Shown piece by piece: positions 1-64,000 of a stretch of DNA of 64,000 nucleotides. The translations under genes and the position numbers were made by a program. Numbering within the stretch: the stretch's first letter is position 1; every line of letters starts with the position of its first letter. Below the pieces are notes generated by a model that had not been told where the DNA came from, did not search any database, and saw only the letters and a list, made by a program, of their open reading frames with translations. Origin of the DNA: the human T2T-CHM13v2.0 reference genome, Homo sapiens; NCBI RefSeq assembly GCF_009914755.1, contig NC_060933.1. One strand, given 5' to 3'.

Positions 1-215
1 AACACTTGGACACAGGGCAGGGAACATCACGCACCAAGACCTGTCAGGGGGTGGGGGCTGGGGGAGGGATAGCATATTAGGACAAAAACCTAATGTCAAT
101 GATGAGTTAATGGGTGCAGCAAGCCAACATGGCAGATGTATACCTATGTAACAAACCTGCACGTTGTGCACGTGTACCCTAGAACTTAAAGTATAATAAA
201 AAGTAAAAAATAAAA
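1..215 (+). mobile_element. L1PA (older primate subfamily) 3' UTR and A-rich tail, continuing off the left edge
   Basis: GGGGAGGGATAGCAT...GGGTGCAGC...AACCTGCACGTTGTGCAC...CCCTAGAACTTAAAGTATAATAAAAA is the L1PA 3' end. Confidence 0.93.
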
Positions 216-371
216 CCATCAGCTGTCATGGGCCTTATTCACTGTCATAAGACTAGTATGGGGGAAACTGCCCCCATTATTCAGTTATCTCCACCTGGCC
301 CCCCGCTTGACACATGAGGATTCTTACAATTCAAGGTGAGATTTGGGTGGGGACAGAGCCAAACCATATCA
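216..371 (-). mobile_element. THE1 (MaLR) LTR, 5' part, interrupted by the L1 above
   Basis: Ends GAGATTTGGGTGGGGACAGAGCCAAACCATATCA, the reverse complement of the THE1 LTR start TGATATGGTTTGGCT. Confidence 0.88.
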
Positions 372-1845
372 ATAGAACAGATCTTGAATTTTTAAACATC
401 TTTGTCATTAGATAGTTATGCTGTATCTTACATTTATATTTTCAGGCTTTTTGAAATAAAAATACTAATTTATGATTAGCAAATTTTATTGTTTTATTCT
501 CTTATATTTAAGAAATTCCTTTCAGAGACATATGTTTAACATTGTCATTGAAAATCAATCAGCCTTTAAGAATTTCCAGGTTAGACAATAAGAAGTTTAA
601 TGTATTTGTTGATATAACAATAGTCTTAAATAAAAATATCTGCTTCTTAGCATCTAGTTCATGACAGTATACTTCTTGGGTTACAATCAAAATGTCTTGC
701 TTGATGATGATAAATTATTTCTACATATGTAATTTTGTTATTATTAGGACTTATCAGATAATGAAGCTTAGAGAAAAATTAGCCACACCACTTGCAAAAG
801 ACACAGCTGTAATATATTTAATTTTTTTTAATTTAGGGTTTAACTGAAAAAAGTAGTTGCTATGTAGTAATACAATATATTGCATTAATATATGTTGACT
901 CATTATATTTATTTCAATTTCTTTCTATTTTTCATAATGTATCTGTTTTATATTCTGATTCAAATACATATGCAGGCCAAATACTAGATTCAAAAAAAAA
1001 ATTAGAATAAAATTGATGATAATCACAGAGTTCTCATTGGCAGAAAACTGCTACTATTTGTAGGTTATTCTAAAAACTATATTATAACTACATAGAAGAA
1101 GAAACTATAGTAAAAATAACACTTTATGTGACAGACCCATAACCTGTTCACAAGATAGAACAGGCAGCCGTACAGTGTACCGGGGTATAATAGGAAAAAA
1201 TATTACTATAGCTGCATTAATTTAAAATGGAATTTGGTTGTTATAAATTGGAAAGAAAAAATAAAGTATGAAATAGATATCTTTCTTTTGCTCCACTCAA
1301 ATAGAAATTACAGGGCAATTTCAGATAAGAGGATTTCCTGTTTTATTCAACTTGAGGTCATTCTATATAGTTTGTATTTCTTTTTTTCTTTTTTTCCCCT
1401 TCCGTATTTACTCAGACAAGGTCAACAGTCTATCTGGAGCTTTCTGCAATCACCCATTTATTTTAAAGAACCAGACTTCCCTAGTGTTAAAATCCTTCCT
1501 ATGCCATTTGTGAGATATTATCTGGCCTTTCTTTTTGTTGCCTGTTGTGTCTATGCATCCAAATAACAGACAGTCTATTTCCTCTAACTCTTCCATGAGT
1601 CAGCAGGCTGTGATAGGCCAATTGATATAGTATTATTTTTGACTTTCAAAATATATGCTTAATCTTTTCATTATTAACTGGATGACTCAAGTATGAAAAG
1701 TATTTTTTGACCTAGACTCAAATAATTTACTGTATTATGTGGGTAATGCAAAATAGAATCTTTGGCCATTGCTAGTATTTTTCACTCCTAAGTAGTGAAA
1801 CATTGCAGATAATATATTCTTACTGGAATTTAGCATCTAGACATA

Positions 1846-2029
1846 GTTTAATAAGAGAGTAAGAACTATAAAACTGATTTGTGAATGAGGGGAAAGGTGA
1901 AGGAATTAAAATTTTGTATAGAATAGAACACTTTACTTTTTTTATGAAACATGAAAAATGGAAATCTAATTGAAGTTTCCTCAAGTGATAAAACATTCCA
2001 GACATAAGTATGTTATTCAAAAGATAGCA
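1846..2029 (+). repeat. 184-bp local duplication, copy 1 (probable donor)
   Basis: Matches 3014-3197 without gaps; 5 substitutions by eye. Confidence 0.95.
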
Positions 2030-2940
2030 CCATGTGGCCTTTTGGCATTACCTACCAGTCTTGAATAAGGTATTTTTTTAAAAAACGAAGTATCTTCACA
2101 GCAATTTTGTCCCAGCCTCTCTCTTGATTCTAATTATTTTGAGGTCAGCAATTGCAACTTATTCTCCTTTGTGTCCTTTACGTGTTTAGCGCTATGCTAT
2201 TGCTGAGGATAAGATGATGTATTCTGAGGTATTCTGTAGAACGCCCATGCTAGTTTCAATGACATGCAGCTCTTAGAGTTGTTTTCTCTTCAAAAACATG
2301 CATCTCCTCTGGGTCTGTTCAGGAGTCATGAAACCAAGAACTATATCAGATGTATAGTAGGAACTACAGTGTACTACTTTAGTAGCAAACACTGACTATT
2401 TGCTTATGGCATAATTTTAGAGTAGCCAAAGGAGAACATGTTCAAGAGCAACATGTATATTCAAAGATACAATTTCTGGATAAATATGTACTTAAACCAA
2501 AGAATGTAGAGATTTATTAATGACCAGTTTATTCTTATTCTTAGTCAATTATCTCAGCTACAGAGCGGCTTTTCAATCACGGAGCTCTGATCGTGTCATT
2601 TTTCTATTTAAAGCCTTTGATGACAAAAGATTTCCTTCAAGGTAAAGTCTAAATTCACAGTAAGTGTTGGTGCATTTCAATGTTCTGCCCTCAACAGTCT
2701 TTTCCACTACTCTTTATTTTTTCATAATGAAAAGTAGTAAAATTATATCTACTTCCATGACTTCGGTTAACACCCACTTATACCACCTACATACACTTCA
2801 ATTTTGAGAAACTAACTCCATAAATCTGACAACTGCCAATGTAATCAGCTACATTTAATCTCTCAAGTCTATTCCTAACCTCATCATCTATCCCACAAAT
2901 TCTGCTATTTTTAATTAAATTTTATTCCATCATCACTTTA

Positions 2941-3420
2941 GTATTATCAAGGTAAGGTTATAGTAGAAAACAATAATAACAAAAAAAATCTCAAAACAAA
3001 CAAAAATTCAGTGGTTTAATAAGAGAGTAAGAACTATAAAACTGATTTGTGAATGAGGGGAAAGGTGAAGGAATTAAAATTTTGTATAGAGTAGAGCACT
3101 TTACTTTTTTTATGAAACATAAAAAATGAAAATCTAATTGAAGTTTCCTTAAGTGATAAAACATTCCAGACATAAGTATGTTATTCAAAAGATAGCATGG
3201 CTTGGGTGCTATGGCTGGGGATTTTGCTTTGTATAGTTTGTATTCAAGTACCCAGACTGTGGGAGCAGCCACTATTACATTATTAGGCATTGTGTGGCAA
3301 AGGGAAAGAGAGAGTGTGGACAATCAACTCTGGTTTCTAAAGCTTCCACTTGGAAGTTGACATGTCAATTCCTGAACGTCATTAGCTAAAGTAAGTCATG
3401 TGGCCACACCTTCCCACAAA
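2941..3420 (-). mobile_element. MLT1 (J/K-like) LTR, interrupted by duplication copy 2
   Basis: GTATTATCAAGGTAAGGTTAT...TCAGTGGTTTAA then ACCCAGACTGTGGGAGCAGCCACT...GGCAAAGGGAAAGAGAG...AGTCATGTGGCCACACC resemble reverse-strand MLT1. Confidence 0.65.
3014..3197 (+). repeat. 184-bp local duplication, copy 2 (probable insertion)
   Basis: Direct copy of 1846-2029, offset 1168 bp. Confidence 0.95.
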
Positions 3421-3479
3421 TGACAGCCTCCATGTTCTTGAAGGAGGACCATAGATACTATAACATAATAGCGGTAAAG

Positions 3480-4302
3480 AATGTTACATGTACCATCTAG
3501 CCTAAACTATAAACAAGATAATCTCTGCTCTTCTTCACCAGCTTTTATCTTTCATAGCCTATCACCAAATCTTACAAATGCTGGTTCTAAATGTCTTTCA
3601 TATCTGTTTTCTCATCTCCAACCCAACTGCTACTACCATAGTTTCAGATCTCATCTTTTCCCTACACTATTGCTTCACTTTATTACTCTCTGCCTACCAA
3701 TTTCCCATACTGCAACCCGTTCTCCATACGGTAACCAGAGAATATCCTAAAATGTGAATTTGATTTTATTCATCCTATTCTTAAAATTCTCAATACTATG
3801 GTTTCAATTTATAGTTTATAGTTCAATTTATAGTTTAAGATTCAAGCTTTCTAGCTTGAAACACAAAGGTGCTTCATGATGAGATCCCAGTCTACTTTTC
3901 TGTTCTCATCTCACACCTCTCTCCTCTGACACTTTTTTATGCTCCAGGCGTAATGCACTACTTGTCATTCTCCCCAAGCAAAACATTCTTTCTTATATTG
4001 CCAAAAGCTGCATATACTCTTTTATTTCTAAAATGTTCTTACTTTCAAACCTCTATTTATCTTTCAAGATTAATTTCAAGCATAAACCCCTTAACATGAC
4101 TTCTTTGGATCTTCCTTTCAAATGGCAGGATTAATGTTCTGAACCTCTGTTTTCACATGCTGGAGTACTTAACACACAGTTCTATTAATCCATTTCTAAC
4201 ATTGTAGCCAATTATGTATGTGTTTGTGCGTTTTTTCAGGGCCAAGACTATACCTTATACTTAGTCTATGGCGTGAAATTGGTACTCAATAAATATTTAT
4301 GA
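3480..4302 (+). mobile_element. L2 3' region (a further fragment at about 2590-2940)
   Basis: Pyrimidine-rich L2-like body ending GGTACTCAATAAATATTTATGA, the L2 3' terminus. Confidence 0.6.
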
Positions 4303-5069
4303 TATTTTAACTTTTTAATCTGTTGGAGCCATTTTATCAAGCACCACTTTAAAATGTTTAAATAATTTACCTTGGATTAAAATGAGGGCTGATGATCTTG
4401 GAAAGCCAATGTTTTCTATAATTTTATTGGAACTATTACCCAAATTACTCTTCAAAAACTGGCTTTAAGTAACATTGTTCCAAAAATACTGCTATGTAGG
4501 CAACATTCATAAACTTTACATTAAAGTTTTTCATGTATAAAATGAATTGGCCTAATAATGTAATTTACAATGTAAATGTTAATGTTTAAATTGTTAATTT
4601 GTATTTGACTTACAGTACTTTAGAGAGTATCTTGACCATCTGACTTTTTAGTTGATGGTCCATTGTTATGTAAAACAAGACTCATTTTTTTTTCTATTGG
4701 TTATTTATACCACAAAGAAATTACTACAGTCACTGTTGTACATATTTTACAGTAATGAGATAGATAACAGAATGTGAAGTAAAAAAAAGCTTCCTAGTAA
4801 ATCTGATACACAATTGTAGGAAAATTGCAGCAAAAATACTGCATGTAGTCAAAAAAGTAAGAGTATGGTTGGTTTGACATCACCAACATTATAAATAATT
4901 AAGGCCTCTTACATTTATGGATGGCCCAAGATATTCTTGGAATGATTTTTGCTAGGAATATAGTGATGAAATACATAACGCTTATCCACAAGGAGCTTTC
5001 AATGTAGTAATGGAGACAAAAATACATATAAGTGATTTCCACTGAGTAAAATATGGGTGAATATAGAAA

Positions 5070-5260
5070 CAATAGCTATTATTATGGGCTCTGTGTCAAG
5101 TACAGTAATCCTTTTAACGGCCATGGGAATTCAATGTTTTTATTCCATTTTACAGGTGAGAAAAATAAGAGAGGAATAGTAGCTTGTTTGCTGTGTCACA
5201 CCTAGTCAATAAAGATTGTAGTTCGGGTCTGCACATCTTCAAAGGCCATGTTCAATGCTG
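5070..5260 (-). mobile_element. MIR
   Basis: CCATTTTACAGGTGAGAAAA MIR core, reverse orientation. Confidence 0.55.
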
Positions 5261-5589
5261 TCCTAGCTTTCCATAAGAACAAGTGCATCAGAATCATCAT
5301 TAACAATTACAATTTATACACTCTCTATTACTGGCATGCTACCTGCTTTCTTCACTAGAGTAACTTAAAATCAAAAGAAGAAGTCTTAATTAAATACTTC
5401 TATAATTAACTGTATTAATTATTATTTCATGACTTTTTAACATTTTCTTTGAGAGAAAACACTGCTTTGTTATAAATTTGCCAGTGATTTTTGGGAAGGA
5501 ATGTTCTATACATTGGTTGCATAGATAGGTCATTGATTATGTGAACAAACTCAAAAAGATGACATGCCCAAATACTTGTGTCTCTGAAA

Positions 5590-5815
5590 TTCGGCTAACT
5601 GCAACCTCTGCCTCCCAGGTTCAAGCTATTTTCCTGCCTCAGCCTCCTGAGTAGCTGGGATTACAGGCGCACACCACTACTGCCTGGCTAATTTTTGTAT
5701 TTTTAGTAGACACCGGGTTTCACCATGTTGGCCAGGCTGGTCTCGAACTCCTGACTTCAAATGATCCACCCACCTTGGCCTCCTAAAGTGCTGGGATTAC
5801 ATGCATGAGCCACCA
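5590..5815 (-). mobile_element. Partial AluS sequence with no tail and no TSD; inverted copy of the Alu at 6158
   Basis: Lacks the first ~10 and last ~50 nt of Alu; shares private variants with the 6158 Alu. Confidence 0.9.
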
Positions 5816-6157
5816 ACATTTACCAATTCTTTTCTATTAGCTATTTTTTTCAATTTTTTTCTAATTTCAAAGTGCATATATTTCCACCTTGAGTATCCTA
5901 TGAGACATTTCAAATCCTGGTGGAAATGACTGCCTTTAGGAGACACAAGGAAAGCACTGAGTAATCTACACAGAAAGTAGTTCTGAAATTGTTGGTGGAG
6001 CTATACATAAGTGGTCAGACTTAAAAATTGTGTACTTTAATACATAAATACTTATGTTTTAAGATAAACATATCTTGTGTATCTACATATTCACAAATGA
6101 TTAAGAAACTTTAAATTCTGCACCAGAGCATATCTACTGTCATTAAAATGGAGTCAC

Positions 6158-6499
<342 letters not shown>

Positions 6500-6648
6500 T
6501 CAGTCTTGGGGTGTATCTGTGTAAGATGCACCACTGAGAGAAATCCTGGGTGTTTAGAATTAGTCACCTAAAGCAAGCAAGAAAGAGAACATCCAGATAA
6601 AGAAACCCTTCCACAAAGACAAGAGAGAATTCTAAAGCCACTCTGAAG

Positions 6649-7008
6649 TGTCAGGCCTCTGAGCCTAAGCCTGCATCCAGATGGCCTGAAGCAACTGAAG
6701 AATGACAAAAGAAGTGAAAATGGCCGGTTCCTGCCTTAACTGATGGCATTACCTTGTGAAATTCCTTCTCCTGGCCCAGAAGCTCCCCAAATGAGCACCT
6801 TGTGACCCCTGCCCCTGCCTGCAAGAGAACAACCCCCTTTGACTGCAATTTTCCACTGCTTACCCAAATCCTGTAAAACTGCCCCACCCCTAAACTCTCT
6901 TTGCTGACTCTCTTTTCAGACTTAGCCCGCCTGCACCCAGGTGATTAAAAAGCTTTATTGCTCACACAAAGCCTGTTTGGCGGTCTCTTCACACAGACGC
7001 ACGTGACA
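6649..7008 (+). mobile_element. HERV-H solo LTR (LTR7 family)
   Basis: TGTCAGGCCTCTGAGCC...CTCACACAAAGCCTGTTTGG...GTGACA with perfect 5-bp TSD TGAAG. Confidence 0.93.
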
Positions 7009-7013
7009 TGAAG

Positions 7014-7370
7014 GAGTAAGATGGATCCTTATCCACAATTTGGTTTGGATGGCAAGCCTGGTGATAGCACACATACATCAAAAGGGTATGAAGCATTTTA
7101 TTACATAATGAGATTTTCTGGGGGAGAGCAGGATGATTCCAAGTAGGTCTGAAAATGACTGGAGAGAGCAAGGAAAAGAGATTGGCCTGGGGTTTTCCAT
7201 TGTGATTAGGGGTGTGGCCATTTTTGCACATGGTTTAAACTTCTCTGCGGTGCCAACTGAGAGAGCAGCTGTAAGTTTGTATCAGTTTTGCCAGATGTGG
7301 GGTATAAGGGGAAGTGAAAAGGGTAGGTTTTTAGCAGACAAACATAAAAACTGGAGTCAGACCCTTTATA
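7014..7370 (-). mobile_element. Old ERVL-class LTR (MER74/76-like; family uncertain)
   Basis: CAATTTGGTTTGGATG...AAGGGTATGAAGCATTTTATTAC...TTTCTGGGGGAGAGCAGG motifs recalled from this group. Confidence 0.35.
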
Positions 7371-8142
7371 ACAGATATATTTTCCACTTTACCCCAAAAT
7401 GCCATCCATTTTACAATTTTAAAACAGCCTGCATTTCATCTGACATATCACAGACTTAGAATGCTCATATTCCAGACCAATAACCCACAGTTTTGCATCT
7501 TTACCATTTGCTGCCAAAAGTCGTGGGACTTTCCTATAATATTGTCAATTAATGAGGAAAATTAGATATAACAAAATTCCATCTGAGGCCCTGTGTAAGA
7601 AGAAATAGACAATAAATTGCTGAAGTTTATTAGTTTAAGGTTATAAAACAAGTAACTCATTGGCTCTGAGAGCCGTGAGCACCAGTATATGCTTATAATG
7701 TATCTTTTCTTTACCTGTCCCTAAAACCATCATGCTTAACTATAAGCATATTAAAATGTAAGTATTAATACTTATTTTCAATTTTTCCTTACATATATAA
7801 TTATGCTGTTATTACACTATTTGTGCAGAGAAGTTTGTAATCTAAGATCTAGTGTGAAACACTTGAGCATGGCCACTGAAACGACTTCTCAGTAGGTTTG
7901 AAAATGGATATTTTTCCCTCTCATGGTGTCATTGGAGTGCTGCTTAAAGAAAGGAAATAAACTCAAATTTGGTAATTCTCTTTTGAAATTATATAAATAT
8001 ATTTTCATTTTCTCTTTTTTAAAGGGTTGACATTCTTCCTAATAGGGGGAAATCATAGCTGAAAGTGTAAATCAAATCATTGAAAATACATTCAATACAT
8101 AGCCATATTTTGAAATTATATCAATTACCATATTGATGGGTT

Positions 8143-9472
8143 TGAGAGGTGACAACGTGCTAGCAGCCCTCGCTTGCTCTTGGCGCCTCCTCGGCCTCGG
8201 CCTCTGCTCTGGCTGCGCTCCAGGAGCCCTTCAGCCCGCCCTACGCTATGAGGGCCCCTCTCTGGGGCTGGCCAAGGCCAGAGCCCGCTCCCTCTGCTCT
8301 TGGGGAAGTGTGAAGAGAGAGGCGCAGGCACGGCACTCGCGGGCTGGCACCGGTTCCAGGTGAGCGCCAGCTCGGCAAGCCCTGCAACTGGCGCGGCTGG
8401 CCAGCGCCTGCTGGGCTTGATCGGAGGCTGAATCCCGTGAGTGGACTGCCCTTCCCTCTTCGCGGGATCGTTGGCCACCATAGCAGGTCTGCATCTCTTT
8501 CTCGCTTCCCCTCTTTTCCTCTTGATTGTCTGGGACAAGCTCCCTCTGGGCTGCTGGAGTGCCTCGGCAAGACCCCTGCCCAGTGCTAGTGAGAGGTGAA
8601 GCTGGCTGGGCTTCTGGGTGGGGTCAGGACTTGGAGAACTTTTCTGTCTAGCTAAAAGATTGTAAATGCACCAATCAGCACTCTGTGTCTAGCTAAAGGT
8701 TTGTAAACACACCAATCAACACTCTGTAAAAATGCACCAATCAGCACTCTCTGTCTAGCTAAAGGTTTGTAAATGCACTAATCAGAGCTCTGTGTCTAGC
8801 TAATTGGGTAGGGACTTGGAGAACTTTTCTGTCTAGCCAAAGGTTTATATATGCACCAATCAGCACTCTGTGTCTAGCTCATTGGGTGTGGACTTGGAGA
8901 ACTTTTGTGCCATTCTAAACGTTTGTAAACGCACCAATCAGCACTCTGTCAAAACGGACCAATCAGCTCTCCGTAAAATGGACCAATCGGCTCTTTGTAA
9001 AATGGACCAATCAGCAGAATGTGGGTGGAGCCAGATAAGGGAATACAAGCAGGACACCCAACCCAGCAGCAATAACGTGCTCAGGTCTCCTTCCACTGTG
9101 TGGAAACTTTGTTCTTTCCCTCTTCATGCATGAAATCTTGCTGTTCCTCACTCTTTGGGTCTGTGCCACCTTTAAGATTTGTAACACTCACCATGAAGGT
9201 CTGCAGCTTCACTCCTGAAGCCAGCAAAAGACCACGAACTCAGCGGGGGGAACAAACAACTCTGGATGCGCTGCCTTTAAGAGCTGTTAACACTGACTGC
9301 GAAGGTCTGCGAGACCACGAACCTACCAGAAGGAAAAAACTCCGGACACCTCGGAACATCAGAAGGAACGAACTCCGGACACACCATCTTTAAGAACTGT
9401 AAAATCACCGCGAGGGTCTGCGGCTTCATTCTTGAAGTCAGCGAGACCAAAAACCCACCAATTCTGGACACA
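8143..9472 (+). mobile_element. ERV9 solo LTR (LTR12 family) with tandem CCAAT-box enhancer repeats
   Basis: TGAGAGGTGACAACGTGCTAGCAGCCCTCG start, repeated CACCAATCAGCACTCTGTGTCTAGCT units, end CCACCAATTCTGGACACA; 4-bp TSD GGTT/GCTT. Confidence 0.95.
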
Positions 9473-10679
9473 GCTTTAAATTGATAAAGAAAAATTTTTA
9501 TTAGTATTACATTAGTTGTCATTCTAAGTAATTGCCAATATCAGACACATAATTGTAATTCATCTTTTATTGTCATTGCAACATTCGATGTACTTAAATT
9601 TAAAATAATTAATGTTTATTGTTCCAGGAAAAAGTCTGTTGGGTTTTATAGTGCCACAAATTATGTGATGTTATATCTAAGTATTTTGAATAATAGCTAT
9701 TTTACATGAAAGTAAATAACATAAATGAGTTTTTGGCTAGAAAATAATTTTCTTATATCTTTGAAAAGATTATCTTCTTTTTTACATTTCTATTATATAG
9801 GGAACTAGAAATATATGAGTTATTTTAAAAGCTTTACTTTTTGGACCCAAATATGAATTTAAATAGAAGACAAATATGAAGATACATTAATTTAGGAAAT
9901 ATGTGCTCTGCCAAGAAGTTACATTGAGTTTAAGTTATTTAAGCCAGCAAATTGGCTTAACTCCTACATAAGAGGTAGGTGGAGCCTTTATCCCCAAGAT
10001 GGCTAGATCTCTATCATTTTTTTATTTATTTATTCCCTGAGATATAGTATTTAAAACACTTTAAGAAACAACTTTAAAGTTTCTATGCCAGAATAGCTAT
10101 TATATGTTTTATTAATAAATAGTTCATTGTTTATTAGAGGAATTGATTCACAAAATGAATAATTTCATAAGGGTTAGACTTACAATGATGATGAAACTTA
10201 GCAGTTACACTATAGACTGACATTTTAATTTTAATTTTTATTCTTTTGGCATAAACCTCCTATTTATAGAGAACTATAGGTACCACAGTTTTCAGAAGTA
10301 ATAGTTACATGATGGGGCTAGTTGAAAAATTAATGAAAAATACTTTCTTATTAAAGTTTATTTTGCTGGTTCTACTAGGCTATACTGCAAAGTTTCTAAC
10401 TTTACGGTTATTTAAAGCCTTGTAAAGGTGTCTATGATTACTTTATTAATTTTCCTTTCTGTGATTGATGATGTAGCTTTCATGAGAATATATATGAATT
10501 ATCAGTGCTGTACTTATGATCTATCATTAATTAAATTATAATATTCTACCACTTCTTGATACTGAGAAAGAAAATCTTCTCAGATTATAATAATAAGAAA
10601 AAGTAGAAAACCCAGTGTAGTTAGTAAAGATTTGCCTTCAAAAGATTTTTATTTTCTCAGAAAACCACAATTATTCTTT

Positions 10680-11385
10680 GCAATTTTCAAGTACTTTCAT
10701 ATTCGTTGTATTATTTGATCATAATTAAATCTTAGTGGAGTAGATGTTGCCATAATTATACCAATTTTGCTAATGAGAAAACTGAAACTTAGATGGGTTA
10801 ACTATCTTTTTGAACATACAGATTTAAATATTCATCATTGTAATGGATATTTATTGAAAACCCACCATATTCTGGGCATGCTCTGAGCACTAAGGATTAA
10901 GATGTAAACAAACATAAAGTCCCTGACCTGATTGAGTTTGCATTTTAGTAAGAAAGACAAACAGTAACCAAATGCATAAATAAGCGTATAATGTCAAGTA
11001 TTGGCAAAGAAAGTGAAAAAGAAGGAATCTGGGAAAGAGAATAGAGAATGATTATGGGGAGGCTACTATCTGAGAAAAGATGAATAAGAAAAACCTCATG
11101 GAGAAAGTGGAATGTGAGCAAAGACATCTATTAGGTGTGGCAGAAAGCCATATAAACAGCTGGGAGAAAAGCAATCCTGGCAAAAGGAAAAATAAAAGCA
11201 AAAGGTTATGAATCAGAATCATGTTTAGCATGTTGTGGATGGATCCTGAAGGTCTTATAAGATATAGCAATGGGTCTAGAGTTTATTCCAAGTGACCTGG
11301 AAAGCCATTGGAAAAATTTTAGCAGTGAAAGCGTGCCATGTTGTTTATATTTTTAAAAATTCACCCTGGTTGATTGGAAGGAGGC
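10680..11385 (-). mobile_element. MIR (to about 10830) followed by L2
   Basis: AATGAGAAAACTGAAACTTAGA MIR core; ATATTTATTGA...GGAAAGCCATTGGAAAAATTTTAGCAG reverse-strand L2. Confidence 0.6.
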
Positions 11386-11409
11386 CAAAATCTAAATAGC
11401 CTGGGTGCT

Positions 11410-11720
11410 GGCCAGGCGCAGTAGCTCACGCTCCTAAACCCAGCAGTTTGGGACGCCCAGGGGGGTGGATCATTTGAGGTCAGGAGTTCAAGACCAGCCT
11501 TGCCAACGTGGTGAAACCCCGTCTCTACTAAAAGTACAAAAATTAGCCACGCATAGTGGCGCGTGCCTGTAATCCCAGCTACTGGGGAGGCTGAGGCAGG
11601 AGAGCACTTGAACCCAGGAGGTGGAGGTTCCAGTGATCCCAGATTATGCCACTGCACTCCCTCCTGGGCAACACAGTGACACTCTGTCTCGAAAATAAAT
11701 AAAAATAACAATAAAAACAT
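11410..11720 (+). mobile_element. AluS
   Basis: Full dimer with A-rich tail; degenerate TSD AA(A/G)TAGC(C/A)TGGG. Confidence 0.93.
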
Positions 11721-11784
11721 AAGTAGCATGGGCCCTAACAAATCAGAATGGACAACTATAAACACCTGTTTATATAAGTAAAAT

Positions 11785-11952
11785 CATGTCTTCAGGGTTT
11801 GTTGTACAGATTATTTCATCACTGAGGTAGTAAAACCTAATACCTATTAGTTATTTTTCCCGGTCCTTTCCCTCCTTCTATCCTCCACCCTCCTGTTGGC
11901 CCCTGTTTCTTTTGTTCCCCTCTTTGTGTCCATGTGTTCTCATTATTTAGCT
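11785..11952 (-). mobile_element. Old L1PA/PB 3' UTR fragment
   Basis: GTTTGTTGTACAGATTATTTCATCAC...TGTGTCCATGTGTTCTCATTATTTAGCT. Confidence 0.75.
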
Positions 11953-14900
11953 TTTTAAACATTGTGCTGCTCCGTGATTTAAAATTTTCCATGCAACTTT
12001 AGAAATGATATGTGTTTTTTTTAAAAAGGGTCACATCTGATAAATGTAAATAAATGAATAAAACTGCAGAATAAAATGTAAATAAATTTCATACTTTTCT
12101 TTAAATCCAAAATCCATCAGCATTTGCCAATTCTTAATATATAATTCCAAAATAATTTGATAAATGAATGCAAATTTGCTTTTAACAGGTAAGTTTATTT
12201 CTGATAACTTTATTCTTTCATATTTCTGATGCTATAAAACAGATCATCATAAAGTACCCAAATTTTATAGTACAAATATCTTTATAATATAATAATTCTA
12301 TGCAGAGTTAATAATGGATCAGCTACAGGGTCAACATAGTCTTAAAGGTATTTTTGAATAAAGTATTTATTAAAAGCAAGTTAGATCAAAATGAATTACT
12401 GCTTTTAAGTATGTGAGTCTACTTAGTTATTCTATTAAGTAATTTTATAAAATATAAATTATTTGATAGTTCTTAGAATTTCACATTGTGTATTTACATT
12501 TCTAAAGCTCCCAATATTTTGACATGCCCCCTCAAGGGAACTTTGATGGAATCCAAAGACTTAAAAGACACTGTATGTATATGAGATTTTGGAGAATAAT
12601 AATGTTAAGAAAGCCTAGTATGAATATATCTTCACCTGAATTATTTCAGATAAATACATTTTCACTTTTTATATATTTTGCATCGTGAAGCCATGCAAAT
12701 AACTGTACATTTGTAAACAGTCCAGGTTTATTATAGGACTATGTTGCAGAGGAAGACAGACAGAGGAAATTATAGGATATAACAGTATAGCAAAATGTGC
12801 TCTATGGAGAGCAATGAGAAAAAAGAATAGAAAAAGACAAAAATCCCATGAGAAAGCCAGAAATCCCAATAAAACAGATTAACTTCTTTTCACTTTCTCT
12901 CTCACTTGAGGAATCAGGAAGGGTCTGTCAACTATGCACTACAAGTTTTTAAGAAGCTGACTATCAGCCTGTGGCCATGCAGGAACCATGCCCATAGGGA
13001 GAGTCTGTGAAGGCAGGGCAGTCTCAAAGACTAGCTGGCAGCAGATTCTTATATAGACCTGATATTACTACTCTTCCTGTCTACTTAGCACATTTATTCC
13101 TGCCCACAACCCAACTTCTAGTAATGGAATCCTCCTTCTCGACCACGAGTGGGCATAGGACATGGTTTGAGCTAAGCATAGTCAGGGTGATTGTGTAACT
13201 TGAGCCAAATAGGGATAATCTGATTCCTGTCCCTGTGAAGCTGATAGGAAAACATTTTTTCCTCCTTTGGGTTAGCTATGCTGGAATGACTTGAGAGCTG
13301 CCAGTGACTCTTTTTGCCTAGAGAATAATCCATCCAGTAAGGGAGAAGGAAGCCAATCATAGAGAAACAGAAAAGATTTAAAAAGCGAGAAACATGATGC
13401 ACCCGTCCTAAATTCCAGACTCTCAAATTCTGTTTCTTTCGGTTCATTTTTTTTTTTCTAAGCGATGTGTCCATGAACAGATATGAGCTGTTAATTGTTC
13501 CAAGACTTAACTATAACTGGCCTTGAAGTGGTGACAGCAATTAGCAGAAAATTTAAGAAACAATGTTTTGGTGTTATAAAACCTAATAGGTAAAAATCAG
13601 CTGACACTTAACAAATGAGAAGGGACACATGGAAACATTTAAGCATCGTCCTCCTTGATTTGTCCCTGATGTTTCACAGTATAATATTCATTATCTGAAT
13701 ATTCAATTTTAACATTATCAAGTCAGTGCAAGTAAACCTATGTTTAATATTCTATTTATGTTCTACCTGGTTACATTTACAGTACTTGTCATCCTTTACC
13801 AAAATATATTGTGCATTGGACACAGCTCTGCTTAGAATAGTTCATTTTAACCCTGATATAAAGGGAGATTTTTTTGAATAGTCACATGAAAGTCCAAAAA
13901 TACTCCTATATTTTGATTAGCAAAAGCAGGGTACAAAGAGCACACATTATTTTTAAGAACTACTGAGAGGGATTCAGCAAAGATATTGTTACAGCTACTG
14001 TGGGAGAATGGATGAGGATATAAGGATGCCAATGACATCTTGCAGTGTCTAGGTCTAGGTTGGCAATTCCTAATAATTACATCCTTGTGAGAAAGACAAT
14101 TAGAAAGATTCATACATAAGTTGTAAGATGCAATGAGGAATGCATATTAAAAACCTGAAAAAATGATTTAAAAATATTTTAAGTGCTACAATTTTTAGGG
14201 TATTATTGCAAAATCCACTATTTTATTACCAAAATGTCTAATTTACCCCATGAAAGGAGACACAATATCCTTATTAGTGGAAGCAAATGTGAAAGCAAAA
14301 CAATCCTTTACCAGTAAGTTAGAGAAACTAGTAGCTAAACAAGTAGCTAAAAGGTAATAAATAAACAAGTAGCTAAAAGGTAATAAATAAAATCACGACA
14401 ATAAAGAAGGCATCATTGCAGAAATAAAATCCCCAACATATGGTCTATTATTTTCCCTTTTAACACTGATCTTAGAGCTCTTTCAGCTACAGTGCTTGGA
14501 GCCATTTACTCTCTACACTTGTTCTAATTATATCTATCAAATGCGATGCATGTTTAATTGGATTTTAATAGGACTATAGCTCCTTGTTTAGCAGTAAGTT
14601 TAACAGGAGAGTAATTTATGGCTGATAAGGTATGGGGTCTTCTGTTCCTCCTACTAAATAAGAATTGGAAATGCATTTGGAAACCAATGTCTTGGATGAA
14701 GTTCCTGTTGTGAAAGCAAATTCCTATAAATCAAAGTGGGTGATTATTTTGCCCATGTTCTGAATGCGTTGAGAACAAATATTAAAACGTTTGATAGCCC
14801 TGCCTATGAAAAATGTGGCTCAAAAAAGTGCTGCCTAAAATTTTCTTCAAGTTAATTAGATACTGGTTGTACAGTTTTCATGATATTATAATAACAGGTA

Positions 14901-16389
14901 CATTTCCTGCTGGAGGGAAGTATAAACCAGTAACAAATTAATTCTGTGAAAATGTGAACAAGCTAGCTGACCAAAAGTTGTAGCACTCATCAAAAGAAAT
15001 AGCACTGACATGTAAAGAAAGTGTAGAATATTAAAATAGTAGTTACAAGGCAAATGAATCCATTACCATATGAAGTCTTTTTTCTATTATGTTCTAGAAG
15101 TTTCTTAGATATGATTTTTCATAAGAATATATTCAAAGGTATTTATACCAATGCAGCATGCTGCTTTATGTGGCTGAAACTTAATCATGATCTCTGCTCA
15201 CATACTTATCAATCTCAAGTGAGTTGGTTTCCATTTTGAAAGTGACGACAGAACAATGAGTAGGTGTTAATCATTACATTGTAAGAACAGTCCTCTGAAT
15301 GTTGAAATGGTACTTTGAGGTGTATTTGGAAAAGCAGAGACACTTCAGGAAACAAAGGGTAACAAGGCTTCCATAGTAACATGCCTTTATTATTATTAAA
15401 CATATATGCCTTCCTCAACATATACTAATCAAGAATCATAATATTCATCCTTTCAAAATTCAGGATAATGGAAAGTGACTAAAATGAAGGCATATTTAGA
15501 TGAGTTGATGAAATGAACTTTGAAAATTTCAATAGAATCACAACAGTGTTGTATTTGTCTATTTGTTCCGAACATCGTTTCTCAAACTATTTATTCCACA
15601 AAACATATAAAGCTACTTTAAAAATACCTCATTAATCCTTACTTATCAACTTCTGTGCTTAATTGTATGGAGGGAGGGAACAATGGCAAATTCACCTATG
15701 AAAACAAAATTCATTATATGAGGTGCAGGTGCAAGCAAACTAAGGAAAACCAGGACTCTTAAAAAATCAATGAAGATATTTAAGACTATATTTCCTAGAA
15801 CTCATGATAAAAAAGCATCAGAATCGGTACACCGCTGTCCAGTTAAGTTTTAATTAAAAGCATAGGAATGGATTTTCTATATATAAAAGCTGCCTACACC
15901 ATTGCTCATTGAATTCTTCCGTGATTCTGATTCTAGCAAAGCATGCATATCTGACATTCATTTTTTCTCATAGCTTCTACATCTAGGGCATGGCATGAAC
16001 TAATTTCTCTGACCTCCTGTAGCAAGAGTGTAAATCGAGTAGCTACATAGTAGGATGCAAAGGGAAACAAATGACCCCTGACCTTAATTAGGGCAGTTAT
16101 TTCTTGCAGAGATAGAAATATACATAAAACATAACTCTATAAGATAGCATATGAAAATGTCAGTTGAATTTAGATCTACCTTTAAGCTCTGCAGGAAACC
16201 AATTTCTAGCCAACTTCTATATTCTTAATCTTTATGCTGAAAAATTTTCACTCTGTCACCATTCACCTTCAGGTATTTATAAATTCCACACACTCCCAAT
16301 ATCTTCAATAAAGACTGTCTTTTCCCATCTGTTCACCAGACCAACCAGAGCTCATATGTTCTACAGAAGTATGTACGACATGGTCAACA

Positions 16390-16600
16390 TAAGCATGACG
16401 TTTTAAGTCAGGAGCTCTGGATTTTGGCTCTAGCTCTGCTAGTTGCTAGCTCTGTGATTTTGAATAAGTTATTCAGTATTTACTTGCTATCTGTAACTGT
16501 AAGATATGGATTATTATAATGGTACTTACCTTAATGTTATTGTATGAAATGAGGCAAAGTATCCAAGGCACTTAGCATACTTCCCAAATAATAAAATGTA
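16390..16600 (+). mobile_element. MIR
   Basis: GCTCTGCT...CTGTGATTTTGAATAAGTTA...GGCACTTAGCATA. Confidence 0.6.
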
Positions 16601-17084
16601 TGGATATTTTTGGTAGGTGGTGGTGCTCACATAGTCAGATATCTAGAAGGTTTTGCTTTAACTCAATCTGGTAACAGTGCACACTTAACATCTGCATTAT
16701 AACTCTGGGCTTTCTTGGGCAGACCCATTACTGCTCAATTGCTGATTGTGCTTTGAAGCTGGCATTGCTTCATAAGAGAAAGTAAAGACAACAATACATT
16801 TATGATATTCAGCATTTTTATCTTAGTAATTATTGTAAACAGTATAATTGTACTGAAAGACAACAGTACACATGCATTTATTTAGGATTATGGCTGATAC
16901 TAATTTGGTTTAGTATGCAATGTGTTCTATGGCCCAGTGATATGTAATGCAAGTAATTTTGTTAATTATTGATGATAAACTAGGATCATTAGACTTTTAC
17001 TTTTAACTTTACTGATTAACATATAAAATTTCTATGAAAAACAGTATTTAACAAAATTCCAAAAATCACATCAATGATTTTATG

Positions 17085-18630
<1,546 letters not shown>

Positions 18631-18689
18631 GTTAGTTTAAAATATGCATCATTGGGCACTTCAGTTTAGGGCTGATGAGGGTGTGCTCT

Positions 18690-18905
18690 GAAATAAAATG
18701 TCCTGAGTTTAAGTTATAACCTACAATTTACTCACCATAAAATCTTGCAGAAAATGGTTAATCTTTTTGGACCTCAGTTTATTCATCTTTAAAATGGAAA
18801 TATTTACAGTACGTCTTTTATAGCATTCTTTTGTATTAACAGGAGATTGTGTTTTTGAAGCACTCAGCATTGTGCTTAGCACATTATAAGCACTCAATAA
18901 CTGTT
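18690..18905 (+). mobile_element. MIR
   Basis: CCTCAGTTTATTCATCTTTAAAATGG core; AAGCACTCAATAA end. Confidence 0.65.
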
Positions 18906-18999
18906 TGCTAATACCACTATCCACAAGACAAGTAGACTCTGTGTGATGAGTGCTGTGCAATGTGCAGGACAAGGAGAGAGTGTAGAATGGATATATAAA

Positions 19000-21900
19000 A
19001 CAGGAGAGACAACTTTGTCTAGGCAGTTAGTAAGGCAAAGAAACCTGAAGAGGGGACACCAGCAATCCAGATTGAAGGACTGACATGCACAAATCCTTGC
19101 ACAAGACAGGAAGAAAATAAAGTATACCTGTTGTTTCAAACCGTGTATAAAGTTGAAGTCATTAACCTATGTGTAGCAGGAGGTAACTAAAGGGCATTAA
19201 GCACAGGCATTACATACTTAGATATGCATTACAAAAGAAAGAAAGCCTTCCTGCTGCGATGTAGAGAAAAGAAGTGAGAGTAGGAACAATGAGACTTCTT
19301 AAGATGTTATTGCAATGACCTAATTATATGAGATTTACTGTTTACAATACTGTTAACCTTTGTATTAGTTTGCATTAAGATTTGGAAAGATAGGATAGAA
19401 AGAAATGAGTGAGTCAAAGCAGTGATTTTCAATAACATCAACATTTCTTAGAGTTTTAAAATTATTATTATTAATTCCGTGTCTGGGATTTACACCAGCC
19501 TAATTGAATCAGGATCTCTGGAGATGGGACTCAGAGAAGTATGTATTTTGTTAACCTCTCTATACTATTCTAATATTCAGGAGAAATGAAAACTACTAGA
19601 TAAATACTTAGAAGGAAGAATAGATAAGACTTGATTGATTAAATGTGGAATTTAGAAAGAGGTAGGAATTAAAGATGAGTCCCAAGTTTCTAATTTTTTC
19701 TCTGGACAGATGGTAGGAACATTTAATGAGACAAAAATGCTTGAGAGAGAGCCCATTTTTGGTGAAAAGATGGATTCATCTTGGTCATGTTGAGTTTCAG
19801 GATCCTAATATACATCCAAATGCAGAGGTAGGGTAGAAAATTGGGTTTGAGATTTGGGACTCAAAAAAAATAATCTGGGTTAGAGGTGTCAAACTAGGGA
19901 ACATTATGCATAGATGGATGGTACCTGATATTTGGGGAGTGTATATAGACTGCAGAAAATGTTAACAGTGAGAAGAATATCTTAGATTAAATAATGAGGA
20001 ATTCCAACACTGAATATTTGGATAGAGTAGCAGGAGCCTGGAAGGAAAACTGAAAATGAATGTTGTGTGCTCAAAGCCAAGGGAACAGATTTCAGAAAAG
20101 AAGTCTGTGGTCAAATATGTTTACTTCTACTAAGAGACACAGTAATACAAGTACTGAATATGTCTACATGTTCATCTGGAAAAACCCAGGTCTAGTGCAA
20201 CTCAGCCTCTACTTATCTCTAATCTATACTAAAACAGCAAAAAGTGCCTACAGAAATGTTTTTTAAAATAAAAATTAAAAAAGAACAATCCTACCAAATT
20301 TCCCTTGGAAATTTTATTTCTCATGCTCTCACATTTTCTCTTCAATTTCACATCTCTTCATCTTGTAGTCCTGCAGCCTTCATTTTCCACTTGTTATTCT
20401 CAACTGATGGACTGATTCTTTTTTATTAAGAAAATAGAAGCAAACAGAAGACAGCTATTTTATCCTCCCAATTCTTTGTCTATTTCCTATCTGCATCAGT
20501 ACTCACAATCTTCTCTTTTCTTCTTGTTGCCATGGAGAAATGTCCTTATCCCTATCTTATGCCAACCCCTCCAGTTTTAAACTGAATCTTGTTTTATCAA
20601 ATATTACTGTTGACCAAAGCTCCCTCAATCCTTTCATGAACATTTCTTCCTCTCTATTGTACTCTCTCCTCCATCCCTTTAATGTTCTTCTGTATTCAAA
20701 TATGCAAACAAATCTTCTGCCTGAAAAAATCTCTTTTGACCTCCAACTGCCTTTATCTACCTCATCATTTCTTTTTCCTCTTTATTACAAAATGTTTTAA
20801 AAGAGTTATTATTTCTTCTATATCTGCTTGTCCAAACTCCCATTTTACCTGTTTTTGGAATGCAAATGCAGGTTGTGTTAATCCTATTCCCCAATTTGTG
20901 ACACACCATCAACATGGATCCTTACAAAGGTCCTTTCTCATATTTCTTCTGCTTCTTCCTCATCACCTTTCACCAGCACCTCTTTAGCAACCATTTATGA
21001 TTAAAATTTAATTTGAATGTATTTACATAAAACTTTGAGTCATTAATTGTGCTGCAGTTTTAGCCCATATATGCAGTATGTTTTATAGACCACATTGTGT
21101 TTCTCAAATTTTCTATCTATGTACATCATTAACATTTATCCACATTGCTGTTACATATCCAAGCTTTAATTGAAATTGTTACGTGGAATTCCAGTGTTTC
21201 TTTTTTCTGTTACATGTTATCCGTGTTCCCCAATGATGCACATCTAGATCCAGAGATGTCCTCATATACAAAAACAATGCTGAGAACTGGAACTTCATAT
21301 GCCTTCGTTTTTGAACCTGCATGAGAATTATTCTGCTCTACTCTGGAGGTTTACTCAGGGAAAAGTCTTTACAACTAACTAACCAACGAATCAGTTAACC
21401 AACTTACTAAAGTACATCTATCGGCACACAAACACATGCAAATGAATTATAAGTACTCTGCTTGCTTTGGCAGCACATGTAGGAATTATAAGTACTGCTA
21501 GATTTCTCTCCAAAATGACTACTACTTTACATTGTAAACACTAGTGCATGAGAGATTCTATGTTCCACACCCATGCTATTTTATGACTATTTTATTTAAA
21601 ATATCTTTTGTCTGTTTTCCTTTTTAAATACTCTATCTAAAGTTTCTTTATTTGCCTCTTCTATCTGCTTTTGATGTTGGCCAATCTTTTATGGGTCTGA
21701 AATATATTTTACATTATTTTTCCCTGTCATTGATTTTTTTCCTTTTTTATTATATTGCCCCTTTTTGCTTTATTCAGTGAGACTTGTCCCCATCACTTCA
21801 CTGATACTATCTGTGTCAGGGTCGCTAACACTTCATATCAAATCCAATATTGATACTGGTACTTATTTAAACTTCTTAGTTGCATAGGGCATGATTGCCT

Positions 21901-22400
21901 ATGGCTACTTTTTTCAGGCACTTTCTGTACTCGGTTTGTAGCACATTACTCTCCCTAACTGTATTCATATCCCACAGTTCTGAGCCTCCATTTATGGTTA
22001 CTCCTCCTTTGTTTCTAACCTTTGTCTAAAGATTCAAATATCCCTACCATTGTCCTTAATCCATATATTTTTGTTATTTATCTTCTGTCCCTTTGTTATC
22101 ACACCTGTCTCATGGCTTTGCATTCCATCTATAGGCAGACAATTCCTCAGTTTATATCTCAGGGTCAGGTCTTTCCCCTGAGCATGAAATTTATATATTA
22201 CAGTTCCATTTTGACATTTCTACTTGCGTATAATAGGTATTTCTAACCTAACAAGGCCACTGCAGAATTATGTATATAACCCCACCAATGCCAAACTGAT
22301 CTTGCCCTTTAGTCTCCCAGCTCGATTAGCAGTATTGTCATTAACATAGTTTATTGGGTCAAATTTTCAAAGGCTTTCTTGATTGTTGTCTTTCTTGCAG
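19000..22400. mobile_element. Patchwork of ancient L2 (both orientations) and L1M fragments
   Basis: TGTTGAGTTTCAGG, GATTTGGGACTCAA and CAAATCCAAT L2-like motifs; boundaries unresolved. Confidence 0.45.
21458..21482 (+). pseudogene. 3'-truncated, tailless U6 snRNA retrocopy (U6 nt 1-25)
   Basis: CTGCTTGCTTTGGCAGCACATGTAG vs U6 GTGCTCGCTTCGGCAGCACATATAC (20/25, two differences are CpG decay); perfect 14-bp TSD GAATTATAAGTACT. Confidence 0.8.
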
Positions 22401-22641
22401 CCTAAACTTGTATTGCTTCAGGGACTTTTATGCGCAAAGTTACATTATGAAAATGTAAACATAATGAGGATGAGGGCTTCGTTCGTGTAGTACAACGCTC
22501 TTGACTCATTACTTGGAGTAGCATGTACAGATCGGGGCTTATATATATTTGTGAAAAGGCTACATGTGTAAAGATAGATGGAAAATGATAAGGGCAGGGG
22601 AGATCTGAATATGTGTTAATGTTAACAGCAATAAAGCAGGT

Positions 22642-22675
<34 letters not shown>

Positions 22676-22680
22676 GACAG
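22642..22680. repeat. (GA)n microsatellite
   Basis: Direct inspection. Confidence 0.95.
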
Positions 22681-23899
22681 ACTAGTCATCTAAGATGGAA
22701 TGATTCCCGCTGTGTATGGAGCTGTCCACCAAGGCTACAGATACCTCCACTGTGGATGTTAGGCACACACTTAGGCCAGGAACATCCCTGCTAGGCATTT
22801 TCAATTTATTTGGTAAGTTTGGTGCCTGATATTGAGAAGCAGAAATTTTAAGATTATAGACAATGAAGGAGAACAATTTGAAAAATATGTGTGTGTCATA
22901 TATTTGTTGAGATATAAGACCTCTGGAGTCTGAATTATATTATGTAAATTTTAATGCTTAATTTTGTGTTGTAAACAACCCCAAGTGATCTAGTTAATTT
23001 ACAAAAAAATAAGCTTAAGAAGCAATATATTGTGAAAAATAATGTATGGAGTTCAGAGTCATACATTTTACGTATAGATCCTCGCTCCCCTGACAACTGG
23101 CTGTATAACAAGACTCTGGCCTATTCATTAACCTCTGCCATCTAACGTTCCATATCTGAATAAATGGACATAATGATGTCAAGGTTGACTCGGAGATTGG
23201 TTCAGGTGATATGTACAAATATTAATTCTTCCTCCTCTCCATACCAATACTTTACCTGTAATTGTTCTTTACGGATATGGCTATATATTCTGAAAAATAG
23301 TATCATTGAAAAATAATTCTTTGTGTAAAAAATGATAGCATCAGAAAACATTTCAAAATAATTTTAACGGAGTTTGGATGGTTTTAGGTTTGCATGCCTC
23401 AGTGATTTTGAGGAGTGTATTCAGTAACAAGGCCAGATGCTATTTTGAAAAGGTATCTTCGTGTCACGTGATACTGATTATTATTTGTTCTTATTCAAGT
23501 ATTGTCATATCAAGTGTGTACTCTTAATAGATAATAATATTGCATTTGCTGTCAAGTATGCTTGCTCTCTTTTTAAAATCTCCTTTTTTATAGATGTCTA
23601 TATGAAGTTAATAGCTTCAGCAAAGCAAATTTGTTATGCAGATAGAGTTAGCAACATTAACGTAAATGGTAAATCCAAATATCTTTGTATTTTTTACAAT
23701 AAATTAGATCATTTAATATATGCATCACACTGTTAGATGTTAGTTTAATAATTTGCAAATAATTGTAAACAGTGTCTTAGGGTATTTTACATGGGCTTGT
23801 GATTCATATTGAAGGCCAAATTAAATGGGGGCTTTTGAACTTTCAATTTTAGTTTGTCTCAGCAAGGCAGTTAAGCATCCAGGAGATGCATGTAGGAAA

Positions 23900-24105
23900 T
23901 TTCAGGGTCAAATGCATGGTTTACTGTACTATGTTCACAAATTAGTAACTGTGTGACTTTGCCCAGGTTACTCAAACATTCTGAATCTCAAATTTCCTCA
24001 TCTTTAAAATAAATATAATAGCCCCCTCATTTCATGAGAGAATGAAAGGAGACAGTGTATCTAAAGTTTAGAGTGCAGCTAGCACTTAATAATTATTCAA
24101 TAGAA
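23900..24105 (+). mobile_element. MIR
   Basis: CTGTGTGACTTTGCCCAGGTTACTCAA...TTTCCTCATCTTTAAAAT. Confidence 0.7.
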
Positions 24106-27100
24106 GTCACTTTTATTAGTGACTTCTATTTTATTAACAATTTAGTAGCAGTATTTTATTAACAATTTAGACTAACCTCTCTGTGAAATATTTACAGAAA
24201 CGTATTCTTTTTAACCAGTCAGGTATGTACAATTCCCTGCAAAGCCATTGCACTTAGCAACTTGTTTCTCATTGTTTACGTGACCGTTTACTCCATGGGT
24301 CTTTAGTTCTGCAAGCACCATCAATTTGTTTCTTATTTGTGTTCCTTGCACCCAGCAAGTAGCTTGGCACAGAATATTCCTGTATCCCGTATTAGATGAG
24401 TAAGTTGGATTACTTCCCTTTATATAACATGTCATTATTTGAGAAAACTTACCTAAAAATTATATGAAAAAAATGCTTAATGGGGCAGCAATTTAAACAG
24501 TTTTCTTATTATTTCTAAATACAAGAATCCTTGTACTTAATATTAATAAAATATTCCTGTATGTCAAACCATTGTATGGTTTATACCGTATTAGGAAGTG
24601 GATAAATACTGGGGCAATTAAAATTCAGTTTCTGATATAATTTATATATGGACTAATGTGGAGAAAAATTGCAGAAATGATATCACATCTCATAATGCGT
24701 ATCTATTGACTCTTTGTAATCTCCCTTCAAGTCAGTGCAATGACTTGTAAGAATAAATCTCAGTAACCCTTTAAAAACTCATCAGAGTAATTATATCACG
24801 CAGAAACTAAATATCCTATTACCATTTTCTAAAATTGAGCTTATCTTCTTTGTAGCAAAGACATAGAATACTGTTCTTCAACGTTTTTTTTTTTCTCCCC
24901 CAACATGATGCACGGTTAATTTCATTTTGAAAATTGATTAGACTACCTGATTGATTACGGTGATTGCTTTTCTTGTCTTGAACAAGGAGATAGCATTTGT
25001 AATTCTTATTAAAAGTTGATTAGTATTTAATACTGTTAGTCTTATTAAATGTTGAATAATAAATTTTAGAACCGAAACCCACATGGCCAATTACTAAACA
25101 TGAAGTAAATCACATCTTCAAGTGGTATAAAAAATTCAAAGGCATAATCTTCAGTGTTAAACAAACTTGGAAAAAAAAATCTCATTAAAAGCAGTAGCTC
25201 TGTGATCTGAAATGTTTTGTTGTTTTCTTTGTGGATATGTTTATTATTTTAAGCTAGGAGTGAATACAGCTTGCCTTGTCACTAATGCATTTAGAATTTG
25301 CATGATGTAAAGCTGTACAGATATCCAATTGGTTTTATTTTCCTAAGGATTGGAGCTATGATTAAAGTACACCTTAAATTAAGATATGTATGCCTTCTAT
25401 GTACAGACATAATTGACAAACTCGTACCCTTCTGATGCTTTGATAAACATATTTGACTGATTTTGAAATGGGTTCCCTAGTGAATGAAATCCAAATCGTT
25501 GAAACAAATGATACAAACTGCTCCCTTACTTGAAAAGACAGCTATTTCTTTCACCTGTTGAACATTTCTCAATAGAAATAAGATCTTGTATAGCTGCTGA
25601 ATGAAAGGGCTCTAGATAGTGTGGCATGAAATAAAGAGTATTGTGACCTTGAGGAGGTGCTTATTTTGTGACATCTGTATTCAGCGAGATGAGGGCATTA
25701 TTCCTTTTTGCTAGGCTTAGGGGGTATTGCTTTATGACCACTGGGGACCACAAACGTTGCATGCCTTTAAGTCTGATATAGAGGAAACAACTCCAAAATG
25801 TTTGCAAGGTACAATGAAGTCTGTGAGTATGTTCTGTTTAAGTTTTATGCAGTGTCGGCCTGCACCACCCACCATGAATCTCACAGCCCATTGTGCATAA
25901 AGTATTTCACTCTGTTGACAGCAGACAATTGAGATTAGTAGGAGTGACACACACATGTAGAGGAGTGCAGAGTAGGCAGAAAAAAATGAGCAAAAGGGAA
26001 ATGAAGTGACATCCTTGCAGAAGATGAACATGACCCAATCAGCAATGGAAATCAATGAGCTGAAAGGAAGTGGCAGGGAAAATCAATGATGAAATAATGC
26101 ACTGACCAATGAACTTTGTCTTTTTTTGTATTGTCTGGCTATAGCAACTTAAATATTCAAGTGCATCACTTTCAGATCATTCTAGCCTTTCCATCCCAAT
26201 TTATAATATATTCTCAGTCACCTCTGGCTCCCATACTACTATACACAAGGCCCTCTGCACAATCTAAAGCATCCAAAGATGTTTCAAGTATCATTCCCTT
26301 CACCCCATGGGAAAGCAATTAGAGATAAGACTTCATCTGAGAACCTGACTATCCAAAACATGGCAAAGTGGAGATTAGCATAAAAAGTTTTCCAGGGACA
26401 TAAAAGGGTTTCCAGCGACTGCAAGTCAGTTTCAGTTTTGCCATTAAGTGGTTTCTTAGTGTCAGTTAAACTTTGAGCCTTAATTATAATGGACAGTACA
26501 TGTGGACAGTTAAACAACTACAAGGTGTCAAACAACCTGCTTGAAATGCCATTATGTGTAGCAGTACACCGAAGTTTCTCAGTTATACATTACCTGTGGT
26601 GAATTAAGCAATGTTGTCATTGTGGGAGGGGGCATCACTTTGCTGCAAGGGCAAGTAAAGGTTGTGAAATTAATTAAGCATTTCATAACAAAGTTGGAGG
26701 GTTTATAATTGTAAACCTGGGGCAATGATGAACAACCCAGAAGAAGGAACAATACCACAAATTCCACTAATGAACATGAGGTTAAATTCTGAAAATCTGG
26801 AACTGTTCTAACCCTACACTGTGTGGCCTTCCCCAGTGACAATCACTCTGTATTTTTCCTTCCTAATATAAATCGTAGTTGCCTGCTATTTCCTAGGATC
26901 CTTGTGAGACTACAGTAAGAAAAATTTTATAAAAGAAGCATCTTAAAATCTATAAATTTAGAAATAAAATGTAAGGTACTTATGATGGAAAAATAGAAAC
27001 AATCTGTACATACAGAGTTAATAGTGAAAACAAACAGAGCTGTTCCATTTCCCCTCAGCCTAAAAATAAAATAAAACAAATTTGTGGGCACAACAATACT

Positions 27101-28259
27101 CTGTCACATTTTGAGATATTAGTCAAGTTGTTTTTCTCTCATTAACAGCAGGCGTAATCTTTTTCCTGATGGATAATGCTGTGGTCATTGATTAAATATT
27201 TCAGTCTGTATATATTTCTCTTTCTGTCTCTAAGTCTCCAGGCTGCTCTCTGAATTCTCTCTCCAAATATATTGTACAAACCTGGAGGGCCTGACCATGT
27301 CTCAGGTTTCTTTGCAACTCCCATCACATCTAACAAAGTGGCTCCTTTGAGACTAAATGCTTAAAAAAATTTTTTTTGTGAATGTTCTTAATGAATTGCC
27401 TAATTTGCATTAAGTGTTTATCAATAACAATGTATCACATTTTCTATGTACATTAAATATTTTAATCTTTACTAAATCCTGTGAGTTGATTTTTCAGTTT
27501 TATATTTAAGAGAGTCTGGATGCAGAGAAAGAAAGTAAATTGCCCTAGATTACACGGCTTCTAATTGAAAGTACCAGCCTTCCAACTTCTCTCTGTTGCT
27601 GCTTCTTGAGCCAAGGAAATCTTAAATATAGAGTTCCCATGGGAATAATGAATCCTTTTGATGAGGCTTTTCTGGGAGTCATTTCTTCTGCAGCCTGAGA
27701 AGCCTTCTGTTCAGTTTGAATGTCTTTCTTTAGAGAAGGGGACCCTCTCTTTTCTTATCATTGATGGAGTTCATTTTTTCGGTTTGATTTCAGCTGTAGC
27801 TGGATTATCTCAAAAGGAATTATTCCAGAACTCAACATCTATTCTCTATTTTATTGGTTTTCCAACTTATCAAACTGCTGTGGGTTTTGTTTATTTGATG
27901 GTAGAATATGAAATTTTTTTTTCAAATACCATGTTACATAAAATGTGAAATTACAAAACACTGTAGCTCCTCAATTTGAAGTGGTGGAATGAAGGGTCAT
28001 GAGTCCCACCCTCCAAACTTTAGAACTCAGGTCACTTTACCACTGGGTCCCAGCATTCTGCGAACTGCTCACCTGTGGGATTTGAAGGCTGATTTTTTTG
28101 TTCTGTGAAATGTAATTATAAAAACGTTTAAGTTTTAACTCCTTTATACAAATCAGAGAGCAAAATGGGGCCACTCAGAAGTCCAAACAAGGGTTACTTT
28201 TCTCTTTTGATAAGTATACTTCGGTATGCACTTTATTAAACATATTTTGCTCTATTTAG

Positions 28260-29050
28260 GGCATGCTGTAGTACATGCAAAGAGTATCAACTCTGGTTCT
28301 AGATACAATTTGGTTGAAATCTACTACTTAGTAAATTTATGATCTTGGAAAAGCCCTTTAGTTATATTATCAGTTTTTTTCTATGTGAAAAATACTAGAA
28401 CAATTCATCTATAAAATGCCCAGCACAGTTAGTGGCTGCACATAGAAGGTATGCGTAGTGGTTGATCGTGTTCTTTGTCCTAATAAATTGTGCAAGAGAT
28501 AGAATGCTATTTAGAAAAATATACACATTACTCATCAAAAACAACTCTCAGCTGTATTAGCTTGGCATGATTTGTATTCACTAACTTCTTAATTCAATCA
28601 ACATTTCTGAATCCTGATTATAGGACATGTAGCAGAGAAACAACGTAAGCCAAGGCAGAAGGAAATTGTACCCTCCTGAAGAAAACAGTCAAGTGAGAAG
28701 AAAGGGCCATGGATCAAATAATCACACAAATAAAGGTGAAATTACAACTGGGCCGGTGTTGTTGAGGTCAACAGAGATTGCTTGAGGAAATGACAGATCT
28801 GAAGAAGATGAGCAAAATTTAAACACTAAGGAGAAAAACAATTGTAGGTGGGATGAGATAAGACATATTAAAGCAGGCGCAGAAGAAATAAAAATATAAC
28901 GCTTCTAGGTAACGAGCACCTGAGCAGGCAATCCAGTCAGGACAAAATAACAAGCAATGAAATTGTATATCAGGAAATAGTAGCATCATGTAAGCAAAGT
29001 GATAGAAGACTAGATTACATGAAGGCTGTTGCCTTAGGAAAGAATAAAAT
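28260..29050. mobile_element. MIR and L2 fragments
   Basis: TACTACTTAGTA...GATCTTGGAAAAG (MIR); ATTCAATCAACATTTCTGA (L2 3' end, minus strand). Confidence 0.45.
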
Positions 29051-30064
29051 TAGTTATTAGCACACAAGTATTTGAAATGTGTTGTTCTCTGGCTTAGTCT
29101 TAAAGGGGTAAGTGTGTAAAAATGAAAGGATACCTGTCAGACGGAACTAGAAGGGATACTTAATAAAGAGTCCTTGAGGATAGAATGGTGATGATTACTG
29201 ACCTGGGGTTGTTGAACAGAATTAGATAAGGCAGTTGAAGAAGGAACACCCCTGGGAGCAAACACATCAGAACTGGGAGTTGACAGAACAAAAGTACATG
29301 GCTAACTGGCACTACATTTTTTAGTAAATGAAGTACTATTAAGGCATGATTGCATGAATTCAAAACTGAGACAACTTACTATCTACCATATAATGTAATC
29401 CAGCTTGCCTTGCCAGGGGATTTGGCTATTGGTTGGATGTGAGGATTTAAAAAAAAAAGGTTTTTATCTTTCTTTTGCTTAACTTTCTTGTGCATAGATT
29501 ATGAATATTATCACAAAGAATATTATCATAAAATATAATATTTGTAGAAAGTTTAAATTAGGAGAAAGGAATAAGCAGATAATGCTCTAAGGTAGAATGT
29601 TGTCTTTTAAAATGTTAAAAGAACAAATAACATTGGTTTGTATTGTAATGTTAGCTTTTAACAATTTGAAATTATCTCTGCAAAATATATATACAAAAAA
29701 GATAAGGAGAAAATATTAACTACAGTTGTCTTTCAGTGGATGAATACACACACAGATATCTATACATACAAATGTACATAATTTTTAAAAACATATCGAT
29801 ATATATAGATATATAAACATATCTATATATATAGATGTATATAATTTTTAAAAACATTTTATATCTTAAATTTTTATACAACTGGTAGGTAATACTTTTA
29901 TAACTACATGAGTAGTTTTATAACTACAGTAGTAGTTTGTAATACTTTTATAACTACATGAGTAATAAAAAACAAGAAAATATTAAGATTCTATTAAGGC
30001 ATGTAGTTTTCTAGGAGAATGGAACAACATTCAGAAATCTGAAAGTATTTTGTTAAATTGACCT

Positions 30065-30494
30065 TGAGGCAGGAAAAGACCATGGGTCCCTCTGCCTCCC
30101 ATAAAGATTTTTGGGGATTACATCTCTCAGGGGGGAGATGAGGCAGGAAAATAGGGTCTGGAGGCAGGGAACATAAAGCAAATTCACACTTCAACTATAA
30201 CAAGAAATGTTCTCTCCATAGGGCATAAGCTGTAAATGACTGTATAACTTTACTTCATCCTCTCCTTTTACGTAGGGTGTACCCCAAGTAACCAATGGAC
30301 TCTAGTGGATATTTAAACTCCCAGAAATTCTGTCACAAGGCCTTTTGAGCCTCTATGCTCAGGCCCACTCCCACACTGTGGAGTGTACTTTCATTTTCAA
30401 TAAATCCCTTCATTCCTTCCTTGCTTTGTTTGTGTGTTTTGTCTAATTCTTTGTTCAAAACGCCAAGAAGCTGGACCATCCTCCACGATTAATA
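30065..30494 (+). mobile_element. MER61-family ERV1 remnant: 13 bp of 5' LTR, ~60 bp of internal sequence with PPT, and complete 3' LTR (30139-30494)
   Basis: TGAGGCAGGAAAA occurs at 30065 and 30139; PPT AGGGGGGAGA precedes the second; LTR has AATAAA and TTCTTTGTTCAAAACGCCAAGAA end; TSD ACCT/ATCT. Confidence 0.8.
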
Positions 30495-30704
30495 ATCTTA
30501 CCAAAATTTAATTAGGTTACTACTTTGGTAAAAGCTAGACAGACATTCATGACAATTTCAAAAATTTTAAATTAGTTCAAAAAAGCAATGACACTTGTGA
30601 GGATAGTAGCAGAATGCTGAATTCTTAGCTTATTCAATGAAAAAATGTTTTCAAATATCCCTAAAATTGTCTGAATATGTGTTAAGGCATTCGACAACAT
30701 TTAA

Positions 30705-31064
<360 letters not shown>

Positions 31065-31102
31065 CATTATGTCTTGTTGATAATCTTTATGTGTGAATAC
31101 AG

Positions 31103-31195
31103 GCCAACATTTTCTAATTCACCTTTTCACTTGGACATCTGCTACACAAAACATATGGCTCTCTCTGAGAAAATCTGGAGTCCAGATTTTTGCAG
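31103..31195 (+). CDS. Candidate 93-nt internal exon of an unidentified gene
   Basis: TACAG| acceptor (weak pyrimidine tract), consensus donor CAG|GTAAGT, length divisible by 3, two open frames (QHFLIHLFTWTSATQNIWLSLRKSGVQIFA or PTFSNSPFHLDICYTKHMALSEKIWSPDFC). Confidence 0.3.
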
Positions 31196-31404
31196 GTAAG
31201 TTTAGGCTTAACTTTTTGTTTTGCTAAAAACTTTGCTAAGATAAATGCTGTTTAATAAAATAATCTGAAAAATAAAGTCATTATTCATTCTCTCCTCTAT
31301 TTTATGTCCCATCTTTACATAAATTTGATCACCAGGATTTGGTTTACTTTCCTGTAGGAGTTCATTTGTTTGGGTTCCTGTAAAAATATTTTCACTGGAT
31401 TAGG

Positions 31405-31562
31405 GTATAATGCTCCTGGCAGACAGAATTTTGGCTTCTGTGATCTTTGCCCCCCGATGTCTTGCCTGTAGACAGGTTAAATTACATGGCCAAAAGAACT
31501 TTACCAGTGGAATTAAGGTTATAGACCTTAAGACAGTGAGATTATCCAGGATTATCTGGAGA
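31405..31562 (+). mobile_element. MLT1 (D/E-like) LTR 5' fragment
   Basis: TTACATGGCCAAAAGAACTTT...AATTAAGGTT...GAGATTATCCAGGATTATCTGG. Confidence 0.6.
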
Positions 31563-32719
31563 AAAAGTACTATTAAAGATACCAACATATGAAGCTTTCA
31601 CTCTTCTTTCGTAGTTTTCTTCTCATCAGAGTGTCTTCTATTTGCTGTTCAGTGCTGTGCAAGGTAAAGAACAAATAAAATGTTCAGTTAATAAGATATC
31701 TACAGTTGATTCTTCTATTCTGAAATTTGTCTTAAATAGAAAAAGTAGAGCCACAACTAGCCCTGTCATGAAATGACGCTGTGTACATACCACACCCTGA
31801 CACTTCCCAAGACTGTTCCAGCCACCAGCAGGAGTGGAGGGCAGTAACAGACTGGGTGGGAGCATGGCGGGAGGGGCTGGACAGGCTGGGTGCCAGAAAG
31901 CAGGGCAGAAAAGAGGGAACTAAGACATCGCTTAAGGAACTGAGACATGGTGGGAGGCATCCCAGTCACGGGCTATGGCTCTAGGCTCCTAGTGCATGTT
32001 TCATTGTCCAGTTGGTCTTCACAAATAAAACACTTAGAAACTTACAAAATTCAAATGTCATGTTATTGCAGATTTCCACATTATGACCTCAGAGTTTTAA
32101 ACCCCAAGTACAAGAATGTTCTGACAGTGGGACTCAGAGCAACTGCTTTGGTCATATGCCCATGAATCTGACCCCGATAAGAACTGGCCTTAGCACACAC
32201 ATTTCCCTTCTTTTCATGATTATATTGTATATAAAATAATAATTAAGTAAACAAAGAATAAAATAGGAATAGCAAAGAGAATGGAAGGAGGGTCAGCAAT
32301 AGATTACAAATTACAAGTTTTATAACACCTAGTATTACTTAGTGCTTTCTGTGTGCCAGGTATTTCACAGTTGAAATGTCAGGTCACTAATTCAAGTAAA
32401 TAGATAGATTAATAAACTTATTTTATGAATAAGAAACAGGAATTAAGGCTACTTAACACTTCCAAGGACATAGAAGTTATAAGTTGAATCTGATCAATTT
32501 AACACAGAGACTGACCTCTTAAACACGAATTATAATGGCTCTCAAGATGAAATAAGGTGGATAACAGAATAATGAAACTAGCGCATTTTTCCACATTTAG
32601 GAGGAGGGTAAATTGTAACAAATTTCTTAAAGGACAATTTGGCTATAGCTAAAACTTAAACATTTCACATATATTTGCATCTTAAACAATATTTTTAGAA
32701 ATTTATTATTTTAAAAAAT

Positions 32720-33960
32720 CAAGGATGTCATTTGATTTTTCTGTGGCTGCATAATCACATCAAAATTTAGTGGCAACATGCAAGCATTTTGTTTTGTTTG
32801 GACTTGATGTACTTTTCTTTGTATTTTTGGAGTATGCGTTTTGTTGAGTTTTGAATCAGTGGATTTATAGTTTTCATCACATTTGAAAAAGGTTTGAAAA
32901 GTTGTTTCTTCAAACGTTTTTTCTGTCTTCCTCCATCCCCTCTTTGGAGAATCCAATTATATTTACATTAAGCTGCTTAAAGTTAGCTCCGAGCATACTG
33001 ATGATATATTCATTTTTGTCTTTTTTTCTGTTCGTGTTGAATTTTGGATAGTTTTAATGGCTATGTCATAAAACTCACTCATCTTTTTCTTTTTTATTAT
33101 GCATTGACTTAATATGCTGTTATTGACTTCCAAGTTGTTTTTCAACTCAAACACTGTGGTTTTCATCCTTATAATTTCAATTTCAATCATTTTATCATGT
33201 GTTATGATGTGTCATTTCTGGATCTGTCTCAATGGATTGATTTTTTTTTTCATTATAGATTATGCTTTCCTGCTTTATTGCATGTCTGGTAATTTTTTAT
33301 TGGATGTCAAACATTGTGTATTTTACCTTGTTGGGAGCTAGATTTTTTTTGTAATTCTATATTCTTGAGCCTTGTTCTAGGATATGGTTACTTTCAAAAC
33401 ATTTTGACATTTTTTAATCTTACTATTAATGAAAATTAGGAGATATCTCATCAGGTTTTATTCTACAGCTATCTTTTCTTCCCTACAGAGGCAAAATGTT
33501 TCTGAATATTCTATCCAATATTTTGTGAATTATGAATTTTTCTACACTGGGGGGTAGATACTTGAACTACATTTGTTCCTGTGTGAACTCTAGATATTAC
33601 TCCTTCTAATCATTCATGTGGTCCTCTCTCTAGCTGCAGATAATTTTCTCACATGTACATGTTGATCCTTAATCAGCAGATGATTCTAGGGGAATCTCTT
33701 GCAGATTTCCAGTGTTCTCCCTGTGTGTAGCTCTCTACTCTGGATTTTGCCCAGCAAAACGCAGCTCTTATGATCTCCTTAGACTCCCAGATTCATCTTC
33801 TCAGTTCAAGGAGGCTACTGGACTCCATCGGGTTTCTCTCTATGTCATATCCTGAAAATCTTTCTAGGATCTAAGTTAGAGTAATTATAAGACTCTTCTT
33901 GTTTGTTTCCTCTTTCTCAGGTATCATTTTCTAACATACAATGACTTCAAAATCATTGTT
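32720..33960 (-). mobile_element. Ancient L1M fragment (5'/ORF1 region)
   Basis: T-rich reverse-strand L1 motifs ATAGTTTTCATCACATTTGAAAA, TTTTTTATTGGATGTCAAACATTGTG. Confidence 0.55.
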
Positions 33961-34029
33961 TTATATATATATAAAATATAATATATATAAAAAATATATA
34001 CATATAACTAAATTTTTTCCAAGCACATG

Positions 34030-34560
34030 ACTACATCTTGGCCAAAATTATTTCACTTTTTTGTTATTTGTGGATTAAGAATTCTGGAATAGCTCATCTA
34101 GACATTTTATCTTTTATCTACATGATGTTAGTGGGGATTGCTGAGCTGGAGATTCTAATTTCAACATGGTATCTCACTAACATGTGTGAATCCTTGATTT
34201 TCTTTGACCTATCTCTTCTTCCCTTCTTTCCTCTCTTCCTCTATCTGGCATCTCATATTTTAGTGCATCTTTGTATGGCTTGATTTTCTCACATCATGGT
34301 GGATTTGGGATTGTGGACTGCTTGCAAGGTAGCTCAAGCTCCAGGAGATCAAAGTGGAACCTGCAGAATTTCTTCTGACTAGACACAAAACACACAACAG
34401 CAAAATTAATTTCTGCCTTATTCTGTTTGTTACCAGTGAATTACAGAGCCTGCAAAAATTCAAGTGGATGAGATGACACAAGGACATGAATACTAAGAAA
34501 TGTGTCCCATTGGGCTGTAGAAAATTATTTTACAGACTGATTATCACTGGTACAATAAGG
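34030..34560 (-). mobile_element. MLT1-type LTR
   Basis: TTTGTGGATTAAGAATTCTGG...TTCTCACATCATGGTGG...CTTATTCTGTTTGTTACCAG. Confidence 0.5.
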
Positions 34561-35904
34561 GATACAACTACAAAAGTGTTTACTACTGTTTATATTAAGA
34601 GAAAACAGCAAAAAAGAAAGCAACCAGAGGAACCTGGCTGTTGTCTGAATTATGAGCTATTTACAAAATATTATTTTGCAATATTTCAATATGTTATTAC
34701 AGATGTATATGTAGATTTAATATTTAAAATGTGGAGGATTGCTCATATACTCATTTCCAAATAAATGCTGGTAGAGTATCAAAACAGGGTTTGTTTATTT
34801 TTTTTTTACATTTTTCTTCGTTCACTTTGAACATTTCTATGTTGAGCATGTAGTAAAATAAAAAGATGTATTTGAAAGTCTGTTATTCCTCTATCATTCA
34901 AAAATAACTGGTTAAAAGCCTCCAATTTACTACTTGTTTCATTTTGAAGAAATATTCCACAATTTAATACTTCTGTAAATTTTGCCTAATGCAATGCCTA
35001 GCACATCAATTAATACTTGATAAATGTATGAACAAGGCAGCGATAAAAGAATACATCATATTTTCCTTTTCACTTGGTTTCTGGATATTCAGAAATAAAT
35101 TTGCCTTTGATTACAGTAGGATTAGTCTAGGTAGTCAAAATATTCCCTCTCTCACAGGTCTTTTTAAAAATTTATTTTAAAATTTACTTTAATTATCTAA
35201 TTCTATATTGAATTGAAATCTGTTTCAATTATATTTTTTAATTTTATGAATAAGAGGAAGGTAGATAGCTAGTTAATTTATAAAAAATTAAGAAATACCC
35301 TAAGCAAGATGTTTGATTTTATTTTGAAGACGATTAATTACTTAGAAAATCCAAGGTATACATAAAACAATTTAGATAATCCCAAACCAAATAGTCATTG
35401 TTTATAAAATGCTGTTGATTTCCTAATATAAGTCCCATAAGTAAATTTTTCGTTTGACCTTGAATTCAGTCCCATGCTGCTTAAATTCTTTCAATTCCAT
35501 TTTAGATTATGTATACATAAGAATAGCCTACATTTTGAGATAGTCATTCATTATGGTGATCACTCTCTCTTGTGCAATACATGATTTGAGGATCCTTCTA
35601 CAGTACATGCATAAACAATATTTTCATAATCTACAGAGGTATGATTTACAAGGGTTCAATATTATGGGATCTGTGGAGATCTATATTCAGTATACAAAGA
35701 GACTCATATATATGTACTCGAATTCAACATAAGTCCTAGAAAGAAATGACCGACAGTCTCCTTGTGTTGCTGAAACTTTGCTGTCAACATCGAAATAGAA
35801 TTTATTGGTTCGAATGGCAATCACCAAAGGGGATCATAATCAATTACACAGATGAAAAATGAACTGTGTCAATCTTTTAGAAAAAAAATATTTCTTTTTG
35901 AAGT

Positions 35905-36196
35905 GAGGCAGGAGAGACAGGGTGTCACTCTGTCAAACCAGGCTGGAGTGCAGGAGTGCAATCTTTGCTCACCGCAGCCTTGACTGCCTGTGCTCGAGCA
36001 ACCTTCCTGCCTCAGGCCCCCAAGTAGCTGGGACGATAGGCATATGTCACCATGCCCAGCTAATTTTTCTATTTTTTGTAGAGACGGGGTTTTGCCGTGT
36101 TGCCCAGGCTGGTCTCGAACTCCTGGGCTCAAGCAATCCTCCTGCCTCAGCCTCCCAGAGTTCTGAGATTACAAGGGTGAGCCACCGTGCCCGGCC
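35905..36196 (-). mobile_element. AluJ
   Basis: GAACTCCTGGGCTCAAGCAATCCTCCTGCC and CAGCCTTGAC J-type diagnostics. Confidence 0.9.
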
Positions 36197-36217
36197 AATA
36201 TTTTATTTTACGATTAG

Positions 36218-36647
<430 letters not shown>

Positions 36648-38392
36648 TAATTGGGTTTCAGTTATAAGTTTAGAGAGAATGACAAAGCAAGTTATGTCGT
36701 ATTTATATAAATCTCTGAGCACAGCTATAAACTGTATATAATTTCTAGTATAAATGTGTAAATGTCATTATTCCCTGTTCCACATCTATGATGTCATGGG
36801 AACTTGGGCAAGTCACAAAAACTTTTGTCTTGGTTTAACTTTTCCATAAAAAAGAAGCTTGGAGTAGACAAACTGTAGAATCCTTGTTGAATCAAAAATT
36901 CCAAAATTTCTAGAACTAATTGTTTTAAGTAATCCTGCCATTCCTCATTTTTAATGCAATGTATTGTTACTTGAAAGCTAAGTAATAGCAGTGTCAAGAG
37001 GATATATTGCCCACAACCCATCAAATAAAACTTAAATGAGGGTTTCTCTGTAGAATCACTGTAGGAATTAGGAAATAAAGAAGGTAAAACAGATATAGAG
37101 ACCCATGTTTTCATATTCCCTATACTGTTGATCTTGGAAAAGCCCTAGTAATTAATTAACATTCTCTAACATGTACATGTGTGCTTATATGTGTACATGT
37201 GTGTGTGTTTGTGGTGTGTGTGTGTGAGAGAGAGACAAAAAGGGGAGAGAATCTACTAAATGAAATAATATGTTGTAAAATTTGTTATTGATTTAATGAT
37301 TATCTTCTTAAAAATTTTACTTTTCAGATGCAATGTTGGAATTAACATTTAGATAACAGTTCACCCAATTGAAAATGAACATAAAATTACATGCATTACA
37401 CATGACATGCAAGTGTTTCTCTCTGACTTTTGTATAGTAAAATGTTTTCTGTAACTTGCATTTCATCTGTCAGTTCTTACTTATGAATGTATTTTTTTTT
37501 TGGTATTGATGCCTTTCTTTACTTCTTTTTTTTACCTAGCAATAAGCTGCATGTTCACGTTTGATTGTCATTGACTACCCAACTAGTGTTCAAATGCCTG
37601 TTATATAGCCAGCAGAGCATACAATTATTAGAGTTTTTTGTCCCTTAATTGGCCAAAACTGCAACATCTGTCATTTTTGTGGGAATCAAATTTCAGCTTC
37701 AAAAGCAGCGTGAACAGTCTGGCACAGCCACATCAGTATGACTTCTGTTTAATCTACTTGCTCATCCTCCCACTCTTCACTATCACCATCTCTTCTTCAA
37801 AGCTCCCTTTCTTCACAAAGTTTCTTTTCACCTTATTGGACTCACTACTGAATCCTTTCTGGCTGTTGATTCTGCAGAGTGTGCTGGCTTACCATTTCAA
37901 GGTCATTCATAATTGTGTCTAGAATTTTTGTATCCTTAAAGGTAAAATGCTCTGCTAAATATCACATTGGCATCCTGAGAACTAAAATTTAACCAGTAAT
38001 AAGTGGATCACTTAAAAAGAGGTGACCATAGGAACAGCATAGAACCTTTCTGGTGCCATGGGATTTTTTTGCATTTCAGCCTCTGAAGATTCATTCTTGG
38101 CTACTCCTTCTGGAATTGAATCTGCCCAAATGGATGAGGTCTGAGGTGAAATAAAAATGAAGGTAAGATATTACAGAAGCATGAACCTAAAATATCTTCC
38201 ATGTTTGATAAAATCCCTTGAGAGAATTGTAATGTTAGTGCTACTTTTCTCCCCCTTTCTCTTATCAACTGGAAAGGCACTTTCACTTTCTGTTATTACA
38301 GTACCATACCCTCTAGTCACAATGACACAAATAACAAAAACAGCACCATGCCCTTTCTTTTGTCCCTATCCTTTGACAAAGTTCACAAATAA

Positions 38393-38802
<410 letters not shown>

Positions 38803-40137
38803 AAAATTCACTGTACTTTTGAGCAAAATATAGTACAAAAATGTTACTCTTTAGTATTAGAGAATGAATAAAGTTTTCCCAAATAGATAGGGGATACAGC
38901 CAGGGAAACACAAAGAAAAGGTAATTTTGGATTAGTGTAAATAGATTCCCTCCCCCCAAATTATTCCCTTAATTTGACTTAAGGGTCAAGACAATTAATC
39001 ATTCTGAGATGTGTTTTCCCTGTTTATGTACTGGAGATTCTAAATATAAAAATAAGGTAAAATAAGTAGAAGACTTTCTGCAATGTATATATGAAATTTA
39101 GTTTTAAAAGTGAAGCTGGGGACATGGAATTCAGTACATAAAATCAATGAATAAAAATAGTAAAAGAACTGGTAGAATAATGGCATACTTTTTCCATATC
39201 AGCTCATCATTGAGAATAACTGAAAAATCCAAAAAGTATCTCCTTGAAGACATCAGAGGTACACCAAAACATCCGGGGCTTGAAGAGCAAAAATCACAAA
39301 GAAAAGAAAAGAATTTTGAAACAGATTTTAATTATTCAATATTTTCCCCCACAAGGCTCTCATCATTTTGAAAGGGATAATTTCCGAGGGATAAAATCCA
39401 AGGAGAAAGTGGTGGCAATAGCTGATAAGCAGATATTAACTTTCCACAATGCTGTGGGTCAGGAAAACAAAATTCGAGTTTCTGGGCCACCAACTCAGTG
39501 AAAACTAATATGTTAAAGTGAAACAAAGCACTTTGAAATGAGCCCAGGATTTGAAGGCACTTTTTAAAGTCCAGACATTTCTTGGTTTCTAAGTGGTACT
39601 GAAACAACAAGCTTAACACCAAGAGAGTGATGGCTAATAGGCTAGGAAGCAGAGGAGAGCTTTCAGGAATTTTCTAGTGCCGAGTGGAAAAAAAAAATGT
39701 ACATGAGAGCCGAGTATGTACTGGAAGTCTTGATAGATAGCACAAACAACACACACACACACACACACACGATCCTGCAGTGCTACAAATAAGAGTAAGA
39801 GTGGATTGGAAATAAACTAGTCATAACAAAATATCAAGTATGGAGTATAGCTGGGACCAAACTTAATCCCAAAATGAAATAAATTAATCTGCACAACTGA
39901 CTACATCTAACAACGTGATATAACAATATTTTTCAAGAGAAAGAGAACTGTATTTATAGTCTCAGTTTCTTTTCATTTAAAATGACCAATAATATATATA
40001 TTTTTAAGTACTGGGATGACAGAAGATAAAATCAAAGTAATAAAAAGTGAGAAAAGTAAACAAGCAAACACATGGAATCTAACTAAGAAGTGATCTAAAA
40101 ATTGTACTTATCAGAGAAAAAGAAAAAAAAAAGATGA

Positions 40138-40490
40138 TGATATGGTTTGGATTTGTGTCCCCATCCAAATCTCATGTCAGATGGGAGGAGTGGACTGGTG
40201 GGAGGTGATTGGATCATAGGGGTAGATTTCTCCCTTGCTGTTCTCATGATAGTGAGTGAGTTCTCATGAGGACTGATGGTTTAAAAGTGTGTGGCATTTT
40301 CTCCTCTCTCTCCTCCCATGGCGTAAGACATGCTTGCTTCCCCTTTGCCTTCCACCATGATTATAAGTTTACTGAGGCCTCCCAGCCGTGCTTCCTTACA
40401 GCTTGTGGAACTGTGAGTCAATTAAATCTCTTTTCTTCCTAAATCACCCAGTCTCAGCTATTTATAGCAATGTGAGAACAGACTTATACA
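40138..40490 (+). mobile_element. MSTA (MaLR) solo LTR
   Basis: TGATATGGTTTGGATTTGTGTCCCC...GCAATGTGAGAACAGACTTATACA; perfect TSD GATGA. Confidence 0.92.
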
Positions 40491-41455
40491 GATGACATGA
40501 AGGATATTTTCATTTAATGTAGATACACTAGAAGACTTACCCACAGATTAGACATAAAAGAAGAGGGGATCACTGTATCAGGAGAAAATATCCAGAAGAA
40601 AAATATTCAAATGTAGAGAATAAAGGTTGTAATGTACTTACAAGAGCCTAATATGTATATAAAAATGGTGAAAGTCTTTCATAAGTGTAACTGGAGACAC
40701 AGAGGGGAGAAAAAAATACAAAGCAGAAACATTTTTGGAAGATCTAAAGGCCAAAAATTTTCTAGATCTGAAGAAAGTAGAAGAACCCAAATTTAAGGGG
40801 CTCTTCAAACTCAAGGTAAGATAAATACAAAGAAAGTCACTGCCAGAACCATCAGAGTAAAAGTAAAACCAGTGACAAAAGAAAACCATAAAGTCATCAA
40901 GTGGGGAGCAAAAGACACATTACCTTCAAATGAGCAAAGGTTATTCTGACAGCTGAATTCACAGCAAAAATGATGGGATTCTGGAGGTAATAAAATAACA
41001 TCATCCAAGTCCTGAAAGAAAATAACGATCAGGCTAGAATTCTAAAACTAATAAAATGTATCCTTCAAAATTAAAATGTAGTAAAAAAAGTAATAGATTA
41101 TATGTTAATCAGATATGAACCTGAAGAAAGAGATGCTTATTGAGGTCTCCTGGGGAACTAATTGTAATCTAGGATATATACAAAAGAATTAAAAGCTATT
41201 AAAATATCAATATATTAGGAAACATAAATGAGAATTTGCTGTATTGAATAGCAGTAACATCTTGTCAAGTTTAAAATATGAGTAGAGTAAAAATATATGA
41301 AAACAGTGATACAACATGTGAAAGGAGATAAAAGAAATAGCGTTCTAAGCTTCTTATGTCATCCCAAAATTGGTAAAGGTCATATTTTATGTCAGTGTCA
41401 AATAAAAAAGAAATGAAACTTATAGTCTGTTGGGTAACCAATAAGCATGGAACTG

Positions 41456-41493
<38 letters not shown>

Positions 41494-41702
41494 TACATAT
41501 ATAAACAGACACACACACACCTCTAATAAGAAAACCAAGAATGATTCTTTTTGAAAAATCACTTATGGAGAGAGAAAAAGGACATAGAATAGGCAAGACA
41601 AGTAGATTATGGATTTTAACTAAAATAAGTTAGTAAATATATCAAATATAAATTTTCAAATATTCCAGTTTAGGGAAGATTTTTATTAGCATATATAGAT
41701 AG

Positions 41703-42012
<310 letters not shown>

Positions 42013-44456
42013 TTTTATCAACTTACATTAAAACAAAGAATGTTGGTTATGTTTTTAAAACAGACATCTTAAAAAAGTAAGAATGGAGAAAATTAAAAAG
42101 TAGAAGTGTGAACAAGTCATACTACACATAAAATATCAAAAAATCTTATTAAAATATCTCAATATCAAGCAAATTAAATGTTAAGACAAATTTATTATAA
42201 GACATTATGAGATATATTTCATAGAGATAAAAAAAACATTTCACTGAGTATAAATAGCAATTGTACTATAGCCCTGTAAACATACTGCTAAATATAAAAA
42301 GCAACACTTTATAGGATGAGGAGAAATAGAAAAATCAACAACAGCAAATGAGATTTAACACATTTTTCTCAGTAACTTAGAGAAAATATATTAAGAATTC
42401 AGTAAGGATATAGAAGATTTTTTTAAAAAGTAAAAGTTTTTATTGAATTGCCATTTATAAAACACTGTGCATAGCAATTTCTTTTCATATTCATGTGAAA
42501 CATATCTCCAAATAATCCTAGAACATATATAGGTTCTAGAACCTAAATCTAATCTCATCAAATTTCAAAGAATAAAAAGCTTACAGATAATTGTCTGTCT
42601 CTACTCCTGAAAGCACATAGAAATGGGTAAGAAAATAACAAGAAATCCGTAATTATTAGGAAAGTTAACAACACATTTATAAATAATCCATGGTCTAAAG
42701 AATCAATAACAATTAGAATTAGACAATATATTAATTGAAAGATAATGAAAAAATGTTATATCAATACCTATACAATGCTACAAATCAAGTGTTTAGAGGA
42801 AAATTTACATCCATAAACAAATTTGTGAAAATGAATGGCTGAAAACTAATATATTGAGGAGTGTATTGATCTCAAAAACTAAAGGTATTAGAAAATATTA
42901 AATAACAAAGAAAATAGCAAAACAAACTAAATTGTACTCATGTAACCAAATACCACCTGTTTCCCACAAAACTATGGAAATAAGTATAAAAATAACAATA
43001 AACTATAATACAAATGTAAAATAAGTATCAACAAAGCCCAAAGTTGTTTTTTAAAAAAAGAATGAAATTAATAAACCAGTGGCAAATATGATAAGAAAGA
43101 GAAAGGCAGAAATTAATATCAGGAAAGAAAAAAAGAAAAAAGTATCACCATTATACATTTTTTAGGTATTAATCAGAAAGTTGTAGGATATTATGAAAAA
43201 TTATTTTCAAATGAAATGAATTTTAAATGAAATGACAGTCTTTCTAGAAAACACCACAAAATCCATTCAAAAGAACTACAATGAAAATAGTTTTGTATTT
43301 ATTAACTTAATTATACACTTAATAATAAATATTTACACACACTAAAAAAAATCTAGACACAGAAAACTCTATCATTGAGTTCCACTAATTATTTAAGGAA
43401 GGGATAACTAACACCAATTTACACAAACTCTTCTAGAAAATAAATAGGAAAAGGCTTTCCAGCTTATGAAGAAATATTTAAAGCTTACTCCTTGAAATGA
43501 GAAAAGAATATAAAGATGTTTAGTATCACCGTAATTAACACTGTACTGAAATACCTACAAAAAATAAAAAGCCACATAAATTGTATATATATGTATCATA
43601 ACTTATACCTTCATAACCAGAAAAAAGTGGGTCAAAGCACGTTTAATAATATTCCTTGAATCCATCAAAAAACTGGAGTCACATGGCAAACAACTAACCT
43701 CAAATTCAGAATGGGACAGATACCTGAATAGAAACAAACTATTTACTTGGAACACAAGCTGCTGAATACCATATAAACTGATAAAAACATAAGCTTTTTT
43801 TTTTAACAAAACTCACTCCAAATATAAAAACATAGGCTAAAAACTAAAGGCTGTAAAAGGAATATACCATACAAACACTAACTCCGAGAACAGATATAGT
43901 TATATTAGTATCAGAAAAAATAAATTTCAGAAAAAAAAATATGATCAGGGATAAAGAGAGTCATTACATACTGATAAAAGGGATAGTTTTTCAAAAAGAT
44001 ATAGTAATTCTAAACGTAAGTGTATCTAACAATAGAATTTCAAAACACACGTGACAAAAATGGATTTGGAAAGGCAAATTGATAAATTTATGGTTGGCAA
44101 CTGCAATACCTTTCCTCAGTATTTGACAGAACAAATGAGTATTAGGCCAATAAGAATGTAGATGACCTGAATAAAACTGTCAACCAACTTGAGCTAATTC
44201 ATATTTTTAGAACACTCTACTCAATAACAGCTGAACACACATTCTTTCCCAGTGCTCAAAGAGCATATACACGACATTCCACTAAAATTTTGATCTGCTC
44301 CCAGAAATAAGCCCGATAAACAAACTTTCCCAAGTCAACAATATATTACACAAAATAGTTTTCAGTAAACTAACGTCCTCACAAAACTCTGCCAGATACA
44401 TGGAAAATTATTTCAAAAATAGAAATGAGCAAAAGAAGTGAGTGATATACAATAAT

Positions 44457-45258
44457 TGAAACGGGAAAGTTTCCCTTGTCCCTCTCGCAGGACGTGCGAT
44501 GGGAGCTCGCTTCTTCAGTGCCCCACTGCTCAAACCTCTAGGGGAGCATACAGAAGGGCAGGCTGTGGGGCTCCGACCCCATGGCAGTGTCTAGGTGTGA
44601 ATATTTAGAGCTGAAGCCCCAGTGGGCGCGTGTTACGGGGCGCTCTCTTAGTTTGCCATCTATAGGCGGCTTGTGTTAACCAGCTCAATTACAGCCCTTT
44701 CCTTATCACAAGCACAGAGGTACTTCTGTATCCCAGGGCTTTCGCTCTGGTGTACAGGAAGAATCGGATCATATGTGGGATGGGAGAATGAGTGCAAGGT
44801 TTTATTGAGTGCAAATAGCTCTCAGCAGAGCGGGGAGCCAGAAGGGAAATGGTTTTCACCTGGAGTCGGGCCGCTGGCGGCTCGGGCTCTCCTCCACTGC
44901 CCCGGCCCAACTTCGCGTTGTTCTGCTGGTCGATGGCTCGCTGGTGAGCAGGTGACTGCTGACATGCTCCTCTCCACATCCCCTTGCTTTTTCTTCTGCG
45001 GATGTGCTCCTCTGGATGTCTGGCCACCTCTGTGCCTGCCTGCTAGGATCTCGGGTTTTTATAGGCCCAGGATGGGGGTGTGGTGAGCCAGGGTGGTCTT
45101 GGGAAATGTAACATTTGAGTGGGAAGGCAGGAGTGTCTGTCTTCACTTAGGTCTGTGGGGGTGGAGCCTTAGCCAGGGACCACACTCTCCTCTACCCAGC
45201 ACTTCCCTTCCTCCCTTCGGCATTATTTAAAGTGCTTCCCAGCACTTTTGTATTATAA
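44457..45258 (-). mobile_element. ERV1 solo LTR (LTR9-like)
   Basis: TGAAACGGGAAAGTTTCCCTTGTCCCTCTCGCAGG...GAGAATGAGTGCAAGGTTTTATTGAG...GTTTTTATAGGC (reverse-strand polyA signal and TATA). Confidence 0.7.
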
Positions 45259-45523
45259 TGCCTACTGATAGATAACACTAGTTTTACTCAGACATAATTT
45301 TTAAAAATTAAGTCTCTACTGTAATCAGATCAACTAGGAAAGAAGATGTAAATAGAGTTTGATCAGGTTAGAGAGGAGGAAGCTCGAATATTGGAAATCT
45401 TGAAAAGAGGTTACGTTAATCAAAAGAGGGTTTTGGCCTCCATGTTTGCAATACGTTGAGAAATGAGTAAAAAGCTCATACTTTGGTGAAGTCAGACACA
45501 AAAGTTTGTAATAAGAAAGCAGG

Positions 45524-45809
45524 GGTTGTGGGGTAGGGGAGGGATAGCATTAGAAGAAATACCTAATGTAGATGACGGGTTGATGGGTGCAGCAAACCAC
45601 CATGGCACATGTATACCTATGTAACAAACCAGCACGTTTTGCACATGTATCCCAGAACTCAAAGTATAACCGAAAAAAAAAAGAAGAAGAAAGAAAAGAA
45701 AAAGTGAGAATGATTAACATAAAAGTCAGATCATGATTACCTCCAGGAGAAAGGAGAGGAGTGTGATTAGCAAGAGAAATAAAGTGGACTTAAAAAAAAG
45801 AAAGAAAGA
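45524..45809 (+). mobile_element. Short 5'-truncated L1PA with probable 3' transduction
   Basis: L1 3' end 45524-45670, A-tract, ~90 bp extra sequence with AATAAA, second A-tract, TSD AAGAAA(G/T)CAGG. Confidence 0.75.
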
Positions 45810-46498
45810 AAGAAATCAGGTGGGAGAAATCAAGAATGAAGTCAGACATAACAGCTGCAAGGTAGATGGCTGGCAAAGTAACGGAGGCAGAAGAGGCTTT
45901 ATGAAAAAGTGAAAAAGTTCATGTACTTGTATCAGCCATCTAGACCATTTCAGTCAGAAGAATTTCTGTAAATCTTATAAGAACAGATTCTTTCATTTTC
46001 ATTTCAGTTCCAAAATGAAATCTTGAAATGTACAAACTTCTCAAAAATGATTCACAGAAACGTAATTATCCAGATACAGAGGTTTTATTCAGGGACATTC
46101 AGTTTTCTCTTTGCCAATCTCACTTCATCTTCATAAATGTATTTTGATGGTAGAATGATGGCTTTCTTCATAGCAAACCTAAAGAAGAGAGGTATTTTAC
46201 CAAAAATAATATATATATAAATGAACGTGCTGTTTGTTTTATCAATAGAAATGGTTATACAAGTGAATATCCATTTACAATACTCAGCATAGCAAACACA
46301 AGAAAAGTAATTTACTCTTTATTCTATAAAATATTTTTATCTTATAATTATTTGCCTTGATAAGTTATATCATTTACTTTTGGTGTTCAAGGACACATTT
46401 ACAAACTGGTAAGAAGAGTGGCTTATTTGGTTATAAATATTATAATAGTATTTTTACTTTCAGCAAGTCTTATTGTTAAATATTATAGAATTCTATAG

Positions 46499-50354
<3,856 letters not shown>

Positions 50355-50624
50355 AGAATTCTATAGCATTGTGAAGGGGATAAATTTCAGGCATTAGAAG
50401 GACTGTCAAAATATTTCTTCTCTGCTAATTTATATCCATCTAGAAAACTGTTGAGCAATGAGCCCTGATTCTGTTTCTAGACAGTTATTTCTTGCTTTCT
50501 CTCTTGCTTCACAGTAAGAACTCTGGCTCCAGCAACATCATACATTTAGATATTTGCTCAATCCTATTATACTTCATAAAAAGTTTCAGAATTATTTTAT
50601 ACATACATCTATAATAACAAATCA

Positions 50625-52230
50625 GCTGGACTTCCATTTGTACTTAAGATGTAAAAAGCTTTAAATAATGTTGCTTTTACAGTAACAATGAGAAAAAGTC
50701 AGATTATAACTTTCTTTGAACCCATCGGAAAACTGAAGGCATGAGGCAACCAAGGAACATGAATTCCAAGCAGAGAAAAGTATAAGGAGAGTCAGGGCAC
50801 ACAGATTGTATCTCCTGTGGTAGCACATTGGAGGAAGAGGCACAGGCCACCATTTAAGTGAATATAAATAAATCAGGTAAATTTTAATGAATGGCCAAAG
50901 GCCAAATAGAGGATAGCATGTCATTTTTGAACAGTTTGGGGCCACAGACCTAAGTGAAAATGATACTCTTTTAGCTTTTTCCTACATACCTTCACTGGGT
51001 GCTTACAAAAACCAAACAAACAAGCAAGCAAACAAACAACAAAAAAAGAAAAGAACAGAAGAGAGAGAGAGAAAGAGAGAGATTGGAAGAAGGAGAGAAG
51101 ACTGAAAAAAAGCTCTATCAGTAATGACGAAATTTAGTACATGATCAGTGATTGTGGGGTCACAGGCGCATAATAACGCTCATTTCTCTGGACCCTTCTC
51201 TTATAGGAAGCAGAAGACTTAAGCTACAAATACAGAGACAGCATAGATGCTCTCAAGGTATAGGAAAAGGCATTTGTGGCTAGAGGAAGGGTAGAAAAAA
51301 ACTAATAAACCCCTCTATTACTGAAGGGAGGTAGAAAACCATCTTGGGCCCAAGATACTCTGTTGCTACCAAGCACAGGACTCATTCCACTGAGGGAAGG
51401 AAAGGAAGCTCCTAAGACCAGCTACGAACATAAGCAAAGTTTGACTGCCATAGAAAAGGGCAAAAATACTGAGAAAGTTCACACAATTTTGTCTCAGATT
51501 CAAAGAGCCTGTTTAAGAGTGAGGCTGGACCAGAACAAAGAACATTCCTGACCCAACATGAGCCTAACAGAGAAGTCTAAGGATAAGAAAAGGCAGAAGC
51601 ACAGGGTGAGAGATGGAGGATGGGGAGAAAATGCTAAAAGTTGTTGATGAAGAACTAACACTGAGAAAAAACCTCTAAGACTAAAGTCCCCACCTTAAGC
51701 ATAAAACAGCAGGCCACCACTGGAGGAATTTGAAGACTGGGTCACTGACATTAACCATAGCCGAAGTAAAAACAAAACTTAAACCTCATTCCTTGCCTTG
51801 ACTATCCCAACTCATACTTTAATGTCCTGAGAGAATAGGCATGTTCATTTCAAGATGTAAATACTATTTGCCTCAGCATTTACAGTTTTACACATAACAT
51901 CCAGTATTTAATTTTTAAAATGATAACATATACTATTTTAATGTATGTAACAACATAAGGGGAAAAAAACCCCAACACATTGTCCAGAAACAACACAATC
52001 AAAAAGATCTGACTCAGAGATTACCCATAACCCACTCTCCAATAATGATATTAAAATATCTGTATTAATATTTTAAAGGATCTAATGAAAAACATAAGTA
52101 ACATGCATACATAGATGGGAAATTTTAACAGAGAAATACAAACTATAAGAATCAAATGAAAGGCCAAGGTGAAAAAAGCTCTGATATTATAAAAGAGGAA
52201 AGCTTCATGGGCTTGGTAGTAGATCTGAAA
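50625..52230 (+). mobile_element. Ancient L1M 5' region
   Basis: GGACTTCC...AAGATG start, GACTCAGAGAT...AAATTTTAACAGAGAAAT ORF1-proximal motifs. Confidence 0.45.
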
Positions 52231-54710
52231 CAGTCCTCTGGCCTATATACTAAGGTCTCAGAGTTTGCTTGCCTTTTTTTTTTTTGGTCCATATTGGCTC
52301 AAAGCGAGATTGTTCCATGAGCCCGGGTTGAAGCTGCAGAAGTTCCTATTACGTAGTCTGCACTACATTCTAATAATCTAACAAGTCACTAAATGCATCC
52401 CAGATTCCAGAAGAGGGGAATTGGACTCCCATTTGCTACCCAAATAAGAGAAGAAGCAAAGAATTTTTAGATATCTTTAATCTCTCATCATGGATGTATT
52501 TCCCATTCCTTCTTCCACATGCAAACAGTCATCTGTTAAAACTGATTAGTGATATATCTATTAATATAAAATATTCAGATGCAAGTAACTTCAGAAGGTA
52601 AATTTGTGTAGATTTTACAAGGCTAAACAGAAAACAAAGAAAGTAGAAGGAAATCATATTTTATTGTCCTAAATCTTTAATTTATACTCTAATGGAACAT
52701 CATATACCAGGCTAGGAATCTGTTGTACCTATAACCTACCTAAAGTTTTTAACTTATTTTTCTGATATTTATCTCTAAGTCACTTATATCATAATTCCTC
52801 AATTATATCTAGAATAATAATTATATATTTTAAAACATATGTTTTTCTCTTTTATATCCAAGTGTTTTCAAATTTAATCTTATATTCTATTGCCATTATG
52901 CTAAAAAAAACGTAAGATATTAAAGGTAAACTTAGGCAACAAGTTCTTTCTTTTTTTATGGTAAAAGCCTGATCTAACTAATTTTATTACCCACTGGATT
53001 TAATGAATTATCTGAATAAGTTGATACAGTAGGGTGGCCTTGTTGCAAGAAACATTAAGAGAAATGCATGTTTTAAACAGTTGAAGCAGTTATATTAGAA
53101 TCCTCAAAAATAGGCCGATCTATAGTATTTCATGCTTTTATATTTAAACTTTCTTCTTTTATTGCCAATAAAGGCAGAAATGTTGAGAAGACAGAGGGTG
53201 AGTCCATAAGCCAAATGTTGACAAGAATTATATTTTTACTCTGAGTCTATTTTTTTACTTAAATGGTTTCTCCCAAAAGTTAAGAAAAAGCATTATGACT
53301 CATATTTATGACTGATTCTGAATCTACAGAAATGAAACAAATTTGCCATTTGTACCGATTTAAAAATGAAACAAAAATTTTGAATAACTTTTCAAGAATG
53401 ATATGTAGAACTTTTTTTGCTACTTTAAAAATGTATTCTAATTTGACTAAAAATTTTTAAAGAACCTAGAGAATTAATTTGATCACTTTAAATGTTTTAA
53501 TCAAAAATTCTGCATACTATTTCATTGCCATCTAAAGCAATTAGTCATATCATCTGTTTATTAAATTTCAGAATGCATGTGTTTTAATTTTGGCATTTTT
53601 CATATCAGATACACTTAAAACTTTATATATGACTTGAATTATAATTATAAGAAATAGTTAAGACCGACAAGGTTAATTTTATGCCTTTATTTATAATATT
53701 GCTTTTAGTCTTTGAGGAAAGAAATTGTCTTTGTTCTTTTAGTGAGCTTAATAAGTTGACATTTTAGGAAAATTTTGTTCATATCGCGTTGGTCTGATAT
53801 ACTGAACTTCTGATTAGCAACTCAATGATCAGCTATGCTTAGAAACTTTAATACCTTTTCTAGTGATAGGATATGATAACAGCCTGTAACCCATGTAGTT
53901 TTCCTATTTCAAAATATGTTTAGGCACTTTGATCAATACATTATCTTCTGAAGTGTGTAGAGGGTGCTTCCAGGTCATTGTATGGAAACATACTCTGCCC
54001 CGTCCACATCTATACTTTTGGGGGGAGCGTTATTTGCACTTTTCAACCTTAATTTACTTTACTTCAGAGTTTTACAAGTCTTGAACATACCCTGAAGGGT
54101 ATTTTTGCTAGGGAAATTCTATTATCTTCAAAAAAGAAAGAATGATAAGAAGGTTTAAGGGAAAATTAACAAATGAATAGGTATATCCTTTGACTTCAGT
54201 TTAAATTACAAAATGCAGTCTTTGCTAATTTCCCTTTAAATTTAAATCAAAGTATTTATTTCACAAAGAAAATTAGAATTTTTAATTACTAACACATTAC
54301 ATTTAAGAGAAATAAAATGTAATTATTTTTTACCCTGCTGCACAAAGATTTGTTAAATGAAAGACCTGTTAATTTAAAAGCTATTACAAGTTATGATTAA
54401 TAGTCACAATACTTATTGGGAATAAATTGCTTGAACCTTTAATTAAAAGTTAAATAGTCATTAAAACTATGTTATTTGGAAAGGAAAGGGTCTTAAGTTC
54501 AAATTTTTCTAATTTATTTTTAAATCTAGTTAAAAGTTAAACTGTAACATCTTTCAGTGTACTGGTTTTGAACTAATAGTTGGAGAGATACTGATATGGT
54601 ATACTTTTCTCTACTTTGATACTGAAACACAGCACAACAAAAATTATCTTTATGTAAATGGTAACATCATTGACATCCATGAATTCTGCTTTTTTTTTTT
54701 TTTTTAACAG

Positions 54711-54829
54711 CAATTGCCAAAGCGTATCCCCATTCGGATTCAATAAATTTCCTGATTCTTGATGGATTTTTTTGGCGCACTATCTTTGGACAGGATAAAA
54801 GTGAGGAAAAAACAATTATACATAAGTAA
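54711..54829 (+). CDS. Candidate terminal exon of an unidentified gene
   Basis: Strong acceptor (T)16 AACAG|; three CpGs in otherwise CpG-poor unique DNA; longest frame IAKAYPHSDSINFLILDGFFWRTIFGQDKSEEKTIIHK*; AATAAA at 54983. Confidence 0.35.
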
Positions 54830-55729
54830 ATTAACCCATGATAAATACCAGCAATTAAGACACCATAGCATACTAAAAATGAATACTGCATCAATTGAAA
54901 CTTGAAAGCAAACACACTGGAATAAGTCTCTATATTTTATAATTTTTTAATGTCTTTGATCACCCTAAAGAAGAAAAAGAAAAATAAATAGTTTCCCCTT
55001 GAGCTACGGAGTCTGATTAAAAATGTAAAGAATAGGAGTGAGAAGAATGGGACTCATCTTTCACTGAGCATATAATAAAATATATTTACTAAGATGAATG
55101 ACTATGACAAGCTGTGTTCTCTTTCAGAACATTTAAAAGTCTGCAAAATGTAGTCTGCTTCTTTGACTACAGAAATTTATGAAAAATTTCTTGTCGAGGT
55201 AGGAATTCAGTATTCAAATTGTGCATGAACCTTGAGATTATCAATATTTTCCATCTTAAAATATATAAAAATGATTTCCCAGAGAAAGCACAACTCTATC
55301 TGCAGCTTCCTAAATGTCCATTTTTAAAATAAAAAAATTACTTGATTATTCTTTTATTGTATTATTATATTATTATATAATCTTATATTATTATATTATA
55401 TAGCTGTGGGGTTTCTCTCTTCCTGACCTCACACACACTCTAACTTTGATAAATTATATTGATTTGAATTGTCTCCACATCTCACAAGATTAAGACCCAG
55501 AAAGTCTGATGAAGTGAGTTACAATGAACGCATTTTTCTAAAGCTAGGGTGAGTAAATTTATCTATTTTTTTCTTTTTTTTAATAGACTTCACAACATAG
55601 TATATGGCAACTGCAAGTTCTTTCTGTTTCTTAAAGTAAAGCTCAAACCCTTTTTAATGGAAAAAAAATTTATGGTTATTTAGCATTTTGAAACTTCAGT
55701 TTACATTTCAGAGTACAAAGATCAGAGGT

Positions 55730-55960
55730 GATTGTCAAGATTAAATGAGATAATGTATTGCACAATGTTTAGGTCCAAATCTTGGCTCAGGTCAGTAATC
55801 AGCTTATTGACTTGAGTGGGTTACTTAACCTCTCTGCCAGCCAACTTTCTTGTCAAAAACATGAGAATAAAAGCACTCTTTACTTATGAGACAATACATG
55901 AGATAATGTCTGTGGAGCACTCAACACCACCTCCTGTTCATATTAAATGCTTATTAAATA
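55730..55960 (+). mobile_element. MIR fragments
   Basis: AGATTAAATGAGATAATG, GACTTGAGTGGGTTACTTAACCTCTCTG. Confidence 0.6.
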
Positions 55961-57001
55961 TGAGTTGTTGCTGCTTTCACTGAGACTATATAAAGTATCT
56001 TGTTCTGGCTTTGGCAAAACATATACAAAACAATACAAAATGACCTAAAATCAAAATGCTAGGAACTACAAGGTTAGACCTCATTTCTTCTGAGGTATCT
56101 TTTACCTCCTTGCCATCAGCAGCTTCACCATCATTTATATCAGCATCCTCCAGGAATGAGTAGGCCTCCATTTTGAAAGTCGATAAACATACAGAAGAAA
56201 TTAGGGATTGAATACTTCTATGCATTCTTCAATTTTCTGTTATCCTTGCTGAATATTATAGAAAATTAAATCATCAATAATATTGAAAACATCCCCCAAA
56301 CTCTTAAGTTACTTACCATGATCTGATTTAAATGATTGGTAGTCATACAGAAAGGCTTCATTTAAAATCTCTGATTTACCACAGACATTATTGAAAGGCT
56401 AATATTCCCATTATATTGAGTAGACAAGAAAGCCCACTCTCTTTCAATCAGGATTTCTCAGTTTTAATTTCAGGAATATATTTTTTCAGAAGAAATCAAT
56501 CTGTGACCAAAAACAAAAGTATTAAGATCTTTGTTTCCTGACTAATCCTCCATTAAGACACAGAGAAGTTGTTGAAATGCGTATTTGATAAATAAACAGA
56601 GATTGAAACTTAACTTTCATTATGGTTAAGACAGTAAAATTAATTGTACATTGTCTTACCAAATATTTGCATATCAGTAATAAATTAGCAACATTAGAGT
56701 CAAATTTGAAACAACAAGATAGCATAAAACTTGAAGATTATTTAAAGAATGAAAGAATAAATTATTTAGTATATATGAATAATATGTAATGAAGCGTGAT
56801 AATGCTTTCTTTTTTCCAAAAGCTTTCACAAATAATTCTAGGGAGAAAAATCAGCATATCAAAGATTTCAGAGTGCAGCCTATATGTAGAAGACCAGTTA
56901 GGTTCATGATTAGGTAATGGGCATATGTGGTGAATGGTAGGAGTCCTCAAGGAATGTGAGATGGATTTGAAGTTATTATGAGTGGAAACACACAAATACA
57001 C

Positions 57002-57354
57002 TGATATGGTTTGGCTGTGTCCCCACTCAAATCTCACCTTGAATTGTAATAATCCCCATGTGTCAAGGGCGGGGACAGGTGGAGATAATTGAATCATAGA
57101 GGTGGTTTCTCCCATACTGTTCTCATGGTAGTGAATATGTCTCATGAGACCTGAGGGTTTTATAAATGGGAGTTCCCTTACACACACTCTCTTGCCTGCT
57201 GCCATGTAAGACAAGACTTTGCTCCTCATTTTCCTTCTTTCATTATTGTGAGGCCTTCCCAGCTATATGGAACTGTGAGTCAATTAAACCTTTTTCCTTT
57301 ATAAATTACCCAGTCTTGGATATGTCTTTATTAGCAGGATGAGAACAGATTAAT
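57002..57354 (+). mobile_element. THE1 (C/D-like) LTR missing its last ~3 bp
   Basis: TGATATGGTTTGGCTGTGTCCCCAC...ATAAATTACCCAGTCTTGG...GAGAACAGATTAAT. Confidence 0.92.
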
Positions 57355-59990
57355 GGGCTTTGGTAGAAACTGAATGTTTGACTATGAGTCATCAAGTAAC
57401 CATGTGACCCTGAACTGCCTATCATGAACTGGGTGTTTTCTGACCCATCTAGCCATGAAGTGGGGCATACACAGCAGCATTCCATCATCAAATGGAAGTG
57501 GTATATACCTGATCAGGATTGAGCAGTTCCTGAGAGCACAAGTAAGTTACATGAAGAAGTGGTTCAAATGCCCATGGTCCCCACTCCTGCTGTCCTGCCT
57601 TCTCTCCCCCAGACTGCACTGATGGCCTTATGGGGAGCTTTCTATGATAAGTTGACAGAGGAAGAGAAGACTAGGCCCTGGTTTATAGACAGCGTTGCAC
57701 AATATGCAGGCACCACCCAAAAGTGGACAGCTGCCACTCTATAGTCCCTTTCTAGGACATCCCTGAAGGACAGTGGCAAAGGGAAATCTTTCCAGTCAGC
57801 AGAGTTTTGATCAGTGCATCTGATAGTGCACTTTGCTTAGAAGGAGAAATGGGCAGATGTTGTGATTATATACTGATTCATGGGCTGTTGTCAATGGTTT
57901 GGCTGGATGGTCAAGGACTTGGAAGAAGCATGACTGGAAAATTGGTGACAAAGAAATTTGAGGAAGAGGTATGTGGATGGAACTCTCTGAGTGGTCGAAA
58001 ACTGTGAAGATATTTGTATCCCATGTGAGTGCCCACCAAAAGGTGTCCTCTGCAGAGGAGGATTTTAATAATCAAGTGGGTAGGATGGCTTGTTCTGTGA
58101 ACACTACTCAGCCTCATTCCCCAGGCACCCCTGTCATTGCCCAATGGGCACATGAACAAAGTTGCCATGGTGGCAGGGATGGGCTCAGCAACATGGACTT
58201 TCACTCACCAAGGCTGCCCTGGCTATGGTGCCCAATTTGCCAGCAGCAGAGACCAACATTGAGCCCTTAATATAGCACCATTCCTCAGGGTGATCAGCCA
58301 GCAACATGGTGTCAGGTTGATTATATTGGAATTCTTCCATTATGGATAGGACAGCAGTTTGTCCTAACTGGAATAGACAGTCTGGATATGGGTTGCCTAT
58401 CCTGCACACAATGTTTCTGCCAAGAGTACCATCCCTGGACTCACGGAATGCCTTATCTACCATCATGGTATTCCACATAGCATTGCCTCTGACCAAGGCA
58501 CTCACTTTATGGCTGAAAAAGTGCGGCAGGGCCAGGCGCGGTGGCTCACGCCTGGAATCCCAGCACTTTGGGAGGCCAAGGCGGGCGGATCACAAGGTCA
58601 GTAGATGGAGACCATCCTGGCTAACACAGTGAAACCCCGTCTCTACTAAAAATACAAAAAATTAGCTGGGTGGGGTGGCGGGCACCTGTAGTCCCAGCTA
58701 CTTGGGAGGCTGAGGTGGGAGAATGGTGTGAAACCGGGAGGCAGAGCTTATAGAGAGCAGAGATAGTGCCACTGCAGTCCAGCCTGGGCGACAGAGCGAG
58801 ATTCCATCTCAAAAAAAAAAAAAAAAAAAAGTGCGGCAGTGGGATCATTATCATGAAATTCACTGGTTTTACCATGTTCCCCATCGTCCTGAAGTAGCTG
58901 GATTGATAGAATGATGAAATGGCCTTTCAAAGTCACAATTATAAGGCAAACTAGTTGAAAATACTTTGCAGGGCTAGGGCAAAGTTCAGCAGAAGGCTGT
59001 GTATGCTCTAAATGAGGATCCAATATATGGTACTGTTTCTCTCAAAGCCAGGATTCATGAGTCCAGGAATCAAGGGGTAGAAGTGGAAACGGAACTACTC
59101 ACCATCACCTCTAGTGACCCACTAGCAAAATTTTTGCTTCCTGTTCCCATGACATTACATTCTGCTGGCCTAGAGGTCTTAGTTCCAGAAGGAGGAATGC
59201 TGCCACCAGGAGACACAACAATGATTCCATTAAACAAAGTAGATAGCAACCTGGCCACTTCGGGCTCCTCCTACCTTTAAGTCAACAGGCTAACAAGGAA
59301 GTTACAGTGTTGGCTGGGGGGATTGACCCAGACAATCAAGATGAAATCGGTTTACTACTCCACAATGGAGGTAAGGAAGAGTATGCATGGAATACAGGAG
59401 ATCCCTTATGGCATCTCTTGGTATTATCATGCCCTGTGATTAAAGTCAATGGGAAACCACAGCAACCCAATTCAGGCAGGACTACAGATGGTCCAGACCC
59501 TTCAGGAATGAAGATTTGGGTTACTCCATCAGGTAAAAAACCATGACCTGCTGAGGTGCTTGCTGAAGGCAAAGGGAATACAGAATGGGTAGTAGAAGAA
59601 GCTAGTCATGAGTGCTAACTACTACCATGTGACTGGTTGTAGAAACGAGAACGGTAATTGTCCTGAATATTTCCTCCTTAATTTTTTTAAGAACATGTTT
59701 GTGTATGTATACACTTGTACTAAAAAAAAAAAAAAACATTATTTTATTTTCTTTCTTTTTCCTCTATCACGTGACATAAGGTTTATTGACTTTATGCTGG
59801 CATTTAAGTGTTGTTAACTTTATGTAATAGCATTTGGTTTGAGGATTGGTGTGCTTCTGCTTGTACGAAGGATAGCTGTATTATGTTAGGTGTAATTATG
59901 ACCTTATTATTGTCTTTATTTGAAGATTATGTATGATTTCAGGAGATGTGTATGGGTTCAAATTGACAAGGAGTGGACTTGTGATGATTT
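57355..59990 (+). mobile_element. HERV-L internal 3' half (RNase H, integrase, dUTPase relics) with PPT and ~10 bp of MLT2 LTR
   Basis: Peptides KIFVSHVSAHQK, AQWAHEQSCHGG...CPICQQQRP (integrase HHCC), GGIDPDNQDEIGLLLHN (dUTPase); GACAAGGAGTGGAC|TGTGATG. Confidence 0.9.
58530..58830 (+). mobile_element. AluY nested in HERV-L integrase
   Basis: ACCATCCTGGCTAACAC, GAGAATGGTGTGAA; TSD AAAAAGTGCGGCAG. Confidence 0.94.
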
Positions 59991-60677
59991 TTGGCTTTCA
60001 GGTCTTGTGATTTAAGAAATAAATTTTGTAGGGCTATAGCAGTCATAGATAGTGATTTATCTGATGGATCTGGGCAAAGTTCATTGAAAACTTTCTGGAA
60101 AGGATTATTCATTCTAGATGTCATTTAAGAACATTGGCAATTCATGGGAGGAGGTCTAAATATTAACATTAGTAGGAGTTTGGAGCAAGTTGATTTCAGC
60201 TCTCATAGATGACTGTCAGGGGTTCCAGACTTCAATGGAGAAAGCCACTGCAGATGTTTTGGAATAGCAAGAGAACTAGAATTAGAATTGGAATAGCAAA
60301 AGAACTAGAATTAGAAGATGTGACTGACTTACATCAATCTTATGATAAAGACTTGAATGGAAGAGAAGTTGCTTTTTATGAATGATCAAAAACAATAGTT
60401 TCTGGAGACAAAACCTACTCCTGATGAAGATGCTGTGAACATTGTTGAAATGACGGCAAAGGATTTAGAGCATTGCATAAACTTAGTAGGTAAAACAGTA
60501 GCAAGGTTTGAGACGATTTATGCCAATTTTGAAAGATATTCTACTGTGGGTATAATGTTATCAAAGAGTATCACATCATACCGATAATTATTTCTGAAGG
60601 AAAGAGTATATCAATGTGGCAATCTTCATTGCTTTCTTATTTAAGCTACCTCCACAGTCAACCCAATCATCAGCAAC
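59991..60677 (+). mobile_element. Tigger1 DNA transposon internal fragment (3' part of transposase)
   Basis: GATGGATCTGGGCAAAGT...AAAACTTTCTGGAAAGGATT...ACTCCTGATGAAGATGCTGTGAACATTGTTGAAATGAC...GATATTCTACTGTGGG. Confidence 0.88.
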
Positions 60678-63348
60678 CAGGGCCGAGATGAGTCACCCCT
60701 CTCTCCCCTCCTGGCTATTATGATCCACATCGCAGGGGTGTGAGGCACCCCCTCCGATATGAGGACTAATAGCACACTCCTCTCCCTGCCGGCTATTACG
60801 ATCCACATTGCAGGGGCCTGAGGCACCCCCTGCAATAGGGGGAGTAATAGCACCCCCTCTCCCCCCCGGCTATTATGATCCATGGTGGATTCACAGTCTG
60901 TTTACTATATTGTGAGTAACATCATCTCCCCCTCTGGAAATTGTGAACTATTTCACAGACGGGTGTACACCCATCTGTATTGGGAGTAATAACATCCTCT
61001 TCCTCTCTGAATATTAAGAACAGTATCACAGGAGTGTTTCTACTCCCTGCGATATTGGGTGTCATATCCTCCTCTCCCACGTTGAAATTAGAAACAATAT
61101 CACTGAGGGCGTGTACACCTTCTGTGATATTTAAAGCAATATCATCCTCTTCCCTCCAGGATCATGGGAACAATATCCCTGGAGGGTGTACACTTTCTGC
61201 GATGTATGTAGTAATATCATCCCCTCCGCCTTCGAGTATTATTAAGGACCATCTCACACGGCAGTGTACAACCCCTGCGATATTGGGAATACTATTATCC
61301 TCTTTCCCCCCTGCATATTTGGGAAAATAGCAGAGTGAGTGTACACCTCCTGCGATATGGGAATTAATATCCTCTTCTCCCTTTCTGGATATTAGAAACA
61401 ATGTCACACGGGGGTTTACACTTTCTTCGATATCTGGAGTAATGTCATCCTCTCCAGTTTTGAATGGCAAGAACAATATCTCAGGGGGGATGTACACCCC
61501 CTGCCATCTTGGGAGTAATATTTTGCTCTACCCCGCTTAATATTAGGACAAAATCCCAGCGTGGGGGTACACCTGTACTATATGGAAAGTAATACCGTCC
61601 TCTCCCTTCCTGGATTTTAGGGACAATATTACAGGGTGGGTGTACACAGCCGGCAATATTGAAAGTAATATCATCCTCTCCTCCCCCGGATATTAGGAAC
61701 AATATCACAGAAGGGTTGTACACTCTCTGCGATATTGGGAGTAATATCATTTTCGCCTCCTCTGAATACTAGGAGCAATATCCCCGGGCAGATGTACACC
61801 CACTGTTATATTGGGAGTCAGGTCATACTCTATCCCCTGGATATTAAGAGCAATATCACAAAGTGGGTGTACACCCACGGAGATACTGAGAGCAATATCA
61901 TGCTCTCCCACCCTGGATATTAGGAACAATATCACAGGTGGGTGTACATCCCCTGCAGGGCAAAGAATAATATTATCTTCCCTTCCTTTAGCTATTGAGA
62001 ACAATATCACATGCAGGGGGGCTACACCCCCTGCACTATTGTGAGTAATATCGTTCTCTCTTATTCTGGATAGTAGGAAAAATATCACAGGCAGAGTGTA
62101 CAACCTCTGTGATATTGAGAGTAATATCATCCTCTCCCAACGTGGATTTTAGGAACCATATCACAAGAGGCGTGTACACTTCTTCGATATTGGTAGCAAT
62201 ATCATGCTCTCCTCCCTGGATATAAGAAACAATATGACGGGTGGGTGGACACCCCCGCGATATGGGGAGTAATATCCCTACCTGGATATTAGGATCCACG
62301 GTGGACACACAGCGTGATTACGATTTTGTGAGTAATATCATCTCCCCCTGTAGAAATTTCGAACAATATCAAAGACGGGTGTACACCCTCTGCAATATAG
62401 GGAGGAATATGATCCTCTCACCCCACGCCCTTGATATTAGGAACAATATCAAAGGAGCATTTATAAACCCTGCGATGATGGGAGTAATATCATCCTCTCC
62501 CACGTTGAAATTAGGAACAGTATCACTGGGAGCGTGTAGACCCCATGCGATATTGAAAGTAATATCATCCCCTTCCCTACTGGATCATGGGAACAATATC
62601 ACTAGGGGGTGTACAGTTTCTGCTATATTGGGAGTAAAATCGTCTTCTCCGGCTTGGAATATTAAGAACAATTTGACGGGGGTGGAGGGGGGTACAATTT
62701 CTGCAATATTGGAAAAAATATTACCCTCTCTCCCACTGCATATTAGGAAAGCTATCACAGAGTGGGTGTTCACCTCCTGCAATATAGGGAGTGATATCAT
62801 CTTCTCCCCTTCTGAATAGCAGGAACAGTATCACATGGGGGTGTACACTTCCGGCGATATTGGGAGTAATATCAACCTCTCGGCCTCTGAATATTAGGAA
62901 CAATATCACAGGGTGGGTGTACACCTCCTGCTCTATTATGGGGAGAAATATATATCTATTATGGGGAGTAATATCATCCTCTCCCTTTCAGGATATTAAT
63001 AAGAATATCACACGGTGGGTGAACACAGCCTGCGATACTGGAATTATTATCATCCTCTCCCCCTCGGCATACTAGGAACAATATCACAGAAGAGGTGTAC
63101 ACTCCCTGCGATATTGGGAGTAATATCATACGCTTCTTCCGTGAATATTAGGAGCAATATCACCGGGTGGCTGTACATTCATTGCTATGTTGGGAGTCAT
63201 GTCATACTCTACCCCCTGGATATTAGGATCAGTGTCACAGGGTGAGTGGACACCTACTGCGATATTAAAACTAGTAACATGCTCTCCATCCCTGGATATT
63301 GGGAACAATATCACAGGTAGGTTTACACCACCTGCGATATTAGGAGTA
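60678..63348 (+). repeat. SATR1/SATR2-type satellite, left arm; ~75-76-bp diverged monomers
   Basis: Monomer about GGATATTAGGAACAATATCACAGGGGGTGTACACCCCTGCGATATTGGGAGTAATATCATCCTCTCCCCCCT; registers at 61689, 61840, 61916. Confidence 0.88.
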
Positions 63349-63643
63349 ATAATATTATTAATTATTAAACATCACTCTTAATAATAATTATCAATGGTAA
63401 TATTAATTAATAGTATAACGTTATTAATCATTAATTATTATTTTAAATATATGATTATGCATGATTAAAATTAATTATTGCTTTAACGTCATTTTTCAAT
63501 ATTAGTTATTAATCTTAATCTTAATTATTGTTTAATAACCAACATCACTTATGACTGATTTAATTAACGTTAATTACTGACATGATTATTTTATTATTAA
63601 TAGTGATATTGCTATTAATTATTAATTATTAATAATTAATATA
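63349..63643. other. Extremely AT-rich spacer between oppositely oriented satellite arms
   Basis: Dense TAATTA/ATTAAT motifs; perfect 16-bp palindrome TAATTAACGTTAATTA at 63561-63576. Confidence 0.9.
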
Positions 63644-64000
63644 ACTGTTCCCGATCTCCGTGGGGGAGAGGATGTTACTCCCAATATCGCAGAAAGTGTG
63701 CACCCCTCTATGAAGTTACTCCTCATAGCCAGGGCATAGAGGGTGACATTATCGAAAATATCGCCATGAGTTTACATCCGTTCGGTCATCTTCTTCCTAA
63801 TATCCTGGGTGGGAGCGGATGATATGAATCCCAATATCGCAGGGGGCGTAGACTTCCCCCTTGATACTGTCCCTAACATCCAAAGGTGGAGAGGATGATA
63901 TTTCTTCCAATTTCGCAGGGGGTGTACACCACCCCTGTGATATTGATCCTAATATCCAGGGGGCGAGAGGATGATCTTAGTCTCACTATTGCGGGAGGTG
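63644..64000 (-). repeat. SATR-type satellite, right arm in inverted orientation (runs off the window)
   Basis: GGAGAGGATG...ACTCCCAATATCGCAG...GATATTGATCCTAATATCCAGG is the reverse complement of the left-arm monomer. Confidence 0.88.

What the first reader, a model, noticed from the sequence alone, without database searches (positions are those of the whole stretch)
60678..64000. Satellite with foldback/origin-like architecture: inverted arms of palindromic monomers around an AT-rich core, starting inside Tigger1
Seen: ~35 monomers of ~75 bp point rightward, then comes a ~295-bp almost pure A/T core, then the same monomers continue in the opposite orientation. The array starts abruptly after ...CAGCAACC within Tigger1 sequence, so it arrived after, or was joined to, Tigger1. 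Known: the monomer fits the SATR1/SATR2 family, normally treated as plain satellite. Foldback transposons (Drosophila FB, sea-urchin TU) have inverted arms built of tandem subrepeats, and HSV oriS has inverted binding sites flanking an AT-rich unwinding centre. Inference: this may be a discrete, dispersed module (arm-core-arm) that moves or is copied as a unit, or acts as an origin or protein-loading platform, rather than a passive satellite.
Basis: partly seen in the sequence, partly recalled or inferred. Interest (0 to 1): 0.8.

Follow-up and report, generated by a model that had tools for sequence, protein, structure and literature searches.

The report
Solitary SATR satellite unit inside Tigger1
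This is one isolated 5-kb copy of a known primate satellite unit (two opposed SATR1 arrays around an AT-rich spacer, capped by SATR2-like blocks) that was pasted into an old transposon; it is a real, dispersed module but shows no sign of being a transposon or an origin.

Summary
About 35 monomers of ~75 bp run rightward, followed by a 294-bp spacer of 8-20% GC, then the same monomers inverted. Extending the sequence shows a discrete ~5.07-kb insert (window ~60696 to 65762). Its layout is GC-richer block(+), SATR1 arm(+), AT core, SATR1 arm(-), GC-richer block(+). The Tigger1-like repeat resumes right after it, with 16 bp of target missing and no target-site duplication.

The same oriented module, in register, occurs at about 39 other places in this genome. 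Eleven of the 20 loci I fetched share flanks, so they spread as Xiao/DA-type segmental duplications. The others have unrelated flanks.

The outer ends are direct, not inverted. The arms are only 70-75% complementary, whereas the same arm is 93-95% identical between loci. The core evolves no more slowly than the arms and shows no covariation. No protein domain was found.

The architecture is already in print for macaque (SATR core unit, 2025 preprint), and SATR1/SATR2 are known markers of duplicative-transposition breakpoints.

Verdict: a solitary copy of a known composite satellite unit, pasted in passively. Foldback-transposon and origin readings are not supported but not fully excluded.

The parts
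60330..60695 (+). Left flank: an old, high-copy interspersed repeat. The same repeat copy resumes outside the window at position 65771 and runs to about 66043.
   Evidence: 2430 first-look candidates, of which 40 were scored. The 39 other places match at 76-80% identity; the flank aligns to a consensus of 7 paralogs up to consensus position 138 (window 60695). The right flank resumes at consensus position 155 (window 65771), leaving 16 consensus bases absent and 8 orphan bases (65763-65770); both flanks map colinearly to the same paralogs.
60696..60880 (+). Left GC-richer monomer block (SATR2-like; the name is inferred), about 2.4 monomers of ~78 bp. Its counterpart in the same + orientation closes the element outside the window at 65473-65762.
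   Evidence: period 78, 82% matches. (GC 0.54-0.58); homologous to the G blocks that bound the module at other loci. SATR homology ends at 65762.
60881..63351 (+). SATR1 arm in + orientation, about 32 monomers of ~75-76 bp. It contains an old internal duplication: 60824-61956 matches 62250-63335 at 74.6%.
   Evidence: SATR1 primer matches. The core-proximal ~600-860 bp are colinear with other loci at 88-92%.
63352..63645 (+). AT-rich core (GC 8-20%). It is a unique, non-tandem sequence and an imperfect palindrome. It lacks the extra ~80-120 bp that other copies carry at the border with the right arm.
   Evidence: self-reverse-complement score 168 against 99 +/- 18 for shuffles. DNA fold z = -3.28; 39 other places at 74-90% identity, 21 of them with a second hit to the core's last ~50 bp; alignment of 27 cores.
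63646..64000 (-). SATR1 arm in - orientation. Only its first 355 bp lie inside the window. Read from locus L011, it continues to window position 65472, about 24 monomers in all.
   Evidence: The first ~770 bp are colinear with other loci at 87-92%.

Best explanation
The feature is one solitary copy, about 5.07 kb, of the higher-order unit of the primate SATR1/SATR2 satellite family. The unit is: SATR2-like block, SATR1 array, AT-rich imperfect-palindrome spacer, SATR1 array in the opposite orientation, SATR2-like block.

The inversion and its spacer arose once, long before dispersal (shown). I infer the cause was a fold-back or inverted-duplication event in an ancestral SATR1 array whose monomers carry short palindromes. 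The unit then existed as tandem higher-order arrays. Pieces of one to three units, usually broken inside the SATR2-like blocks, were copied to new sites. My rough estimate for this is 20-35 Myr ago.

The copy here was pasted into a Tigger1-like repeat by a non-transposase route. Candidates are capture of a duplicated or extrachromosomal fragment at a double-strand break, or replication template switching. It left a small target deletion and no target-site duplication.

I infer that it does nothing specific today. It is most likely methylated heterochromatin-type satellite DNA that can attract satellite-binding zinc-finger proteins.

Shown: the anatomy, the insertion, single origin of the junction, dispersal, lack of conserved termini, and lack of arm homogenisation. 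Inferred: the fold-back origin, the insertion mechanism, the dating and the present inactivity.
For: - **Insert bounded by one repeat.** Both flanks map colinearly and in the same orientation to the same paralogs (4 of 4 tested). The breakpoints are at paralog-consensus positions 138 and 155.
- **Single origin of the junction.** 22 other places match the whole 801-bp arm-core-arm query. 39 other places match the core (44 candidates, 40 scored). In 29 aligned copies the left arm, core and right arm are mostly 88-95%, 81-93% and 88-93% identical to this one; in 4 of the 29 the right-arm section reads only 54-88%, over partial or poorly aligned stretches.
- **Inversion older than dispersal.** The left arm is 93-95% identical to left arms elsewhere, but only 70-75% identical to the reverse complement of its own right arm, in this copy and the 5 others tested (6 of 6). 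No inverted register stands out: all are 69-73%.
- **Constant layout.** G+ A+ core A- G+ is seen at REF and at all 20 fetched loci. Tandem units occur at chr22:36.15M (3 cores), chr9:117.99M, chr12 and chr3.
- **No conserved ends**, and the proposed terminus is absent elsewhere.
- **No coding capacity.** The ORFs of 127-216 aa in the arms have no Pfam match (0 of 4). No Rfam family matched.
- **Solitary.** None of the Xiao/SES flank sequences occurs within the window plus 20 kb, apart from ~300-bp Alu-size hits.
- **Literature (passages read).** In macaque, the core unit is a GC-rich SATR1v array, inverted SATR1, an AT-rich uncharacterised repeat and forward SATR1, and it is 74-82% methylated (10.1101/2025.08.04.668424). 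SATR1/SATR2 define Xiao/DA core duplicons, and a 746-kb duplicative transposition breaks inside SATR2 (PMC5088589; PMC2700803).
Against: - The isolated copies form a near-polytomy with similar terminal branches of 0.03-0.07. That looks like a burst, as a mobile element would give.
- Both ends of this copy fall in the SATR2-like blocks, which make up only about 10% of a unit, and the two ends are in monomer phase. Random breakage does not predict this.
- Target-site duplications of 4-9 bp were reported for Xiao/DA elements whose flanks are SATR-HERVE-SATR (PMC2700803).
- I could not look at other primates, so the insertion is inferred only from paralogous Tigger1-like copies that are ~22% diverged. 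The breakpoints are therefore uncertain by several bases, and a very short duplication could be hidden.
- All 20 comparison loci were found with the junction itself as the query, so they carry the core by construction.
Confidence: 0.7

Rival explanations
1. The module is a non-autonomous mobile cassette: foldback-like, or the active end of the Xiao/DA duplicons. It moves as a unit at the DNA level, possibly through a circular unit-length intermediate formed by recombination between the SATR2-like blocks.
For: - It is a discrete insert in a Tigger1-like repeat.
- Flanks are unrelated at REF, chr14:45.95M, chr13:53.53M, chr22:36.15M, chr2:193.09M, chr9:117.99M, chr13:92.30M and chr2:82.53M.
- The tree of isolated copies is star-like.
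- Both ends lie in same-orientation SATR2-like blocks and in monomer phase.
- Duplications of 4-9 bp are published for SATR-flanked Xiao/DA (PMC2700803).
Against: - Ends differ at every locus, and 0 of about 300 kb carries the proposed terminus.
- The outer ends are direct, not inverted.
- No duplication is seen here; instead there is a 16-bp gap in the target.
- Copies hold from under 1 to 3 units.
- At two isolated loci the border is not an original end. At chr9:117.99M it was made by a later L1 that is 98-99% identical to its paralogs. At chr13:53.53M the left flank is an LTR-like repeat that does not resume on the right, so the border is uninformative.
- The ends of chr13:53.53M are about 40 bp out of monomer phase.
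- There is no ORF with a known domain.
Confidence: 0.12
2. The arm-core-arm unit is a functional or structure-forming DNA element. Candidates are a replication origin or protein-loading platform (arrays of short palindromic sites around an easily melted AT core), or a cruciform-prone fragile site of the PATRR type.
For: - The core is 80-92% A/T and is an imperfect palindrome: z about 3.8 in this copy and 4.4 in the 27-copy consensus. The DNA fold has z = -3.28.
- Each monomer carries three short palindromes.
- ZNF141 and ZBTB24 ChIP enrichment over SATR1 is reported (10.1101/2023.02.27.530095; 10.1101/2023.08.31.555516).
- SATR blocks sit at rearrangement breakpoints in 8p23.1 (PMC5088589).
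Against: - The core is no better conserved than the arms: 81-93% against 88-95%.
- The consensus fold of 27 cores has -1.1 kcal/mol. Only 1 of 27 predicted pairs shows a change on both sides.
- This copy lacks the extra ~80-120 bp that other copies carry at the border of core and right arm.
- The arms are only ~70% complementary, so a long hairpin is unlikely.
- Macaque units are hypermethylated.
- No origin-mapping data were available to me.
Confidence: 0.08
3. The array grew in place from a small seed, or the Tigger1 pieces were joined to a pre-existing array by rearrangement, rather than a ready-made unit being inserted.
For: Satellites can expand locally. The left arm contains an old internal duplication at 74.6% identity.
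Against: - The whole ordered layout (G+, A+, core, A-, G+) and the in-register 1.6-kb centre match other loci at 88-92%. It therefore arrived already assembled.
- The two flanks are adjacent parts of one repeat copy in the same orientation.
Confidence: 0.03

Closest known systems
SATR1/SATR2 satellite family, and the 'SATR core unit' described in the T2T rhesus macaque genome (bioRxiv 10.1101/2025.08.04.668424)
   Same: The layout matches: a GC-richer block, a SATR1 array, an AT-rich uncharacterised spacer, and a SATR1 array in the opposite orientation. Units occur in tandem or singly at interstitial loci. Arm GC is ~0.40-0.50 here against 44% reported for macaque SATR1. Internal G blocks here are often ~360-370 bp, against ~377 bp reported for SATR2.
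   Different: Reported macaque arm lengths are 589 and 191 bp, and its GC-rich partner, SATR1v, is 81% GC. Here the arms are 2.5 and 1.8 kb, with a conserved centre of about 860 + 770 bp, and the bounding blocks are only 54-58% GC. Sequence homology to the macaque spacer (rnd6) could not be tested. This copy is solitary and sits inside a transposon.
SES (SATR-HERVE-SATR) flanks of the Xiao/DA core duplicons (PMC2700803; PMC5088589)
   Same: The module at chr2:71.05M, which the paper calls the chr2-71Mb Xiao, and 10 other fetched loci with shared flanks is homologous and colinear with this one. The estimated age is similar.
   Different: No HERV-E, OR7E or other Xiao flank sequence lies within the window plus 20 kb. 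Here the unit stands alone.
Foldback transposons (Drosophila FB, Galileo; sea-urchin TU)
   Same: Long opposed arms are built of tandem subrepeats around a middle segment, and copies are dispersed.
   Different: In foldback elements the inverted arms reach the element's ends, the termini are conserved, and fixed target-site duplications are made (recalled knowledge). Here the outermost blocks are direct repeats, the termini vary, no duplication is seen, and the arms are ~70% alike.
Palindromic AT-rich repeats (PATRRs) of human translocation breakpoints
   Same: An AT-rich palindromic centre of a few hundred bp flanked by less AT-rich DNA, in a family linked to rearrangement-prone duplicons.
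   Different: PATRRs are near-perfect palindromes (recalled knowledge). This core is weakly palindromic, and no breakpoint data point to it.
Viral and cellular origins with inverted binding sites around an AT-rich unwinding element (e.g. HSV oriS)
   Same: The geometry alone: opposed repeats of short palindromic sites around an AT-rich centre.
   Different: The scale is kilobases rather than tens of bp. No initiator is known, the centre is not specially conserved, and no activity data exist.

Membership tests
SATR1 satellite | Sequence match to the SATR1 consensus | tested here: met
   This is a proxy test. Two primers designed on the SATR1 consensus (supplement of PMC3606032) match 18 and 8 times with <=3 mismatches, against 0.00 and 0.01 expected. 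All matches lie in 61015-63962, and the strand flips across the core. No Dfam or RepeatMasker model was available.
SATR1 satellite | Tandem monomers of about 75 bp | tested here: met
   periods of 75-76 bp with 26.9 + 5.1 copies.
SATR2 satellite (the bounding GC-richer blocks) | Sequence match to the SATR2 consensus | not testable with these tools
   No SATR2 sequence or model was on hand. The name is inferred from block size (often ~360-370 bp at other loci, against ~377 bp in macaque) and from the published SATR1-SATR2 interspersion.
SATR composite core unit (macaque T2T description) | Order: GC-richer array, SATR1 in one orientation, AT-rich unique repeat, SATR1 in the other orientation | tested here: met
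   at REF and at all 20 fetched loci. The loci were chosen with the junction as query.
SATR composite core unit (macaque T2T description) | Homology of the AT-rich spacer to macaque 'rnd6' | not testable with these tools
   No macaque sequence was available.
Xiao/DA core duplicon (SES flank) | SATR-HERVE-SATR next to an OR7E-derived core, with flanks shared among copies | tested here: not met
   REF shares no flank with any of the 20 loci; flanks of 5 SES-type loci hit the window plus 20 kb only in ~300-bp Alu-size pieces.
Foldback transposon | Inverted arms that form the element's termini | tested here: not met
   The outermost ~185 and ~290 bp are the same monomer variant in the same (+) orientation.
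Foldback transposon | Conserved terminal sequence among copies | tested here: not met
   13 loci start and end at different monomer positions; 0 hits for the proposed terminus.
Foldback transposon | Target-site duplication | tested here: inconclusive
   16 bases of the paralog consensus are absent and no repeat is seen at the junctions. The paralogs are ~22% diverged and no orthologous empty site could be read.
PATRR | Near-perfect AT-rich palindrome of several hundred bp | tested here: not met
   The core is AT-rich but only weakly palindromic. The self-reverse-complement alignment has many gaps. The fold is -33.5 kcal/mol for 306 nt, z = -3.28.
Replication origin | Initiation activity or initiator binding | not testable with these tools
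   No SNS-seq, Ini-seq or ORC data were available. The sequence shows no constraint on the core.

The most novel reading that the evidence does not exclude
SATR2-bounded units of opposed SATR1 arrays may be a mobilisable DNA cassette of catarrhine primates. On this reading, recombination between the direct SATR2-like blocks releases unit-length (circular) copies that reintegrate at breaks. The same ends would have driven the burst of Xiao/DA duplicative transposition 25-14 Myr ago. This solitary copy in Tigger1, with both ends in SATR2-like blocks and in monomer phase, would be a 'solo' product of that process.
Probability: 0.1. Interest if true: 0.8.

Novelty: new member of a known kind. Interest (0 to 1): 0.3.

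Why it matters
If it is ordinary, as I think most likely, the value is descriptive in three ways:
- It gives a clean, datable example of a satellite higher-order unit copied into a unique site.
- It shows that the human SATR1 inversion plus AT-rich spacer is one ancient structure shared by about 40 copies.
- It shows that the SATR2-like blocks are the usual break sites, which fits their known role at 8p23.1 breakpoints.

If the bolder reading were true, it would name the mobile agent behind a class of interchromosomal core duplicons that shape disease-linked rearrangements at 8p23.1, 4p16 and 11q13. It would also make that mechanism testable with eccDNA and T2T primate data.

Tried and rejected
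- **Shared left terminus:** rejected.
- **Core as decayed SATR1 monomers:** 70-bp windows of the 27-copy core consensus score no better against monomer trimers than shuffles do. Not supported.
- **Conserved hairpin in the core:** RNAalifold on 27 cores gives no consensus structure and no covariation.
- **Coding capacity:** the arm ORFs (the 75-bp period equals 25 codons) have no Pfam hit.
- **RNA families:** none at gathering score.
- **Paralog-based empty-site tests at other solitary loci led nowhere.**
  - chr9:117.99M: the left border is a later L1 insertion, 98-99% identical to its paralogs.
  - chr13:53.53M: the left flank is an LTR-like repeat that does not resume on the right.
  - chr2:193.09M: the left flank has a single inverted paralog 52 kb away, and the right flank is a different old repeat.
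- **Naming the left flank through its protein:** 7 stop-free pieces gave no transposase domain, only a sub-threshold dUTPase hit.
- **Unit-length (circular) origin:** I aligned both G blocks to internal G blocks elsewhere. They are in phase only modulo one monomer, so this is weak.
- **Further loci with opposed arms but no detected core:** A coordinates-only search with a divergent core added only chr12:52.06M.
Full report
**1. What is there**

Reading the window and running Tandem Repeats Finder shows head-to-tail monomers of 75-78 bp from 60694 to 63351. They appear as 2.4 copies of a GC-richer 78-bp form, then 26.9 and 5.1 copies of a 75-76-bp form. The monomers appear again at 63811-63975.

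Between the two sets lies 63352-63645, where 50-bp windows have 8-20% GC. The arrays have 36-58% GC.

All 25 longest inverted pairs link the left array to sequence right of 63660, at 70-83% complementarity. The asymmetric CCTCTCCC/GGGAGAGG tract makes the flip in orientation plain to the eye.

The monomers carry short palindromes far above chance:
- GATATT-N6-AATATC gives 31 matches against 0.54 expected.
- GGTGTACACC gives 19 matches against 0.67 expected.

**2. The whole element**

I fetched the next 20 kb of the same chromosome. A monomer probe maps + at 60701-63351, - at 63646-65472 and + again at 65501-65731.

Reading L011 shows that the last ~290 bp (to window 65762) are the same GC-richer monomer variant as the first ~185 bp. 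Both are in the same orientation. The element is therefore:

[G+ 60696-60880] [SATR1 arm + to 63351] [AT core] [SATR1 arm - to 65472] [G+ to 65762]

That is about 5.07 kb. The left arm holds one old internal duplication (60824-61956 against 62250-63335, 74.6%). All other self-matches, direct or inverted, are 69-73%. No inverted register stands out.

**3. It is an insertion into one repeat copy**

The left flank is a high-copy old repeat: 2430 candidates, and the 39 other scored places match at 76-80%.

Left and right flanks map colinearly and in the same orientation to the same paralogs (4 of 4 tested, alignment). Against a consensus of 7 paralogs, the left flank aligns through position 138, which is window 60695. 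The right flank resumes at position 155, which is window 65771. Sixteen consensus bases are missing, and eight orphan bases lie between the end of SATR homology (65762) and the resumption.

No target-site duplication is visible. The paralogs are ~22% diverged, so the junctions are uncertain by a few bases.

Homology to other SATR loci starts at 60690-60696. The 20-mer at 60678-60697 has no match with up to 4 mismatches in 299,720 bases of fetched loci.

**4. The module is shared and dispersed**

A search of the window's own assembly with 63200-64000 found 22 other places that match the whole 801 bases. That search had 426 candidates, of which 40 were scored.

The core alone finds 39 other places at 74-90% identity (44 candidates, 40 scored). 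They lie on chromosomes 2, 3, 4, 5, 7, 9, 11, 12, 13, 14 and 22.

I fetched 20 loci of 10 kb each. These were chosen by that search, so they carry the core by construction. Every one shows the same oriented order: G+, A+ (~800-900 bp), core, A- (~740-870 bp), G+. Several are tandem repeats of this unit:
- chr22:36.15M with three cores
- chr9:117.99M, chr12:8.43M and chr3:75.66M with two cores each
- chr14:45.95M with two units head to head

The central ~1.6 kb is colinear between loci at 88-92%.

In 29 aligned copies, identity to this one is mostly 88-95% (left arm), 81-93% (core) and 88-93% (right arm). In 4 of the 29 the right-arm section reads only 54-88%, over partial or poorly aligned stretches.

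The left arm is 93-95% identical to left arms elsewhere. It is only 70-75% identical to the reverse complement of its own right arm, in this copy and the 5 others tested (6 of 6).

The inversion and its spacer therefore arose once, well before the copies spread. The arms have not been homogenised since.

**5. How the copies spread**

Flank comparison splits the loci.
- Eleven loci (L013, L017, L019, L021, L024-L027, L029, L031, L032) share long flanks with one another, so they spread as larger duplications.
- L015 and L016 share a right flank.
- REF, chr14:45.95M, chr13:53.53M, chr22:36.15M, chr2:193.09M, chr9:117.99M, chr13:92.30M and chr2:82.53M share nothing beyond Alu-size pieces. For three of these, only one flank lay within the fetched stretch.

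The shared-flank group includes chr2:71.05M, the 'chr2-71Mb Xiao' of Li et al. 2009. In that paper Xiao and DA duplicons are flanked by 'SES' (SATR-HERVE-SATR) elements, emerged 25-18 Myr ago, and were reported to carry 4-9-bp target-site duplications (PMC2700803; abstract and passages).

The 8p23.1 study places a 746-kb duplicative transposition breakpoint inside SATR2 and calls SATR1-SATR2 diagnostic of these core duplicons (PMC5088589; passages).

None of the SES-type flanks occurs in the window or the next 20 kb, apart from ~300-bp Alu-size hits. This copy is solitary.

In a maximum-likelihood tree, the isolated copies, this one included, form a near-polytomy. Terminal branches are 0.03-0.07, and this copy's is 0.036. 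From that branch length I infer an age of very roughly 20-35 Myr. This is an inference with a recalled substitution rate, not a measurement.

**6. Ends**

Printed side by side, 13 loci start and end at different positions of the monomer. Some start in an arm or in a core fragment.

At two isolated loci the border is not an original end:
- At chr9:117.99M it was made by a later L1 that is 98-99% identical to its paralogs.
- At chr13:53.53M the left flank is an LTR-like repeat that does not resume on the right, so the border is uninformative.

At chr2:193.09M the left flank has one inverted paralog 52 kb away at 91%, and the right flank is a different old repeat.

Two things remain unexplained by random breakage:
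- Both ends of this copy, and of several others, lie in the G blocks, which make up about a tenth of a unit.
- Here the right end (...AATAGCA) and the left start (CCCCTCTC...) are contiguous in monomer phase.

Aligned to internal G blocks elsewhere, the two ends are in phase only modulo one monomer. The chr13:53.53M copy is about 40 bp out of phase. I therefore treat this as a weak lead towards unit-length excision.

**7. The core**

The core is unique sequence. Outside this family it gives only a partial 76% match on chr5, which lies beside SATR arms.

It is an imperfect palindrome:
- Self-reverse-complement score of 168 against 99 +/- 18 for shuffles.
- 190 against 110 +/- 18 for the consensus of 27 copies.
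- DNA fold of -33.5 kcal/mol, z = -3.28.

Evidence that it is not under special constraint:
- It is no better conserved than the arms.
- The consensus fold of 27 copies is -1.1 kcal/mol, and only 1 of 27 predicted pairs changes on both sides.
- This copy lacks an extra ~80-120 bp at the border of core and right arm. The other full-length matches span 880-922 bases against the 801-base query. 21 of the 39 other core places show a second hit to the core's last ~50 bp.

Windows of the core score no better against SATR1 monomers than shuffles do. I cannot say where the core came from.

**8. Identity and what is in print**

Two primers designed on the SATR1 consensus (supplementary table of PMC3606032) match 18 and 8 times in the window, against 0.00 and 0.01 expected. 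All matches lie inside the arms, and the strand flips across the core. The arms are therefore SATR1.

I call the G blocks SATR2-like by inference only. Their internal size at other loci is often ~360-370 bp, against ~377 bp for macaque SATR2. Their GC of 54-58% does not fit SATR1v at 81%.

The T2T macaque preprint describes a core unit made of a GC-rich SATR1v array, a 589-bp inverted SATR1 array, an AT-rich uncharacterised repeat, a 191-bp forward SATR1 array and a further uncharacterised repeat (rnd155). It also describes SATR1-SATR2 mixed interstitial arrays, flanking inverted duplications, and 74-82% methylation (10.1101/2025.08.04.668424; passages).

Other passages I read report:
- a SATR1 variant annotated in CHM13 (10.1101/2021.07.12.451456)
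- ZNF141 binding to SATR1 (10.1101/2023.02.27.530095)
- ZBTB24 occupancy (10.1101/2023.08.31.555516) and hypomethylation in ICF2 cells (10.1101/2024.04.19.590250)
- SATR1 expansion at hoolock gibbon centromeres (PMC3606032)
- SATR2 copies in 13q21 duplications (PMC1794570)

My full-text searches for 'SATR1' (28 papers) and 'SATR2' (19 papers) turned up no paper that describes the human arm-core-arm unit as such or this chr9 copy. I read passages from 11 of these papers and saw only the listing for the rest. Ji and Zhao 2008, the original Xiao/DA paper, was not found in the library and may describe the SATR layout.

**9. No genes**

ORFs of 127-216 aa in the arms follow from the 75-bp period, which equals 25 codons. 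They have no Pfam match (0 of 4). No Rfam family reaches its gathering score.

**10. Verdict**

This is a real, well-defined structure and a discrete insertion.

The best-supported account is a passive one. An ancient inverted duplication in a SATR1 array became part of a higher-order unit. Unit-sized pieces were then copied around the genome during the catarrhine burst of duplicative transposition. This one landed in a Tigger1-like repeat by a break-repair type event.

The foldback-transposon reading fails three defining features: terminal inverted arms, conserved termini, and a target-site duplication (this last test was inconclusive). The origin or cruciform reading has only geometry in its favour.

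A mobile-cassette reading, perhaps through unit-length circles and linked to Xiao/DA, is not excluded. It is the most interesting thing left to test.

**11. Limits**

- No other primate genome and no repeat library could be consulted.
- The comparison loci were selected with the junction as query.
- An arm-only search found further loci where + and - arm matches lie ~350-440 bp apart but no core was detected: chr13:61.16M, chr11:43.32M, chr2:167.15M and chr18:27.08M. At chr15:37.94M the gap is ~710 bp. A weak core was detected at chr12:52.06M.

Noticed in passing
window 59247-59543 (+): A stop-free 99-aa frame gives a weak dUTPase match (PF00692, E 0.0018, 18.5 bits, below the 22-bit cut-off). 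It may be a fragment of a dUTPase-carrying endogenous retrovirus just upstream of the Tigger1-like piece.
   Followed up: no
window 60259-60316: A 29-bp unit is duplicated in tandem (2.0 copies, 96% matches) inside the Tigger1-like left flank.
   Followed up: no
L014 (chr14:45,944,000-45,953,999), cores at 5512-5800 (-) and 8785-9074 (+): Two complete modules lie head to head about 3 kb apart, forming a larger palindrome. A third core lies 30 kb away at chr14:45.98M.
   Followed up: partly
L022 (chr2:193,083,500-193,093,499), 2845-3701: This locus begins with a reversed copy of the left arm plus the first ~34 bp of the core (90.6% to window 62764-63385, minus strand). It therefore carries a second inversion. 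Its left flank has a single inverted paralog 52 kb away at 91%, like the inverted flanking duplications described around macaque SATR arrays.
   Followed up: partly
L013 (chr2:71,048,700-71,058,699), 1234-3406: A related satellite with a 63-bp period (126-bp dimer) lies left of the module. It forms the shared left flank of five Xiao-type loci.
   Followed up: no
L023 (chr9:117,988,000-117,997,999), 856-1212: A young L1 fragment, 98-99% identical to 39 paralogs, abuts and truncates the SATR array. It is a later insertion into the satellite.
   Followed up: yes
window 62262-62819 (+), 61747-62130 (-); L001 2401-3051 (-), 3094-3651 (-): Open frames of 127-216 aa run through the arms because the 75-bp period is 25 codons. 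None has a Pfam match.
   Followed up: yes
chr13:61.16M, chr11:43.32M, chr2:167.15M, chr18:27.08M, chr15:37.94M, chr12:52.06M, chr5:147.76M (assembly coordinates): Further SATR1 loci have + and - arm matches ~350-440 bp apart (~710 bp at chr15). No core like this one was detected, apart from weak hits at chr12 and chr5. They could not be fetched.
   Followed up: partly
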